Below are positions 1-64,000 of a stretch of 64,000 nt of DNA, in pieces (position 1 is the stretch's first letter; each line of letters opens with the position of its first letter). The notes beneath the pieces are model-generated. The model was not told the DNA's origin. It saw only the letters and a list, made by a program, of their open reading frames with translations, and searched no databases. Source of the DNA: Polyangiaceae bacterium (GTDB taxonomy: Bacteria; Myxococcota_A; Polyangia; Polyangiales; Polyangiaceae); the NCBI GenBank assembly GCA_035548415.1, contig DASZTA010000046.1:27480-91479 (forward strand), written 5' to 3'. A program made the translations under genes and the position numbers.

Positions 1-330
1 CTGATAAATTCGCAACATTTGTATCTCCCTGCGGCTCCGTGAAACCAAAGCCACGCCCGCCGCCCCACCGCGTGCTTTCGCGTCGCGGGTCCAGGCTGAC
101 CGCGAGCGCCAGTGAACGGTCACCGGCGCGAAGCGCCGGCCGCGGCCTGGAGGCGCGACGCGAAAGCACGCACGCTCAAAAATCCAGGCCGCACCCCGCA
201 CCCCCACCCCGCTTCTCACGTACCCCTTCACCCCTTGTACTTTCCCCTGACGCGTCCCCCGACAAACCTGCACCTACCGCCGCCACAAAAGCCTTCTGCA
301 ATTCAAGCTGCGCCTTGGCAGCCCCCTCCC

Positions 331-1821
331 TCAATTGATCGGCACGACCGCGCACCCGCACTCGCCACAAAACTTCGTCTCGCCTCCGAACTGCGTGCCG
401 CAAACCGGACAAATCGTCTTCGTAATCGCCAGCGTCTGCCCCAGCGCCGGCGCGCGTGTGGCGACGTACGCGGCGGCGGGGATGAGCTCTTCGCCGTGCT
501 CGGGGCAACTGGTGGTGCCGGGGTTGAAACCGCGGCCGCACGTGGGGCAGACGGAGCCCCCGGGGCCGGCGCCGAGCAGGTTTTGCGGCACGAGACGGTT
601 GCCGTCGTTGGGGCAGAACTCGGCTTCGGGCGGGAACTCTTCGCGGCAGGTGGGGCACGCTTTCGGGCCAGCGCCGGGCGCGGCGCGCGGGCGCGAAGGC
701 GAGTCCGAGGGTGGCACGGACTCGGGCGCGGCGCGACGGCGCACCAGTAGGAAACCGAGCAGGCCGAGCACGAGCGCGGCGGCGCCGGCGATGGCGACGA
801 AGGTGCGCGTCTTCTCGGGCGACTCGTCGCGGGCGACAACCTCGCGCGCGCCCATCGACTCGGACGCGACGCGCAGCACGGCGGCGTCTTTGGATTCGCC
901 GCTCTCGTCGAGGCCGCGTGCCTGCAAGAGCGCGTCGTAGCGATCCTTCGAGGCAATCTCGACCTCCACCTGAACCGAACGATCGCCGAGCGTGACTTCG
1001 ATCTTGGCCTGAGATTCGCCAGCGCTCGGGTTGGCGGTGACCTTGCCGGGCGCGGTGACGCTCACCAAGTTGGCCCCGGAAATCACCCGCCAAATGGGCG
1101 TGACTGGTAGCGGGCAGCCATGCGCATCGACCACGCTGGTGCGAAATTCGAAGGACTCGCCGGGGCGCATCAGCTTGCGCGAGGGCCGCACTTCGAGCCG
1201 TTCGGGCAGGCCGGTGTTGTCGCAGTCGTGCGAGCGCGCAGCGGGCGCCGGCTTGGACGAAGCGGGTGCGGCGCTCGGCGTGGGTGCAGCATCACCCAAA
1301 CGGGTGATGAGCGAGTAGCTACGGGTGCGGCGCACGCTGGCGGTGCAGTTCTGCCCCTCGATCACGAACTGGTACTGGCCGGTCTCGTCGAAGTTGATGC
1401 GGCTGTCGGTGGCGCTGATGGTCGTGACCAGCTTGGCCTGACGCGGGTCGCCGGCGGCCGTCTTGCACACGTTTTGAAAGCTGCGCGCGGACGCGCTGTG
1501 GCTGATGCGCTGGATGCCGGGGTAGCGCTCCCAGCACTCACCGGTGCTGTAAGTGCGACCGGTGCCGACGATGGAGAGCTCGCTGCCGTTCTGCGAAATC
1601 GTGACGGTGCCGCCGCCTTCTCCGCCGCCGCTGGGAGCCGGCCCGCAAGCCTTACCCCAATCTCCTAGCTGCCAAGAAACGGAAAGCGGGCTTGCCGACC
1701 ATGTACCGGCGAGCGTGGGCGCGTCCGCACGCGCTCGGCCGCACAAAAACATCAAAGCGCACGCACTCAGCAGCGAGGACCAGAGCCGTGAAAATCGCCA
1801 GAGAGGCTGGAAAGCACGCAT
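331..1821 (-). CDS. Single-pass membrane protein: signal peptide, exported domain, TM helix, three C-terminal zinc-ribbon repeats
   Basis: ORF 331-1914; ATG at 1821 (MRAFQPL...) precedes a hydrophobic signal ending ARA-D. TM segment FVAIAGAAALVLGLLGFLLVRRR. Three CxxC-x10-CxxxG/CxxC units (CPTC..CPNDG, CPTC..CPEHG, CPVC..CGECG). Start codon uncertain. Confidence 0.8.
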   Translation of the reverse strand: MRAFQPLWRFSRLWSSLLSACALMFLCGRARADAPTLAGTWSASPLSVSWQLGDWGKACGPAPSGGGEGGGTVTISQNGSELSIVGTGRTYSTGECWERYPGIQRISHSASARSFQNVCKTAAGDPRQAKLVTTISATDSRINFDETGQYQFVIEGQNCTASVRRTRSYSLITRLGDAAPTPSAAPASSKPAPAARSHDCDNTGLPERLEVRPSRKLMRPGESFEFRTSVVDAHGCPLPVTPIWRVISGANLVSVTAPGKVTANPSAGESQAKIEVTLGDRSVQVEVEIASKDRYDALLQARGLDESGESKDAAVLRVASESMGAREVVARDESPEKTRTFVAIAGAAALVLGLLGFLLVRRRAAPESVPPSDSPSRPRAAPGAGPKACPTCREEFPPEAEFCPNDGNRLVPQNLLGAGPGGSVCPTCGRGFNPGTTSCPEHGEELIPAAAYVATRAPALGQTLAITKTICPVCGTQFGGETKFCGECGCAVVPIN

Positions 1822-1984
1822 TGGAGAAAGACAAGGAGCTGGGGCAGAGCCCCAGCGACCACGGGACCGCAGCCTACGTTGACATGCCAATTTTGGCGAT
1901 GCTAGCGTGCGCAAACGCTGGATTTGCCAGCTTTTACGCGGCCTCCGCGCTCATCTGACGAACCTGACCATGGAGACGACCAGG

Positions 1985-4033
1985 ATGCTGAAGGCGTTCC
2001 AAAGCTGGGGAGCGAAGACCAGCCAAACGGCAATCATGCTTTCCATCTTGGGGGCGCCGGCGTTGGCCTCCGCGCAAGCCGTAGAGCAGCGCGCCAGTGG
2101 CAACGGTGACGGTATGGACACGCACCTGTTCCGTCCCGCCGTCGATTCGAAGGGCTTCTTCTCGGTCAACGGCTCCGACATCTTGGGCGCGAAGAACATC
2201 AGCTTCGGCTTGGTGCTCGACTACGGCCGCAACCTGATGCGAACCCGGGTCGATCGTGTGCCCAACGATTCGAAGCCCGAATCAGCAGATGAGCCGGCGT
2301 GTAAGACCGAAAAGTGCGTCGTGGCTGCGGGAGACGACGGCTCCGGCGTGCCGGCGCTGGTCCCGAACTCGATTCAGGGTACGTTTGGCTTCAACTACGG
2401 CATCGCCAACATGGGCGTGGTCGGGCTGTCGATCCCGGTGGTGTTGATGACCGGTGACGCGGCGTACGGCATCGGTCCTTCGGGCCAGACGTATAATTCT
2501 GCGCCGCTGGACGCGCAAAAAATCTCGTCCCTCGCGCTGCACGGCAAGTTCCGCATCACGCGCGTCGATCGCCAGGTGGGTCTCGCCGCCGTGCTGCAAG
2601 CTGGCATTCCGATCTCCAGCGCTCCCAAAGATCTCGGCGCCGATCCGGGCTTCTGGTTTTGGCCACAGATCGTGGTCGAGAATCAATTCGGCGCGACGCG
2701 CGCTTTCCACATCGGTTTCAACGCCGGTTACCGCGGCCACACCGGCAAGAATCCGACCTTCGGTTTCTCGCCGAACACGAACCTGTACCAGCTGAAGGAA
2801 GGCAACTTCGAAGCCTCGAACCTCGGCACCTTCAGCTTGGGTCTTTCGTACCGCGCGCTCGAAGCGCTCGACCTGGTTGCCGAAACCTACGGCACCTACC
2901 AGCTCGGCGGAAACTCGGACAGCAAGCAGAAGTGGTCCGAAGAGTTCGTCGGCGGCATCAAGCTGTTCGTCGAGCGCAACAGCTACTTGATGATGGGCGC
3001 CGGAAGTCGCGCCTTCAACACCGGCTTCGAAGCCGCCGACGTGCGCTTGATCTTGGGCTTCGTGTTCGAGCCGTCGATCGGCGACCGCGACGGCGACGGT
3101 TACAAAGACGATCAGGATCAGTGCCCCGACGATCCTGAGGACTTCGACGGCTTTCAAGACGGCGACGGTTGTCCGGATCCGGACAACGACAACGACGGCA
3201 TCTTGGACGTCGATGATCGCTGCCCGAACATCGCGGAAGATCGCGACGGCGACCACGACGAAGACGGCTGCCCCGAGTCGGATCGCATCGGCGATCGCGA
3301 CGGCGACGGCATTCCGGACAACAAGGACAAGTGCCCCGACGATCCGGAAGACAAGGACGGCTTCGAAGACCTGGACGGCTGCCCCGAGTACGACAACGAC
3401 AAAGACGGCATTCCCGACAAGGAAGACCAGTGCCCGGACGACGCCGAGGACAAGGACAAGTTCGAGGACGAGGACGGCTGCCCCGATCCTGACAACGACA
3501 AGGATCAGATTCCGGACGTGAAGGACAAGTGCCCGAACGACCCGGAGACCTACAACGGCTTCCAAGACGAAGACGGCTGCCCCGACAAGGGCAAGGTCAT
3601 CATCGAGGGTAGCGACATCGTGATCCTCGAGAAGGTGCAGTTCGAGACGAACAGCGCCAAGATCCTGCCGAAGTCGAACGAGATTCTGGACGCCGTCGCC
3701 GCCACCATGAAGGGCCACCCGGAGTTCTTGGTGATGGAGATCGCCGGTCACGCCGACGAGCGCTCCGACGACCAGCACAACTTGATGCTGACCAAGGCGC
3801 GCGCGCAAAGCGTGATGGAAGCGATGCTCAAGCGCGGCGTCGCCGCCAAGCGCCTGGTCTCGCAGGGCTACGGTGAATATTGCCCGCTCGACGCCGCCTC
3901 CAACCCGGCCGCCTGGGAAAAGAACCGCCGCGTCGAGTTCAAGATCGTGAAGACGGAAGAGGGCAACACCGGCGTGGCCCGCGGCTGCGAAACCGCGCGC
4001 AACAAGGGTGTGATTCCGCCCGTCGTCCCGTAA
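1985..4033 (+). CDS. OmpA-family outer membrane protein with N-terminal beta-barrel-like region and thrombospondin type-3 repeats (TraB-like architecture)
   Basis: Signal peptide ending ALASA-Q; GGAG about 10 nt before ATG 1985 (alternative ATG 1970); five D-rich repeats; C-terminal OmpA peptidoglycan-binding motifs (IAGHADERS..NLMLTKARA, NRRVEF). Confidence 0.9.
   Translation: MLKAFQSWGAKTSQTAIMLSILGAPALASAQAVEQRASGNGDGMDTHLFRPAVDSKGFFSVNGSDILGAKNISFGLVLDYGRNLMRTRVDRVPNDSKPESADEPACKTEKCVVAAGDDGSGVPALVPNSIQGTFGFNYGIANMGVVGLSIPVVLMTGDAAYGIGPSGQTYNSAPLDAQKISSLALHGKFRITRVDRQVGLAAVLQAGIPISSAPKDLGADPGFWFWPQIVVENQFGATRAFHIGFNAGYRGHTGKNPTFGFSPNTNLYQLKEGNFEASNLGTFSLGLSYRALEALDLVAETYGTYQLGGNSDSKQKWSEEFVGGIKLFVERNSYLMMGAGSRAFNTGFEAADVRLILGFVFEPSIGDRDGDGYKDDQDQCPDDPEDFDGFQDGDGCPDPDNDNDGILDVDDRCPNIAEDRDGDHDEDGCPESDRIGDRDGDGIPDNKDKCPDDPEDKDGFEDLDGCPEYDNDKDGIPDKEDQCPDDAEDKDKFEDEDGCPDPDNDKDQIPDVKDKCPNDPETYNGFQDEDGCPDKGKVIIEGSDIVILEKVQFETNSAKILPKSNEILDAVAATMKGHPEFLVMEIAGHADERSDDQHNLMLTKARAQSVMEAMLKRGVAAKRLVSQGYGEYCPLDAASNPAAWEKNRRVEFKIVKTEEGNTGVARGCETARNKGVIPPVVP
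3083..3589 (+). repeat. Five tandem approx. 33-aa TSP3-like Ca-binding repeats (coding)
   Basis: Units of type DxDxDGIxDxxDxCPxxPEDxDGFxDxDGCP read directly from the translation. Confidence 0.9.
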
Positions 4034-4054
4034 GCGCGCGCGAGCCCTCGTACC

Positions 4055-4097
4055 CGGTCGACAGATGTAAGTCGACTTACATCTGTCGGCCGTTTGC
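4055..4097 (+). terminator. Perfect 30-bp palindrome (4059-4088) followed by TTTG, probable terminator of the OmpA gene
   Basis: CGACAGATGTAAGTC-GACTTACATCTGTCG is its own reverse complement, extends with CGGT/GCCG, and lies 25 nt after the TAA stop. The U-tract is short. Confidence 0.6.
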
Positions 4098-4155
4098 TAC
4101 CCGCCGTGTTGCTGAAATGACGCAACTTGGGCTGGTGCGCGCCCGAAGGGAGGGC

Positions 4156-4491
4156 ATGAAGAAGCTCGGGGTTGGTGAGCTGAATTTGAAAGCCATCGTA
4201 GCGGTGCGCCCGCTCGTCGAGGGGCTTCGCCGGCGCGATCGCCGGGTCTGCGAACAGTTGCTGCGGGCGCTGACGAGCTCGGCGCTGTACATAGGGAGAG
4301 CCGACTACCAGGATCCGAGAGGCCGGCGCCGACATCTGCTGCACGCCGTTGCGAGCACGGGAGAAGCGCGGGCGCTGCTCAAGATGTTCGTAGAGTGGGG
4401 CTATTGTGCCCCGAGTCGCACGGTGGCTGCCGAGCGCCTGCTGGACCAAACGCTGAGCATGCTGTCGGCTGAGCTCAGTTATTGGGGCTGA
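4156..4491 (+). CDS. Divergent four-helix-bundle protein (23S rRNA IVS protein / Avd-like superfamily)
   Basis: GGGAGGG RBS before ATG 4156; pattern VRPLVEGLRRRDRRVCEQLLRALTSSALYIG...STGEARALLKMFVEWGY...LLDQTLSML resembles four helix bundle proteins (recognised by eye). Confidence 0.65.
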   Translation: MKKLGVGELNLKAIVAVRPLVEGLRRRDRRVCEQLLRALTSSALYIGRADYQDPRGRRRHLLHAVASTGEARALLKMFVEWGYCAPSRTVAAERLLDQTLSMLSAELSYWG

Positions 4492-4545
4492 CGCCGCGGA
4501 GGAAGGCGACGTAGCGCTGGGTGACGGCGGGCATGGCCCTCACGG

Positions 4546-6261
4546 TCACTCCACGTGGTGCGCGGCGGCTTGGGCTGTTTGATGGCTCGCGGTGCTCTCG
4601 AGCACCACGACCAGCATGGTGAGCGTGCCCCACGCGGCATCGGGATAGCGATGATGAGCGGCGGAGATCGCGAGCTTCACTCGTGGGCGGAGTAGCGCTT
4701 CGGGCACGGTGACGTGATCGACGTCCGTCGCTTCGATGTAGAAGCCCTCGACGCCGTGTTGCTCGCGCTCGACGACCTGGTGCAGCGCGGTGTTCAAGGC
4801 GCCCTCGGGGTCGTGCGTGGTCTTGACGCTCTTGACGGCCTTATTCAGGTCGGCGTCCGCGACGACTTGCACGGCCGGGAGCCCGAGGCCACGGCGGCGT
4901 TCGTTCAGCTGGCTCAAGAAGCGCTGCACGTCTTTTTCGTGGTCGTCCGAGCCGTAGAACTGATAGGTGCTGACGAGCGCGCCGATTGTGGCCGTCTTCG
5001 GTTGCACGGTGGGACCGATCGCGATGGCACGAGCCTGCGGATCGAGCAGCACGCGGCGAGCCGACGGTTGCTCCAGCATGAAGCCGAGCCAGCGACGTGG
5101 ATCCAGCGAGCCGGAGAGCTGATTGCTGTAGAAGTTGCCGTTGCGGATGGTGCCGCCCTGGATGTCCCAGCCCGCCATCAAGCCGAGCGCGATCACGTCG
5201 GCCCGATCGGCGTCGCCTTCGCCGCCAAAGTAGTGGCTGGCCAGGCGCGCGCTGGTTTCGCTCTGGCGAGGCGCCAGCTGGAGCGCCGGCAACTGAGCCT
5301 GCGCGCGACGCTCGTTCACGAGCGACAGCAGGCGCTGTGCAAACTGAGTGTTGTTGCTCACCGTCTCGGGCGGCAAGCTCTTGGTCGGGGCGCTGAAGCT
5401 GAGCGCGGCGCTTGGTCGGCGGATGAGCACGCGTCCGAAGCCGTGTGCGAGCACGCGGCCCGGCGGCAGCGTCTCGAGGTCGACCCACGCGGCACTGTCG
5501 GCGGCGTCCAGTTGGCAGGTGATGCGGAAGCGCGGCGGAGCCACGCGCGGGTCCGAATAGCAGTCGCGCTCGCCGTTTGGTCCCACGGTGTTGAGTCCGA
5601 AAATGAAGGCGGCCGGTGAGTGGATGGTGCCGCTGAGCACGACCTCGCCGGCGTCGTTGGCGACGGGGCTGCGCGACTCCCATTCGACGTCGCTCTGGCC
5701 CATGGTGGCGGCAAATACGCTGGTCTTGCCGTCCGAAAGCTCGGCCGCGCCCACTTGCCGCGCGCTCGGCGGCAGCCACTGGCCGAGCTGCTTGGCGATG
5801 ACGTCGTGCCACTCCGCCTGGCGGCTCGCGACGCTGGTGGTCGGCTCGGCCCAGACCATGGCGCCGAACGTTGCCTGAGTGGAGCCGCACACGCCGGCCA
5901 TGTACGCCTGCAGTTGTTGATCTGGAAACGCGCCATGTTGCGCGTAGAAACGTCCGATCTCGCGCGCGGCGCAGCTGAGCTCGGCATCGAGCTGCGCGCC
6001 GCCTTTGCCGCGCGCCACTTTTTGCGCGAGCGCTTCGGCCTCCGTGCTGGGAGTTGCCTCGCCGGGTTGCCACTCGTCGACCGCGACCGTCTTGCGATCT
6101 TCGCCTTGCGCGGGGGCGGCCGGGCTGTTCGCGAGATCCGCTAGGCTGGCCTGGCTCGGAAACTCGGGACCGCCACCGTGAGCCGCTCCGCCGCTCGCTC
6201 CGCAGCCCACCGCACACACCGAGACCACCGCCGCTACCGCACTCAGATACGTTTCTCTCAT
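4546..6261 (-). CDS. Lipoprotein with CAP/SCP-like domains
   Basis: Lipobox AVGC at residue 17; CAP-like helices LLSLVNERRAQAQLPAL and FLSQLNERRRGLGLPAV. Confidence 0.75.
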   Translation of the reverse strand: MRETYLSAVAAVVSVCAVGCGASGGAAHGGGPEFPSQASLADLANSPAAPAQGEDRKTVAVDEWQPGEATPSTEAEALAQKVARGKGGAQLDAELSCAAREIGRFYAQHGAFPDQQLQAYMAGVCGSTQATFGAMVWAEPTTSVASRQAEWHDVIAKQLGQWLPPSARQVGAAELSDGKTSVFAATMGQSDVEWESRSPVANDAGEVVLSGTIHSPAAFIFGLNTVGPNGERDCYSDPRVAPPRFRITCQLDAADSAAWVDLETLPPGRVLAHGFGRVLIRRPSAALSFSAPTKSLPPETVSNNTQFAQRLLSLVNERRAQAQLPALQLAPRQSETSARLASHYFGGEGDADRADVIALGLMAGWDIQGGTIRNGNFYSNQLSGSLDPRRWLGFMLEQPSARRVLLDPQARAIAIGPTVQPKTATIGALVSTYQFYGSDDHEKDVQRFLSQLNERRRGLGLPAVQVVADADLNKAVKSVKTTHDPEGALNTALHQVVEREQHGVEGFYIEATDVDHVTVPEALLRPRVKLAISAAHHRYPDAAWGTLTMLVVVLESTASHQTAQAAAHHVE

Positions 6262-6276
6262 GGTACCCACCCACCT

Positions 6277-6303
6277 GTTGTCGCGAAAAAGTTGTCGCGA
6301 AAA
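6277..6303. promoter_or_regulatory. Tandem 13-bp direct repeat GTTGTCGCGAAAA x2 upstream of the CAP lipoprotein gene
   Basis: Identical copies at 6277-6289 and 6291-6303, 16-42 nt upstream of ATG 6261. Confidence 0.45.
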
Positions 6304-6354
6304 GACCGAGTGGAAATTACGTCGTGGGGCGGCCGGGACGCAAGAGCGCGGTCT

Positions 6355-6669
6355 CTAGCGTAGGGCTTCGCCCGCTCGGGGCGCGTCGTCGAGGTGCTCG
6401 CCTTCGAAGCGAAAGCCGACCGCCGGCACACGGAAGCAGAGCGGCACCGCGTCGCCCGCAATGGCTCGGGCGGCGCGGGACACGACCGAGCCGGTAAGCG
6501 GCTCACAGCCGTCGAGCGGGATGCCCAGCTCGATCTCCTGGCGGGAGGTAAGCCGGCGTGCCGGGACGGGCGAGAGCGCGCGGTCTTGCGGGACGGAGTA
6601 CGCCAGGAATTCTCGATAGTTGGGCCAGCATTCAGCGGAGCTGATCGGCGTTGGCGCGCGCGCGGCCAT
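6355..6669 (-). CDS. Small hypothetical protein (104 aa) downstream of tyrS
   Basis: ATG 14 nt after the tyrS stop with GAAGGA upstream; codons mostly G/C-ending as in neighbouring real genes. Confidence 0.55.
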   Translation of the reverse strand: MAARAPTPISSAECWPNYREFLAYSVPQDRALSPVPARRLTSRQEIELGIPLDGCEPLTGSVVSRAARAIAGDAVPLCFRVPAVGFRFEGEHLDDAPRAGEALR

Positions 6670-6683
6670 TGGCAGCGCTTCCT

Positions 6684-7955
6684 TCAGCTGAAGCGCGCTA
6701 CGTGCCAGATCTTTTTGCCGCGACGGATCAGCAGCACTTCACCGTGCAGCAGCCAATCCGGCTGGATGTGCTCTTCGGGGCCGGGGCTGCGACCGTTCAT
6801 CAAAATGGCGCCGTTGCCCAAGAATTCGCGGGCTTCGCGCTTGCTCTTCACGACAGCGGCATCGACCAACAAATCGACCACTTGATAGCCGGCGCCCGAC
6901 AGCTTGTCTTTGGCGAGGCTGGCGGTGGGCGCGTTACCGAACAAATCCGCGATGGCGCTTGGGGACAGCTCAGCGACGTTGCCCGAGAAGAGCGCTTCGG
7001 TCGTCTTTTGAGCTTGGGCGAGGCCTTCGGCCCCGTGCACCAGCTCGGTCATGTGCTGGGCGAGCGCCTTGTGGGCCGCGCGCGCGCCGGGATTGCTGGC
7101 GTGCTCGCCTTCGAGCTTCAGGATCTCTTCGTGGGAAAAGAAGGTGAAGGTGCGCAGGAACTTGGGGATGTCGGCGTCGGCCGCGTTTACCCAGAATTGG
7201 TAAAAGGCGTAAGGCGACGTGCGCTCGGGCGTGAGCCAGACGGCGCCGCTCTCCGTCTTGCCGAATTTGCCGCCGTCCGCCTTGGTGATCAGCGGCACGG
7301 TGAGGCCAAAGGCTTCGCGCTGCTGCGTGCGCCGGATCAAGTCGATGCCGGCGACGACGTTGCCCCATTGATCGGAGCCGGCCGCCTGCACGGTGACGCC
7401 GTGATGCTGCAGCAGGTACGAGAAATCGTAGGCTTGCAGCAGCATGTACGAAAATTCGGTGTAGCTGATACCTTGGTCGCGGTTGTTCAGGCGCTCGCGC
7501 ACGCTGTCCTTCTGGATCATCATGTTGACCGAGAAGTGCTTGCCGATATCGCGCAACGCCTCGATGAAACCGAGCTTGCCCAGCCACTCGTAGTTGTCGA
7601 CGAGAATCGCGGCGTTCGGGCCCTCGAAGCTGAGCAGCCGTTCGTAGATGCGTCGCTGGGCGGCCACGTTGGCGTCGACCTGCTCCGGCGTCTGGATCTG
7701 CCGTTCGGCTTCTTTGCCGGAAGGGTCGCCGATGCGGCCCGTGCCGCCGCCCATCACCACGACCGGCGTGTGACCGGCCTGCTGAAAGCGCCGCAAGAGT
7801 AGCAGCGGTACCAGATTGCCGATGGTGAGCGAGTCGCGAGTCGGATCGAAGCCGCAATAGACCTTGCGCGATGCGGTGAGGTGCTCACGGAGGCCTTCGG
7901 CGTTCGTCTGCTGGTACAGCTGGCCGCGAAACTCGAGATCAGCGAGGAGGTCCAT
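6684..7955 (-). CDS. tyrS: Tyrosine--tRNA ligase
   Basis: YCGFDPT motif, HIGH-equivalent TIGN, SYMLLQAYDF, GSDQWGN, KMSKS-equivalent KFGKT, C-terminal S4 domain (RRGKK). Confidence 0.98.
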   Translation of the reverse strand: MDLLADLEFRGQLYQQTNAEGLREHLTASRKVYCGFDPTRDSLTIGNLVPLLLLRRFQQAGHTPVVVMGGGTGRIGDPSGKEAERQIQTPEQVDANVAAQRRIYERLLSFEGPNAAILVDNYEWLGKLGFIEALRDIGKHFSVNMMIQKDSVRERLNNRDQGISYTEFSYMLLQAYDFSYLLQHHGVTVQAAGSDQWGNVVAGIDLIRRTQQREAFGLTVPLITKADGGKFGKTESGAVWLTPERTSPYAFYQFWVNAADADIPKFLRTFTFFSHEEILKLEGEHASNPGARAAHKALAQHMTELVHGAEGLAQAQKTTEALFSGNVAELSPSAIADLFGNAPTASLAKDKLSGAGYQVVDLLVDAAVVKSKREAREFLGNGAILMNGRSPGPEEHIQPDWLLHGEVLLIRRGKKIWHVARFS

Positions 7956-8102
7956 CGGGGGCCGGCAGCGTAGTGCAACGCATGTGATCTGCGGTCAACA
8001 ATCGCTGCGCGGCATGCGGTGCCCTAGCATCCTTTCCCTCGGGCCTCCCGCCCCAGGCCCCAATTGCTTCGCTGCTACTGCAGCGCGCAACCGCAGGCAT
8101 CT

Positions 8103-9704
8103 CTATCTCGCTGGCACTGCCCTAGCATCGACCCAGTGCAGTGGGCCTCGGATAGCGGGCGCCACGCCCGTGGCGGTCGCTTCGGGTTCGCTGCCCGCCG
8201 TGAGCACGAAACCGCCGGCCGAAAGCGCCAGCGCGTGCCGTGGGCTGGCCAGCGCCGGCGCCTCCACATCGACGATCACGAACGGGCTGAGCAGCACGGT
8301 GGCGCCAGCCTGCAGTAAGTCCGGATTTTTGAGCACGCCATGAGCCAGGTGCTGCTCGGTCTTGGTCTGCGCATCGTAGCGGTACAGGTCGCTCTCGCGC
8401 CAGACGAGCGCCAGCGCCGCGCGCGTCGTGATCACGCGCGAGCCCCCCGCGAGCGGCAACAGCTCGCGCCGCTCGAGATCGACGAGGCCGGCTTCGCTGC
8501 CCGGATAGAGCGGTACGAGGCGGGTACCCACGACGGCCGCGCGATCCGTCGAAGTCTCGTAGAGCTCGCTCTGCAAATCTTTGGCGAAGCCCGCGCCGAA
8601 TAACCAGACCTGGCGCTTGCCGGTGGGCGGTGGCGGCGGCTTACCCTTCTTGAGTGGCGGCGGCGGTGGCGTACAGGCCGTGAGCACCAGCTCGCGCTCG
8701 GCGTCCGCGAAGAGCACGCGGCCGGCGCAGCTGGCGGGAGCCAGCGGCGTGCGCTTACCGTGTTGGTCCAGCTTCAGAGCGCCGTCACTCTCGCGCACGA
8801 GCAGGCTGCGGCCGAGCGGCGTCACTAGCTCGGGCACGTCGCGCAAGCTGCCGTCGGCCAGGGTGAGCACGGCTCGGGTGAGCGCGTCGCCGCGACCCTG
8901 ATAGCCAAAGCTGCGGAATTTCGGCAATCCGGGCTTGGCGCATGGGCTGGGTCGCGCGGTGTCCTCGGGCGCGGGCCAATCGAGCTTGCCGTTCTTGTTC
9001 GAGTCTTCGCGCAGGGCGTCGAAGCTCACGTAGCGTCCATCGGCGCTGAGCTCGAGCCGATACACGTCGCCGGCGCCCACCGCAAAGCTCTGTTCCGCGC
9101 CGCTTTCGAGCTCGCGCACTACGATCGAGCGTGCGCTGCCTTGCTGGCGTAGGTAGGCAAACGAGCGCGCGGCCGCGTCGAAGCTGAGCGTGCGGTGCTC
9201 GGCGTAGTCGGCGCGTGCGCGGCGGACGTCGGCGCCCAGCTCCGACAGGTTCACCCGCGTCCCCTGCGCGGTATCGATGAGCAGGGCCGCCCCCTCTTTC
9301 GCGACGACGACGTAACGGCCGGTTGCGTCGCGCGCGAGCAGATCTTCGATCGGCTCACCCGTGCCTGAGCCGAGCACGAGCGTCGGCGTCGTGCTGCCGG
9401 CGTTGCACAGCGCGACCCAACCGCCGCTGGCGGACGTAGCGACCACGCGCAGCTCTGCGGATGTACCGATGTCGCCGAGTGACACCGCGGGCAGGCTCGG
9501 GGGCGCCGTTGACGTGCTGGGGGCCGCGGGAACGGGAACGGGAGCGGCGCTGGCGCTCACCGCAGGCGGCGCCGGGGCAGTAGCGCCGGTGACGCCCGGG
9601 ATTGCCGTAGAAACGCGGGGCAACTCCGGCACCGGGGCGAGCGGCGCCCGGCCGGCGCAAGCCACGAGCAGGGTGACCGAAACCCAAGCTGCCGCGAACC
9701 GCAC
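8103..9704 (-). CDS. Lipoprotein with probable beta-propeller (TolB-like) domain
   Basis: GTG start, lipobox LVAC, Pro/Ala linker, repeats such as LSFDAAARSFAYL and LELSADGRYVSF, DxNxxG loop (DSNKNGKLD). Confidence 0.7.
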   Translation of the reverse strand: MRFAAAWVSVTLLVACAGRAPLAPVPELPRVSTAIPGVTGATAPAPPAVSASAAPVPVPAAPSTSTAPPSLPAVSLGDIGTSAELRVVATSASGGWVALCNAGSTTPTLVLGSGTGEPIEDLLARDATGRYVVVAKEGAALLIDTAQGTRVNLSELGADVRRARADYAEHRTLSFDAAARSFAYLRQQGSARSIVVRELESGAEQSFAVGAGDVYRLELSADGRYVSFDALREDSNKNGKLDWPAPEDTARPSPCAKPGLPKFRSFGYQGRGDALTRAVLTLADGSLRDVPELVTPLGRSLLVRESDGALKLDQHGKRTPLAPASCAGRVLFADAERELVLTACTPPPPPLKKGKPPPPPTGKRQVWLFGAGFAKDLQSELYETSTDRAAVVGTRLVPLYPGSEAGLVDLERRELLPLAGGSRVITTRAALALVWRESDLYRYDAQTKTEQHLAHGVLKNPDLLQAGATVLLSPFVIVDVEAPALASPRHALALSAGGFVLTAGSEPEATATGVAPAIRGPLHWVDARAVPAR

Positions 9705-9706
9705 CT

Positions 9707-10639
9707 TCAGCCCTTGGTGCGACGCAGCTCTTCGCGCGGGGGCTGTGCGCGTTCTTCGCTGCCGTCTGCCGGCGTGCGTGGCGCTACGGGCTGCACTTCT
9801 GAGGTGCGATCGGCGAGGGGACGTTCGCTCGGCGGGCGGTCACTGGGGGTGCGCGCCGCTACGGGTTGCACGTCCGACGTGCGTTGATCGACCGAGGGCT
9901 GCGATTGCCGATAAGAGGTGGGCACTGGTGTCGTGCGCGGGACGTAAGGCGGCTTGTGAGAGCCGAGGATACGCTCGACCTCTTGGCTCAGCGATGGCGG
10001 CCGGAACGAGTGCGCCGGGCGGCGCACCGAGGTGGGCGGCGGCTCTGAATCCGCGCGTGGCTGTGAGGTGTTGCGCTGGTATTGCACCGTCAGGGTGGCG
10101 CGGTCAGCGTGTGAATCGCTCGTGAGCTTCAGGCCGTCGCCCTCGCGCGCGGCGCGCTCGGCGGCGTTGAGCGAGCCGATGGCGAGGTGGCGCAACACGC
10201 GCGTGGCGCGTGGGCGGCCCATCACTCCGACCGTGAGCGTGAAGCCCAAGTCGGTGCGCCTGAGCTCGAACAAGGTGGGCGTGTCGACGAAGGGGTGGTC
10301 CAGGAACGCCTGCAGGCGCGCGACCGTGCCGTGAAGATCACCGAACTTGGCGACCCCACCCTGGCCCAGCGCGCGCGCGGCCAGCTCTTGCCCGATGCCT
10401 TCGAGCACCTTGCCGTTGCCATCGCCCACGAGGCTGTCGATGAAGAGCAGCAGCTCCTCGCCATCGTCGAGCAGGATGGTGTCGAGCGCGGCGCTCGCGC
10501 GCAGTCTGTCGAGCGAGGCGTGAGGAAGAAGGCGACGCGGTACTTTTTCAGTGAGAAGCGCGAGCGAGGCGGCGCCGTGCAGGCGCTCGAGCGCCTCCAG
10601 CACACCTCGCAAAAACCAGCTTCTCAGACGATGCGTCAA
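9707..10639 (-). CDS. Hypothetical protein: globular N-terminus (possibly V4R/H-NOX-like) plus Pro/Arg-rich tail
   Basis: 310-aa ORF abutting the next gene; tail contains a duplicated RTS(D/E)VQPVA(A/P)RTP unit. Confidence 0.7.
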   Translation of the reverse strand: MTHRLRSWFLRGVLEALERLHGAASLALLTEKVPRRLLPHASLDRLRASAALDTILLDDGEELLLFIDSLVGDGNGKVLEGIGQELAARALGQGGVAKFGDLHGTVARLQAFLDHPFVDTPTLFELRRTDLGFTLTVGVMGRPRATRVLRHLAIGSLNAAERAAREGDGLKLTSDSHADRATLTVQYQRNTSQPRADSEPPPTSVRRPAHSFRPPSLSQEVERILGSHKPPYVPRTTPVPTSYRQSQPSVDQRTSDVQPVAARTPSDRPPSERPLADRTSEVQPVAPRTPADGSEERAQPPREELRRTKG

Positions 10640-10900
10640 GCTTCCTCGTCCCCTCTTCGAAACCCGGAGAACAAGTTACCTCGATCAGGCTCGCGGCGCG
10701 AGCACGATGTGGGTGTATCTACTCTATTGTATCCATGCCCCTCACGCCACATCTCGTTGCCTGTATGCGAGGGCACTACTCGCATGTCCGGGTGAGTGTC
10801 GATGGATCGTACAAAAACGCTGTTGCGTTCTCGTTTACTTGTATCGCGCACTGCGTCAGTGCGAGTCCTTAGGGACTTCGAATGATTTGCTCGAAGAGCC

Positions 10901-12100
10901 TCAGGCCTTGTCCAAGGCGCTCAGCAGATCTTGTACGAGGTCGCTCGTTTCTTCGATGCCGACCGACAATCGTATCAAAGCGGGATCGATCCCGATCTTG
11001 GACAAGTCTTCGTCCGTCAGCTCGAAGAAGCTCATGATCGCTGGCTGCTCGATCAAACTTTCGACGCCGCCGAGCGAGGCCGCGATCTGAGGGATGCGCG
11101 CGGCGTCCACCACGCGTGACGCTGCTGCGCGGCCCCCGCGAACCACGAAGCTCACCACGGCACCACCGCCGCTCATCTGCGTGGTGGCGATGGGAAAGGA
11201 TGGATGGCTTTCCAGCCACGGGTAGTGCACGCGCTCGACCTTGGGATGGCGCTCGAGCTCGCGCGCCAGCGCCAGCGCGCTCTGATTCTGACGAGCCACA
11301 CGCAGGGCGAGTGTCTTCATGCCTCGCATGATCAAGAACGCGGCGTGCGGATCGAGCACCGAGCCGACGATGCCGCGCGTGTCACGCAGCAGCGAGATGA
11401 TGTGCGAAGGCCCGGCCACCACGCCGCCAAGCACGTCATTGTGGCCCGATAGGTACTTGGTGGCGCTGTGCAAGACGAGATCGATTCCCAGCGACAGCGG
11501 CAGCGAGTTGACGGGCGTCGCGAAGGTGGAGTCCACCAGTGTGCGGATGCGCCCCTTCGACTTGACGATGGACGTGAGCTTCTCGAGATCGACGCAGAAG
11601 TTGAGCGGGTTGGTCGGCGACTCGGTCACTACCAGGCGTGTGTTCGGCTTGATGGCGGCCTCCATCGCGACCAGATCGCCGGCGTCGACCACCGTGTGCT
11701 CGATGCCGAAACGCAGCAACGTTTGCGTCACGAGTTGGCGCGTGCGCCGGTAGCAGTCACGAAACAGCACGACGTGATCGCCCGCCTTGAGCAAGGCGAG
11801 CAGGGCGGTGCTGGTCGCTGCCATGCCACTGCTGAACGCGACCGCGTCTTCCGCACCTTCGAGCGCTGCCACGCGACGCTCGAGCTCACGCACCGTCGGG
11901 TTGCCGTAGCGACCGTATTCTTCGCGCTCGGGATCCGGATCCTCACCGCGCATGTAGCGCTCGAGCGTGGCGGTGTTCTCGAACGTGTAGGTGGCCGTTT
12001 GAGCGATGGACGGGGTGAGGGTGTGGTGCGCACGCCCGCGTTCGATACCGGCGTGCACGGCGTCGGTGGACGTCGTCGATTTGTGTTTGGGGTCGCTCAT
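10901..12100 (-). CDS. Cys/Met metabolism PLP enzyme (cystathionine gamma-synthase / MetB family)
   Basis: YGRYGNPT, FSSGMAA, ESPTNP, VDSTFATP, PLP lysine motif HSATKYLSGHNDV, SLGGVESL; ATG 12100 overlaps the proS stop (ATGA). Confidence 0.93.
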   Translation of the reverse strand: MSDPKHKSTTSTDAVHAGIERGRAHHTLTPSIAQTATYTFENTATLERYMRGEDPDPEREEYGRYGNPTVRELERRVAALEGAEDAVAFSSGMAATSTALLALLKAGDHVVLFRDCYRRTRQLVTQTLLRFGIEHTVVDAGDLVAMEAAIKPNTRLVVTESPTNPLNFCVDLEKLTSIVKSKGRIRTLVDSTFATPVNSLPLSLGIDLVLHSATKYLSGHNDVLGGVVAGPSHIISLLRDTRGIVGSVLDPHAAFLIMRGMKTLALRVARQNQSALALARELERHPKVERVHYPWLESHPSFPIATTQMSGGGAVVSFVVRGGRAAASRVVDAARIPQIAASLGGVESLIEQPAIMSFFELTDEDLSKIGIDPALIRLSVGIEETSDLVQDLLSALDKA

Positions 12101-13833
12101 GCTGCCTGGCTGGGCGAGGGCAGCGCCCGCTGCACCAGCTCCAAAATGTGCGTCGCGGCTTGTTCGAGCGTGACGACGCTGGTCTTTTTCGGGTCGCGCT
12201 CGGTGCGCCACTTCAGCTCCACACCGCCGCTCTCGAGGGATTTCTTGCCGATGGTGACTCGCAGCGGCACCCCCAACAGGTCGGCGTCTTTGAACTTCAC
12301 GCCGGGGCGCTCGTCGCGGTCGTCGACCAGCACCTCTACCCCCAGGGCCTCGAGCTCGCGCTCGAGCCGAGCTACGGCCTGGGCCACTTGCGGCTCCGAG
12401 CCCAGCTGCACGAGGGCCACCTGAAACGGCGCTACCGCCATCGGGAACATCATACCGTCGGCGTCGTGGTGCTGCTCGACCAGCGCCGCGAGCAGGCGCG
12501 AGATGCCGATGCCGTAGCAGCCCATCACCAGCGGCCGCGGGGTGCCCTGCTCGTCCAGGTACGTGGCGCCCATGGCTTGCGAGTACTTGGTGCCGAGCAA
12601 GAAGATGTGCCCGACCTCGATGCCTCGAAACAGCTTGAGCGACGCGCCGCACTCCGGGCACAGATCGCCGTCGACCACGCTGCGGATATCCGCCAGCTGC
12701 CCGTCGAAGTCGCGGCCGTAGGCCACGTGTAGCAAGTGGTAGTCGGTTTCGTTCGCGCCCGTGACGCCGTCAGCCACGCTGGCCGCGTCGCGATCCACCA
12801 CCACTTTGCCGGCGAACCCGACTGGGCCTGCATAACCGACGGCCGCGCCCGTGACGCGCTGCACTTCTTCGGCGCCTGCGAGCTTCACCTCGTCCACGCC
12901 CAGCGCGCGGGCGAGCTTCACCTCGTTCACCTCGTGGTCGCCACGCACGATCGCCAACACCAGGTCGGTGCCGGCTGCGTACACCAGGCTCTTGAGGAAG
13001 CTGGTGATGGGTAGTCCGGTGAGCTGCACCACTTGCGCGATGCCGCCGTGCCCGGGCGTGTGCAGCCGCTCGCGCGGCAAGAGCTCGCCCAAGGCGGGGC
13101 CGCGGCGCGGGTAGGGTGGGCTAGTCGCTACCTCGAGATTGGCTGCGTAAGGGCACTGCAGGCACGCCGCCAGCTCATCCTCCCCGCTTTGCACCAGCAC
13201 CTGGAACTCTTCGCTACGGGTGCCGCCGATCGAGCCGCCGTCGGCGTTCACGATGCGAAACTCGAAGCCCAGGCGCTCGAAGATGCGTTGGTAGGCGGCG
13301 CGCATGGCGGCGTAGCTTTCTTGCGCCTTCTGCTCGTCCGCATCGAACGAGTAGGCGTCCTTCATGATGAACTCACGGCCGCGGAGTAGGCCGCCGCGCG
13401 GACGCGGCTCATCGCGAAACTTGGTCTGAATCTGATACAGATTCTTGGGCAAGTCGCGGTAACTCTTGAGCTCGCGGCGCGCGAGGTCGGTGATGATCTC
13501 TTCGTGGGTGGGCCCCAGGTGGTAGTCGCCGCCCTTGCGATCCTTGAGGCGCAACAGGACATCGCCATAAGCGTCCCAGCGCCCGGTCTCGCGAAAATAC
13601 TCGGCCGGTAGCAGCGCCGGCAGGAGCAGCTCTTGCGCTCCCGCCCGGTCCAGCTCGCCGCGCACGATGTTTTCGATCTTGCGCAGCACGCGCAGGCCCA
13701 GCGGCAGATAAGAATAGATGCCGGCTCCGACCCGCCGTGCGTAGCCGGCCCGCAACAGGAGCACATGGCTCACGCTGGTGGCGTCCGAAGGGGCCTCCTT
13801 CAGGGTCGGGATCAAGGCGCGCGCGTAACGCAT
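12097..13833 (-). CDS. proS: Proline--tRNA ligase (bacterial type with INS editing domain)
   Basis: Starts MRYARALIPTLKEAP; LGPTHEE, YQIQTKFRDEPRPRGGLLRGREFIMKDAYSF, GIEVGHIFLLGTKYS, MGCYGIG, PGVKFKDADLLG. Confidence 0.98.
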   Translation of the reverse strand: MRYARALIPTLKEAPSDATSVSHVLLLRAGYARRVGAGIYSYLPLGLRVLRKIENIVRGELDRAGAQELLLPALLPAEYFRETGRWDAYGDVLLRLKDRKGGDYHLGPTHEEIITDLARRELKSYRDLPKNLYQIQTKFRDEPRPRGGLLRGREFIMKDAYSFDADEQKAQESYAAMRAAYQRIFERLGFEFRIVNADGGSIGGTRSEEFQVLVQSGEDELAACLQCPYAANLEVATSPPYPRRGPALGELLPRERLHTPGHGGIAQVVQLTGLPITSFLKSLVYAAGTDLVLAIVRGDHEVNEVKLARALGVDEVKLAGAEEVQRVTGAAVGYAGPVGFAGKVVVDRDAASVADGVTGANETDYHLLHVAYGRDFDGQLADIRSVVDGDLCPECGASLKLFRGIEVGHIFLLGTKYSQAMGATYLDEQGTPRPLVMGCYGIGISRLLAALVEQHHDADGMMFPMAVAPFQVALVQLGSEPQVAQAVARLERELEALGVEVLVDDRDERPGVKFKDADLLGVPLRVTIGKKSLESGGVELKWRTERDPKKTSVVTLEQAATHILELVQRALPSPSQAA

Positions 13834-13989
13834 CCGTGTGGAGGGGCGTCCTAGCATGGGTGCGCTCAAAAGCTGTAAAGTCTTGTAATTATGATGGGTT
13901 GAGGCTATCGAGCGGGGCGCTGGCCGGGTGGGTTTGGGGTATTCCCCAGTTGTCGCACCGGAAAATGGGAGTATGGTCCCTGACCCCCC

Positions 13990-16236
<2,247 letters not shown>

Positions 16237-16249
16237 TTCGAGCACGCAG

Positions 16250-16825
16250 ATGAAATCCGAAAAGCTTCAGATCAAGTTCTTTGCCAAGCCGAACGGCCAC
16301 TTCGAGCTCGAGACGGTGGTGCCGGTGTTTCACCGCTTCATCCGCGAGCAGCTGTTCGACGAGCTGATGATCGACGTGGCGGACTACAAGCACGTGCACA
16401 ACGGCCCCGGCGTGGTGCTGGTCGGCGACGCCAACGACTACTACCTGGACCAGGGCGGGGGTCGCAGCGGGCTCTTGTTCAGTCGCAAGCGTCACGGCTC
16501 GGGCCCGGAAGGCCGAGTGCGTGAAGGCTTCGCGCGTGCGCTCAAGGCCTGCTCGCTGCTGGAAGCCGCGCCCGAGCTGAGCGGTAAGCTGACGTTTGCC
16601 ACCGACGAGGTGCTGATTCGCTTGCCCGATCGGCTACGCGCGACGAACGACGACGCCGGTTTCGCGGAGGCTTCGCGCGACGTGTCCCCGTCGCTCGACA
16701 AGCTGTACGGTGCTGGTAATTACGCCATCGAGCGTGGCCCGGCTGCGCCCGAGCCACTTTCGCTACGGGTGAAAGCCAAGAGCGCCCCGGCGCTCTCTGC
16801 GATGCTGGCCGCCCTCGGCGGCTGA
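16250..16825 (+). CDS. Hypothetical protein co-transcribed with the reductase
   Basis: ATG 13 nt after the reductase stop, typical codon usage, DVADYKHV..GPGVVL motif. Confidence 0.8.
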   Translation: MKSEKLQIKFFAKPNGHFELETVVPVFHRFIREQLFDELMIDVADYKHVHNGPGVVLVGDANDYYLDQGGGRSGLLFSRKRHGSGPEGRVREGFARALKACSLLEAAPELSGKLTFATDEVLIRLPDRLRATNDDAGFAEASRDVSPSLDKLYGAGNYAIERGPAAPEPLSLRVKAKSAPALSAMLAALGG

Positions 16826-16845
16826 AGGGCCAACGAAGGCGGTCT

Positions 16846-17020
16846 CGAAGCGGCACGACCGCTGTTGAGCTCTGCTTCGCGCCTGGCGATCGCCAGGCGC
16901 ATCTCCTTTGGATCGCTAGAAGTTCTTACGAATGGACGAATTCGCGTGGACGCTCGACGCGCTTCGCGGGCTCTACGTGCCATCGCGAGTGCGCGAAACT
17001 TCAGACGAACGTAAGAACCT
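16846..17020. repeat. Mosaic intergenic repeat, copy A (shares modules with 55677-55865)
   Basis: CGAAGCGGC (16846-16854), GAGCTCTGCTTCG (16867-16879) and two inverted A(A/G)GTTCTTACG-containing 24-mers (16920-16943 +, 16997-17020 -). Confidence 0.6.
16879..16900 (+). terminator. 22-bp perfect palindrome GCGCCTGGCGATCGCCAGGCGC, possible terminator of the reductase operon
   Basis: Self-complementary, 53 nt after the stop, followed by ATCTCCTTT. Confidence 0.4.
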
Positions 17021-17247
17021 TTGGCGAGCGTGACAGGTCGCCGAGGCGCTCAATCGTCTTGCTGCCAATCCGGAAACCGTCCCGTCTCCCGCCCAACTCC
17101 CGCCGAGCGAGCTCCCGTCGAGATGGCGAGCCGTTGTTGCCCTGAGAGTTTGTAGATTCGCGTACTTGCGCGCGCTCTCGTGAACGGTGCGCGGTCGTGA
17201 GCAGTTCGGGCCAGCAGCGACGGCCCGAATCGTGTTAGTCATGCTCG

Positions 17248-20200
17248 ATGCCGTGGTACGGGCTAGTGGCTTGGGGGCGCAAGCGCTGGACGAGCGCGCG
17301 CGGACGTTTCTTTCTGGTCGCTGCCCTGGGCGTGCTGACGGCCCCTGGTTGCGGCACGGGTGAGGGGCGCAAACAAGCCGTCGAGTGTCATACGGATGAT
17401 GACTGCGACGACTCCGAGCTCGGAGTTTGCGAGACGGCGGCCTGCGTCGACAACGCCTGCAAGATCGACACGAAGCCCGACGGGCACCGCTGCAACGACG
17501 AAGACCCGCTCACCGGCGACGACGCCTGCCTCGACGGCATTTGCGCCGGCGTAGTCAAGACCTGCGACGACGACTTGGGGCCCTGTCTCAAGGCCGTTCA
17601 CGACTCCGAGACCGACGAGTGCACCGTCGAGCCGGTGGAAGACGGCGTGAAGTGCGATGACGCGGATGCTTGCACCCAGCTGGACACTTGCCAGGCGGGC
17701 GCCTGCGTCGGCAGCGAGCCCAAGACCTGTGACGCTTCCGACCAATGCCACGTCGCTGGCAAGTGCGACCCCGAGTCCGGGGAGTGCAGCGACGAGCAGG
17801 CGGCTGACGACGGGACGCCCTGCGACGATGCCCAGGCCTGCACCTCCAACGACGTGTGCACCAAGGGCACCTGCGGGGGCGAAGCCGTGGTCTGCGACGA
17901 CGGCCTGGCGTGCTCGAAGGACAGCTGCGACGAAAAGAGCGGCGCCTGCGAGGCCGACATGTCCGGCTGCGCCTGTGATAACGACGGCGATTGCGACGAC
18001 CACAACGCCTGCAACGGCGCAGAGGTGTGCGGCGCGGGCAACCTGTGTCAGCTCGGCACTGCGGTCGTTTGCCCGACCAGCGCCGACCCGTGCCTGAGCA
18101 ACGTGTGCGTGCCCGAAACGGGCGAGTGCGCGCCCGAGCCGGTGACAGACGGCACGGCGTGTAACGACGCCAATTCGTGCACGGCGCGCGACAGCTGCGT
18201 GGACGGCAAGTGCGTGGGCAGGAGCCCGGTGGTGTGTACGGCCCTCAGCCAGTGCCACCTGGCCGGCAAGTGCGACCCGGTCACGGGCGCGTGCTCCAAC
18301 CCCGAAAAGCCCAACAAATCTGCCTGCAACGACGGCAACGCCTGTACCCAGATCGACACCTGCCAGGCCGGTGAATGCGTCGGCGCGGCGCCGGCTACCT
18401 GCGCGGCCATCGACCAGTGCCACGACATGGGCGTGTGCGACTCCGCTACCGGCATTTGCTCGAAGCCGCTCAAGCAAAACGGCGTCACTTGCGACGACCA
18501 GAACCCATGCACCGCGGGCGATGCCTGCTCGAACGGCGTCTGCACCCCGACCGCCCAGGTCACCTGCACGGCTCTCGATAGTTGTCACGCGGTGGGCACG
18601 TGCGACACGCAGACGGGCCTGTGCAGCAACCCCGCCAAGGCCGACGGCACGGTTTGTAACGATGGCTTGACCTGCACCACGCCGGACGTCTGCACGGCGG
18701 GCAAGTGCACCAGCACGGCCGTCAAGTGCGACGACGGCATCGCCTGCACCGTCGACAGCTGCTCGGAGAAGCTGGGTGGCTGCACCGCCAACGCACAAAA
18801 CTGCCCCTGCACGAGCGGCGCCGACTGCGACGATCAGAACCCGTGCAACGGCGTCGAGACGTGCAACTTGCAGACGTTGCAGTGCAAGCCCGGCACTCCG
18901 ATGGACTGCTCGTCGCTGAACGACGCCTGTAACGTGGGCAGCTGCAGCGCCGTCACCGGCCAATGCGTGCCGACGCCCAAAGCCAACGGCACTACTTGCG
19001 ACGATGGCAACAAGTGCACGTTGGGCTCGAGCTGCCAGGCCGGTGTTTGCAAGGGCCAAACTCCCGTCGTTTGCACGGCCAGCGATCAGTGCCACAGCGC
19101 CGGCTCTTGTGACCCGGCAACGGGTGCCTGCAGCAATCCGGCCAAGGCCAACGGTGTCACCTGCAACGACGGCAACGCCTGCACGCAGACGGACACCTGC
19201 CAGTCGGGTGTGTGCACCGGCTCGAACGCGGTGGTGTGCGCAGCCAGCGACCAGTGCCACAGCGCTGGCACTTGTGACACGGCCAGCGGCCTCTGCTCCA
19301 ACCCCGCCAAAAAGAACGGCAGCACGTGCGACGACAGCAGCGCCTGCACGCAGACAGACACCTGCCAGGGTGGCGTGTGCGTCGGCGCGAGCCCGGTGAC
19401 GTGCACCGCGAGCGACCAATGTCACTCGGCGGGCACTTGCGATCCGAAGGACGGTAGTTGCTCCAACCCCGCCAAGACGGACGGTAGCGCCTGCAACGAC
19501 GGCACCCTGTGTACGCAGACGGACACCTGCCAGAGCGGCGTGTGCACCGGCAGCAAGCCGGTCGTCTGCACCGTGAGCGACCAGTGCCACACCGCCGGTA
19601 CCTGCGACGGCGCGACTGGCACCTGTAGTAACCCCGCCAAGAAAGACGGCACGGCGTGTAACGACAGCAGCGCCTGCACCAAGACGGACACGTGCGTGTC
19701 CGGTGTCTGTACGGGCTCCGCGCCGGTGACGTGCACCGCGAGCGACCAATGTCACTCGGCCGGCACCTGCGATCCGAAGGACGGCACCTGCAGTAACCCG
19801 GCCAAGGCCGACGGCACGCTGTGCAACGACGGCAAGACCTGCACCAACGCCGACAAATGCACGGCCGGCGTGTGCGGCGGTGGCGCGATCACGTGCGACG
19901 ACAAGATCGCGTGCACCGTGGACAGCTGTGTAGAGCCGACCGGTTGTAAGTTCGACACCAGCAAATGCGGCTGCACGAGCGACGCGCAGTGCGACGACAA
20001 GAACTCCTGCAACGGCGTCGAGACGTGCGACCTGGGGACGCTGACGTGCAAGAACGGTACGGCCGTCAATTGCTCGAATCTGGACGATTCGTGCAACGTG
20101 GGCACGTGCGACGCGCTGACGGGCAGCTGTAAGGCCGTGCCGCGCATGGACGGCACGAGCTGCGACGACGGCGACGCCTGCACCAAGACCGACGCCTGCA

Positions 20201-22584
20201 AGGCCGGCAAATGCACGGGCAGCGGCGCCGTGACATGCACTGCCAGCGACCAATGCCACAACGCAGGCAGCTGCGACCCGAAGACCGGTGTTTGCTCGAA
20301 CCCGTCGAAGACGGACGGCACCGCTTGTAGTGACGGCAACGCCTGCACCACGACCGACACCTGCCAAACCGGCGTGTGCACCGGCAGCAACCCCGTGCTG
20401 TGCACCGCCCTCGACCAATGCCACAGCAAGGGCATCTGCGACACCGTGAAGGGCGTTTGCTCGAATCCGGCGAAGGCGGACGGCGCCAGCTGTAACGACG
20501 GCGACAAGTGCACCCAGACCGATACCTGCCAAACGGGCGTCTGCAAGGGCAGTAACCCCGTGGTGTGCACGGCGCTCGACCAGTGCCACGACGTGGGCGC
20601 TTGTGCCTCCGGCACTGGCACATGCAGCAATCCGGCCAAGACGGACGGCACCGGCTGCGACGACGGCAACAAGTGCACGCAGAGCGACTCGTGCCAGGCG
20701 GGGGCCTGCACGGGCAGCAAGCCCATCAAGTGCAGCGCGCTGGGCCAATGTTACAAGGTGGGCGTCTGCGACACGCAAACCGGTATTTGCTCGAATCCGT
20801 ATCAATCGTCCGGCACCGCGTGCGACGACACGGACGCATGCACGACCGGCGAGGTGTGCGACGGCGCCGGCACCTGCGGCGGCGGCAGCGCGGTCGTTTG
20901 CCAGCAGCCGTCCAACGTTTGCTTGTACGCGGCTTGCAACAGCACGTTGGGCTGCGTCACCAACGAGCAACCTGCCGGCACCGCTTGTGACGACGGTACG
21001 GCCTGCTCACGCACTTCGAGCTGCCTCAAGGGTCAGTGCACCGGCGCGAGCTACCGCCAGAACGTGAACAGCGACTGGGCCGACGATCCGGGACCGGCCG
21101 CGAACAGCGTCGACATCTTCACCGACAGCAAAGCCAACGTGCACATCGTGGGCACGTACTCGCAAGACTTCAAATTGAACGACAAAGACGGCACGCCCTC
21201 GGCGACCGTCACGTTCCCGAGCAACTCGTTCGCGGTGGGTATCTACTCGGCGCGTTACACGGAGGCGGGCGCCATTTCCAGCAGCGCGCCGACCATCAAC
21301 ATCGGCGGCGTGGGGCACGATGCGGCGGGTGTGCCCGGAACCATCACGGTGACCGACGCGGCCGGAAATGCCGACGGTACGTTCACCATCGTCGGCGTGT
21401 TCAACGGCCCCGCCACCTTCGGCGCCAATACCAAGACCGGCAAGACGCCGATCTCGATGAACAGCAACGGCACCTCGATCGTGTACGTGGCGACCTTCGC
21501 GGCCGACGGCTCGATCTTGTGGATGGCGCCGGTGCTGGCCGACGCCAAGTCGTCTTACACGGTGACAACCGTCGCGCTGTACGACGACGGCTCGGTTATC
21601 GCTGCAGGCGGCCTCAGCAACGCCGGCGCCATCTCGTTCAACGACGTGAATCGCAAGCCGTTTGCCAATGAAGATCGCAGCGGCGTTTGGGCCGCGCGCT
21701 TCGACGCCACGGGCTTCGGCAAGTGGGCGAGCATCGTCGTCACGGGCGGCAGCCAGGCGGTGGCCAGCGTGACCACGCACGACGACGGCGGAGCGTCGCT
21801 CACCGGCTTGTTCCTCGGCACCGTGCTGCTCGGCCCGAAGTCGTCGCTGCAAGTGAGCACGGTCGCGGGCGGCAAGGACCGCGACGTCTGGTACCAAAAG
21901 CTCGACAGCGCTGGCTCGCTCTCGTGGGGCGGCCGCGTCGGTGGCGCCGGGCAAGATTTGGCCGGCGACGTGGCGCGCATTCCTGGCGGCGGCTTGCTGT
22001 TGATGGCCAACACCATCGGCGCCGCTCCCAACGCCATGGACGCCAAGACCACGCAGCAGCTCTACGCGACGGCCACCACCGGACTGCAGACGCACTTCCT
22101 CAGCATCGACGTCGATGGCGTCATGCAGAGCGACGCGCTCATTGCCAACCCGGAGGCGGGCGCGACGCGCGGCTGGGCGCTCGACCGAGACTTGAAGGGC
22201 TACTACGCGGCTGCCGGCATCTTCCAGTTTGGTACGAGCTTCTACAGCAAGGTCGGCTTTGGTAGCGGCGCGCCGCCGAGCTCACCGGACATCTCCATCA
22301 CTGGCCAATCCGCGCAGCTTTCGCCCAGCTTGTTCGTGGCGCGCGTGGACGAGAAGACGCACTTCAGCTGGGGTATCGCGGCCGGCGGCGACGGTAGCGG
22401 CATGGGTAGCGCGGGCAAGATCGTGCTCACGGCGCACCCGACTCATTCCGTCAGCGTCGCGGGCTTGTTCAACGTCTCGGCCATCTTCGGCGACAAGCGC
22501 ACGGAGCAGCTGACCTGGTCGGAGCAGAACCTACCCTTCGTGGTGCACCTCAACTCCGAAGAAGAGTACGACTACTGTCCGTAG
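17248..22584 (+). CDS. Giant Cys-rich repeat lipoprotein (1778 aa) with C-terminal Cys-poor beta-propeller-like head
   Basis: Lipobox-like LTAPGC; about 1220 aa of 8-Cys 55-aa repeats; C-terminal 500 aa with SBBP-like blades (IFTDSKANVHIVGTY, VALYDDGSVIAAG, VTTHDDGGASLTGLF). Confidence 0.9.
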   Translation: MPWYGLVAWGRKRWTSARGRFFLVAALGVLTAPGCGTGEGRKQAVECHTDDDCDDSELGVCETAACVDNACKIDTKPDGHRCNDEDPLTGDDACLDGICAGVVKTCDDDLGPCLKAVHDSETDECTVEPVEDGVKCDDADACTQLDTCQAGACVGSEPKTCDASDQCHVAGKCDPESGECSDEQAADDGTPCDDAQACTSNDVCTKGTCGGEAVVCDDGLACSKDSCDEKSGACEADMSGCACDNDGDCDDHNACNGAEVCGAGNLCQLGTAVVCPTSADPCLSNVCVPETGECAPEPVTDGTACNDANSCTARDSCVDGKCVGRSPVVCTALSQCHLAGKCDPVTGACSNPEKPNKSACNDGNACTQIDTCQAGECVGAAPATCAAIDQCHDMGVCDSATGICSKPLKQNGVTCDDQNPCTAGDACSNGVCTPTAQVTCTALDSCHAVGTCDTQTGLCSNPAKADGTVCNDGLTCTTPDVCTAGKCTSTAVKCDDGIACTVDSCSEKLGGCTANAQNCPCTSGADCDDQNPCNGVETCNLQTLQCKPGTPMDCSSLNDACNVGSCSAVTGQCVPTPKANGTTCDDGNKCTLGSSCQAGVCKGQTPVVCTASDQCHSAGSCDPATGACSNPAKANGVTCNDGNACTQTDTCQSGVCTGSNAVVCAASDQCHSAGTCDTASGLCSNPAKKNGSTCDDSSACTQTDTCQGGVCVGASPVTCTASDQCHSAGTCDPKDGSCSNPAKTDGSACNDGTLCTQTDTCQSGVCTGSKPVVCTVSDQCHTAGTCDGATGTCSNPAKKDGTACNDSSACTKTDTCVSGVCTGSAPVTCTASDQCHSAGTCDPKDGTCSNPAKADGTLCNDGKTCTNADKCTAGVCGGGAITCDDKIACTVDSCVEPTGCKFDTSKCGCTSDAQCDDKNSCNGVETCDLGTLTCKNGTAVNCSNLDDSCNVGTCDALTGSCKAVPRMDGTSCDDGDACTKTDACKAGKCTGSGAVTCTASDQCHNAGSCDPKTGVCSNPSKTDGTACSDGNACTTTDTCQTGVCTGSNPVLCTALDQCHSKGICDTVKGVCSNPAKADGASCNDGDKCTQTDTCQTGVCKGSNPVVCTALDQCHDVGACASGTGTCSNPAKTDGTGCDDGNKCTQSDSCQAGACTGSKPIKCSALGQCYKVGVCDTQTGICSNPYQSSGTACDDTDACTTGEVCDGAGTCGGGSAVVCQQPSNVCLYAACNSTLGCVTNEQPAGTACDDGTACSRTSSCLKGQCTGASYRQNVNSDWADDPGPAANSVDIFTDSKANVHIVGTYSQDFKLNDKDGTPSATVTFPSNSFAVGIYSARYTEAGAISSSAPTINIGGVGHDAAGVPGTITVTDAAGNADGTFTIVGVFNGPATFGANTKTGKTPISMNSNGTSIVYVATFAADGSILWMAPVLADAKSSYTVTTVALYDDGSVIAAGGLSNAGAISFNDVNRKPFANEDRSGVWAARFDATGFGKWASIVVTGGSQAVASVTTHDDGGASLTGLFLGTVLLGPKSSLQVSTVAGGKDRDVWYQKLDSAGSLSWGGRVGGAGQDLAGDVARIPGGGLLLMANTIGAAPNAMDAKTTQQLYATATTGLQTHFLSIDVDGVMQSDALIANPEAGATRGWALDRDLKGYYAAAGIFQFGTSFYSKVGFGSGAPPSSPDISITGQSAQLSPSLFVARVDEKTHFSWGIAAGGDGSGMGSAGKIVLTAHPTHSVSVAGLFNVSAIFGDKRTEQLTWSEQNLPFVVHLNSEEEYDYCP
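17386..21050 (+). repeat. Coding tandem repeats: about 19 copies of a 55-aa/165-nt 8-Cys unit punctuated by three longer linker modules
   Basis: Consensus CTASDQCHSAGTCDPxxGxCSNPAKxDGxxCNDGxxCTxTDxCQxGVCxGxxPVV; 38 identical nt at 19393-19430 and 19723-19760. Confidence 0.9.
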
Positions 22585-23375
22585 ACGCTCACGGCGTCGC
22601 CGACGTGCAGCCTGCCCGAGCCGTCGTGGATCAGGTTCATGCCGAACCACACTTTGCCGTCTTCTTTGCGGTAGTGAGCGAGCGTTCGTAGCGGCTCCTT
22701 GCCCTGTTCGCCGGTGTCTGGATCGATGGTGGTGACGACGCAGCGATCGCAGCGTTTGACGCCTCGAAACGCGACCGCGCCAATCTGCAGGCGAGCAAAG
22801 CCGTCTTCGGCGTGTGGGGCGCAGCCGGAGATCACGAGGTTGGGCCGGAAGCGCCGCATCTCGAGCGGCTCGTCCAGGCGGCGGTTCAGCTCCTCGAGCG
22901 ACGCTTCGGAGATCAGCAGCATCGGGTAGGCATCGGCAAAGCTCACGATGTCGCCGGGGCGCGCGCGCTCCGGATTGACGGGGCGGCGTTCGGCGTCGGG
23001 CATGTAAACGAGGCTGACTTCGTCGTTCAAGAATTCGGAAAACCACCGGCTGCCCTGCGGGTGGTGGAGCGCAGCACCCGAGCTGCCCCACACCTGGTAC
23101 GGCACCGATGAAAGACCGGAGCCAGACAGCTCGCGCGGCAATTCGAGCGGCCGTCGGCCGGGTGCCGTCAGCTCGAAGCTGCCGGTGGCGTCGCCAAACC
23201 GTGGCCGCACCAGACACAGCCGGGCCACACTCCTTTGGGTGATGAACTGCCCGGCGCGATCGACCAGCATGTAGCGCCGGTCGTCGGCGAGCCCGCGTTC
23301 CACCACGGCCGCGCTGTCGAGCGCGATGCCGCCGCAGGCCTTGATCGGGTACACGAAGATGCCGGAGAGCCGCAC
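22572..23375 (-). CDS. MOSC domain-containing protein (YcbX/mARC-like)
   Basis: GTG start at 23375 gives MRLSGIFVYPIKACGG; DRRYML, FADAYPMLL, RFRPNLV, CDRCVVTT, FGMNL. Overlaps the end of the giant gene by 13 nt. Confidence 0.92.
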   Translation of the reverse strand: MRLSGIFVYPIKACGGIALDSAAVVERGLADDRRYMLVDRAGQFITQRSVARLCLVRPRFGDATGSFELTAPGRRPLELPRELSGSGLSSVPYQVWGSSGAALHHPQGSRWFSEFLNDEVSLVYMPDAERRPVNPERARPGDIVSFADAYPMLLISEASLEELNRRLDEPLEMRRFRPNLVISGCAPHAEDGFARLQIGAVAFRGVKRCDRCVVTTIDPDTGEQGKEPLRTLAHYRKEDGKVWFGMNLIHDGSGRLHVGDAVSVYGQ

Positions 23376-23517
23376 GGGGCGAATATATGCCGGCGAGTCC
23401 ACGCGCCCAGAGCTCGTGAGAGTGAATCTGGAAGTTTCCGCTCTCGCTACGCCTTTAACTGACGTCGGCTGCCGAACCGGGGTTGTGGCCGCCGTCCGGC
23501 CGGGTTTAGTCGAGGGC

Positions 23518-24135
23518 ATGGCTGTTTCCGATTCCGCGCGCCCGCTCCCGCCGCTGAGTGCTCCGCCGATGCGCGCCTCTATGACGAGTGAAGCACCGCG
23601 CTCGGGTTTTGCTCCAGCGCCCGACGTGCCGCGTTTCGATGAGGAAGGCCAATCGTCAGACGCTCGTCCGCTGGCGAGCTTCGCTCCCGACAGCGCGATC
23701 GACGAGCAGATCGCCGACCTGGAGCGCTGGGCGCTGGGCAATCTGGCTCGGGACCGGCGCGAGAAGCTGCGCTTTTGGGTGCTGCGCGGCCTTGCGTTTC
23801 TGGGCGCGGCCGGCGCTGCGGTGGCGGCAGGCTTTGCGGTCGGCAAGCTCGCGATCGTGCTGGCCGGGCTCGCGGCGCTGGCCGTCGCCGTCGACGCCGC
23901 CTGGCCGTCGGGCGCTTTCAAGAATCCGCACCAGCGCGCCGTGTACGATCTGCGCGAGCTGCAGAACACGCTCAAGCTGCGTTGGGACAAGGTGCGGCTG
24001 GCGCATCCGGATCCCGTGGCGCGCGAGCGTATCGCTCATGCCTTGGCGCTGCTCGACTCGGTGCAGGCCAAGCGCGAAGAGATCGGCAAGTACCTCGGCA
24101 ACTCCGAGCCGAGCCCGGGTGTGAAGCGCGGCTAG
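23518..24135 (+). CDS. Two-TM protein resembling SLATT/DUF4231 effectors
   Basis: GAGGG RBS before ATG 23518; amphipathic helix, two TM segments (FWVLRGLAFLGAAGAAVAAG; LAIVLAGLAALAVAVDAAW), then PSGAFKNPHQRAVYDLRELQ helix. Confidence 0.65.
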   Translation: MAVSDSARPLPPLSAPPMRASMTSEAPRSGFAPAPDVPRFDEEGQSSDARPLASFAPDSAIDEQIADLERWALGNLARDRREKLRFWVLRGLAFLGAAGAAVAAGFAVGKLAIVLAGLAALAVAVDAAWPSGAFKNPHQRAVYDLRELQNTLKLRWDKVRLAHPDPVARERIAHALALLDSVQAKREEIGKYLGNSEPSPGVKRG

Positions 24136-24151
24136 CTTCTGACTCGGGACT

Positions 24152-25105
24152 CTAGTCGCGCGCGGCCTGGCGCAGACGGTCGAGCGTCATCGCCACGACG
24201 ATGATGGCGCCGGTGAGGATCTCTTGGATCCAGTTGGGCATGCCCAAGTGGGTGCAGCCGGCCTTGATGACCGTGAGTAGCAGGGCCCCGATCAGGGTGC
24301 CTGCGACCGAGCCCTGGCCGCCGGAGAGCGAGCCGCCGCCGATCACGACCGCGGCGATGGCCTCGAGCTCCAGGCCTACTGAGTCGGTCGGGTCGCCCAC
24401 CGTGAGGGTCGAGAATTCGAGCACGCCGCCCAAGCCCGCCAAAATGCCGCCGATGGCGTAGATGGCCAGGCGCACGCGCGCAACCGGCACGCCGCACAGC
24501 CGCGCGGTGAGCTCGTTCGAGCCGACGGCCACGGCGTGGCGCCCAAGGCGGGTGTAGCTGAGCAAGAGCGCACAGACGACCGCGGCCAGCAGCGCGAGCC
24601 ACACGCCGTGCGGCACCAGGTGCTCGCCGGGTGCGATGGCCATCCAATCGTCCATGCCGCGCGCGGGCGCGTCGATCTTCTGCTCATCGGCCAGGCCTTT
24701 GGCGAGGCCGCGCAGCGCGCTCATCGTGCCGAGCGTGGCGATGAACGGCGCGATACGCAGCCCGACCACGAGCGCGCCGTTGAAGGCGCCTGCCAGCGCG
24801 CCCAACGCCAGAGCCGTGAGCACCGCAGTGAGCGGGGAAGCACCACCCTGCAGCGCTTTGGCCACGACCACCGTGGTGAGCGCCACCGTGGAGCCGACGG
24901 ACAGGTCGATGCCGCCGTGGATGATGATCAGCGCCATGCCCACTGCGGCAATCGCCACGACCACGGTTTGGCGCAGCATGGTGACCAAGTTCAGCGCCCG
25001 CAAGAACGTGTCGGGCGTGAGTGCCGAGAACAGCGCGTACACGACCAGGAGCGCCAGTAACGGTCCAAACCAGGGCTTTTTGAGCCAGATGCCGAGCGTT
25101 TTCAT
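24152..25105 (-). CDS. Sugar ABC transporter permease (RbsC-like)
   Basis: GGIDLSVGS, PFIATLG, TRLGRHAVAVGSN, ELEAIAAVVIGGGSLSGG. Confidence 0.95.
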   Translation of the reverse strand: MKTLGIWLKKPWFGPLLALLVVYALFSALTPDTFLRALNLVTMLRQTVVVAIAAVGMALIIIHGGIDLSVGSTVALTTVVVAKALQGGASPLTAVLTALALGALAGAFNGALVVGLRIAPFIATLGTMSALRGLAKGLADEQKIDAPARGMDDWMAIAPGEHLVPHGVWLALLAAVVCALLLSYTRLGRHAVAVGSNELTARLCGVPVARVRLAIYAIGGILAGLGGVLEFSTLTVGDPTDSVGLELEAIAAVVIGGGSLSGGQGSVAGTLIGALLLTVIKAGCTHLGMPNWIQEILTGAIIVVAMTLDRLRQAARD

Positions 25106-26581
25106 TCAGCCTGTCGCCTCGAGCAAGAGGGCGTGCTCGCTGAGCTCGCGAGCCGGGCGGGCGGGGCCGAGCGTGCCGCGCACCATCACCGCGATGCGAT
25201 CGCAGACGCCGACCAGCTCGGGCATGTAGCTCGACACCATCAAGATGGCCTTGCCGCGCGCCGCCAGGTCGTCGATCAACCGATAGATGTCGGCGCGGCT
25301 GCCGACATCGATGCCGCGCGTCGGCTCGTCGAGCAAGAGCACGTCCACGTCTTGCTCGAGCAGGCGCGAGAGCGCGACTTTTTGCTGATTGCCGCCCGAG
25401 AGGCCGCGCGCTTGCTGCTCGGGGCCGCGACAACGGATGCCTAGCTTTTGGATCCAGCGCGCGGCGGCTTTGCGGCTGGCCTCCGGCAGCGCCAAGCCCC
25501 AAGGTCCGAGGCGTGCCGTGCCCGAGAGCGTGATGTTTTCGGCGATCGAGAGCTGCTCGGCCAGGCCTTCACCTTTGCGATCTTCCGAGAGCAGCCCCAC
25601 TTTGTGCCGCGCCAGCGCGACTGGTGCGGCTGCGACGGCCACGCCGCCGACCAGCACGCTGCCGCTGCTGCGCGGATCCAGCCCGTAAATGGCGCGCAAA
25701 AGCTCCGTGCGACCCGAGCCCACCAGGCCCGCTATGCCGACGACCTCACCGCGCCGCAGGCTCAGGCTGGCCTTTTGTGGCAAGCGCCTGCCTGAAACAT
25801 CACGCAGCTCGAGCGCCACTTCGCCCGGGGTGCGCTCGGAGCGCGGGAACAGCTCCGTGACCGTTCGGCCCGCCATCAACGATACCAGCTCGCTGCGCGT
25901 CGTTTCGGAAACGTTGCCGGTCGCGACGGCGTTGCCGTCCCGCAGCACCGTGTACTCGCTGGCAATCTGCTCCACTTCTTCGAGGAAATGCGAGATGTAG
26001 AGCACCGTGACGCCAGCGCCGGCGAGTCGGCGCACGACCTCGAACAAGCGCTGCGTGTCAGCGCCCGTCAGCGCGCTGGTCGGCTCGTCCAGGATCAGGA
26101 CCTTGCAGTTGGCGTTCGAGAGCGCTCGCGCAATGCTGACCAGCTGGCGATCGGCTGGCGACAATCGTCGCAGCACGACCTCGAGACTCAGGTTGGCGCC
26201 CACTTGCTCGAGCGCGCGGCGTGCGACATCACGGCTCTTTTGCCGGTCGATGAATGGGCCCGAAGTCGGCTCGCTACCGAGCAGGATGTTCTCGCACACC
26301 GTGAGATCGGCGCAAAAGAGTGGTTCTTGGTAGACGATCGAGACGCCGGCGCGCCGGGCGGCTTCGGGGCTTTGAGGGCGAAAGCCGGCGCCGTCCAGCA
26401 GCATTTCGCCGCTGTCCGGGTGCTCGGCGCCGGAAAGCAGCTTCATCAGGGTGCTCTTGCCGGCGCCGTTTTCGCCCAGCACGGCGTGCACCGCGCCGGC
26501 TGTTGCCGACATGCTCACGTCGCCGAGCGCGCGCGCCGCCCCGAACGATTTGGATAGCGCGCGCAGCTCGAGCCGCTTCAC
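25106..26581 (-). CDS. Sugar ABC transporter ATP-binding protein (RbsA-like, duplicated NBD)
   Basis: GENGAGKST, ILDEPT, EDRKGEGL, LSGGNQQKV; GTG at 26581 overlaps the binding-protein stop (alternative start 26599). Confidence 0.95.
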   Translation of the reverse strand: MKRLELRALSKSFGAARALGDVSMSATAGAVHAVLGENGAGKSTLMKLLSGAEHPDSGEMLLDGAGFRPQSPEAARRAGVSIVYQEPLFCADLTVCENILLGSEPTSGPFIDRQKSRDVARRALEQVGANLSLEVVLRRLSPADRQLVSIARALSNANCKVLILDEPTSALTGADTQRLFEVVRRLAGAGVTVLYISHFLEEVEQIASEYTVLRDGNAVATGNVSETTRSELVSLMAGRTVTELFPRSERTPGEVALELRDVSGRRLPQKASLSLRRGEVVGIAGLVGSGRTELLRAIYGLDPRSSGSVLVGGVAVAAAPVALARHKVGLLSEDRKGEGLAEQLSIAENITLSGTARLGPWGLALPEASRKAAARWIQKLGIRCRGPEQQARGLSGGNQQKVALSRLLEQDVDVLLLDEPTRGIDVGSRADIYRLIDDLAARGKAILMVSSYMPELVGVCDRIAVMVRGTLGPARPARELSEHALLLEATG

Positions 26582-27600
26582 GGTGCCGAACCGAGCCACT
26601 CGGCGAGCGGGGGGGAGAGCAGCGCTTTCATGTCGGGCTGATCCATGTTCGCTTTTTCGATCAGCGAGGCGCCGGTATCGATGCGGCTCTCCACCCTTTC
26701 GTTCTTGAGGTGGGCCACCAGCGTCTTGACGGCCAGGTAGCCCATGTTGAACGGGTTTTGCAGCACGAGCCCGTCGATCTTGCCGGCGCGCACGCCCTCG
26801 ATCAGCTTGGCGGAGGAGTCGAAGCCGATGAAGCGCAGCTTGCCGGCCAGCCCCGCCTTTTCGAGCGCGAGTAGCATGCCGAAAGTCGTCGACTCGTTCG
26901 GGCAGAACACGCCGGCGAGCTGGCCTTTGGCGGCGTTCCGCGCGAGCAGCAGATTCTCGCTCGCGGCGAAGGCGGTCTCGGTCGTGGCTCCGCCGTACTG
27001 GTTGTCGCTGACCAGCTTGATGTCGGGGAACTTCTTGATGGCCTCGAGGAAGCCTTCTTCGCGGTTGTGGGTGCTGGCCGAGCCCTCTTGGTAACGCAAG
27101 AGCACCACGTTGCCCTTGCCGCCCAGCAAGGCGCCCAGCTTTTCACCCGCCAGCCGTCCCGCAGCGACGTTGTCCGTGGCGACGAAGCTCGTGTGATCGG
27201 TGCCCTTCAAGTCCGAGTCGAAGATCACCACCGGCACGCCGCTCTTGACCGCCGCCTTGACCGGCGCGAGCAGCGCCGAGTCGTTGAGCGGCGCGAGCAC
27301 CATGCCGGCCACACCCTGCGCGGTAAAGCTCTGCACCAGATCGACCTGCGACTTGAGGTCGTCTTCTTTCAGCGGACCCTTCCAGATGATCTCGACGCCC
27401 AGCTCTTTGGCGGCCTTGGCGGCACCGGCGTGCACCGCCTTCCAGAACTCGTGCGTGGTGCCTTTGGGCACCACGGCGATGCGCAGCTTTTTGGCTGCGC
27501 CGCTGGTCGAGCCGGAGCCGCTCGCTTCATCGGTTTTTTTGCAGCCGAGCGGAAGCACGGCGAGCGTTCCCAGTCCGCAGATCAAATCGCGTCGCAGCAC
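26578..27600 (-). CDS. Sugar ABC transporter substrate-binding lipoprotein (RbsB-like)
   Basis: Lipobox LPLGC, VVPKGTTHEFW, VATDN, FCPNEST, IGFDSS, LQNPFNMGY. Confidence 0.93.
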   Translation of the reverse strand: MLRRDLICGLGTLAVLPLGCKKTDEASGSGSTSGAAKKLRIAVVPKGTTHEFWKAVHAGAAKAAKELGVEIIWKGPLKEDDLKSQVDLVQSFTAQGVAGMVLAPLNDSALLAPVKAAVKSGVPVVIFDSDLKGTDHTSFVATDNVAAGRLAGEKLGALLGGKGNVVLLRYQEGSASTHNREEGFLEAIKKFPDIKLVSDNQYGGATTETAFAASENLLLARNAAKGQLAGVFCPNESTTFGMLLALEKAGLAGKLRFIGFDSSAKLIEGVRAGKIDGLVLQNPFNMGYLAVKTLVAHLKNERVESRIDTGASLIEKANMDQPDMKALLSPPLAEWLGSAP

Positions 27601-27639
27601 GGCGCTGGATGCTAGTCGCTCGGCCCTGCCGCCGGCAAG

Positions 27640-28593
27640 TCACGGCGCCGGTGCAAAGCGGCCCGGGAAAGCGTCGGCCGAGTGGCGGCGCTCAATCTCG
27701 CGTTGTGTCCACGGCCAGCTCGAGCCGCGCTCCTGGAAGATCGCGACGCCGATCACGCCGACGTTACGGTCATTGCCGCGCTTGGCAGCGTAAGAGTCGC
27801 GCACGCGGCCGAAGCGGAAGGCCGCCACTTCGTCTTCGCTGCGGCGGAAACCGTCGATTTCGACGGTCGACCACGGCTGCACCAGGTAGCCGCGCTTTTC
27901 GAACGAGCCAGGCTGGCCATCGATGACGTCCAGGCCGTCCACCGTCGCGACGGCTTCGAAGCGAACGCCCGTCTGGTTCTCGATGCGCAGCGCGTACCGC
28001 GCGCCGTCGTTGCCGACCACGTAGCTGCGGCCGCCGGCAGAAAACGTCGGCAGGGGTGCGCCCCTGTCGTCGACGACACGAATCGTGATGGCGCCGCGTG
28101 CCGCGCTGATACCGTCGCTGCGGCGATCCCAATAGCCGCTGCCGAGCATGGCGCGTACGCCGGCTTCGTCGTTGTAGAAGAAGCTGCTGGTCGAAATCGG
28201 CGTGTCCCAATCCTGGCGTTCGAACGGGGCCGACGACACGCGGCTCTCGCGCGTCTCGCCCCATTCCGTGCCCAGGCCCGGGCGCTCTTGCGGAGCCGGT
28301 GTCGGCTCGTAGGCGTCGGCGGTGGCACCGGCGGCTTCGCTACGTGCAGCGGTCGGAGGCGGGGCGGGCGCGGCGCTCTTGTCCATCGGCGCGGAGCGCT
28401 CACCTTCGGCGAGAGGCGCGGGCGCGCTGGTGGGGCTGCCGTAGGCGCGGCCCGGCTCGCCGTTGTGCGCCGGCGTGGTCGGTCCTGGCGCGGACTCGTG
28501 AGTCACGCCGCCGCAAGCCGTTACGGCGGCGGCAAGCGCGCTGAGGGCCAAAACGGAGCAAGCGGAACGGGGCAGCGAAAACGAGCGGTTCAT
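27640..28593 (-). CDS. Hypothetical lipoprotein
   Basis: Lipobox VTAC; conserved-looking C-terminal domain GARYALRIENQTG..VATVDGLDVIDG..GVIGVAIF. Confidence 0.8.
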   Translation of the reverse strand: MNRSFSLPRSACSVLALSALAAAVTACGGVTHESAPGPTTPAHNGEPGRAYGSPTSAPAPLAEGERSAPMDKSAAPAPPPTAARSEAAGATADAYEPTPAPQERPGLGTEWGETRESRVSSAPFERQDWDTPISTSSFFYNDEAGVRAMLGSGYWDRRSDGISAARGAITIRVVDDRGAPLPTFSAGGRSYVVGNDGARYALRIENQTGVRFEAVATVDGLDVIDGQPGSFEKRGYLVQPWSTVEIDGFRRSEDEVAAFRFGRVRDSYAAKRGNDRNVGVIGVAIFQERGSSWPWTQREIERRHSADAFPGRFAPAP

Positions 28594-28679
28594 GGCGGGC
28601 CTTTCCAGGTGCGAGATGCCTTGAAAACGCGCCGCCAGGCGCCGCCTTACAGGCGCCCGCGCAATGTCTGATTCAATAA

Positions 28680-28695
28680 TAGTTACCGGTAGTTA
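28680..28695. promoter_or_regulatory. Imperfect palindrome TAGTTACCGGTAGTTA, LacI-type operator candidate
   Basis: Central TACCGGTA dyad in an AT-rich patch about 90 nt upstream of the lipoprotein/sugar ABC genes. Confidence 0.4.
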
Positions 28696-28697
28696 AA

Positions 28698-29252
28698 TTA
28701 CAGCAACTGACCGGTGCGATCGGCGTCGATGTAGCCGCTTTGGCGAGGGCTCGCCACGTACACCCTGAGTCGGACGTCGTCGCTCTCGGGCAGCGCGCGC
28801 CGGATCAAAACGAGCTCCACCGCGCCGTTGTCGGCGTCGACACGGCGCACGGCTTCGCGCGCGAGCTCCGGTATGGCGTCGAGCTTCACGTCCGCCAAGT
28901 CGAACAGGTTCTCGGCGAGCTGCCCCTTGCCGCGCAGCACGGCTTGTTCCGGCTCGCTGACCTTGCCGTCGCGGTAACGCAGCTCCACCACGGCGCCAGG
29001 CGTGCTCGAGTCTTCGGCCTGCAGTAGCAGCTCGGTCGGTCGAATCTCGAGGCGTAGCAGCTTGCCGCTCGCTTTGGCGCGCAGCTGCGCGAGCGCGGCC
29101 GAAAGGCGTTCGCGCGTGAGCAGCGAGGGCCCGCTCATCGCCTGGCTGGCACTCGCGACTGCCTCACTACGGCTGTGTCGAGCCTTTTCGCCTTGCTGAT
29201 CGCAGCCGAGCAGCGTGAGCGCCACGAGCGCCAGGCAAAGCGGCTTCTTCAC
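28698..29252 (-). CDS. Hypothetical lipoprotein
   Basis: GTG start overlapping the dapE stop (GTGA); lipobox LLGC. Confidence 0.75.
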   Translation of the reverse strand: MKKPLCLALVALTLLGCDQQGEKARHSRSEAVASASQAMSGPSLLTRERLSAALAQLRAKASGKLLRLEIRPTELLLQAEDSSTPGAVVELRYRDGKVSEPEQAVLRGKGQLAENLFDLADVKLDAIPELAREAVRRVDADNGAVELVLIRRALPESDDVRLRVYVASPRQSGYIDADRTGQLL

Positions 29253-30316
29253 GTGAATGCGCCTCCGATGCGCTCGAGCCAGCGCGTGAGCACCACGAGA
29301 CCCACGTCCAGCTGCGGCAATAGCGTCCATTCGTTCTTCTGGTGGGCTTGGGCTTGCACGCCGGGCCCAAAGTTCACTGCCGGAATGCCGAGCTGAGCGA
29401 AGCGCGCCACGTCGGTCCACGCTTGCTTGGGCTCGACACCCAGCACGCCGCTCTCGGCCAGCGCGGCGACGAGCGGGTGGTGGCGGAGCGGCGGAGCCGA
29501 GGGCGAGATGTCGACGAAATCCACGTCGGCTTCACCCCCAACGACGTTCAGCACGTTTTGCCGGGCGCCTTCCACGCTCGTGCCAGGGCCGAAGCGGTGG
29601 TTCAAGTTCAGCTCGAACACGTCGGGAATGACGTTACGGGCGCGGCCGCCGCTGGCCAGGGTCGCGCTGATCACGTTCTTCCACGTCAGCCCGTCTTGCT
29701 CGTCAGTAATCGGCTCGAGCTGGCCCAGGCGCGCCAAGAGTGCGGCCGCCTTGTGGATCGCGTTTTCACCTTGCCAAGGCCGGGCGCTGTGCGCAGTGCG
29801 GCCGCGAAAGCGCACGTCGGCGTGGATCGAGCCGCCGCAGCCGAGCTGTAGTTTGTTGTCGCTCGGCTCGAGCATGACCGCGATCTCTGTCTCGAGCAGC
29901 TCGCGATCGGCCTCGAGCACGACGCCCAGCTCGTTCTCCGCATAGGGTCCCTCTTCGCGGGCATAGAAGACCAGCGTCAAGTCGACGCGCGGTACGCTCG
30001 CGGCTTCGGCCAGCGCCAGCATGAGCGCGAGCCCGCTTTTCATGTCGGCGGCACCGGGCGCGTACAGCCGCTCGCCCTCGATGCGAGGGGCACCCTCGTG
30101 CTCCGTGCGCACCACGTCGAAATGGCCACCCAGCACCACGCGCGGCCCGCCGCTGCCGCGCCGCACCGGCACCACGATCGAGTCGCCGTAGCGACGAATC
30201 GGGGCGGCCAGCGCACGGCGCGACAGTCGCTGCTGCACGGCATCGCAGAGCGCCTTCTCCTCGCCGATCAGCGAGGGGATCTGGCACAGCCAGAGCAGGT
30301 CTTCTGCGAGGCTCAT
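29249..30316 (-). CDS. dapE: Succinyl-diaminopimelate desuccinylase (M20 family)
   Basis: GHFDVV, GAADMKSG, REE, HSARPWQGENAIHK, AWTDVA, NFGPG..AH; directly downstream of dapD. Confidence 0.92.
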   Translation of the reverse strand: MSLAEDLLWLCQIPSLIGEEKALCDAVQQRLSRRALAAPIRRYGDSIVVPVRRGSGGPRVVLGGHFDVVRTEHEGAPRIEGERLYAPGAADMKSGLALMLALAEAASVPRVDLTLVFYAREEGPYAENELGVVLEADRELLETEIAVMLEPSDNKLQLGCGGSIHADVRFRGRTAHSARPWQGENAIHKAAALLARLGQLEPITDEQDGLTWKNVISATLASGGRARNVIPDVFELNLNHRFGPGTSVEGARQNVLNVVGGEADVDFVDISPSAPPLRHHPLVAALAESGVLGVEPKQAWTDVARFAQLGIPAVNFGPGVQAQAHQKNEWTLLPQLDVGLVVLTRWLERIGGAFT

Positions 30317-30324
30317 GCGCTAGC

Positions 30325-31149
30325 TCAGACGGACACGCCGAAGTCGCGCAGCGCGGTATTCAGGCTGGTTTTCTTGTCGGTGCTCTCTTTGCGTTGCCCG
30401 ATGATCAGCGCGCACGGGATCTGGAATTCTCCGGCCGGGAACTTGCGCGCGCGCGTGCCTGGGATCACCACGCTGCGCGCCGGAATGCGCCCGCGAATTT
30501 CGACCGGCTCGGGGCCGGTCACGTCGAGAATCAGGGTCGAGGCCGTGAGCGCCACACCGGCGCCGATCACCGCTTCACGCTCGATCAGCATGCCTTCTAC
30601 GATGATCGCGCGCGAGCCGATGAAGCAGCCGTCTTCGATGATGACGGGCTGCGCGCCCGGCGGCTCGAGCACACCGCCGATGCCGACGCCGCCCGAGAGG
30701 TGACAATCCTTGCCGACCTGCGCGCACGAGCCGACCGTCGCCCAGGTGTCGACCATCGTACCGGCGCCCACGTAAGCGCCGATGTTCACGTAGCCCGGCA
30801 TCACGATCGCGCCCTTTTCGACGAAGGAGCCGTAGCGCACCGTGCCCGGTGGCACCACGCGTACGCCGAACTCGTCCAGGTTCTTCTTCAGCGGGATCTT
30901 GTCGTAAAATTCGAACGGGCCGACCGACATTTTCTCCATCGGCACGACCGCGAAGTAGAGCAGCACGGCTTGCTTGATCCAAGCGTGGGTCGTCCACTTG
31001 CCGGGGGCGTCACAGGTGGCCACGCGCAGCTTGCCTTGATCCAGCAGCGCAATCGTATCCAGCACGGCTTGCTTGGTCGCCGCGTCGGCGAGCAAGCTGC
31101 GGTCGGCGAAGGCGGCTTCGACCTTCGACCTGAGCTCGGTATGTTCCAT
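30325..31149 (-). CDS. dapD: 2,3,4,5-tetrahydropyridine-2,6-dicarboxylate N-succinyltransferase
   Basis: FYDKIPLK, VRVVPPG, MVDTWATVGSCAQ, LSGGVGIGGVLEP, KTSLN. Confidence 0.97.
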   Translation of the reverse strand: MEHTELRSKVEAAFADRSLLADAATKQAVLDTIALLDQGKLRVATCDAPGKWTTHAWIKQAVLLYFAVVPMEKMSVGPFEFYDKIPLKKNLDEFGVRVVPPGTVRYGSFVEKGAIVMPGYVNIGAYVGAGTMVDTWATVGSCAQVGKDCHLSGGVGIGGVLEPPGAQPVIIEDGCFIGSRAIIVEGMLIEREAVIGAGVALTASTLILDVTGPEPVEIRGRIPARSVVIPGTRARKFPAGEFQIPCALIIGQRKESTDKKTSLNTALRDFGVSV

Positions 31150-31187
31150 GCCGCCTGTTAACCAGGGTTTTGGGCCGCAGCAAGACC

Positions 31188-32075
31188 TCAGCCGACTTCG
31201 CCAGCCATGCGTCCCGGGAAGGCTTTGCTGAAGGTCAGCGAGAAGCGGCTGGCGGCCGCGTCGAACTCCACGGCGGCGCCGCTCGCGCGCGCGGCGGCCG
31301 CCACGCAGGGCAGGGTGGGGCCGATCAGGCCGCGCCGCAGCAGCATCAAGTCTTCACCCTGGGCGTCCGGCTGGCGCTCGATCGAGATGTAACAGCCGTT
31401 TTCGGCGGTGGCGCTCACGCGGATATGGGGCACCTGCGTGACGTCTCGCGGGTTCGTCACGAGCTCCACGCCCAGCGTGATGAGCGCGGTGAAGGTGCGC
31501 GGGTTGACCTCGATCTCGAGCTCCTGGATGTCACTGCTGAGGGTTGCGACGAGGGTTTCGCGCGGCCAGCTGCCGCCGCTGGGGGGCCCGCTGAAGCTCT
31601 GCCGCGCCAGGTCGAGCACGTCCAGTCGCATCGGGCGACCGGTGATCGCGTCGCCGAGCAAGTCGAACAGGCCGCGCGCGGTGTCGAGCTCGTGCGAGAG
31701 GCGTGTCACGCACTCCTCCAGCGACAGTCGCATCTTGACGCTGAGCGGCCTTTCCGACGCTTCGGTCAGCGCGGTTTCGAGCTCACGCACGCGCGGCTCG
31801 ACGTAGGCGTTCAGGCTGTCAGCGGCGATGGTTTCGCCCAGCGAGCTGCGCACGGCCGCCAGAATCTCTCCGCTGGCGTGGCGCAGCGGATCGCAGGCTT
31901 CGCGCGCTGCCGGCAGTACATTGCTGAGGGGACGTGTCCCCACGCGCAGCGAATGCAGCAGCTGCGCCAGGTTGCGCAGGCCACCCAAGCTCTCGCGCAA
32001 GCTGCCACGCTCGATGTCCAGCGCGGCGGTGCCGCGCACGAACGCGTGCGACGAGGGCGGGTGTCCGCTCTTCAT
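31188..32075 (-). CDS. Hypothetical protein, possibly degenerate histidine-kinase fold
   Basis: Helical N-terminus plus a C-terminal alpha/beta region ending like HATPase_c, but without recognisable N/G boxes. Confidence 0.65.
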   Translation of the reverse strand: MKSGHPPSSHAFVRGTAALDIERGSLRESLGGLRNLAQLLHSLRVGTRPLSNVLPAAREACDPLRHASGEILAAVRSSLGETIAADSLNAYVEPRVRELETALTEASERPLSVKMRLSLEECVTRLSHELDTARGLFDLLGDAITGRPMRLDVLDLARQSFSGPPSGGSWPRETLVATLSSDIQELEIEVNPRTFTALITLGVELVTNPRDVTQVPHIRVSATAENGCYISIERQPDAQGEDLMLLRRGLIGPTLPCVAAAARASGAAVEFDAAASRFSLTFSKAFPGRMAGEVG

Positions 32076-32166
32076 GACCTCGGGGGCAGTCTAACAGTCA
32101 CGCCCCCCGAGCGCGAACCGGCTCGTGATTCGGGCCGTTTTGTCGCGCCCGAGCGTTAGCTCACGA

Positions 32167-32586
32167 TCAGCCGAGCTCGGAGCCGGCGAAGTAGTACGCG
32201 CACTCGATGCGACCATTCTCGACAGAGTCGGAACCGTGCACCGCGTTCTCACCCAAGCTCGCGCCGTACAGCTTGCGGATCGTACCCGCTTCCGCCTTGG
32301 CCGGATCCGTCGCACCGATGACCTTGCGCCAATGAGCCACCGCGTTGTCGCGCTCGAGCGCAACGAGCACGACCGGCCCGCGCGTCATGAATTCGCACAA
32401 ATCCTTGAAGAAAGGCCGCTCGCGGTGCACCGCGTAGAAGCCTTCGGCTTCACGCAGCGACAGTTGCGCCTGGCGCATCGCCAGCACCTTGAAGCCCTCC
32501 TCGAGGACGTGTTGGAGGATGGCTCCGGACTTTCGCTTCTCGACGGCGTCCGGCTTGATGATGCAGAGGGTTCGCTCGATGGCCAT
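32167..32586 (-). CDS. ndk: Nucleoside diphosphate kinase
   Basis: MAIERTLCIIKPDA, GATDP, GTIR, catalytic NAVHGSDS. Confidence 0.98.
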   Translation of the reverse strand: MAIERTLCIIKPDAVEKRKSGAILQHVLEEGFKVLAMRQAQLSLREAEGFYAVHRERPFFKDLCEFMTRGPVVLVALERDNAVAHWRKVIGATDPAKAEAGTIRKLYGASLGENAVHGSDSVENGRIECAYYFAGSELG

Positions 32587-32677
32587 GGGCGTTTTTCCGC
32601 CCGCGCTCTTAGCACAGCTCACCGAGCTTGCCGTGAATGTGGCAAGCACTGCGCGGATGAGCAGTGTTTTGAGAAAT

Positions 32678-34117
32678 TCAGCTCAGCCTCGAGCGGCGGC
32701 GGCGGACGGCGACGAGCAGCACGCTACCGAGTAACCAGCCGAGCGTGGACGGCAGCGGGGCGCCGATCGCCGCGACGCTACAACCCCTGCCTTCGTGTGA
32801 GCCGCTGTCGTCTTGGCTGCCGTCGTCCAGCGGCGTGACGTCGCCTCCGCTACCGGCAGTCGGGTTCGCGGTACCGGCGCTCGCATTGCCGGCGCCGCCC
32901 GTCGGGTTGCCGCTGCCGCCGGTACCGTTGCCAGCCATCGGCATGCTCGAGGTGCCGGCGGTCGTCGACGTCGTGCCGGCGGTGTTGTTGCCCGTGCCAC
33001 CGCTGCCGTCGTGAACGGGCGCCGTACAGCCGAGCTGGGCGCAGGCGCCCGCGACGTCGAGCTTGATCAGCGCTTGCGACGCCGCCTCTGCCTTCGGATC
33101 GTTCGCCTTACGCTTGTCGAAGAGCAGCCGTACGATTTCGAGCTCCTGTTGGCCGTAGCTCACCCCGAGCAGCTGCTGCAGCTTCACCAGGTACTTGTAG
33201 CCGAGCTCGTTGCTCGGCTCGATCATCGTGCCTTCGGTGTAGTCGTTCCACGTGGCGATCTGCAGGGCGGTGCCGACGCCCTTGGCGAGGTTCCACGTCG
33301 CCGTGAACGTGTCGCCCTCGGCGTCGTACGGGATGCTCCAGCCGGGCGCGCCGTTGGGGTAGGCGGCGTTGAAGCCGGGGTACAGCACCGGGACCTTCGT
33401 GCCCTGGTCCGGGCGGTCGTAGTAGTTGCGCACGCCCATGAGCCCGTCCGAGTAGAGCCAGGCGAACGTGCCGTCGCGCGCGGGGCCTGCGCCCATGTTG
33501 TACCAGAGCGAAAAGAACGACGGGTCCGTGCCGGTCTCAGCCAGCACGCCGGCCCAATCGCCGGCCGCGATCTTTTGCGGCCCGAACACGAACAGCGCCG
33601 GGGCATTGTTGATCTTGATGTGGTTCGGCTTGTTGAAATAGTGGTCGCGGACCCAGTGCATCGAGTTCTTGGCGTCGTTTACGTCACCCGCGTACTGGTC
33701 CTCGAAGCAGACGGCGAACTCCATGCCGAACTTCGCCGTCTGGTCGATGATCTGATCCGTATTCTCGGCGTTGGCGGGCAGATCGTTGAACATGGTGCTG
33801 CGCCCGGGCCAGTCGATGATCACGCCGTCGATGCCGGCGTACTTCATCAGCAAGAGCTGATACTCGATCACCTTGTAGTCACCCGAGTGGTACGGCCCGA
33901 TTTGCGGGTTGTAGTGGCGGCCCACCATGTCCCAATGAAAACCGGGCGTCTCGAACCACGGCATCAGGTGCACGTAGATCTTGCGCGACTCTGTCTTGGC
34001 GATCGCTTGTTGCGCGCTGCCGAGCGCTTCTGGTTGTTCGACGGGCGTTAGCGTGCACGCGCTGCTGAGCAGCAATGGAACGAGACCGCACGTCGCGAAA
34101 AGGCGCTCGAGCTTCAT
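32678..34117 (-). CDS. GH99/GH71-like glycoside hydrolase with MYXO-CTERM anchor
   Basis: VHLMPWF, MKYAGIDGVIIDW, QIATWNDYTEGTMIEP; G/T/S linker; tail GCSVAA...LGWLLGSVLLVAVRRRR. Confidence 0.85.
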   Translation of the reverse strand: MKLERLFATCGLVPLLLSSACTLTPVEQPEALGSAQQAIAKTESRKIYVHLMPWFETPGFHWDMVGRHYNPQIGPYHSGDYKVIEYQLLLMKYAGIDGVIIDWPGRSTMFNDLPANAENTDQIIDQTAKFGMEFAVCFEDQYAGDVNDAKNSMHWVRDHYFNKPNHIKINNAPALFVFGPQKIAAGDWAGVLAETGTDPSFFSLWYNMGAGPARDGTFAWLYSDGLMGVRNYYDRPDQGTKVPVLYPGFNAAYPNGAPGWSIPYDAEGDTFTATWNLAKGVGTALQIATWNDYTEGTMIEPSNELGYKYLVKLQQLLGVSYGQQELEIVRLLFDKRKANDPKAEAASQALIKLDVAGACAQLGCTAPVHDGSGGTGNNTAGTTSTTAGTSSMPMAGNGTGGSGNPTGGAGNASAGTANPTAGSGGDVTPLDDGSQDDSGSHEGRGCSVAAIGAPLPSTLGWLLGSVLLVAVRRRRSRLS

Positions 34118-34327
34118 GAGTTGTGCTCTAGCTATGTCATGTCGTCGCGCATCACTCCAGGAGTGATGTTTGTGCTGCAAGTGTGTGCCACGGATACAAC
34201 GCGCCTCGGTAAATTACGTTCTTTGACCGAGCGCAATCAGCGTGCGTGCGTGTGCGCCGAAGATGGCAGGAAAATAGCGGCAAACGCGCGCCTGGCGTCG
34301 CCCATTTCGCAGGCGCCGTCTGCGGGG

Positions 34328-34912
34328 GTGGCAGGTAGGTCGCGGCAGCAGTGGTGGTGGCGTCGATCGCTCGCGCTCGTTGCCGCGGCTGTGTGTGCAG
34401 CGCGCACAGCGGCGGCAGAAGAGAGCACCGACGTGACGGTGAGCTCGAGCTCACCACGGCAAGCGTCGCCCGACGCTTCGGGTGAAGTCGTTGTCGTTGG
34501 GCAACGTCGCGCAACCGGTCAAGGCTTAGCGGCGGCGGAGGCGGTGTCTGAGGCACCACGTCGCACCGTAGGTTCGTCAAATCGTGTGGGCACGGGTCAC
34601 TCTTGCTGGAGCTCGTCGCGTGTGACCCGCCGAGTGCGTGCGCCACTGCGAGGCGGACTATCGCGGCGCGCCGCCCGACGGCTGCGACGCGAGCCGGCGT
34701 GCGCTCGACGACTGCTGGCGCAAGGTCCAGACTGCGGCGCCGTCCTCGGCGACTGCGAATACTCCTGCCAGCATCAGGACCAGGCCTGCGCCAGCATCAA
34801 CTTGGGCTACGGAGCCTGCCTGCTCGACTACCGCGTCGAATGCCGCGGAGACGCAGAGCCAACTACGGCGATCCCTCCGTCGGCGTCTTGGCTTCCACCG
34901 CCGCGACGATGA
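34328..34912 (+). pseudogene. Secreted Cys-rich protein carrying three single-base deletions (pseudogene or sequencing artefact)
   Basis: Signal-like N-terminus; the Cys-rich sequence moves through all three frames between 34608 and 34728 and returns to the original frame. Confidence 0.55.
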
Positions 34913-35486
34913 CGTTGACGAGGTCGGCGATGAAGAGCTCGCGCGAGATGTCGATGCCGTTTCCGGTGAAGCGCAGGTAGTCCCCGATCGAGCCATAGAG
35001 CAAGCCGGTCAGGCGCGTGCCGCGCACGGCAACGAACATAGGCGGGAGCGGGGGGCCGAAGTCTGCGACGCGCTTGGCGGCCGCGTGCGCGGTGGGCGTC
35101 GTCGCGACCCGCATACCCATGAGCGGGAACGAGCGGCTCGCCACGAGCTCGGCGCAAAGCTCGAGGTAGCAGCGACCGTTGTCGACATCGTCGATCTTGG
35201 CGACCATCGGACGAACGATGAGCTCCACCAAGCGCGGCAGCTCGAGCTTGCGCTCCGGATCGCGGTCGAACGCGGCTTGCCATGCTTCCTGGATCGGGAT
35301 CGAGTGCCGTTCGAGGATGGCCTCGATGAGCTCGCGCTTACTGCCGAAGTGGTAAGTGGCGGCGGACACATTGCGTTGTCCCGCTGCCACTGCGATCTCG
35401 CGCAGCGACACGCGGTCCACGCCCTGTTGCGCAAATAGTTGCTCCGCAGCTCGCATCAAGGCGAGCCGCGTATCGACGCGCGGCAA
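34863..35486 (-). CDS. TetR/AcrR family transcriptional regulator
   Basis: TTG start 35486 with AGGAG RBS; AAEQLFAQQGVDRVSLREIAVAAG..ATYHFGSKRELIEAI. Confidence 0.92.
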   Translation of the reverse strand: MPRVDTRLALMRAAEQLFAQQGVDRVSLREIAVAAGQRNVSAATYHFGSKRELIEAILERHSIPIQEAWQAAFDRDPERKLELPRLVELIVRPMVAKIDDVDNGRCYLELCAELVASRSFPLMGMRVATTPTAHAAAKRVADFGPPLPPMFVAVRGTRLTGLLYGSIGDYLRFTGNGIDISRELFIADLVNVIVAAVEAKTPTEGSP

Positions 35487-35536
35487 ATCCAGACTCCTAG
35501 TTAAGGCGGGTGACTTGATGTCTCGCTGACGACGAG

Positions 35537-35580
35537 ACAAAACAGAAAGCCCCAGGGAGATCGCATTTCCCTGGGGCTTC
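35537..35580 (-). terminator. Intrinsic terminator after sucD
   Basis: 12-bp stem AAGCCCCAGGGA/TCCCTGGGGCTT followed on the minus strand by TCTGTTTTGT. Confidence 0.85.
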
Positions 35581-35598
35581 GGCAAGCTTTGCGAGACT

Positions 35599-36492
<894 letters not shown>

Positions 36493-36511
36493 GTTCTAAG
36501 TCCTTGGTCCT

Positions 36512-37711
36512 TCAGGCGGCCTTGGTCGCAGCGACGATCTTCTTGGCGCCGTCGGCCATGCTGTCCGCCGCTTGGATGGCGAGACCGCTCTCGGACAGGA
36601 TCTTCTTGCCGAGCTCCACGTTCGTGCCCTCTAGCCGGACGACCAGCGGCACCTTGAGGCCGAGCTCGCGCGTGGCCGCGACCACGCCTTCGGCGATCAC
36701 GTCGCACTTCATGATGCCGCCGAAGATGTTTACGAAGATTCCTTTCACCTTCGGGCTCTTCAGGATCATGGTGAAGGCCTTGGTGACCTGATCCTTGGTG
36801 GCGCCGCCGCCCACGTCCAAGAAGTTGGCGGGGCTACCCCCGTGGTGCTTGATGATGTCCATGGTGGCCATGGCCAGGCCAGCGCCGTTCACCAGGCAGC
36901 CGATGTCGCCGTCGAGCGACACGTAGCTGAGCCCGGCGTCCTTTGCCTCGAGCTCGACCGGATCCTCTTCGTCTTTATCGAGCAGGCTGTCCCACTCTTT
37001 GTGGCGGCCGGCAGCGTTGTCGTCGAAGTTGATCTTCGAGTCGCCCGCGATCACCTTGCCTTGCTTGGTGATGATCAGCGGATTGACCTCGCACAGCGAG
37101 CAGTCTTCCTTCTCGAACAACGTGGCCAGTTGGGTGACGAGCTTCACGAACTCGGCCACGGTCGCCTTGGGATCGGGCGTGCCCTTGCCGACTTGCAGCT
37201 GATAGGCCAGCTTGCGTGCCTGGTAACCGCCGAGCCCGGTGACGGGATCGACGAACTCGATCAGGATCTTTTCCGGCGTTTCTTCTGCCACCTTCTCGAT
37301 TTCGACGCCGCCTTCGGTCGAGGCCATCACCGCGATCTTGCGGGTTTCGCGATCGACGACCAGACCCAGGTACAGCTCGCGCGCAATGTCGATGCCTTGC
37401 TCGACGTACAGCCGCTTCACCTTTTGGCCTTCGGGGCCGGTCTGGTGAGTGACGAGCTGCATGCCGAGGATCTTGGAAGCGACCTCGCGCGCCGCCTTGG
37501 CGCCATCCTTCACGACCTTGACGCCGCCGCCCTTACCGCGGCCGCCGGCGTGAATTTGCGCCTTGACCACGACCACCGGGCCGCCGGTCTCGGCGATGAT
37601 CTTCTCCGCTGCTTTCTCGGCATCGTCGACCGTGAAGCAGGCGATGCCCTTCGGCACGGCGACGCCGTACTTCGCGAAGAGCTGCTTGCCTTGATACTCG
37701 TGGATCTTCAT
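36512..37711 (-). CDS. sucC: Succinyl-CoA synthetase beta subunit
   Basis: [61 protein letters not shown]. Confidence 0.98.
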
Positions 37712-37716
37712 CGGGC

Positions 37717-38655
37717 TTAGGCCTTGGCTTTCACGATGTCGACGACCTTCTGCACGCTGTCGGCGCTCTTCTTGAGCATCTCTTGCTCTTCCGCCGAGAG
37801 CTCGATCTTGACGATCTTCTCGACGCCGCCGGCGCCGATCACCACCGGCACGCCCAGGTACAGGTCCTTATAGCCGTACTCGCCGTCGAGGTAGGCGGCG
37901 GCCGGGAGCAGGCGCTTTTGGTCGAGCAAGTAAGCCTCGGCCATCACCACCGCGCTGTAGGCGGGCGCGTAGTAGGCGCTCGTGCCCATCAGGTTCACGA
38001 TCTCTCCGCCGCCCTTACGGGTGCGGTCGACCATCGCGGCCAGCTTGTCGGCGGCGATCAGCTGCTTTACGGGCACGCCGTTGATGGTGCAGTAACCGAG
38101 CGCGGGCACCATGTCGTCGCCGTGGCCACCGAGCACCATCGCGCGCACGTCCTTGATGCTGGCGCCGGCCTCGCGCGCCAGGAACAGCGAGAAGCGCGCG
38201 CTGTCGAGCACGCCGGCCATACCGACGACCTTCTCGCGCGGGGCACCCGTGCGGCGCTTGTACTCGTACACCATGGCGTCGAGCGGGTTCGAGATGACGA
38301 TGACGAACGCGTTCGGGCAGTATTTCTTCGCGTTGTCGGCGACGTTCTGGATGATCGGCAGGTTCACGCCGACGAGGTCGTCGCGCGACTGACCCGGCTT
38401 GCGCGGAATGCCCGCGGTGATGATCAGTACGTCCGAGCCCGCGAGGTCTTCCCAGTTCGCCGAGCCCGTGACCTTTGCGTCAGCGCCCGAGCACGCCGAG
38501 GATTGCTCGAGGTCGAGCGCCTTGCCCTTGGCGAAGTTCTCCTTGGCCGGGATGTCGAACAGCACGACGTCACCGAGCTGCTTTTGCAGACACAGGTTCG
38601 CCAGCTCACCACCGATGTTGCCCGCACCAATCAGACCAATCTTTTTTCTGCCCAT
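37717..38655 (-). CDS. mdh: Malate dehydrogenase (LDH-like)
   Basis: GGAG RBS before ATG 38655; [43 protein letters not shown]. Confidence 0.97.
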
Positions 38656-38800
38656 GTTCAATACTCCGGCACCGAAATTCTGGAAAAACCCGGAGTAGTC
38701 CAGCATTTGCCCCCCGGCAACTGTGCTCGCACCAGCACAGTCAGCAGGCCGTAAGCTGGCTACGTCCGCGCGGCTCGCCCTTCGGAAACTTTCGGGAAAC

Positions 38801-39961
38801 TTAGCCCCAAGCGGCTGTGGGGAAAGGTCGGCCTGGGCGCGCGAACAAGAAGCCCTGGAGCAGGTCGCAGCCGAGACTGACGACGCAGTCGCGCTCAGCG
38901 AGGGTCTCGATGCCCTCGGCGACGACCAAAAAGCCCATGTCTTTGCAAAGCGCTGTCATTGACGCGACGAGCTTTTGCTTCACCGGGCTCTGGTCGATGT
39001 CGCGCAAGAGCGAGACGTCGAGCTTGACGATCTCGGGCTCGAGCAGGGCAAAGCTGCTGAGGCCTGCGTAGCCGGCGCCCAGGTCGTCGACCGCGATGCG
39101 GAAGCCGCGCTGACGCAGCTCGTGCACGCGCCGCTCGACATCGTCGATTTCTTCGATGGCGGCGCGCTCGGTCACCTCGAGGATGACGCGCGAGGCGAGT
39201 CGCGAGAGCGGCGATGCGGCGTCGAACAGTTGCTCGTCGGCTAGGTCCGCCGGGTGCAGGTTGAGGAATAGGCACGCTTCTGTAGGAGCGTTCTGCATGG
39301 CCGCGGACGCCAATTCACGCACGCGCCGCCCGAGCCGCGGTAAGGCGTGTAGGCGCTCGGCCGCGTCGACCACGAGCGGCGGGCGAATCAGCGTCGGCTC
39401 TTCAGTGCGCAGGAGCGCCTCGTAGCCGAACACGCTGCCGTCCGAAGCGCGCAAGATGGGTTGAAACGCCAGCCACATGGACCCGAGCGCCGAGTCGAAG
39501 CTCGCCTCGAGCCCCGCGCGATCGGCCGAGACGGCGTTGGCGCCGAGCAGCTTGAGCGCCTCGCGCTTCATGCGCGCCAGCCGGTAGAGCTTGCGTGCGC
39601 GCTCTACCGCGGTCGTGAGCACCTCGGTCTCGAAGGGTTTGACGATGTACTTGAAGGCGCCGTACTCGACCGCATCTGTCGCGCTTTCGAGCGCGGGCAA
39701 GCCGGTGACCAGCACCACCGGTAAATCGGCGTCGTAGGCGCGGATGGTGCGCAGCAGCTCGACCCCCGTCATCTGCGGCATGGTGATGTCACTGACCACG
39801 ACGTGCACGCCTCCAGCCGCGATGCGGTTGACGGCTTCGCGCGGGGACGTGAACGCTTCCACCACGAAGCCGGAGGCGCGTAGCATGCGCTCGAAGGCAC
39901 GCAGCGCTTCTGGCTCGTCATCGACGAGCAGGACCGTGCCTGACCGCCCAGACGCCGGCAT
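38801..39961 (-). CDS. Response regulator with EAL (c-di-GMP phosphodiesterase) domain
   Basis: REC (VLLVDDE, VVSDITMP, VTG, KPF) plus EAL motifs YEAL, FLN, EVTE, IAVDDLG, KLD, AEGIE, LQG. Confidence 0.93.
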   Translation of the reverse strand: MPASGRSGTVLLVDDEPEALRAFERMLRASGFVVEAFTSPREAVNRIAAGGVHVVVSDITMPQMTGVELLRTIRAYDADLPVVLVTGLPALESATDAVEYGAFKYIVKPFETEVLTTAVERARKLYRLARMKREALKLLGANAVSADRAGLEASFDSALGSMWLAFQPILRASDGSVFGYEALLRTEEPTLIRPPLVVDAAERLHALPRLGRRVRELASAAMQNAPTEACLFLNLHPADLADEQLFDAASPLSRLASRVILEVTERAAIEEIDDVERRVHELRQRGFRIAVDDLGAGYAGLSSFALLEPEIVKLDVSLLRDIDQSPVKQKLVASMTALCKDMGFLVVAEGIETLAERDCVVSLGCDLLQGFLFARPGRPFPTAAWG

Positions 39962-40063
39962 CTGCTCGACCGTCACGGCAAGGACGGTAGCGCAGCTCGT
40001 GCGGCGTGCACACCTTCTCGTCAATTGGGGCAAAAGTGCTTGCCATGCGCTAGAGTGCGGCAC

Positions 40064-40828
40064 GTGTCGCGTCCGTGTTTCGCGTCTGCGCTGCTCTTGC
40101 TCTTGCTGCCCGGGGCTTGCGGTGCCCCTCCCGCGCCACCCGCGTCGGGGGAACGGAAGCCCCCGGCCTTGGGCAAGCGTCGTACGGACATTCCGGACGA
40201 CTGCGCCCAACAGCCGGGCCAGCCGCCGCCGGAGCCACTGCGCATTGCCTACCAAGGCGTGGCGAAGGGCGCGGCCTGTCAGCGCGCGGTGTACACCATC
40301 ATGGGCGGTCTGACGCATTTTCTCGGCGTCGAGTGCGGTCACTGTCACCTCGAGCCGGACTACGCGGCCGACACGCACAACAAGCATATCGCCAACTGGA
40401 TGGCGCGTGAGCTCGTGCCGCGCCTGCAGCTGCGCACGGCGGCGGCGGACGGCAGCCGAGACGTGTGGTGTCAGGATTGCCACGCCGGCAAGCCGAAGTT
40501 TCTGGGTGACCCACGGCGCCGCGACTTCGCGATCGAGTGGATGACGACGCACCTCGTCGAAGACTTCAGCCGTGTCGACCCGAGCGCGGCCGGTAGTGGC
40601 GCGGGCGCTGCGCCCGGCAAGCCCCCGCGCTGCAAAGATTGCCACGGCGGGGATCTGGGCTCGCCGGAGTTTCGCTTCAAGATCATCCTGAGCGACTTGG
40701 CGACGGGCGCGATGTTGCCGCCGCCGCCAGCGCCCGAACCCGCCGCGGCACCATCGGCACCGGCCGCGCCCGCTGCCGCGCCCAGCTCGTCCGCGCCGGC
40801 GCCCGTGCCGGATTTTGGCGCACGCTGA
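40064..40828 (+). CDS. Triheme c-type cytochrome lipoprotein (PufC-like heme spacing)
   Basis: GTG start, lipobox PGAC, CxxCH motifs CGHCH, CQDCH, CKDCH; M..L...LGVECGHCH...NWM pattern. Confidence 0.8.
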   Translation: MSRPCFASALLLLLLPGACGAPPAPPASGERKPPALGKRRTDIPDDCAQQPGQPPPEPLRIAYQGVAKGAACQRAVYTIMGGLTHFLGVECGHCHLEPDYAADTHNKHIANWMARELVPRLQLRTAAADGSRDVWCQDCHAGKPKFLGDPRRRDFAIEWMTTHLVEDFSRVDPSAAGSGAGAAPGKPPRCKDCHGGDLGSPEFRFKIILSDLATGAMLPPPPAPEPAAAPSAPAAPAAAPSSSAPAPVPDFGAR

Positions 40829-41709
40829 TGCAGAGCGGAACGAAGCGCGCCCTATTCGAGCACGTCAAACACGATCGCGATCTGGGCATCTTGTTTCGCG
40901 ACGTGACGGGGCCGGCGCTGCAGTTCCCCTGGCATTTCCACCCGGAGCTCGAGCTCACGCACATCGTGCGTGGCTCGGGCCGTCGTTACGTGGGTGACAG
41001 CATCGAGCCGTTCGATGCGGGAGACCTGTGCCTGATTGGCGCGAGCACGCCGCACTGTTGGCTCACCGAGCAGGGCGATCCGGGGCCCGTGCACGCGCGC
41101 GTGATTCAGTTCTTGCCGGAGTCGATTGGCCAAGGTTTGAGCCAGACTCTCACGTTTCGTCCGCTGCTGCGGCTGTTCGAGCGTGCGCGGCGTGGGCTGT
41201 TCATCAGCGGTCCGGTGCACGCACGCACGGCCGGCGCCATGGGTGAGCTGTTCAACGATCGCACGCGCTCGCTCGACCGTTACGTTGGCTTGCTGGCGAT
41301 CTTGACCGATCTGTCCGAGAGCCCCGACTGCAAAGAGCTCGCGCTCGTCGATGCGTTGACATCGCAAGATACCGAGGCTGCGCAGGTGGCAGGTAAGCTG
41401 CTCTCGTACCTGCACGAGCGCGCAACCGATCCAGATTTGTCATTTTCACAGGTCGCGCGGGCAGTCGGTATGTCACGGGCCACCTTGGGCCGCGTATTTC
41501 CGCGGCTGTTCGGCCGCACCTTCGCCAAGTACCTTGCCGAAGCGCGCGTCGTGAAAGCTTGCGCGCTGCTGAGCGAAACGAACAAAAGCGTCGCGGAGAT
41601 CGCGGTCGAAACCGGCTTCGGCAGCGTGTCCAATTTCAACCGCCGCTTTCTCGCATTGAAACGCGTGAGCCCGCTTCGCTATCGGAAGACGGCGCTGCCC
41701 CGGCGCTGA
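40828..41709 (+). CDS. AraC family transcriptional regulator (cupin sensor)
   Basis: FPWHFHPELEL, RYVGDSIE, C-terminal HTH (IAVETGFGSVSNFNRRF..SPLRYR); TGATG overlap with the cytochrome stop. Confidence 0.95.
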   Translation: MQSGTKRALFEHVKHDRDLGILFRDVTGPALQFPWHFHPELELTHIVRGSGRRYVGDSIEPFDAGDLCLIGASTPHCWLTEQGDPGPVHARVIQFLPESIGQGLSQTLTFRPLLRLFERARRGLFISGPVHARTAGAMGELFNDRTRSLDRYVGLLAILTDLSESPDCKELALVDALTSQDTEAAQVAGKLLSYLHERATDPDLSFSQVARAVGMSRATLGRVFPRLFGRTFAKYLAEARVVKACALLSETNKSVAEIAVETGFGSVSNFNRRFLALKRVSPLRYRKTALPRR

Positions 41710-41762
41710 CACTCGCCTTGACCCGATCAGGGGTGGATGCTAGCCAAATCTGCTTGAGGTCG

Positions 41763-42794
41763 GTGTTGGGTCAGAAGAGCTCACTGTTCGCGTGGAGCAT
41801 CGCGCTGGCTCTCGCTGCGGGCTGCGGTGAGAAGTTCTCCGAGGGCCCGGGGAGCGGCGGTGCCGGCACGTCGAGCGGTGGCTCGAATGCCCCTGACGCC
41901 GGCGCGAACACGGACGGTGGCAAGTCCGGCGCTGGCGCCGCGACGAGCGGCGGCAATGGTGGTCGCGCTGGTAGCGCCGGCGCGGCGAGCAGCGGCGGCA
42001 AGGCTGGCACCGAAACGACGATGGGCGGCAGCGTGCCGATCGCCGCCATGACTGGCGACGGCGGCGCCGGCGGCGCACCGGTAGACGTGTCGCCGCCCAT
42101 CCCGGTAGACGGCCTCGAGCTGTGGTTCGACGCCTCGCGCGGCGTGGGTCAGGTGAACGGCATCGTCTCCACCTGGGCGGACCAATCCGGCCACCATCGC
42201 GACGCGCTGCAAACCGCCAACAACCTGCGCCCCAGGCTGGTAGACGGCGCGCTCTCCGGCAAGCCGGCGCTCGTGTTCGACGGCGCGGCAGACGGCGGCG
42301 ATTACCTCAAGCTGCCGACGCTGGACGCCGACTACACCAAAGGCCTCGCGATCTTCATGGTGACCCAGCAAAAAGAGCCTGCGGACCTACAGCAGTGCGT
42401 GGGCTTCTTCGAAGCTTCGAACGGCTCGGAGATGGACGACTTTCACGTCGGCGTTTGGCAAAACACTCCGCTGCTCGAAGTCATCGAGGAGCTGGTGCAC
42501 GACACCAACTACACTGCGCTCTACGACGCACCCCAAATGCTCGGGGCGATGGTGAGCCCGAGTGAGACGGCAGTCATGCGTCGCAACAGTAACGTGGTAG
42601 GTGAAGGACAGGTCACTCCTCCGGCGAACACGCCTCGCAGCGAGGTGTTCATCGGCCACACCTTGTACCAGGGCTGCGCGCCGTTCCAGGGCGCGATCGG
42701 CGAGCTCATCATGTACAGCCGCGCCGTGACCGATCCGGAGCTGATCCAGATCGAGAGCTACCTGCAGAAGCGCTGGGGCTGCTGTACCCAGTAG
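41763..42794 (+). CDS. Lipoprotein with Gly-rich linker and LamG/concanavalin-like domain
   Basis: GTG 41763 after GAGG; lipobox AAGC; GLELWFDA..VSTWADQSG..PALVFDG..GAIGELIMY..IESYLQKRWG. Confidence 0.8.
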   Translation: MLGQKSSLFAWSIALALAAGCGEKFSEGPGSGGAGTSSGGSNAPDAGANTDGGKSGAGAATSGGNGGRAGSAGAASSGGKAGTETTMGGSVPIAAMTGDGGAGGAPVDVSPPIPVDGLELWFDASRGVGQVNGIVSTWADQSGHHRDALQTANNLRPRLVDGALSGKPALVFDGAADGGDYLKLPTLDADYTKGLAIFMVTQQKEPADLQQCVGFFEASNGSEMDDFHVGVWQNTPLLEVIEELVHDTNYTALYDAPQMLGAMVSPSETAVMRRNSNVVGEGQVTPPANTPRSEVFIGHTLYQGCAPFQGAIGELIMYSRAVTDPELIQIESYLQKRWGCCTQ

Positions 42795-42819
42795 CGCTGG
42801 CAGCGGCGGCGGCGCCAAA

Positions 42820-43878
42820 CTACTTTTGCATGCGACCGCGTACGAAGAGCCCGTGGCCGTGCAGGTACTCGTGTGTCCAGCCGCCGTCGACCGGGGCGCC
42901 GGGCATCAACAGACAACTCGAGTCCGGCTCGCAGCCGTCGAGCTTCCACGCCGACCAGCTGATTTTTCGCGCGGAAAGCCAGTCATCCCAGAGCTGCGCT
43001 TCGTCCAAGCAAACCTCACCGTTGACCCCGCCGTCGGCGCTGGTGGCGCCCCATTCGGTCACGAACAGCGTCAAACCCTTCGAGCGCGCCACGTCGCCTT
43101 TCGAGCGCAACCAGCCTTTGTGGCTGCACGCGTAGTAGTGCAGCGTGTACATCAGGTTGACGCCGGCGACCGGATCCAGGGCGGCCTTGTCGACGTCTTG
43201 CGAGTAGTTGGGCGTGCCGAGCACGATCGGCGCCTCCTCGTCTTGCTTGCGGATCGCAGCGACCACGGCCTCGTGGTAGGGCTTGATCTCGTCCCAGGTG
43301 AAGCCCTCCGGTTCGTTGAAGGGCTCGTAGATGACGTTGGGTACGCCGCTGTACTTCTCTGCCACCTCGGAAAAGAAGTCGACCGCCTTGTCTCGATGAT
43401 TCACCGCGTGGTGGTCGTGAAAATCGACGAGCACGTAGACACCCGCGTCGATGGCGTTGTCGATCACCGTGTAGAGCTGCGCTTTGGCCGTATCGGGGTC
43501 GGCGAGGTAGGCGCCGTCCGGCTCCACGCCCATCGCGGCGCGGATCACGCTCAGCTTCCAGTTGTTGCGCATCCAGCGCAGCGCGCTGGCGCTCTCGGCG
43601 TAACCGTCCTGCTCCCAGTTGAGCCACATGCTGCTCACGCCCTTGAGCTGCACGGCCTCGTCCGATTCGTCCTTGAGCTGGCCGTCGGCCACCTTGAGAT
43701 GACCGTGCAGCTCGACGGGCGTTTCGAACATGCCGTCGTCGGCACCGACGTCGTCGTCGCTGCCGACGTCGTTCGGATCGCCTTTCGCGTTGGCATCCAG
43801 GGTGCTGTGACCGGCGTCGCAGCCTGAGGAAAAAAGCGCAGAAAGGGCCAGGGTCAACAACGTGGCGTGCGCTCGCAT
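42820..43878 (-). CDS. Glycoside hydrolase family 5 (endoglucanase-like) lipoprotein
   Basis: Lipobox SSGC; QLKGVSS, IRAAMG, LVDFH, catalytic NEP and VTEWG motifs, HYYA. Confidence 0.92.
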   Translation of the reverse strand: MRAHATLLTLALSALFSSGCDAGHSTLDANAKGDPNDVGSDDDVGADDGMFETPVELHGHLKVADGQLKDESDEAVQLKGVSSMWLNWEQDGYAESASALRWMRNNWKLSVIRAAMGVEPDGAYLADPDTAKAQLYTVIDNAIDAGVYVLVDFHDHHAVNHRDKAVDFFSEVAEKYSGVPNVIYEPFNEPEGFTWDEIKPYHEAVVAAIRKQDEEAPIVLGTPNYSQDVDKAALDPVAGVNLMYTLHYYACSHKGWLRSKGDVARSKGLTLFVTEWGATSADGGVNGEVCLDEAQLWDDWLSARKISWSAWKLDGCEPDSSCLLMPGAPVDGGWTHEYLHGHGLFVRGRMQK

Positions 43879-43915
43879 ATGCCAACTATTGGCCTAAAAA
43901 CTACAAATGCTCCAC

Positions 43916-44050
43916 CAGGACCAGCTCTAATTTTACGCAAATTCGCTCAAGCGACGCAGGAGCAGGAGAAACGGATTGGAAAACAGGAGGAAACCTTTGA
44001 TCCGGATACTCAATCCCGCTTCGTAGGCTCACCGGACGAAAGGTCTCTCA
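43916..44050 (+). promoter_or_regulatory. Structured 5' leader of the ABC substrate-binding gene (candidate cis-regulator)
   Basis: Four CAGGA motifs; helix 43993-44005/44032-44044 masks AAAGG just before ATG 44051; competing helix GGATTG/CAATCC. Confidence 0.35.
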
Positions 44051-45142
44051 ATGAACCCGATCGTTCGGCTCATCGGTATTGCGGCGCTGTCGTTCGTAGC
44101 GACGGCTTGTAACAAGTCTGAGGCCCCCAAGCCGGCAGCGGAAGAAAAGCCCGCACCGGCGGCATCGGCAGCGGCAGCTCCATCCGCGGCCGCTGCAGCC
44201 GCTCCCTCGGCCGCGCCCACGCCCGGCTCTGGCAGCGGACTCAAAATCGCCTACAGCGATTGGCCTGGTTGGGTCGCGTGGGAAGTCGCCATCCAAAAGG
44301 GGTGGTTCAAAGAGGCCGGCGTCGACGTCGAGTTCAAGTGGTTCGACTACGTGCCGTCGATGGAAGCCTTCTCGGCGGGCAAGGTCGACGCCGTGTGCGT
44401 GACCAACGGCGACGCGCTCGTTACCGGTGCCACCGGCGGTAAGAGCGTCTCGATCGTGGTCAACGACTACAGCGACGGCAACGACATGATTGTGGCCAAG
44501 CCAGGCATCGCCAGCATGGCTCAGCTCAAGGGCAAAACAATCGGCGTCGAGGTAGGCTTCGTCGACCACCTGCTGCTCTTGCACGCCCTCAAGGCCTCGA
44601 ACCTGAAAGAGAGCGACGTGAAGCTCAAGAACGTCAAGACCGACGAGACGCCGCAGGCGCTCAAGTCGGGTGACGTTGACGCGATCGCGGCCTGGCAGCC
44701 CAGCAGCGGCTCCGCGCTCAAAGAGGTGCCGGGCAGCAAGGCCATCTTCACCAGCCACGACGTGCCGGGCCTGATTTACGACATGCTGGCCGTGAACCCG
44801 AAGAGCCTCGCGGAGCACCGCGCGGACTGGGTCAAGGTCGTCAAGGTTTGGGATCGCGTCGCCAAGTTCATCAACGACGAAAAGAATCTGGACGAGGCTG
44901 CCAAGATCATGAGCGCTCGCGTCGGTCTCACGCCCGACCAATACAAGGCGATCATGAAGGGCACGCACATCATGACGCTCGAGGAGGGCAAGAAGCACTG
45001 GGCCAAAGCCGACGGCCTGACCTCGATCTACGGCTCGAACAAGATCGTCGACGAGTTCAACGTCAAGAACACGGTGTACAAGGCGCCCGAAAAGGTCGAC
45101 GAGTACCTGGATCCGTCCGTCACGGAGGAAGCCCTCAAGTGA
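44051..45142 (+). CDS. ABC transporter substrate-binding lipoprotein (NMT1/SsuA-like, urea carboxylase-region type; probable guanidine importer)
   Basis: Lipobox ATAC; [32 protein letters not shown]; context of the carboxylase cluster. Confidence 0.9.
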
Positions 45143-46332
45143 CGCACGACGGACCAGCAGCAGGCGCCGCCTCGACCGCGGGCGACGAAGCGCCCAAGGG
45201 CAATCCGCGACGACGGCTGCTGGCCGTGCGTTCGCCTCTGCCACCGCGTATCAGCGTGGTGGCAGGGGTGCTGGCGTTCGTGCTCCCGCTCTTGGCGTGG
45301 TGCATCGTGAGCTACGTACCGTTCGTGTGGCACCCGCTCGTGCACGTGCGCGACGCGGGTGACGTGAGCGTGCCCGGCGAATACAGCTACGTCGCCGCCG
45401 ACCAGCTCATCGAGCTGGAGGTGTTCGACAAGCGCAATCAGGAGCTCGGCCGTGCGCACGCCAAGCTGGTGACGGGCGAGCGCGCCAACCCGGTGTTCTT
45501 GCCGGCTCCGCACCAGGTGGCGCGCGCGTTCTACACGGCGTTCACCACGCCGCCGTTGCGCCGCGGTGACTACTGGTTGCACGAGAGCCTGTGGCAGAGC
45601 TGCCAGGTCATCTTCTGGGGCTTTGCGTACTCGGCGCTGTTCGGGCTGCCGCTCGGCATCTTGTGCGGCACCTTTTCGTTGTTTTCGCGGCTATCCGAGC
45701 CGTTCGTCGACTTCGTACGCTACATGCCGGCGCCCGTATTCGGCGCGCTGGCGGTCGCGGTGCTGGGCCTGGGCAACGAGCCCAAGATCACCATCATCTT
45801 CATCGGTACCTTCTTTCAGATGGTGCTGATCGTGGCCAACACCACGCGCTCGGTCGATGGCGCGCTGCTGCAGGCCGCGCAAACGCTGGGCGCCAATCGC
45901 CTGCAGTTGATCAAGAACGTGGTCATCCCCGCCGCGCTGCCCAACCTGTACCGCGACATGCGCATCTTGATCGGTTGGGCCTGGACGTACCTGGTCGTGG
46001 CCGAGCTGATCGGCGAAAAGTCCGGCATCAGCGCGTTCCTCTACCAGGAGCAGCGCTACCGCCATTTCGACAACGTGTACGCAGGCATCGTGATGATCGG
46101 CATCATCGGCCTGCTCACCGATCAGGCCCTCAGCTTTGCGGGGCAGTTCCTGTTTCCTTGGGAGACCGGCAACAACGCACTCTTTCGTGTGTTCGCACAG
46201 CTTAAGGAAGCGCTCTCGTCGCGCGGAGACAAGCTGCCGGAAGCCGACCCGATCAACGATTCACAAGTGCTGGAGCGCATGCCCATCGCCCCGATCGCCG
46301 AAGCACCGGAGGAGGAAGCCCATGTCGGTTGA
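45139..46332 (+). CDS. ABC transporter permease (SsuC/TauC-like)
   Basis: GTG overlapping the upstream TGA; [15 protein letters not shown] (EAA loop), [14 protein letters not shown]. Confidence 0.93.
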
Positions 46333-47212
46333 CGATCGCCTGGAGTTACCGAGCTACCTGCACCACAGCGAAGAAGTGTCGGCGCGCTTCGCCGAGATCC
46401 GCAAGCGCCCGACCGTGATGCGCTTGTCCGCAGTTTCGCGCCAGTTCGAAGGTGCCCAAGGCCCGGTGCTGGCGCTTTCGAAAATCAGCTTCGACGTGCG
46501 GCAGCGTGAGTTCATCAGCGTCATCGGCCCTTCCGGCTGCGGCAAGTCCACGTTGATCCGCATCGTGGCAGGGCTCGAGACGTGCACGGGTGGCTCGATC
46601 ACCATCGACGGCAAAGAGGTGGGCGAGCCGGGGGCGGACCGGGGCATGGTGTTCCAGGGCTACACGCTCTTCCCGTGGCTCAACGTGAAGCAGAACGTGA
46701 TGTTCGGCCTCAAGATGAAGGGCATGCCCAAAGCCAAGGCCGAGCGCATGGCCATGGATTGGCTCGATCTCGTGGGCCTCACCAAGTTTGCCACGCATTA
46801 CCCGGCGCAGCTCTCGGGCGGCATGAAGCAGCGCGTGGCGATTGCGCGCGCGCTCGCCAACGAGCCGCGCATCTTGTTGATGGACGAGCCGTTCGGCGCG
46901 CTGGACGCTCAAACGCGCGGCAGCATGCAGGCGCATTTGCTCAAGATTTGGGAGACGGTCGACGTCACCATCCTGTTCATCACGCACGATCTGGACGAAG
47001 CCATCTACTTGTCGGACCGCATCGTGGTGCTGGGCGCGCACCCCGGCCGCATCCTCGAAATCATCGACGTGCCGGTGGAACGGCCGCGCAATACGGACCA
47101 ATTCCTATCCGGTCACTTTCTCGCGACCAAAAAGCGGCTCGAGCAATTGATTCACCATCGCGAAACCTCCCCGAAACCTGACTCGGGGAAACTAGGCATC
47201 GTCGCGGCCTGA
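46322..47212 (+). CDS. ABC transporter ATP-binding protein (TauB/NrtD-like)
   Basis: [42 protein letters not shown]. Confidence 0.96.
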
Positions 47213-47235
47213 AAGCCGCGGCGCTTCGCAAGCCT

Positions 47236-47287
47236 GAGCCGGGACGACCCGGTTCGCGACGGGCCACAATGCCGGGACGACCCGGCA
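47236..47287 (+). ncRNA. Guanidine-II (mini-ykkC) riboswitch aptamer
   Basis: Two GC-rich hairpins each capped by an ACGA loop: GAGCCGGG-ACGA-CCCGGTTC (47236-47255) and TGCCGGG-ACGA-CCCGGCA (47270-47287), 14-nt linker, upstream of cgdA-like genes. This is the defining architecture of the class. Confidence 0.9.
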
Positions 47288-47374
47288 CTGATTGTTCCTT
47301 GCAGGGTCCGGCCGGCACCGGGCGCGAGCGTTGCTCTACGTCGACCTTCCCTGCGAGGAGAAGGCACGACGAAG

Positions 47375-48103
47375 ATGAACGAGTCTCAGCTGATTTTGGA
47401 GGAAGCCCTGCGCGGCGGCCAGATGTGGTCGCGCATCTTGCGGCGCGGGCAAACACTGCGGCTGACCGATGTCGAAGGCGGGGCGGCGGTAGCGGCGCTC
47501 TTCTACAACGCCGAAGATCCGAGCGAGCGATACAACATGCCCGACACGCTCAAGGCGCAGCACATCGCACGCCTCACGAAGGGCTTCGTGCTGTATTCGG
47601 ACATGGGCCGTGTGCTCTGTTCGATCACAGAGGACAGCGTCGGCTGGCACGACACCATCACCGGGCACGGCACCGCTGCGCACGGCCGCGCCAAGTTCGG
47701 CGAAGGGACGTACCAAAAGCTACGCAACGATTGGTACCGCAACACGCGCGACAATTTCCTGGTCGAGCTGGGCAAGTACGACCTGGGTAAGCGCGACATC
47801 GTCGCCAACGTGAACTTTTTCGTGAAGGTCGTGGCGAACGAGCAGGGTGCGCTGTCGTTCGTGCCCGGGCATTCGCGGCCCGGCGGTTTCGTGGAGCTGC
47901 GCGCCGAGATGCACACGCTGGTGGTGCTCTCGAATACGCCCCACCCGCTCGATCCGAGCACCGTGTACGAGCAGAAGCCCGTCGCGCTCACGATTCGCGG
48001 CGGCGCTCCGGCAGGCGCAAACGACGCTTGTCGTCTCTCACGCCCCGAAAACGCGCGCGGCTTCACGCTGACAGAGAGCTACTACGCCGGGAGGGCAAGC
48101 TGA
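47375..48103 (+). CDS. cgdA: Carboxyguanidine deiminase subunit A (urea carboxylase-associated protein, DUF1989)
   Basis: [50 protein letters not shown]. Confidence 0.88.
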
Positions 48104-48747
48104 TGGCGCTCTCGGAGAGCAAGCTCGATCCGGCCAAGGCCGTCTTCGACCAGGTGGTACTGGCGGGGGACGGCTTCACGCATGTCGTCGAGCGCGGGCA
48201 GATCTTTCGTATCGTGGATCTGGAAGGGAACCAGGCCGCCGATACGTTGTTCTACGACGCGCACGACCCCAGCAACCGCTATAGCGCGGTCGACACGGTG
48301 CGCGAGCAAGGCAACATCTACCTTTCCACGGGTACCAAGCTGATGTCGCTCGATGGCGACGTGCTGATGACGATCGTGGCCGATACCTGCGGTCGCCACG
48401 ACACGCTCGGCGGCGCCTGCGCGGCCGAGTCGAATCAGGTCCGCTACGCGATCGAGAAGAAGTACATGCACGCCTGCCGCGATACGTTCTTGTTGCAGTG
48501 CGCGTGTCATACGCCCAACTTGAGCAAGCGCGACATCACCGCCAACGTCAACTTCTTCATGAACGTGCCGGTGACGCCCGAAGGCAAGCTCACGTTCGAA
48601 GACGGCGTCTCAGGCCCCGGCCGCTACGTAGAAATGCGCGCCGAACGCGATGTTCGCGTCCTCATCTCCAACTGCCCGCAGCTCAACAACCCCTGCAACG
48701 GCTACAACCCAACGCCCGTCCGCGTTCTCATCTGGGACGCCGAATGA
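48103..48747 (+). CDS. cgdB: Carboxyguanidine deiminase subunit B (urea carboxylase-associated protein, DUF1989)
   Basis: ATG overlaps the cgdA TGA; [52 protein letters not shown]. Confidence 0.9.
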
Positions 48748-48845
48748 CGAGCCTTCGCTTGCCTGACAACCAGATGGCTCCCCGCCTTTCTGTGAAGACG
48801 GCGAGCGCAGCGAGCGCGAATCAGCAGAACCTAACAGTCACGAAT

Positions 48846-48984
48846 GAACACGAAGAATCCGGAAGCCCGAGGGCCCGGGCCAATCTTGGAGGATCAGGAT
48901 TGAGCCCCTGGTTTGCCAACAACACTGAACCGGTGATGTCTACGAAGCGGTTCGGGTCCTCTGGCTTCCTGATTCTTCGCGTTC
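48846..48984. ncRNA. Unassigned structured element (31-bp closing stem, two inner hairpins) between cgdB and the carboxylase
   Basis: 48846-48876 pairs with 48954-48984 (27 WC pairs, 1 GU, 3 mismatches); inner hairpins at 48877-48907 and 48927-48953. Confidence 0.6.
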
Positions 48985-48997
48985 CCCAGCGCCAATC

Positions 48998-51900
48998 ATG
49001 TTCAAAAGCGTATTGATCGCTAACCGCGGCGAGATCGCGTGCCGCGTCATCCGTACCTTGAAGCGCCTCGGTGTGCGCTCGGTCGCCGTTTATTCGGAGG
49101 CCGATCGTCACGCCAGGCACGTGCTCGATGCCGATGTCGCGGTGTGCGTCGGCCCGGCCGCCGCCAAGCAGAGCTACCTGAACGCGGAAGCCGTGCTCGA
49201 GGCGGCGCGCAGCACCGGCGCCGAAGCCGTGCATCCGGGCTACGGCTTCTTGAGCGAAAATACGCGCTTTGCCGAAGCCGCCGAGGCCGCCGGCATCGCC
49301 TTCATTGGCCCGACTTCCGAGCAAATTTCCAAGTTTGGCTTGAAGCATACGGCGCGTGCCCTGGCCAAGGCGGCGGGTGTGCCGCTCCTCCCAGGGAGTG
49401 AGCTGCTCGCCAACCTCGAAGAAGCGCAAAGCGAGGCTACGCGCATCGGCTTCCCGGTCATGCTCAAGAGCTCGGCGGGTGGCGGCGGCATCGGTATGTC
49501 GCTCTGCCGCAGCGCGCAGGAGCTAGCGGCGGCCTACGAAACGGTACGCCGCTTGAGCCAAAACAATTTCGGCGACGCCAGCGTCTACCTCGAGCGCTTC
49601 GTGGAGCGCGCGCGCCACATCGAGGTACAGCTGTTCGGTGACGGTCGCGGTGACGTCATCGCGCTGGGCGAGCGCGACTGCTCGGCGCAGCGCCGCAACC
49701 AAAAGGTAATCGAAGAGACGCCGGCGCCGAACCTGGAGCCGGGGCTCCGTGCAGCGTTGCACGAAGCCGCGGTCGTGCTGGGTAGGAGCGTCGGCTACCG
49801 CTCGGCCGGCACCGTCGAGTTCGTGTTCGACGCCGAGCGGCGCGAATTTTACTTTCTCGAGGTGAACACGCGCCTGCAGGTCGAGCATGGCGTGACCGAA
49901 GAGGTGATGGGCGTCGACTTGGTCGAGTGGATGATCCGCACGGCAGCCGGTGAGCCCCCGGACTTGTCGGCATTTCGCGGCCGAGTGCCGCGCGGTCACT
50001 CGATCCAGGTGCGCGTTTACGCGGAGGATCCGGCGCGCGACTTCAAGCCCAGCTCGGGGTTGCTCACGGAGGTGAAGCTACCCAACGCTCGCGTCGACAG
50101 TTGGATCGAGCGCGGCACGGAGGTCTCACCCTTTTACGATCCGCTGCTCGCCAAGATCATCGTGCACGGCGAGAATCGCGAGCGCGCGCTCGAAAAGCTC
50201 AAGGGGGCGATCGCCGAGACTCGCATCGGCGGCATCGAGACCAACTTGAGCTACCTCGCGCAGTTGGCGCGCGATCCCGTGTTCGTGGCCGGCGAGACCA
50301 TCACGGCACACCTCAAGAGCGTCGCCTTCTCGACGGCCAGCATCGAGGTCGTGGTCCCCGGTACGTTCAGCATCGTGGTGGAGTACCCGGGCCGGCTCGG
50401 CTACTGGGACGTGGGCATTCCGCCTTCGGGGCCGATGGATCCGCTCGGGCTACGGCTCGCCAATCGCGTCGTCGGTAACGCGGAGGGCGCGGCAGGTATC
50501 GAGCTCACCATGTCCGGTCCCACGCTGCGTTTCGCGACGGACGCGCTGGTGGCGCTGACGGGCGCCGACATGGGCGCCACGCTCGACGACGTGCCGGTCC
50601 CGCAATTTGCGCCGATTTCCATCAAATCCGGCCAAATTCTCAAGCTGGGTGCCTCGGGCGGCTCCGGTGCGCGCGCGTATCTGGCGGTGCGCGGCGGGCT
50701 CGACGTGCCCGAATACTTGGGCAGCCGCACCACGTTCACGCTCGGCGGCTTCGGTGGTCATGGCGGGCGCGTGCTGCGTCGTGGCGACATCTTGCATGTC
50801 GGTGGTCACGCCGCGCCGGACGACCCGCGCGCGCTGCCGCCCGAGCTCTGGCCGAGCTTGGGCCGCCGCTGGCAGCTGGGGGTGCTTTACGGCCCGCACG
50901 GTGCTCCCGACTTCTTCACGCCGCGCGACATCGAGATGCTCTTCTCCACGGATTGGGAGGTGCACTACAACTCGAACCGCACCGGCGTACGCCTGATCGG
51001 ACCCAAACCCGAGTGGGCGCGACCGGACGGCGGCGAAGCCGGCCTGCATCCGTCGAACATTCACGATGTCGCGTATGCCATCGGCGCCATCGACTTCACG
51101 GGTGACATGCCGATCTTACTCGGTCCAGACGGCCCCAGCCTGGGCGGCTTCGTGTGCCCCGGCGTCGTCGCCACCTCCGAGCTGTGGAAGATGGGGCAGC
51201 TGCGTCCCGGCGATAGCGTGCGCTTCGTGCCGCTCGCTCCGGAGCAAGCGGCTGCTCTCCAATTGGCGCAAAATCGGCTGGTTTCGCAGCGTACGGCAAG
51301 CGCACCGGCGGAGCCGCTGGTGGCGACCGTGCCGAGCGGCGCGGTGGCGGCGGAGCTACCGGAAAGCTCCGAGCGCGTGCGCGTCGTTTACCGTCGTGCC
51401 GGCGATCGCTACTTGCTCGTGGAGTACGGGCCGCTGGTGCTCGACTTGCGGCTTCGCTTTCGTGTGCACTCGCTGATGACGTGGCTCAAGCAGAGCAAGC
51501 TGCCCGGCCTCGTCGACCTCACGCCGGGCGTGCGCTCGCTGCAGATCCATTTCGATCCGCACCGAGTCAGCGCGCAGCACCTGCTCTCGGCGTTGCGCAC
51601 CGCCGAGCAAGAGCTACCCGGCATCGACGACGTGGAGGTGCCGACCCGCACGGTGCACCTGCCGCTTTCGTGGGACGATCCCCAGACGCGTCTGGCGATT
51701 CAAAAATACACGACGTCGGTGCGGCCCGACGCGCCGTGGGCCCCGAGCAACATCGAGTTCATTCGTCGCATCAACGGCCTCGACTCGATTGAAGACGTGT
51801 ACAAGACCGTTTTCGGTGCCAGCTACCTGGTGCTGGGTCTGGGCGACGTGTACCTGGGGGCTCCAGTGGCCACGCCGGTCGACCCGCGCCACCGCCTCGT

Positions 51901-52609
51901 CACCACCAAGTACAACCCCGCGCGCACGTGGACGCCGGAAAACGCCGTCGGCATCGGCGGCGCGTACTTGTGCATCTACGGTATGGAGGGGCCGGGCGGC
52001 TATCAGTTCGTCGGCCGCACGCTGCAGGTCTACAACCGCTTTCGTTCGACCGAAAAATTCGTGGCCGGCACGCCCTGGCTGCTGCGCTTCTTCGATCAAA
52101 TACGGTTCTACCCCGTTTCCGCCGAAGAGCTCCTGGAGCAGCGCGAGGCCTTCCCCTACGGCAAGGTCGACATCCGCATCGACGAAGGCACCTTCAAGCT
52201 GCGCGACTACGAAGCTTTCTTGAAGGAGAACCAGGCGTCGATCCAGAGCTTCAAGTCGCAACAACAAGCGGCCTTCGAGGCCGAGCGCCAGCGCTGGATC
52301 GAAAGTGGCCAGCTCAGCTTCAGCAGCGAAGCGCAAGGCAGCGCCGGCGGCGCGACCGATGCGGCGGATCTGCCGGCAGGCGCCGAAGCCGTCGAGTCAC
52401 ACGTGCCCGGCAGCGTTTGGAAGCTCGAGGTCAAGGCGGGCGAGCGCGTCAAACGCGGCCAAACCCTGCTGGTCGTCGAGTCGATGAAGATGGAAATCGC
52501 GGTCGAAGCGCCGAGCGACGGGGTGGTGATCGAGCTGCTCGTCGGCGAGGGCAGGGCGGTTTCGCCCGGGCAACGCGTGGCGGTGCTCAAGAGCGAGGCG
52601 CGCGCGTGA
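48998..52609 (+). CDS. uca: Urea/guanidine carboxylase (biotin-dependent), guanidine-type
   Basis: BC domain ([35 protein letters not shown]), CT domain ([22 protein letters not shown]), biotinyl motif ESMKM. Confidence 0.97.
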
Positions 52610-54351
52610 CGGACGGCGGACGCCGCTTCTTGCCGCTAGGCGAGCTCGTGGCCGGAAACCGCAGCGGTCAGACCGCGCCGAGGCAGGAGCTGCTCGAGTG
52701 CGTTCGCCGCATTCAGGCCGAGGGTGAGCGGCCGATCTGGATTTCGACCTTCAACGAAGAGCAGGTGCTGGCACAGCTCGAGGCGGCGGACGAAGCGGGG
52801 CCGCTTTACGGCGTACCCTTCGCCGTGAAGGACAACATCGACGTCGCCGGGTTGCCCACCACGGCGGCGTGCCCGCAGTTCAGCTACATGCCGGCGCGCC
52901 ATGCCACGGTGGTCGAGCGTCTGGTGCAAGCCGGCGCCATCGTGATCGGCAAGACCAACCTGGATCAATTTGCGACCGGTCTGGTCGGCACGCGCACGCC
53001 CTACGGCGCCTGCAGCTCCGTATTCGACGCGCGCTACATTTCGGGCGGTTCCAGCTCGGGTTCGGCGGTGGCCGTCGCCAAAGGGCAGGTGGCGTTCTCG
53101 CTCGGCACCGACACGGCCGGTTCCGGGCGAATTCCGGCGGCCTTCAACGCGCTGTGCGGCGTGAAGCCGACGCGCGGCGTGCTCTCGAACCGCGGTGTGG
53201 TACCGGCGTGCCGCTCGCTCGACTGCGTCTCGATTTTCAGCAGCAGCCTGGCGGACGCCGAGCTCCTGTTCGAGGTGTGCGCCGGCTTCGACGCCGACGA
53301 TCCGTTTTCGCGACCGCGCGAGGCCGTTACCGGCTTTGGTGACGCGCGCCTGCGCCTGGCCGCACCGCGTGCCGAAGACCTCGAGTTCTTCGGCGACGAC
53401 GAGAGCGCCGAGCTGTTCCTGGCCGCGCTCGAGCGCGCCAAAGGCCTGGGCGCCGAGATCAGCCGCTTCGATTTGTCGCCGTTTCGGGAGACGGCGGCGC
53501 TGCTCTACGCCGGACCTTGGGTCGCCGAGCGCCTGGCGACCGCTGCGGCCTTGCTGGAGCGCAACGCCGAGGCGGTGCACCCGGTGGTGCGCGGCATCAT
53601 CGAAGGTGGCCGCAAGTACAGCGCGCTCGAGACCTTTCGTTCGCTTTATCACCTGGGCGAGCTCCGGCGCCGCGCCGACCAGATACTCGCGAGCTGCGAC
53701 GCGTTGCTGTTGCCCACCGCGCCCACGCATTACACGATCGAAGAAGTGCTGCAGAACCCGCTGGAGCTCAATGCGCGCCTCGGCACTTACACCAACTTCG
53801 TGAACCTGCTCGATTTGTGCGCGCTGGCGGTGCCGGCGGGATTCAAGCCATCGGGCTTGCCGTTCGGCGTTACCTTCATGGCGCCGGCTTTTCACGACGC
53901 TCGGCTGCTCGAGCTGGGGCGAGCTTTCACGGGTGAGCAGGCGCAGCGCCGGCAAGCAGCACCCGGCTGCGTCTGGTTGGCGGTGGCCGGTGCGCACCTG
54001 TCGGGGCAACCACTCAATCCAGAGCTCACCTCGCGGGGGGCTCGTCGCATTCGCACCACCAAAACCGCTCCCGAGTACCGGCTCTTCGCGCTCGACACCG
54101 TGCCGCCCAAGCCCGGCCTCGTGCACACGCCCGGCGAAGCCGCGCACGCCATCGAGGTCGAAGTCTGGGAGCTTACCGCGAGCGCCTTCGGCGACTTCGT
54201 GGCGCACATCCCCGCGCCGATGACGATCGGCATGACGAAGCTGGCGGACGGCTCGTTGATCAAGGGCTTCGCCTGCGAGCCTCACGCGCTGGAAGGCGCG
54301 CGCGAGATCAGCCAATTCGGCAGCTGGCGTGCGTTTCGCGCGAGCGCATAA
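52606..54351 (+). CDS. atzF: Allophanate hydrolase
   Basis: GTG overlapping the uca TGA; amidase signature [35 protein letters not shown]; C-terminal [10 protein letters not shown] domain. Confidence 0.96.
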
Positions 54352-54485
54352 AATCGCAGCCGAGCCGGCTCTCGGATCGTCAGGTTCGATGCGTTTAACT
54401 GCTGAGAACTATTGCCTATTCTTTCGTTCGTGCTGGGCATTAGGCGGATTCTGCTGTGGCGAGAGCGAGCGACTTGGGTTATTTG

Positions 54486-54499
54486 TGAAACTGGTTCCA
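54486..54499. promoter_or_regulatory. Near-palindrome TGAAACTGGTTCCA, LacI/cre-like operator candidate upstream of the GH6 gene
   Basis: TGAAAC and the reverse complement of GTTCCA (TGGAAC) match at 5 of 6; 37 nt before ATG 54537 in an AT-richer patch. Confidence 0.35.
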
Positions 54500-54536
54500 G
54501 GTTGTGGACCTCGCCGCGATTAACCCAGGAAATCCC

Positions 54537-55592
54537 ATGACTCGGTCTGCCCTCTCCTCCGTTCGTTCCTTCATGCTCGCCTCGGCGTGCGCGCTCGCTG
54601 CCTGTGGCGGCTCCCACCCGGACGCTGCTGCTCCGAGCTCGGGCTCGACCAGCAGCGCGGTATCGTCCACGCCCGCCGCCGATGAGCCGCTGACGGAGGC
54701 GCCCAAGCCGCCCAAGGCCACCGGCAACCCCTTCACGGGCATGAAGCTGTGGGTCGACCCCGAGTCGCTCAGCATGTTGACCGCCAACTCGCTGCGCAAG
54801 AAGGATCCCGAGAAGGCGAAGATCCTCGACAAGATCGCGCAGCAGCCGCAAGCCTTGTGGGTTGGCGACTGGAACAAAGACGTCAAGCGCTACATCGAGT
54901 ACATCATCGGCAAGACCAAGGCGGACGGCGCCGCGCCGATCTTCATCCTGTACAACGTGCCCGGTCGCGACTGCGGCCAGCACTCCAAGGGCGGCCTCAA
55001 GACGGGCGACGAGTATCGCCACTGGATCCGCAAGGTCGCCAAGGGCGCCGGGCAAGAGAAAGTCGTGTTCGTGCTGGAGCCGGACGCCCTCGGCTTGCTC
55101 GACAAGTGCCTGACTCCAGAGCAGCAGGAAGAGCGCCTGGCCATCATTCACGATGCCGTCAAGGTGCTGCGCCAAAACCCCAACGCCGCCGTGTACCTCG
55201 ACGCCGGCCACGCCCACTGGGCGCCCGCCGACGTGATGGCCGAGCGGCTCAAGAAAGCCGGCATCGAAGACGCGATGGGCTTCTCGCTCAATACGAGCAA
55301 CTACGTGTGGGACAAGGAGAACATCGAGTTCGGCCACAAGGTGTCGAAGCTCGTCGGCGGCGCGCCGTTCATCCTCGACACGAGCCGCAACGGCAACGGT
55401 CAGGACGAAAAGCTCGAATGGTGCAACCCGCCCGGCCGCCACATCGGCAAGCTCCCCACCACCGAGACCGGCGACCCGCTCATCCAGGCTTACCTCTGGC
55501 TCAAGCGCCCCGGTGAGTCGGACGGCGAGTGCAACGGCGGTCCGAAAGCCGGCGCCTTCTGGCTCGAGCAAGCTCTCGAGCTGGCGAAGTAA
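54537..55592 (+). CDS. Glycoside hydrolase family 6 (cellulase) lipoprotein
   Basis: AGGA RBS, lipobox LAAC; YNVPGRDC, VLEPDAL, YLDAGHAHW, NTSNY, DTSRNG, WCNPPG, KRPGESDGEC. Confidence 0.94.
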   Translation: MTRSALSSVRSFMLASACALAACGGSHPDAAAPSSGSTSSAVSSTPAADEPLTEAPKPPKATGNPFTGMKLWVDPESLSMLTANSLRKKDPEKAKILDKIAQQPQALWVGDWNKDVKRYIEYIIGKTKADGAAPIFILYNVPGRDCGQHSKGGLKTGDEYRHWIRKVAKGAGQEKVVFVLEPDALGLLDKCLTPEQQEERLAIIHDAVKVLRQNPNAAVYLDAGHAHWAPADVMAERLKKAGIEDAMGFSLNTSNYVWDKENIEFGHKVSKLVGGAPFILDTSRNGNGQDEKLEWCNPPGRHIGKLPTTETGDPLIQAYLWLKRPGESDGECNGGPKAGAFWLEQALELAK

Positions 55593-55676
55593 GCAGCTCG
55601 CGTCACGGCGAGCGCTGCAGTGCACGTACGAGGGTCCGACCACTGAGGACGCCCACTGACCTCTCACGCGCGCAGA

Positions 55677-55865
55677 AAATTCTTACGCTCGTCAGGAGCT
55701 TCGTGGACGTCCGATGATACCTGGGGTCCCGAAGCGCATCGCGGGTTCACCCAAGTTCTTACGTTCGGCAGAACTTCTTGGCGATGGAACTGCTGACACG
55801 CCGCAAATGGCATTGCGACTGCGAAGCGGCCCGGACAGCGCTCGGACACTGCGAGCTCTGCTTCG
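55677..55865. repeat. Mosaic intergenic repeat, copy B
   Basis: Two direct TTCTTACG-containing 24-mers (55677-55700, 55753-55776), CGAAGCGGC (55822-55830) and GAGCTCTGCTTCG (55853-55865), shared with 16846-17020. Confidence 0.6.
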
Positions 55866-55951
55866 TGGGCCACTGCGTCGAAATGTGTGGAATCCTGAAG
55901 GGCGCTGCGTTTGGCAGCGCCTGGTGAACGAAGGGCGTGGCGCGAGCGAGA

Positions 55952-57358
55952 CTAGTCGTCGTCGGCTTCGGGCGGCTCGGAGTCGCTGGCGTCGGCTTTG
56001 ACCATGCGCTCGAGCATCTTGCGGTGGATGCCGAGTAGGCGGGCGGCGGCGCTCTTGTTGCCGCCTGCGGCCTGCAGGGCCTGGGCGACGAGGGCGCGCT
56101 CGATGGCGTCGAGCTTGGAGGCCTCTTTCGTCGGCAGCGTGAGCAGGGTTTTGGCCATGCGCGTGAGCTCGCGATTGGCCACGGCGCTGTCGCTGCCGAT
56201 CAGCTCTTCGAGCACGGGCACGTCGATGTTGTCGGTTTCCGAGAGCAAGGAGATGCGCTCGATGGCGTTACGCAGCTCGCGCACGTTGCCGGCCCAGCGA
56301 CGGCCGCGAAGCCAGGCGACGGCGGCTTCGCTGAAACGCAGTGGGCGAGCTTGCTCGGCCGCGAACGATTGCACCAAATGTGGGATGTCGTCGTCGCGTT
56401 CGCCCAACGGCGGCACGTCGATGGTCACCACGTTGAGGCGGAAATACAGGTCTTCACGGAAGGTGCCGGCTTCGATGCGGCGCTCCAGATCCACGTGCGT
56501 GGCGGCGATGATGCGCGCGTCGAGCGAGACTTCTTCTTCGGCGCCGAGCGGGCGGAACTTGCGATCTTCGATCACGCGCAGCAGCTTGGCTTGCAGCTCG
56601 ATCGGCATCTCGGCGATTTCGTCGAGCAGCAGCGTGCCGGAGCCGGCCAGCTCCAATTGACCCCGCACGCGCCGATCTGCACCCGTGAAGGCGCCGCGCT
56701 GGTGACCGAAGACCAGCGACTCGATGAGGGTGCCGGGTAGCGCCGAGCAGTTGACGGCGAGCAGCGGATGGCTGGCGCGCTTGCCGGCGTAGTGAATGGC
56801 ACGCGCGACCATCTCTTTGCCGGAGCCGGTGGCGCCGCGCACCAAGATGGGAGCGTCGGCGTCCGCCACGCGCCGCACGAGCTTGCGAACACGCTCGATG
56901 GCCGGAGAAACGCCGACGATCGCCGGCAAGCCCTGGCGGCGATCGACCTGCTCGCGCAGGCGCTGCACCTCCCCTTGCAGGGCGAAGCGCTCGCGGATGC
57001 CGTCGACGATGGGCAGCAGCATCTCGGCGCACAGCTCGTCTTTCAGCACGTAGTCTTGCGCGCCCTGGCGCATGGCTTCGCGGATTTCGGCCAGCTCGCT
57101 GACACCCGTGACCATCACGGCCGGCATGCCGCGGCCCGTGGAGCGCACCCAGCGCAAGAAATCCAAGCCGCCGCGATCGTTCGGCGAGTCGCTGAGACGG
57201 ATGTCGAGCAACATGGCGTCGACGTCTTGCTTCTCGAGGCACAGCTGCGCCTCGTTCACGCTCGCCGCTTCCAGCAGCTCCACGTCGGGACGCGCTTCGA
57301 GCAGGCGCCGCAGGACCAGGCGCGCGCTGCGCTGATCGTCCAGCAGCAGGAGCTTCAT
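55952..57358 (-). CDS. Sigma-54-dependent response regulator (NtrC family)
   Basis: REC domain, Walker A GATGSGKE, intact GAFTGA, LLLDEI, WAGNVRELRN, Fis-type HTH GNKSAAARLLG. Confidence 0.96.
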   Translation of the reverse strand: MKLLLLDDQRSARLVLRRLLEARPDVELLEAASVNEAQLCLEKQDVDAMLLDIRLSDSPNDRGGLDFLRWVRSTGRGMPAVMVTGVSELAEIREAMRQGAQDYVLKDELCAEMLLPIVDGIRERFALQGEVQRLREQVDRRQGLPAIVGVSPAIERVRKLVRRVADADAPILVRGATGSGKEMVARAIHYAGKRASHPLLAVNCSALPGTLIESLVFGHQRGAFTGADRRVRGQLELAGSGTLLLDEIAEMPIELQAKLLRVIEDRKFRPLGAEEEVSLDARIIAATHVDLERRIEAGTFREDLYFRLNVVTIDVPPLGERDDDIPHLVQSFAAEQARPLRFSEAAVAWLRGRRWAGNVRELRNAIERISLLSETDNIDVPVLEELIGSDSAVANRELTRMAKTLLTLPTKEASKLDAIERALVAQALQAAGGNKSAAARLLGIHRKMLERMVKADASDSEPPEADDD

Positions 57359-58050
57359 TCCGGTACCTTATCGCGGCTCTCGAGCACGTCGCGAGCCGGA
57401 ATCGAGAGCTTGGCGACCGTACGGGCGTCTTCTCGCTCGAACGCGAGCGTGAAGCCGTGACTGCGCGCGGCGCGCAGCGCCAGCGTGAGCCCCAGGCCCA
57501 GCGCGCCGGGCCGGGTCGAATGGCCCCAGCGCAGCGCCTGCTCGGGAGCACCCGCGCCGGCGTCGAAGCCCGAGCCGTCGTCCCACACGCGAAATGTCAC
57601 GCCGTCGCCGCACGTGACGTGAACGCCCGCATGGGTCTGCTTGGCCTCGAGCGCGTTGTCGATGAGCGCGGCGAGCCCCTCCGCTACCAGCTCGAGATCG
57701 CAGCCCACGCTGATGCCCTCGTCACCCTCCAGCCGAAGCTCGAGCGGGAGCGGGCGTTCTGGCGTCGCGACGCGCGCGCAGGCGGCGTCGACGAGCACGC
57801 GCGGCGTGTGCTCGGCTCGTTCGGGTGTGCGCTTGGCGAGCTCGCGCAGGCGCGTCGCGAGCGAGCTGAAACGCTGCAGCTCTTCGGACAGCGCGCTCGC
57901 TTCTTCGGCGTCGAGCTGTTTGCCCTGGCTCAGCTGCTCGGCAATCAGCCGAAAAAAGCTGAGTCCTCCGTTGATCTCGTGGCCCAGCTCGGCCGCCAGC
58001 GCTCGCGTCGCATTGCTGCTGTAAAGCCGCACAGAATTGCGCGCTGACAT
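57355..58050 (-). CDS. Histidine kinase core with no sensor domain
   Basis: H-box LGHEINGGL at residue 24, N-box LIDNALEA, G1 WDDGSGF, G2 GLGLTLA; stop overlaps the NtrC ATG. Confidence 0.85.
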   Translation of the reverse strand: MSARNSVRLYSSNATRALAAELGHEINGGLSFFRLIAEQLSQGKQLDAEEASALSEELQRFSSLATRLRELAKRTPERAEHTPRVLVDAACARVATPERPLPLELRLEGDEGISVGCDLELVAEGLAALIDNALEAKQTHAGVHVTCGDGVTFRVWDDGSGFDAGAGAPEQALRWGHSTRPGALGLGLTLALRAARSHGFTLAFEREDARTVAKLSIPARDVLESRDKVPE

Positions 58051-58077
58051 GCGGGCCTAGAGACTAACATCGCTCGC

Positions 58078-58401
58078 ATGGCTGCGCCCCCTGTCAGGCT
58101 GTTCGTTTACGGCTCGCTCAAGCGCGGCGGGCGCCATCACGCCGAGCTCCAGAACTCTCGTTTCTTGGGCGAAGCCACGACGGCCCCCGGGCATGCGGTC
58201 ATTCAGCTGGGTGATTACCCGGCGCTAATCCAGGCTGATGACGGCGTCGTCACCGGCGAGCTGTTCGAAGTGCCCGAAAGCCTTCTACCCGCGTTGGACG
58301 AGCTCGAGGGCGACGCTTACGTGCGCCAAAACCTGGCCGTAAGGGTGGCTGGAGCCACAGATCTGGCCTTGGCTCTCGCGTACTTCCACAACGCGCGCTA
58401 G
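58078..58401 (+). CDS. Gamma-glutamylcyclotransferase (AIG2-like) family protein
   Basis: LFVYGSLKRG..H, GDYPAL, GELFEV, LDELEG..YVR. Confidence 0.9.
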   Translation: MAAPPVRLFVYGSLKRGGRHHAELQNSRFLGEATTAPGHAVIQLGDYPALIQADDGVVTGELFEVPESLLPALDELEGDAYVRQNLAVRVAGATDLALALAYFHNAR

Positions 58402-58442
58402 TGCCTGGCCAGAAACCGCGCTAGCTTTCCCGATCCCGTACC

Positions 58443-60830
58443 GTGGCGGATCCGTCTCCTGATTCCAGCAAAGTCGCGCGCAGCTCCTTACCTCTAGACG
58501 TATTGCAGGTGCTGTCGACGCCCGTGTGGGTGTTCGACCTGGGGCGCCGCCGCATCACCTGGGCCAACCAGGCGGGGGTCGAGTTCTGGCAGGCGAGCAG
58601 CGAGGCCGAGCTGCTCGACCGCGATTTGGCCAAGGACCTTTCGCTCGCCAGCGAAGGGCGCCTGTCGGGCTATGCGCAGCGGCTCAAGAGCGAGCCGCGC
58701 ATCACCGAGCAGTGGACGTTTTACCCGAAGAGCGGCCCCGTCACCGTGAGCTGCAGCTTTAGCTTGGCGGCTTCGAGCGGCGAGGGACCGGCTTTCTTGG
58801 TGGAGGCTCGCTCCACGGTGCCGGAGGGCGCTGGCGGTGACACCGTGCGCGCGGTCGAAGCGTTGCGCCACACCACCGCGCTGATCAGCGTCATCGACAT
58901 GGCCGGCCAGACGCTGATGGAGAACCCGGCCGCGGTTCACACCTACGGCCACCTGCTCACGCGCGAAGGCCAGCACGCCTTCACGCTGCGCTTCGCGGAC
59001 GCGGACGACGCCGCCCGCGCCTTGCACCGCGTCAGCAACGGCAAAGAGTTCGTAGAAGAGTGCTGGGTCAATACGCTCGAGGGTCAGCGCCGCCACGCCA
59101 TCGAGGCGCGCCAGACCAACGACCCGGTGACCGGCCGCCGCGCCATCCTGCTCAGCGAAATCGACGTTACCTTCCGGCACGAAGCCGAAGAGGTCGTGAG
59201 GCGCGTTTATTCCGAGCTCGAGTCGCGCGTCAAAGAGCGCACGCTCGATTTGGAGCGCCTCAACCGCGAGCTCGGTGAAGAGCGCCAGTTCGTCTCCGCG
59301 GTGGTGGAAACCGTCGGCTCGCTGTTGATCGTGGCCGATGCTTACGGCACCGCCGTGCGCGTCAACCGCGCGCTGTGTGAGCTCACCGGCTACCGCGCAG
59401 AAGAGCTCACCGGGCGCCCGCTTTGGGAAACGCTGCTCAATCCGCCCGAAGCCGAGATCGTGGAGCGAGCCTTCGCGCAGCACGGTCCCCGCTTTCACGC
59501 CATCATGCCCAAGACCATCGAGGGCATGATTCGCACCAAGACCGGCGAGCCGCGCATCGTTTCTTGGACGAACGCCGCCTTGCTCGACGCCAGTGGCTGC
59601 ACCGAATACGTGATCGGCGCCGGCGTAGACGTGACGGATCGCAAGGAGATCCAGCTGCGGCTGCAGATCAGCGATCGCATGGCCTCGATCGGTACGCTGG
59701 CGGCGGGCGTCGCTCACGGCATCAACAACCCGCTCGCCTACGTGATCGCCAATCTGGACTACGTGCGCAACAAGCTGGCCACGCCGTGGAACGAGCTGCC
59801 GCCCGAAGACGTGCGCGAGGTGCGGGAGCTGGTCGAAGAGAGCCTGGAGGGCGCCGACCGCGTCCGGCGCATCGTCGGCGATTTGCGCTCCTTCTCGCGC
59901 CAGGCCGACGACCGCGTGGCGCCGGTCGACCTGACGCAGGTCATCGAGCGAGCGCTGAACATGGCCATGAACGAGATCCGGCACCGCGCGCGTGTGGTGC
60001 TCAAGCTCGAGCCGGTGCCGCGCGTGCTCGGCACGGAGAGCAAGCTCGGGCAGGTCGTGCTCAACTTGCTCGTGAACGCCGCGCAGGCCATCGAAGCGGG
60101 CAACGTCGAGCAAAACTCAATTACCGTGCGCACGCTGCTGGACAAGCACGGCCGGCCACGGCTCGAGATTCAGGACACCGGCGTCGGCATTCCGGAAGAG
60201 TACTTGCGGCGCGTGTTCGACCCGTTCTTCACCACCAAGCCGGTGGGCGTGGGCACCGGGCTCGGCCTCAGCATCTCGCACCGTATCGTCAGCGAGTTCG
60301 GCGGCGAGATCGGCATCGAGAGCGAGCACCAGCACGGTACCTTGGTCTGGGTCGCGCTCGAAACCGCGCCGCTCGAGGTCGTTGCGCCGCCCCGGCCGCC
60401 GACGTTCCCGCCGCCTTCGGGGCGCGAGCACGCCGCGCGCATTTTGATCGTCGACGACGAACCCGCCATTTTGCGCGCGCTCAGCCGTGTGCTGGCCGGC
60501 TACCAGCTCACGCGCGCCCTCAACGGTAAAGAAGCCGTGCAGCACATCGAGCAATCGGGCCCGTTCGACGTCGTGTTCTGCGACGTGATGATGCCGGAGC
60601 TTTCGGGCATCGACGTGTACGAGCGTGCCAAAGAGGTGTGCCCCGGCCAGGAGCAGCGCATCGTGTTCATCACCGGCGGCGCCTTCACCGAGCACGCCGC
60701 GCGCTTCATCGACGCCATCGACAACCCCAAGCTGGGCAAGCCTTTCGACGCCGGCGAAGTGCGCGCGCTGGTCAAGCTGCTCACGCGCGAAGCCGTCGTC
60801 GAGCGCCCGTCTCTGCCGGCGGGCGAGTAG
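58443..60830 (+). CDS. PAS-domain hybrid sensor histidine kinase with C-terminal receiver
   Basis: PAS-like segments (VRVNRALCELTGY, GVDVTDRK), AHGINNP, NLLVNAAQA, DTGVGI, FFTTK, GTGLGL, REC (ILIVDDE, CDVMMP, KPF). Confidence 0.95.
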   Translation: MADPSPDSSKVARSSLPLDVLQVLSTPVWVFDLGRRRITWANQAGVEFWQASSEAELLDRDLAKDLSLASEGRLSGYAQRLKSEPRITEQWTFYPKSGPVTVSCSFSLAASSGEGPAFLVEARSTVPEGAGGDTVRAVEALRHTTALISVIDMAGQTLMENPAAVHTYGHLLTREGQHAFTLRFADADDAARALHRVSNGKEFVEECWVNTLEGQRRHAIEARQTNDPVTGRRAILLSEIDVTFRHEAEEVVRRVYSELESRVKERTLDLERLNRELGEERQFVSAVVETVGSLLIVADAYGTAVRVNRALCELTGYRAEELTGRPLWETLLNPPEAEIVERAFAQHGPRFHAIMPKTIEGMIRTKTGEPRIVSWTNAALLDASGCTEYVIGAGVDVTDRKEIQLRLQISDRMASIGTLAAGVAHGINNPLAYVIANLDYVRNKLATPWNELPPEDVREVRELVEESLEGADRVRRIVGDLRSFSRQADDRVAPVDLTQVIERALNMAMNEIRHRARVVLKLEPVPRVLGTESKLGQVVLNLLVNAAQAIEAGNVEQNSITVRTLLDKHGRPRLEIQDTGVGIPEEYLRRVFDPFFTTKPVGVGTGLGLSISHRIVSEFGGEIGIESEHQHGTLVWVALETAPLEVVAPPRPPTFPPPSGREHAARILIVDDEPAILRALSRVLAGYQLTRALNGKEAVQHIEQSGPFDVVFCDVMMPELSGIDVYERAKEVCPGQEQRIVFITGGAFTEHAARFIDAIDNPKLGKPFDAGEVRALVKLLTREAVVERPSLPAGE

Positions 60831-60918
60831 CCGTGCTAAACCGCTCGCACCTAGCGTGCGCAGAATTTGGCCCGCGCGCCTCCAGGCCCCGTACCATTTC
60901 ATCCTGGAGGTTCTCTGA

Positions 60919-61332
60919 ATGCGCCGCTCGACCCGCAAAGCCACTCGCCGCTCTACCCGCCACGGTGTTCGAATCGAATGCCAGGTGGTGCGCGAGCGCG
61001 ATTTCCAGCTCGTTGCCGATCGCATCGTGAACCTTTCGGCCACTGGGCTGATGGTCAGCCCCGCCGACCCGGCGCTCACCGGCGAGCGCCTGATTGTCTC
61101 TTTCCAGATCCCGCATTCGGGCCACTGGGTCGACGCCGAAGCCACCGTGGCGCGCGTCGTTCATGGTCGCCGCCCGGGCGAGCACACCCGCGGCCTGGCG
61201 CTGGAGCTGGAAAACGTCGAAGAGATCCCGCAGATGCTGCTCGGGCGCGCCCTGCGCCGCTGCCCGCCGGCTCCGCCCGGCCACCGTTCGGGTCGCCGCG
61301 GCGTGACCGCGCTTTCGGCGCTGCTCGGCTAA
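60919..61332 (+). CDS. PilZ domain protein
   Basis: GGAGG RBS; RxxxR (RRSTR) and (D/N)xSxxG (NLSATG) c-di-GMP-binding motifs. Confidence 0.88.
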   Translation: MRRSTRKATRRSTRHGVRIECQVVRERDFQLVADRIVNLSATGLMVSPADPALTGERLIVSFQIPHSGHWVDAEATVARVVHGRRPGEHTRGLALELENVEEIPQMLLGRALRRCPPAPPGHRSGRRGVTALSALLG

Positions 61333-61406
61333 GACGCGGCTTCGGTAAGCGAAGCTTGCGGTGCGGGAGACGCTAGGGGTAATTTTCGGCTGGAGGAGCT
61401 TACGCG

Positions 61407-62471
61407 ATGCGATTCTCTGCTGTGAAGGCGCTGGGCTTTGCGCCGCTCTTGGCGTTGTCTTTGACGGTTCGACCCGCCGCGGCCGACGTGCCCATCTCGG
61501 ATGAGGCGCGGCAGCACTTTCAGGCCGGCGTCGCGTACATGCAGGACCCGGACGGCGCGCGCTACGCCGAGGCCTACCAAGAGTTTTTGACCGCGTACGC
61601 CGCGTCGCCCTCGTGGAAGATCCTGGGCAACCTCGGCATCGCGGCGATGAAGCTCGAGCGCGATGGCGAAGCCGTCGAGGCGTATTCCAAGTACCTGCAA
61701 GAGGCGGGCAACGATCTGGATCCGTCGGAGCGCGAGCAAATCACGCGCGACATGAACACGCTGAAGACGAGCCTCGTCAACCTCACCATCGAGGCCACGC
61801 CGGCCGGCGCTACCATCATCGACGAGCGCATCCCCGCGACCGGTAACGCCATCGTCAATCGCTACGGTCCGGTGAACGGCCCGACCAAGATCGGCATCAA
61901 GGCCGGCAAGCACCGCCTCACCGCTCAGCTCGATGGCTACGACCCGCTGGTCTGGGAAATCAACGCGCAACCTGGTGGCGATCAGCCCCACACCTTCGAG
62001 CTGAAGAAGACGCCGCCGCCTCCGCCGCCCGGCAGCGTGATGGTCAACGGCGCGCCGGTGGATCGCCCTGCCTCGGGCCTGCGCATCGCGTCTTACGCCG
62101 CGCTCGGCGTGGGCGTCGTGGGCCTCGGCGCCGGCACGTTCTTCGCGCTGCGCTCCAAGAGCAAGCAGAACGAGCTCAAAGACTTGTGCGGCGGCAACGC
62201 CGGGCAGTGCAACATCTGGGAGGGCGACACCGCCCAGGTCAACAAGGCGCGCAGCCTCAACAACGACTCCGGTAGCGCCAAGACGATGGCTTTCGTCGGC
62301 TTCGGCGTGGGCGCCGTCGGCGTCGCGGCCGGCGTCGTCTTGTTCATCGTGAGCGGCAACAAGAGCAGCAGCGCCAGCGCCACCAGCTCGTCTCACGTCG
62401 CCAGCGCCGACAAGCCGCGAGTCATCCCGTACTTCGGCTTCGACTCGGCGGGCGTCGTCGGGCAGTTTTAA
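61407..62471 (+). CDS. Exported TPR + PEGA-like domain protein with C-terminal hydrophobic segments
   Basis: Signal peptide; ARQHFQAG..AYQEF..AY..ILGNLG TPR-like helices; IEATPAGATI..GKHRLTA PEGA-like region; two Gly-rich TM segments. Typical myxobacterial family. Confidence 0.85.
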   Translation: MRFSAVKALGFAPLLALSLTVRPAAADVPISDEARQHFQAGVAYMQDPDGARYAEAYQEFLTAYAASPSWKILGNLGIAAMKLERDGEAVEAYSKYLQEAGNDLDPSEREQITRDMNTLKTSLVNLTIEATPAGATIIDERIPATGNAIVNRYGPVNGPTKIGIKAGKHRLTAQLDGYDPLVWEINAQPGGDQPHTFELKKTPPPPPPGSVMVNGAPVDRPASGLRIASYAALGVGVVGLGAGTFFALRSKSKQNELKDLCGGNAGQCNIWEGDTAQVNKARSLNNDSGSAKTMAFVGFGVGAVGVAAGVVLFIVSGNKSSSASATSSSHVASADKPRVIPYFGFDSAGVVGQF

Positions 62472-62473
62472 GG

Positions 62474-63973
62474 CTACTCGGCCCGGGGTGTCGTTCTGCT
62501 ACTCGCGATACTCACCTGCATGTCACTAGAGCAGGTGAGCCAGGCTTCTGGTAGCGGCGTCTTACCGCGTCGTAAGTCGGTCCCAAAGCTGCCGGGCGAA
62601 ATGAGCACGCGATACGCGCGAATTCGCTGCGGGCATCGGCCGGTCGCGTCCGCGTACCGCTGGCCCACGCGTGTGAAGTAGCGCTGCCAACCTCGGCCTG
62701 AAACGCCAAAGCTCGCCATCACTTGCTCGCGGACGTTCCGTGACTCGAGCCAGCCTAGGTGCAGGCGGCCCGCATCGTCGAACGGCGGCAAAGCGTGCGC
62801 AGACCCACCTCTTGGCTCGAGCTCTAAGTACACTGCCGGCAGGCGAGAGAAGAGCTGACCGGGCCAGAGCGCGTAGTAGCGAACGTTGGCGACCGCATAG
62901 CCATAGGTACCGAGCACGGGCAGCGACGCAAGGCGCACACCTAGCTCGTAGCTTCCTCCAGCTAGCAAGGCGTAGGCGGCTTGCATCCAAGCGAAACTAA
63001 CTAAGTGGAAGACCAGAAAGGCGTTGACCAACGGCTCGCGCCAGCCTCCACGCGGACTGCTGCCGCTCTCGGAGCGCACCTGCGTCGAATCGCTCGAGCC
63101 GAGCAGGCGCTGAGCCATCGCTGAAAGCCGCGGCGTATCGTCCACGAACACGAGCAAATTGGCGACGCAAAACCATGCGAACCAACCGACTGGCAAATCG
63201 AGATCGATGACGACCAGGAAACTGAACGCAGAAACGATCGCGAACAGGCGTGTGCAGCGCCAGAGCAGGAGCAGCGGCATGGCGCATTCCCAGGCGACCA
63301 CAGCGTAGTTGAGGGCCGGGGACACGAACGGGAGCCTCGCCAACCAGGTAAAATCATGGTGGCTCAGCGCGGGATTGGCAAAGGTCATGAAAAAGCCTTT
63401 ACCGTGACGCCAGACGACATCTCCGAGCTTCGAGCTACCCGCCGTGAAGTAAAAAAAGGCGACGCTCAGCTGGGCGAGCCTCAACGGCCACGCTGGTACT
63501 TGGCCCTGCAACGAGCTTGGCCGAAAACGTCGATCCAGTGCCAGGTAGTGGCCACCGGGGAGCAACGCCATCTGAAAGGCCATGCTCGGAATGAGCCAGT
63601 CCGCCGCATGCGTTGCCAGGGGTTGCCGCAGGACCAAGAAGTAGAGACAACCCAAAAAGGCGCCAACCGTCGCTACGCGCGTAAAAAGTCCGACCAGCAT
63701 CAGTGCCGCGCTGGCACACCAGGCGACGTAGGCGACGCGGACGAGAGCCGGCGTGTAGAGCGCGGCAATCGTAGGGTTGGGGGGGCTTGGTGACTCAGTT
63801 GAGTAGAAGAACTCCACGTCGGAGTACAGCCACGCGAGCTGTATCAGAAGCACGAACGCAAACCCCACGCGCGCCAGCGCCTCCGCGCGTCCACTGCTCA
63901 GCGCGTGACGCTGTCGCCGGAGCGCTTCGAACAGGGCAGTCAGGGTACGCACGGGCCTACGAATATCACGCAA
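62474..63973 (-). CDS. HTTM-domain (vitamin K-dependent carboxylase/SdpB-like) membrane protein with extra C-terminal domain
   Basis: R.GFA..LL, LMLVGLFTR, PAWPLRLAQLSVAFFYFTAGSSKL..VVW..G, VVAWECA motifs; atypical A/T-ending codons. Confidence 0.8.
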   Translation of the reverse strand: MRDIRRPVRTLTALFEALRRQRHALSSGRAEALARVGFAFVLLIQLAWLYSDVEFFYSTESPSPPNPTIAALYTPALVRVAYVAWCASAALMLVGLFTRVATVGAFLGCLYFLVLRQPLATHAADWLIPSMAFQMALLPGGHYLALDRRFRPSSLQGQVPAWPLRLAQLSVAFFYFTAGSSKLGDVVWRHGKGFFMTFANPALSHHDFTWLARLPFVSPALNYAVVAWECAMPLLLLWRCTRLFAIVSAFSFLVVIDLDLPVGWFAWFCVANLLVFVDDTPRLSAMAQRLLGSSDSTQVRSESGSSPRGGWREPLVNAFLVFHLVSFAWMQAAYALLAGGSYELGVRLASLPVLGTYGYAVANVRYYALWPGQLFSRLPAVYLELEPRGGSAHALPPFDDAGRLHLGWLESRNVREQVMASFGVSGRGWQRYFTRVGQRYADATGRCPQRIRAYRVLISPGSFGTDLRRGKTPLPEAWLTCSSDMQVSIASSRTTPRAE

Positions 63974-64000
63974 CCAGCCCAGTAAGCCTGTTATTGGTCA

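What the first reader, a model, noticed from the sequence alone, without database searches (positions are those of the whole stretch)
47236..47374. Guanidine-II riboswitch with an unusually long, separate expression platform
Seen: canonical twin ACGA hairpins, but the cgdA start is 87 nt downstream. In between, TTCCTTGCAGGG (47295-47306) can form a 12-bp helix with CCCTGCGAGGAG (47349-47360), sequestering the GAGGAG Shine-Dalgarno-like tract. Established: guanidine-II aptamers usually sit close to the RBS and act through loop-loop kissing. Inference: ligand binding is relayed through this extra helix, or the aptamer controls processing or termination within the polycistronic mRNA.
Basis: partly seen in the sequence, partly recalled or inferred. 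Interest (0 to 1): 0.65.

Follow-up and report, generated by a model that had tools for sequence, protein, structure and literature searches.

The report
Guanidine-II riboswitch with inserted stem-loop
A genuine guanidine-sensing RNA switch sits inside a soil myxobacterium's guanidine-breakdown operon, and it carries a conserved extra RNA hairpin of about 66 bases between the sensor and the ribosome-binding site, a lineage-specific variant of a known switch, not a new kind.

Summary
Rfam's Guanidine-II model hits 47236-47285 at 41.3 bits (cut-off 32). The cgdA start (ATG 47375) lies 87 nt after P2. The 12-bp pairing 47295-47306 / 47349-47360 is real: -22.2 kcal/mol, z = -3.9 against shuffles.

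The spacer is a selected element. 23 relatives (Polyangiaceae genomes and soil metagenomes) keep it at 78-96 nt. Its lengths fall in all three frames, so it is non-coding. It is 79% identical, against 59% at four-fold codon sites. It is single-copy and matches no other Rfam family.

- A rival local fold (47339-43:47367-71 plus 47345-52:47356-64) covers that site and reaches the start codon. It is the predicted minimum in this sequence.
- The two folds lie within about ±5 kcal/mol in all 23 sequences.
- No conserved terminator exists.
- Secondary-structure modelling shows no ligand coupling.

My best model is canonical guanidine-II logic. A helix between the 5' flank of P1 and the ribosome-binding site is pulled apart by loop-loop kissing.

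This is a new variant of a known kind, of modest interest.

The parts
47201..47222 (+). Hairpin spanning the stop codon (TGA 47210-12) of the upstream ABC-transporter ATPase gene: GUCGCGGC / CUGAAA / GCCGCGGC
   Evidence: Sequence read. The stem is kept in relatives, with the non-coding 3' strand changing to match the coding 5' strand (alignment). Its role is unknown and it is not part of the switch proper.
47224..47235 (+). 5' tail and flank of P1: CUUCG (47224-28) and GCCU (47232-35). These are candidate P0b and P0a 5' strands. GCCU can pair either with GGGC 47261-64 in the linker (P1a) or with AGGC 47362-65 at the ribosome-binding site (P0a).
   Evidence: GCCU is invariant in 23/23 sequences. 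GCCU:GGGC is paired in 23/23 and GCCU:AGGC in 21-23/23. The P1a pairing is also predicted in short-platform relatives. CUUCG:CGAAG is present in only 9/23, and the co-occurrence test gives p = 0.14.
47236..47255 (+). Guanidine-II aptamer hairpin P1 (8 bp, ACGA loop at 47244-47)
   Evidence: Rfam RF01068, 41.3 bits. 97% identity across relatives.
47256..47269 (+). P1-P2 linker, 14 nt, GCGACGGGCCACAA
   Evidence: Nearly invariant in class A (one change in one relative, L015).
47270..47287 (+). Guanidine-II aptamer hairpin P2 (7 bp, ACGA loop at 47277-80)
   Evidence: Rfam RF01068. Relatives show C-to-U and A-to-G changes that keep the pairs as G-U.
47295..47306 (+). In my model it is the basal stem of the inserted hairpin P3.
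   Evidence: Duplex of -22.2 kcal/mol, z = -3.9. Conserved in 23 relatives. Basal 6 bp paired in 19-23 of 23 sequences, with four pair types at the outermost pair.
47306..47348 (+). Interior of the inserted element. It folds either as a local hairpin (47306-11:47318-23) or as a long irregular stem: GG 47310-11:CC 47345-46, CGGC 47313-16:GUCG 47340-43, and GGGCGC 47320-25 pairing within 47330-36.
   Evidence: Folds. Three independent insertions in relatives (L003, L004, L184) fall at the apex and are self-complementary.
47339..47375 (+). Rival local sequestering structure: CGUCG 47339-43 pairs with CGACG 47367-71, and CCUUCCCU 47345-52 pairs with AGG 47356-58 plus GAAGG 47360-64. It extends to AGA 47373-75, which includes the A of the AUG.
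Evidence: MFE of the window's own leader. RNAalifold consensus on the MAFFT alignment.
47349..47360 (+).
47361..47365 (+). Most likely Shine-Dalgarno core AAGG(C), 10 nt before the AUG
   Evidence: AAGGC is conserved in 20 of 23 relatives at 8-12 nt from the start. It is kept in L008, which lacks GGAG, and is duplicated in L167. The assignment rests on spacing rules for SD sequences (established knowledge) and is not experimental.
47375..48103 (+). cgdA-type gene (urea amidolyase-associated protein UAAP1, 242 aa). It is followed by the UAAP2 gene (48103-48747), the urea/guanidine carboxylase gene (48998-52609) and the allophanate hydrolase gene (52606-54351).
   Evidence: NCBIfam TIGR03425 325 bits, TIGR03424 331 bits, TIGR02712 1879 bits, and allophanate hydrolase 811 bits.

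Best explanation
This is a genuine guanidine-II (mini-ykkC) riboswitch. It sits in the 162-nt gap between the guanidine-importer ATPase gene and cgdA, and it most likely turns on translation of cgdA (and with it cgdB) when guanidine is present.

Compared with canonical members, a stem-loop of about 66 nt (P3, 47295-47360) has been inserted between P2 and the ribosome-binding site. Because the two ends of a hairpin lie side by side, P3 places the real Shine-Dalgarno core (AAGG 47361-64) and the pre-start tract right at the aptamer junction.

Proposed OFF state: GCCU (47232-35), directly 5' of P1, pairs with AGGC (47362-65). In this sequence CUUCG (47224-28) also pairs with CGAAG (47370-74). Together these form a P0-type helix that closes a four-way junction of P0, P1, P2 and P3 and hides the ribosome-binding site. 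The local hairpin 47339-47375 is a second, competing closed state.

Proposed ON state: guanidine makes the ACGA loops of P1 and P2 kiss head-to-head. That geometry is incompatible with the compact junction, so P0 opens and AAGG...AUG is freed.

Shown here: the aptamer, the gene context, the conservation and selection of the spacer, and the existence of both folds. Inferred: the ON direction, the P0 pairing as the switch, and P3 being constitutive.
For: Aptamer and gene context:
- RF01068 scores 41.3 bits.
- The flanking genes are an NitT/TauT-type ABC importer, UAAP1, UAAP2, a carboxylase and an allophanate hydrolase.

The spacer is under selection:
- 23 relatives were found.
- Spacer identity is 0.79 against 0.59 at four-fold sites.
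- Lengths of 78-96 nt fall in all frames.
- It is single-copy in the genome.

- It is present in all 23 relatives.
- The basal pairs are 19-23/23 paired, with GC, CG, GU and UG at the outermost pair.
- L168 carries matched deletions in both strands.

P0-type pairing:
- GCCU:AGGC is paired in 21-23/23, and the end of P3 abuts it with a 1-nt gap.
- This junction fold is the MFE in about 10 relatives.
- Tail-to-pre-start pairing exceeds shuffled-tail controls in 7 sequences.
- L015 changed its site to GAAGCAU, which is complementary to its own tail AUGCUUC.
- Two other Polyangiaceae lineages with spacers of about 69 nt fold the same way. A linker or 5'-flank helix on the SD and pre-start encloses P2 plus an inserted hairpin (L044, L049).

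Published precedent: in the P. aeruginosa guanidine-II switch, P0a/P0b helices are the expression platform, and kissing separates their strands (PMC10351892, PMC5558903).
Against: - In the window's own sequence the junction fold is predicted 5.2 kcal/mol above the aptamer-formed rival fold (-77.4 against -82.6).
- GCCU is invariant and also pairs with linker GGGC in every relative, including short-platform ones. No covariation separates P0a from that alternative.
- The CUUCG:CGAAG extension is present in only 9/23 (p = 0.14).
- Native versus swapped partner strands differ by under 1 kcal/mol.
- With 7 nt between P2 and P3, 'spatial separation' by kissing is less compelling than when the SD directly follows P2 (inference).
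- No experimental or transcript data were available.
Confidence: 0.4

Rival explanations
1. Bistable helix-exchange platform. The local hairpin (47339-47375) is the true sequestor of the ribosome-binding site (OFF). The reader's helix is an anti-sequestor: by pairing CAGGG 47302-06 with CCCUG 47349-53 it ties up the sequestor strand and leaves AAGG...AUG single-stranded (ON). Guanidine shifts the balance by fixing P1/P2 and so releasing spacer segments (47304-47323) that otherwise pair with P1 strands or with the tail.
For: - The two folds exclude each other, and both sets of strands are conserved.
- Their energy gap is -0.5 +/- 3.0 kcal/mol over 23 sequences. It is 1.1 kcal/mol for the isolated spacer of the window.
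- In the window's MFE, P1 is replaced by pairings with 47304-08, 47312-16 and 47319-23.
- Folds lacking P1 or P2 lie only 2.4-2.8 kcal/mol above aptamer-formed ensembles.
Against:
- Predicted SD accessibility does not rise when the aptamer is formed: 0.26 against 0.33-0.34.
- Aptamer-spacer complementarity is no better than shuffles in most relatives: z about 0 to -0.9 in 4 of 7 tested.
- A gap within +/-5 kcal/mol between two folds may be ordinary for GC-rich RNA.
Confidence: 0.25
2. The 12-bp helix is itself the OFF-state sequestor of the ribosome-binding site (GAGGAG), and guanidine binding is relayed to open it.
For: - The helix is strong and beyond chance.
- It is conserved.
- Its 5' strand is CU-rich like an anti-SD, and GGAG is paired with UUCC in most relatives.
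Against: - GAGGAG is 14 nt from the AUG. The conserved AAGG at 10 nt is left free by the helix.
- L008 has lost GGAG yet keeps the basal stem.
- No sequence in or near the aptamer competes for either strand better than chance.
- Aptamer state has no predicted effect on the helix.
Confidence: 0.15
3. The aptamer and the spacer are functionally separate. The spacer hairpin would be an RNase processing or stability element, a protein-binding site or a translation attenuator of the polycistronic mRNA. The aptamer would act through Rho or mRNA decay, or only weakly.
For:
- It also carries a hairpin over the ATPase stop codon.
- No secondary-structure coupling is predicted.
- Close relatives manage with a short platform at the same position (L005, L020).
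Against: - The spacer occurs only together with this aptamer and is single-copy.
- Its 3' end overlaps the ribosome-binding site.
- The guanidine-II class is described as exclusively translational (PMC10351892).
- No terminator is conserved.
Confidence: 0.12

Closest known systems
Canonical guanidine-II (mini-ykkC) riboswitches, e.g. Pseudomonas aeruginosa and E. coli sugE/gdx leaders (Rfam RF01068)
   Same: - Two hairpins with ACGA loops on GGG/CCC stems.
- A 14-nt linker.
- A score above the family cut-off.
- A guanidine-related downstream gene.
- Possible P0-type pairing of the 5' flank with the ribosome-binding site, as in the P. aeruginosa model (PMC5558903, PMC10351892).
   Different: The ribosome-binding site lies about 73 nt after P2, whereas 90% of members lie within 33 nt (PMC1950547). 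A conserved structured insertion of about 66 nt occupies the gap. The host is a myxobacterium, while the class is mostly proteobacterial.
Guanidine-II switches inside guanidine-carboxylase operons of Raoultella, Klebsiella and Erwinia
   Same: An intercistronic guanidine-II element within an importer and degradation operon for guanidine assimilation (PMC12186494, PMC5558903).
   Different: In those operons guanidine-I heads the operon and guanidine-II precedes the carboxylase gene. Here the genome has no guanidine-I, and guanidine-II precedes cgdA, between the importer and the deiminase genes.
Short-platform guanidine-II leaders at the same ATPase-cgdA junction in the same genus (L005/L012/L035/L039, L020/L064)
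   Same: Same flanking genes, same P1 extension (GCCY:GGGC), and the same aptamer.
   Different: The start codon is only about 15-25 nt after P2 and there is no inserted hairpin. The window's long form is therefore a lineage-specific elaboration.
Sequestor / anti-sequestor translational riboswitch platforms such as the E. coli thiM TPP riboswitch (from my own knowledge, not tested here)
   Same: Two mutually exclusive helices, one of which hides the ribosome-binding site.
   Different: In those switches one strand of the exchange is part of the aptamer. No such overlap could be shown here.

Membership tests
Guanidine-II riboswitch (RF01068) | Two tandem hairpins, each capped by an ACGR tetraloop on a G-C-rich stem | tested here: met
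   GGG-ACGA-CCC appears in both hairpins, and the covariance-model alignment spans positions 1-48 of 48.
Guanidine-II riboswitch (RF01068) | Score at or above the curated gathering threshold | tested here: met
   41.3 bits against 32, E = 8e-5 for the whole window.
Guanidine-II riboswitch (RF01068) | Linker of variable length that is long enough to allow loop-loop kissing | tested here: met
   The linker is 14 nt (47256-47269). The paper argues that even the shortest natural linkers can span the 50 Å between the hairpin ends (PMC5558903).
Guanidine-II riboswitch (RF01068) | Cis position upstream of guanidine export or degradation genes | tested here: met
   UAAP1/UAAP2 (CgdAB type), a carboxylase and an allophanate hydrolase lie downstream, and an ABC importer lies upstream.
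Guanidine-II riboswitch (RF01068) | Ribosome-binding site close to P2 (typical of the class, not strictly defining: 90% within 33 nt) | tested here: not met
   AAGG 47361-64 is 73 nt after P2 and GGAG 47357-60 is 69 nt after it. The figure for the class comes from PMC1950547.
Guanidine-II riboswitch (RF01068) | Binds guanidinium with ligand-induced P1-P2 kissing, and switches translation ON | not testable with these tools
   This needs in-line probing or SHAPE and reporter assays.
P0-type expression platform (P. aeruginosa guanidine-II model) | A helix between the 5' tail, flank or linker and the SD / pre-start tract, opened when P1 and P2 kiss | tested here: inconclusive
   GCCU:AGGC is complementary in 21-23/23 and appears in the RNAalifold consensus of the register-corrected alignment. 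Both strands are invariant, however, GCCU also pairs with linker GGGC, and the fold is 5.2 kcal/mol above the rival in this sequence.
Intrinsic transcription terminator / attenuator | A G+C-rich hairpin followed by a U-tract, conserved among relatives | tested here: not met
   The only call is P2 followed by CTGATTGTTC. Relatives have GCTGAAAGTTCC or CACTGAAGTTCC at that place, and no U-tract follows the spacer hairpins.

The most novel reading that the evidence does not exclude
The spacer is a true bistable relay. That would make this the first guanidine-II riboswitch to transduce by strand exchange through a separate expression platform, not by pulling a P0 helix apart. Alternatively, the inserted hairpin is a second input site (protein or ligand) that gates the same ribosome-binding site.
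Probability: 0.22. Interest if true: 0.55.

Novelty: new variant of a known kind. Interest (0 to 1): 0.35.

Why it matters
Guanidine-II is the smallest guanidine riboswitch and a model for translational control by loop-loop kissing. How aptamer state reaches the ribosome-binding site is still debated, and it has been mapped in detail mainly in one P. aeruginosa example.

Polyangiaceae offer a natural series at one and the same gene junction. Platforms run from short ones (about 15-25 nt), through about 69 nt and 78-96 nt with an inserted hairpin, to about 265 nt. Comparing these could show how much distance and structure the kissing mechanism tolerates, and whether a helix-exchange relay has evolved.

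It also shows that guanidine assimilation in cellulolytic soil myxobacteria is riboswitch-gated at the deiminase step without any guanidine-I element. The practical value is modest. It adds to the design rules for small synthetic guanidine switches.

Tried and rejected
1. The spacer as an 'anti-aptamer'. RNAduplex pairs the whole aptamer with the whole spacer at -47 to -60 kcal/mol. Dinucleotide shuffles give about -48 to -52, with z from -2.4 to +1.0. This is mostly a G+C/CCGG composition effect, so I rejected it as a general feature.

2. A repeat or mobile element. The 89-nt spacer has no second copy in the 9.3-Mb genome; the best other hit is 24 nt with E = 0.1.

3. A second known RNA family. 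A permissive Rfam scan of 47150-47450 finds only guanidine-II. All other hits are far below their cut-offs.

4. A leader peptide or N-terminal extension. In some relatives the cgdA frame is open back to the AUG in the linker. However, spacer lengths vary in all three frames, so the spacer is not coding.

5. An intrinsic terminator. None is conserved.

6. Co-evolution of partner strands, tested by swapping partners between sequences. Native versus swapped gives -15.8 against -14.9 kcal/mol for the helix and -9.9 against -9.35 for tail/pre-start. The test is uninformative because the strands are conserved.

7. Co-occurrence of CUUCG and CGAAG. Fisher p = 0.14.

8. A purely secondary-structure switch. 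Forcing or forbidding P1/P2 leaves predicted SD accessibility unchanged or slightly lower.

9. Transcript evidence.

10. The RNAalifold consensus depends on the alignment. The MAFFT alignment gives the local hairpin fold (-49.75). The covariation terms are about 0 in both, so comparative data cannot decide between them.

Full report
**What is there**

The window's only Rfam hit above threshold is Guanidine-II (RF01068) at 47236-47285 on the + strand. It scores 41.3 bits against a cut-off of 32 and covers model positions 1-48 of 48.
- P1 is GAGCCGGG-ACGA-CCCGGUUC (47236-55).
- The linker is 14 nt (47256-69).
- P2 is UGCCGGG-ACGA-CCCGGCA (47270-87).

Upstream lie three genes of an NitT/TauT-type ABC importer:
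- a binding protein (44051-45142);
- a permease (to 46332);
- an ATPase (46325-47212).

Downstream lie:
- a UAAP1/CgdA-type gene (47375-48103, TIGR03425 at 325 bits);
- a UAAP2/CgdB-type gene (48103-48747);
- a urea/guanidine carboxylase gene (48998-52609, 1879 bits);
- an allophanate hydrolase gene (52606-54351, 811 bits).

The gene before the importer is on the other strand. The aptamer therefore lies inside a co-oriented importer-plus-degradation cluster, 23 nt after the ATPase stop codon.

The titles of related contigs place the organism in Polyangiaceae, Myxococcota. The 9.3-Mb genome has no guanidine-I element. It has one further guanidine-II copy on another contig.

**Checking the observation**

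ATG 47375 is the first in-frame start, and the equivalent ATG is conserved in all relatives. The gap between P2 and the start is 87 nt, as stated.

The two 12-mers are at exactly the stated coordinates and form 12 contiguous pairs, 2 of them G-U. The duplex energy is -22.2 kcal/mol, against -11.6 +/- 2.7 for shuffled partners (z = -3.9; 3 of 2000). The fold energy of the spacer alone is unremarkable (z = -1.2).

**Relatives**

A scan of 60 related genomes found guanidine-II in 22 genomes, all within the window's own genus. One metagenome pattern scan added more.

Twenty-four leaders share the window's architecture, which I call 'class A': ATPase gene, aptamer, long spacer, cgdA. One of them, L011, is truncated, so 23 were used.

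The spacer looks like a selected non-coding element:
- It is 78-96 nt long, with lengths in all three frames, so it does not code on either strand.
- Among nine genomes, four-fold degenerate sites of the flanking genes are 59% identical. The aptamer is 97% identical, the spacer 79% and the 5' tail 72%.
- It is single-copy in the genome.
- It matches no other Rfam family even at permissive thresholds.

Other members of the same genus carry a guanidine-II aptamer at the same gene junction with different platforms. Some have the start codon only about 15-25 nt after P2 (L005, L012, L020). Others have a leader of about 265 nt (L006, L007). The long class-A platform is therefore a lineage-specific elaboration.

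[quoted passage not shown] The distance here is unusual for the class, but long platforms are common among Polyangiaceae cgdA leaders.

**Structure of the spacer**

Two mutually exclusive folds compete.

It closes a long irregular stem-loop made of GG 47310-11:CC 47345-46, CGGC 47313-16:GUCG 47340-43, and GGGCGC 47320-25 pairing within 47330-36.
- The helix is kept in every relative at -13 to -22 kcal/mol.
- On a register-corrected alignment the six basal pairs are paired in 19-23 of 23 sequences.
- The outermost basal pair shows CG, GC, GU and UG, plus four mismatches.
- The upper UUCC:GGAG part is paired in 18-21 of 23.
- L168 has matched deletions in both strands that keep an 8-bp helix.

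*Fold Y* has three parts:
- a local hairpin, 47306-11:47318-23;
- CGUCG 47339-43 paired with CGACG 47367-71;
- CCUUCCCU 47345-52 paired with AGG 47356-58 and GAAGG 47360-64.

Fold Y runs on to the A of the AUG.

The predictions do not separate the two:
- Y is the RNAalifold consensus on the MAFFT alignment.
- X is the MFE in about half of the relatives.
- Over 23 sequences the X-minus-Y gap is -0.5 +/- 3.0 kcal/mol.
- For the window's isolated spacer the gap is 1.1 kcal/mol.
- Covariation terms are near zero in both alignments, so comparative data cannot choose.

**Where the ribosome binds**

GAGGAG (47355-60) ends 14 nt before the AUG. AAGG (47361-64) ends 10 nt before it.
- AAGGC is conserved in 20 of 23 leaders, at 8-12 nt from the start.
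- L008 has lost GGAG but keeps AAAGG.
- L167 carries a tandem duplication of GAAGGCAC that restores the short spacing.

By the usual spacing rules (established knowledge), AAGG is the more likely Shine-Dalgarno core. Fold Y covers it entirely.

**How the aptamer could talk to the platform**

I found no nested secondary-structure coupling.
- Forcing P1 and P2 leaves the predicted accessibility of the ribosome-binding site unchanged.
- Forbidding P1 or P2 costs only 2.4-2.8 kcal/mol, and it slightly raises accessibility instead of lowering it.
- A striking whole-aptamer / whole-spacer duplex is mostly a composition effect.

This fits what is published for the class. The hairpins are largely pre-formed, and ligand-induced head-to-head kissing pulls apart P0 helices formed by the tails, linker and SD region (PMC5558903, PMC10351892).

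In class A, GCCU (47232-35), directly 5' of P1, is complementary to AGGC (47362-65). CUUCG (47224-28) is complementary to CGAAG (47370-74). Together with X this gives a four-way junction of P0, P1, P2 and P3.

Support for this junction fold:
- It is the MFE in roughly ten relatives.
- Its tail pairing exceeds shuffled-tail controls in seven.
- L015, whose site changed to GAAGCAU, pairs with its own tail AUGCUUC instead.
- Two other Polyangiaceae lineages with spacers of about 69 nt and unrelated sequence fold the same way. A linker or 5'-flank helix on the SD and pre-start encloses P2 plus an inserted hairpin (L044, L049).

Weaknesses of the junction fold:
- GCCU is invariant and equally pairs with linker GGGC in every relative, including short-platform ones.
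- CUUCG:CGAAG exists in only 9 of 23 (p = 0.14).
- In the window's sequence the junction fold lies 5.2 kcal/mol above Y.
- The 7-nt P2-P3 connector weakens a pure 'spatial separation' argument (my inference).

**Verdict on mechanism**

| Model | Probability |
|---|---|
| An independent spacer function (processing, stability or protein binding) | about 0.12 |

Termination is not supported. The only terminator-like call is P2 plus a weak T-run that relatives lack.

**Comparison and novelty**

Membership of the guanidine-II family is met on every sequence-level criterion. Ligand binding and switching cannot be tested here.

The known enterobacterial arrangement puts guanidine-I before the importer and cgdAB, and guanidine-II before the carboxylase (PMC12186494). 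Here there is no guanidine-I, and guanidine-II precedes cgdA.

The extended, conserved and apparently bistable platform is a new variant of a known kind, not a new class. Interest is modest. Its main value is as a natural test of how far the kissing-loop mechanism can act, within a clade that offers short, medium and very long platforms at one junction.

Noticed in passing
Own genome contig C20:453361-453408 (locus L002, 1501-1548): A second guanidine-II aptamer (37.7 bits) has a different conserved leader, found in at least 10 genomes of the genus. No guanidine gene follows. About 270 nt downstream lies a 75-aa basic ORF (L002 1821-2048), and then a 109-aa ORF with a similar C-terminus. The leader contains GGUCGU(C), which is complementary to the ACGAC loop/stem of the aptamer. 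It may be an orphan riboswitch or an sRNA-like element.
   Followed up: partly
L006, L007, L037 (same genus or Sorangium-like MAGs): At the same ATPase-cgdA junction the guanidine-II aptamer is followed by a leader of about 265 nt. That leader shares motifs (GCUUUCAACCG..., GGAAGU.UGCAACUCGUGAGCC) with the orphan 'class B' leader of L002. This suggests that one leader was copied to the other locus.
   Followed up: no
window 47201-47222: A conserved hairpin (GUCGCGGC / CUGAAA / GCCGCGGC) has the ATPase stop codon (47210-12) in its loop. In relatives the non-coding 3' strand changes to match the coding 5' strand.
   Followed up: partly
L167 (metagenome contig Ga0170475_105202158): A tandem duplication of the GAAGGCAC ribosome-binding tract sits just before the cgdA start (GGAGAAGGCACGACGAAGGCACCACUUAUG). 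The second copy restores the usual 8-nt spacing.
   Followed up: no
L011 (genome G022, contig C60): The class-A leader is intact up to CACGAC, but cgdA does not follow. The sequence diverges at the start codon and the contig ends 150 nt later. This is either a rearrangement or an assembly break.
   Followed up: no
window 47269-47790 (+) and relatives L016, L143, L148, L167, L188: An ATG in the P1-P2 linker (CACAAUGCC) opens a long frame. In five relatives it is in frame with cgdA, but in the window it is not. Spacer indels show that this frame is not conserved.
   Followed up: yes
window 48748-48997: A 250-nt gap lies between cgdB and the carboxylase gene. With it, the operon has at least three structured intercistronic RNAs.
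   Followed up: no

Follow-up and report, generated by a model that had tools for sequence, protein, structure and literature searches.

The stretch of DNA analysed here (the window) comprises 64,000 nucleotides from a Polyangiaceae bacterium (GCA_035548415.1, DASZTA010000046.1:27480-91479) and carries genes for guanidine catabolism. Their order is an ABC transporter (NMT1-type binding protein, permease and ATPase), a 162-nt gap, cgdA, cgdB, a 250-nt gap, uca and an amidase gene. On the + strand lie cgdA (47375-48103), a DUF1989 gene, and, directly 5' of the 250-nt gap, a cgdB-type gene of the same kind (48103-48747; Pfam DUF1989 and contig gene calls). The Pfam domains of the + strand gene uca (48998-52609) identify a urea/guanidine carboxylase-type biotin enzyme of 1203 aa, whose homologues carry the name urea carboxylase in their source records, and an allophanate hydrolase-type amidase follows at 52606-54351. 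Guanidine is a widespread bacterial nitrogen source, and its carboxylase pathway is controlled at the operon 5' end by guanidine riboswitches. Here a guanidine-II riboswitch (mini-ykkC; Rfam RF01068, 41.3 bits against a gathering score of 32) is located 5' of cgdA at 47236-47285 on the + strand, within the 162-nt interval. It sits between the ABC ATPase gene and cgdA and not 5' of the transporter genes. The original prediction had all operon junctions other than cgdB-uca overlapping, which is wrong, as these 162 nt separate the ATPase gene from cgdA.

The cgdB-uca gap (48748-48997, 250 nt as predicted) contains the element under study. As originally flagged, it covers 139 nt on the + strand (48846-48984), delimited by its inverted repeat, fold statistics and covariance model R1, with a conserved core at 48851-48982. 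The sequences quoted in the original prediction are present exactly where it placed them, and its inverted repeat is real: a repeat search returned 32-nt arms (48846-48877 and 48953-48984) with 88% complementarity, the second-longest inverted repeat within the 64-kb window. Another long inverted repeat, of unrelated sequence, lies at 70-96 and 145-171 (27-nt arms, 93% complementary, 48 nt apart). The + strand of the element folds at -78.5 kcal/mol, compared with -45.4 +/- 3.9 kcal/mol in 200 dinucleotide shuffles (z = -8.45), none of which (0/200) matched it, while the - strand reaches -71.0 kcal/mol (z = -6.9).

The element ends, as predicted, 13 nt 5' of the uca ATG (48998). This variable spacer (48985-48997, + strand) has no Shine-Dalgarno sequence and ends in the common (N)GCC/AUC 5' of the AUG. 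Because the Pfam domain Biotin_carb_N aligns from 1-110 with Uca residues 1-110, ATG 48998 is the true uca start; that it lacks a Shine-Dalgarno sequence had also been foreseen, and none was seen upstream. Among the operon genes uca alone is without one, and it is missing from uca in all species seen; about half of the genes in the source genome lack one as well.

Distribution and conservation

An exact-pattern search through one genome per species (185,579 species) returned ten Myxococcota/Polyangiaceae MAGs, each with both arms at a single place, and three additional single-arm chance matches in unrelated phyla. All ten genome copies lie between cgdB and uca, as judged by BLAST and tblastn. 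A second pattern run over the JGI metagenome collection yielded 15 more contigs, all with cgdB-uca synteny, and protein look-ups added five further element loci, for a total of about 30 Polyangiaceae/Myxococcota assemblies. Covariance-model searches detected one copy per locus and no second copy elsewhere in the window. Soil-metagenome contigs over the element hold near-identical copies with 0-3 differences, and their likeness to the window ends exactly at the ends of the inverted repeat; the right flanks differ and then lead into an ATGTTC start. Such contigs were too noisy for scoring presence or absence and were used only for these sharp boundaries and for one relative with a 6-nt cgdB-uca junction. 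The gene tables of two further relatives list gaps of 202-216 nt, which would be consistent with the element.

The original prediction had also considered a MITE-like insertion, a reading that it tied to many dispersed copies. Since dispersed copies are absent, this reading is refuted: genome and metagenome scans and covariance models gave only the syntenic copy, one per genome and always between cgdB and uca, and BLAST against plasmid and phage collections found no similar sequence. No target-site duplication was seen at the element flanks (...CACGAAT / CCCAGCG...), which differ in every species. Overall, the element is a single-copy + strand RNA structure found solely where cgdB meets uca in one Polyangiaceae clade.

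The element has a mean column identity of 96% over the 22 non-identical copies from the main clade, and its positions 92 to 137 are invariant. The first 240 nt of uca have a mean identity to the window of 78% (89% at codon positions 1+2 and 56% at position 3), and the spacers flanking the element are unalignable and vary in length. Hence the element is under much stronger constraint than its surroundings including coding sequence, and this comparison of sequences shows very strong purifying selection. Its distance from the cgdB stop ranges from 3 to >400 nt, whereas its spacer to the uca AUG measures 7 to 22 nt in the main clade, with 86 nt in locus L017; counted from the helix, nearly all main-clade copies lie 10-22 nt from the uca AUG. 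Its position is thus fixed tightly relative to the uca AUG and loosely relative to the cgdB stop.

A Uca protein search gave a graded series of relatives. Loci with Uca at 78-80% identity (L031, L032) have near-identical elements, those at 72-74% (L033, L034, L039) have diverged elements, and those at 66-70% have none. With model R1, 24 main-clade loci score 143-176 bits and the three diverged ones 62-76 bits; the latter reach 96-101 bits with a combined covariance model. The cgdB-uca junctions of L037 and L038 are 9 and 3 nt long, and L036 has a different upstream gene. From this graded series it follows that the junction was originally compact and that the element entered it in one Polyangiaceae lineage. 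In L035 (350-427; Uca 72% identity) a 78-nt cgdB-uca gap holds a remnant resembling CCGGUGA...CGAAGCGG and no closing helix; as only this remnant is kept, decay of the element has occurred at least once. Regarding the guanidine-II riboswitch, it was found 5' of cgdA in 9 further element-bearing loci, with L033 as the only tested element-bearing locus that lacks it before cgdA, while L037 and L038 have neither the riboswitch nor the uca element. Its distance to cgdA is 260-330 nt in the diverged clade (L034:2163-2422, L039:1075-1401) compared with 90 nt in the window.

The variable spacer upstream of the element collects palindromic insertions. In L007 a separate 163-nt palindrome (140-302; arms 140-177 and 265-302, 38 nt, 92% complementary) lies 5' of the element. 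L015, L010 and the window retain a module similar to the right arm of this palindrome plus its flank (CCCCGCCTTTCTGTGAAGACGGCGAGCGCAGCGAGCGCGA); in the window the remnant occupies 48780-48819 (+ strand), outside the conserved element. L006 (6043-6181) and L011 (2450-2656) contain tandem duplications of about 100 nt between cgdB and the element, each with a G+C-rich hairpin followed by TTTGTCTC, which is terminator-like, and both loci have short repeats of the CTAACCCC type immediately 5' of the element. Many copies, not all, are preceded by a C-rich, G-poor (rut-like) tract.

Conserved RNA structure

The structural test was based on alignment A5, which contains 27 sequences including the three diverged copies, and on 39 modelled pairs. 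Over these pairs 97.8% of the cells are paired, a share that falls to 31-55% if the 3' partners are moved along by 1-3 columns. Both sides have changed in eight pairs (for instance A-U to G-C, U-A to C-G and C-G to A-U or G-C), compared with 1.7 +/- 1.1 in shuffles; 0/500 shuffles attained the observed number. Compensatory changes have thus maintained the pairing.

The closing helix P1 has 29 conserved pairs with 98% of cells paired. Its 5' strand (48851-48881, + strand) consists of the arm described earlier (48851-48876) and a conserved extension, GGGCC (48877-48881), and four of its pairs show compensatory changes. Positions 48860 and 48868 belong to conserved internal C x U mismatches. The 3' strand (48949-48979, + strand), which is invariant across the main clade as judged outside the searched pattern, begins with GGUUC (48949-48953), the partner of the extension, and continues with GGGUCCUCUGGCUUCCUGAUUCUUCG. 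The extension is 100% paired, and the only changes within it are G·U to A-U in five sequences and C-G to U·G in one. GGCUUC in the 3' arm (48963-48968) has look-alike partners in GAAGCC of the left arm (48863-48867), GAGCC of the P2 loop (48902-48906) and the (N)GCC 5' of the uca AUG, which on sequence alone hint at alternative pairings.

P1 is followed by the linker J1/2 (48882-48891, + strand), the 5' half of what had been described as hairpin A, which comprises the most variable columns of the alignment; 5 nt of it are deleted in L006, and L033, L034 and L039 have unrelated sequence in its place. The hairpin P2 (48892-48913, + strand) has a 7-bp stem and the loop AUUGAGCC (48899-48906), which reads A(U/A)UGAGCC in 27/27 sequences. 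Four of its seven pairs are changed on both sides, e.g. A-U to G-C in three sequences, and P2 is present in the minimum-energy folds of L006, L033, L034 and L039. The remaining stretch of about 35 nt, J2/1 (48914-48948, + strand; alignments A1, A2 and A5), is mostly single-stranded. On the same strand it includes the A/C-rich tract CCAACAACAC (48916-48925), the invariant CCGGUGA (48930-48936), the tandem start codons GUG AUG (48933-48938) and CGAAGC (48943-48948), together with a weak P3 of three pairs that lacks compensatory support.

The original prediction was a three-way junction with an inner hairpin on either side of an A/C-rich linker. This junction is the predicted minimum in the window, with hairpin A present in the minimum-energy fold and hairpin B in a suboptimal one that lies 1 kcal/mol above it, but the conserved fold is a different one. 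The base of hairpin A (GGGC/GCCC) is broken in five sequences and its upper stem in up to six, and hairpin B has six unpaired cells and zero compensation. The alternative register mentioned in the same prediction, which corresponds to the P1 extension, is instead supported, as every sequence is paired and G·U pairs have changed to A-U; its energy in the window exceeds the minimum by 1.3 kcal/mol. Nearly all main-clade sequences show an energy difference of at most about 3 kcal/mol between the two folds (4.5 in L021), while L006 and the three diverged copies favor the extended-helix fold by 16-19 kcal/mol. Pairing and the energy comparison of the competing folds therefore identify the conserved architecture as a rod: a helix of about 34-36 bp with two C x U mismatches, a variable linker, P2 and a largely unpaired stretch of about 35 nt. 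The three-way junction may be an alternative conformer in the main clade.

Several lines of evidence place the function in the + strand RNA, namely five G·U pairs in P1 and P2 (G28·U112, G33·U107, G34·U106, G47·U68 and U49·G66), the weaker - strand fold and the covariance-model scores of 167.8 bits for the + strand against 58.5 bits for the - strand. Many RNA runs, small ones among them, contain 31-mers of the element, and contigs joining the element to species-specific flanks at a depth of 2-4 were obtained from two true metatranscriptomes and several runs of uncertain type. This is consistent with the element being transcribed as part of an mRNA.

As predicted, the element falls outside the known riboswitch classes: Rfam 15, whose models include guanidine-I to -IV, 6S and ribozymes, gave no match to the element in the window at the gathering score or at E <= 10, and none to the three diverged copies at E <= 5. 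ARAGORN detected 0 tRNA-like or tmRNA genes in 48700-49050. We found no description of the element in the guanidine-riboswitch literature or in ncRNA-discovery surveys. GGAM-2, -3, -4 and -6 occur only upstream of sugE and GGAM-5 most often does, in other lineages (PMC7736828). Candidate signals within the element were also rejected. There is no sigma-70 promoter or intrinsic terminator in or near it, the second hairpin of the guanidine-II riboswitch with its T-rich tail being the sole terminator-like site in 47100-49100. On inspection, a sigma-54 promoter in the 3' arm does not fit with respect to spacing and the -12 GC, and a third ACGR loop for the guanidine-II riboswitch (CU-ACGA-AG) is excluded because the diverged clade reads GCGA. 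Generic riboswitch features are present, i.e. a cis domain tied to one gene class, covarying stems and conserved unpaired nucleotides, while a search for an expression platform found no terminator and no Shine-Dalgarno sequence to sequester, and near-isoenergetic folds in the main clade only.

A candidate leader ORF at the uca start

From the tandem start codons (GUG 48933 / AUG 48936) a candidate leader ORF of 26-27 codons extends on the + strand to a TGA at 49014-49016 (48933-49016 in total). It runs down the 3' arm and across the spacer, and its TGA, 19 nt inside uca, is embedded in the conserved Leu-Ile codons of VLIANRGE. Every copy has retained a start codon here, as GUGAUG, GUCGUG or GUGCUG and as GUG in the diverged clade; one lineage has undergone the double change from GUGAUG to GUCGUG and another has GUGCUG. 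The internal start has no Shine-Dalgarno sequence of its own. GGUGA within CCGGUGA (48932-48936) is complementary to the 3' tail of 16S rRNA and hence Shine-Dalgarno-like.

In 10/10 genome copies the distance from the internal ATG to the uca ATG is 2 mod 3, at 62, 68 or 71 nt. In most main-clade sequences, with start-to-start classes of 56, 59, 62, 63, 68, 71 and 135 nt, the leader ORF stops between -8 and +19 relative to the uca AUG. With metagenome and read-derived copies included, the classes of 56, 59, 62, 68 and 71 nt end at +1, +7 or +19, and the classes of 63 and 135 nt, which are in another frame, have a TGA three nucleotides before the uca ATG. X31, a 71-nt variant, has its TGA just 5' of the uca ATG. 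All in-frame stops inside spacers (4/4) lie in the last three codons before the ATG. A rough estimate over 8 spacer classes, which ignores phylogeny, puts the probability of a chance origin of this frame and stop pattern at about 0.03.

The pattern has exceptions. L019, L026 and L028 (61 nt) read on out of frame for 107-213 codons, and one variant from an RNA run contains an early TAG. The conserved 3' arm is put into a different frame by a 1-nt indel in the diverged copies; the leader ORF of L033 stops 45 nt short of the AUG, and those of L034 and L039 run through it. The leader peptide shows no synonymous changes in the main clade, and the 3' arm is read in a different frame in the diverged clade. 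Because of the exceptions and the frame shift, the conserved entity is the RNA with its nucleotides and not a peptide.

Other coding and start-site readings were excluded. Occlusion of the uca start by the helix is not indicated, as the predicted accessibility is similar with and without it. An N-terminal extension of Uca through the element is rejected because the upstream uca frame has stops in 4/11 species. A longer ORF from TTG 48900, behind GGAGGA in the loop of hairpin A, fails because conservation does not extend to GGAGGA and the frame is disrupted by 1-nt indels that are not compensated.

Possible functions and related systems

The element most likely controls the amount of guanidine carboxylase. 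We infer that it is a new uca-specific post-transcriptional gate, separate from cgdAB, and as such it would be a second, operon-internal control point on the ATP- and biotin-consuming carboxylase alone. In the reading we prefer, it would be a cis-acting element of the polycistronic guanidine-catabolism mRNA and part of the uca translation start region. The long helix would shield the Shine-Dalgarno-less uca start from upstream ribosomes, while ribosomes would load on the unpaired internal stretch and initiate at the internal GUG/AUG. Translation of a leader ORF of 26-29 codons down the 3' arm would then unzip the helix, and ribosomes stopping at or just past the uca AUG would reinitiate there. 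The P2 loop and the junction could be the site where a ligand or protein decides whether the internal start is usable. To this insulating helix, unzipped by leader-ORF translation and followed by reinitiation at uca, we assign a probability of roughly 0.3. Of leader-ORF unzipping, RNase III processing and ligand or protein binding, which rank close together and are not mutually exclusive, it is the only mechanism with comparative support, and that support has the exceptions described above.

An RNase III-type site, which the original prediction also raised and which we consider tentatively, would split the cgdAB part of the message from the uca-allophanate hydrolase part by a cut in the helix, giving the two parts different half-lives and freeing the uca start. 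A helix of about 20 bp suffices for RNase III at E. coli and T7 sites, and it is the length of the present one, 34-36 bp and so far beyond that need, which speaks for processing. The helix also has two conserved internal mismatches 8 bp apart and lies between cistrons near the downstream start, and since no conserved reading frame is required this reading fits the diverged copies. Contigs from Logan RNA runs have no consistent ends at the helix, although such contigs carry no end information. Cleavage alone leaves unexplained the invariant P2 loop, CCGGUGA and CGAAGC, as well as the inner two-thirds of the helix, which is sequence-invariant across both clades. Invariance of the unpaired nucleotides and the hairpin loop across clades, next to covarying stems, would suit a riboswitch-like or protein-binding aptamer, a reading that we consider as tentatively as RNase III processing. 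Here the inner helix, the P2 loop and the junction would bind a regulator or a pathway metabolite (guanidine, carboxyguanidine, allophanate, urea or bicarbonate) and thereby act on uca translation or mRNA fate. The tie to a single gene family, the lack of an Rfam match and the two mutually exclusive main-clade folds within about +/-3 kcal/mol are in line with an aptamer, and inspection of the sequence suggests possible competition for GGUUC between GAGCC of the P2 loop and the 5' strand. However, a closing helix of 34-36 bp is far too stable for toggling in the manner of a riboswitch P1, there is neither a terminator nor a sequestered Shine-Dalgarno sequence, L006 and the diverged clade have not kept the second fold (hairpins A and B), and the operon already has a guanidine-II riboswitch.

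Excision of the rod or its inner part as an intergenic sRNA that acts in trans, e.g. via the A/C-rich stretch, is improbable. The occurrence of element 31-mers in RNA runs, including small ones, and the conserved single-stranded segments would suit it, but the RNA contigs look like mRNA fragments because they have species-specific flanks and low depth (2-4), and the tight tether to the uca AUG favors action in cis. Least probable is a functionless MITE/REP-like relic or a palindrome acting at the DNA level as an operator or cruciform. The neighboring spacer has acquired other palindromes and duplications, and since relatives with 66-68% Uca identity have cgdB-uca junctions of 3-9 nt the element was inserted at some point. 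Against a relic stand the lack of other copies in the 185,579 species genomes, the metagenome collection, plasmids and phages, the lack of a visible target-site duplication and an identity of 96% where neutral sites have about 56%; against a DNA palindrome, the G·U pairs and compensatory changes point to RNA.

It is also conceivable, at a likelihood below that of leader-ORF unzipping, that the element represents a new regulatory RNA class for guanidine carboxylase, either a sensor of an intermediate or nitrogen signal or a rod recruiting ribosomes onto a Shine-Dalgarno-less start. The sensor option would concern carboxyguanidine, allophanate, bicarbonate or a nitrogen signal, and to our knowledge no riboswitch has been found so far for such an intermediate or signal. 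A new class would also mean that the invariance reflects contact with a conserved machine (ribosome, RNA polymerase or nuclease) beyond pairing. For an mRNA leader it is unusual that about 130 nt are more constant than codon positions 1+2 of the biotin carboxylase domain, and such constancy marks a strong, specific molecular interaction. The Polyangiaceae are a soil-dominant lineage of predators and decomposers hardly studied at the RNA level, and the covariance-supported alignment and model can seed an Rfam-type family. In L031 (4001-4099) the JGI call for Uca (1236 aa) begins at a TTG in the P2 loop and so takes in the 3' arm, an N-terminal extension that is probably mis-called; wrong starts of this kind could hide the element in annotations.

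In comparison with known systems, the element resembles the intercistronic RNase III hairpins of the T7 early region, such as R1.1, and of E. coli rpsO-pnp and metY-nusA-infB in being a long, imperfect intercistronic helix with internal mismatches just 5' of the next start, and by analogy it would give the upstream and downstream messages independent fates. It differs in its invariant loop, its invariant single-stranded motifs and a conservation that goes beyond pairing, and cleavage here is putative. With the guanidine riboswitches I-IV (ykkC, mini-ykkC, ykkC-III and mepA/GGAM-1) and the orphan motifs GGAM-2 to -6 it shares a structured mRNA associated with guanidine-pathway genes; unlike them it is much larger with its closing helix of 34-36 bp and lies inside the operon before uca instead of at the operon 5' end, and none of their covariance models matches it even at E <= 10. 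Short leader ORFs are known from the ermC and cat leader peptides and mgtL, and termination-reinitiation coupling from the MS2 lysis gene. Analogous to these, a short ORF would melt a helix near a Shine-Dalgarno-less start and stop near that start, whereas the peptide is not conserved across clades, exceptions exist and no inducer or stalling motif is evident. Like MITEs, REP and Correia-type repeats the element is intergenic and about 140 nt long with terminal inverted repeats of about 30 nt, but it is present as a single copy at a fixed syntenic site, has no target-site duplication and shows RNA-type covariation. Overall, the element matches no described family and is of unusual build, combining a very long closing helix, an invariant loop and a position inside an operon, and by analogy it may work like known kinds of intercistronic mRNA control elements.
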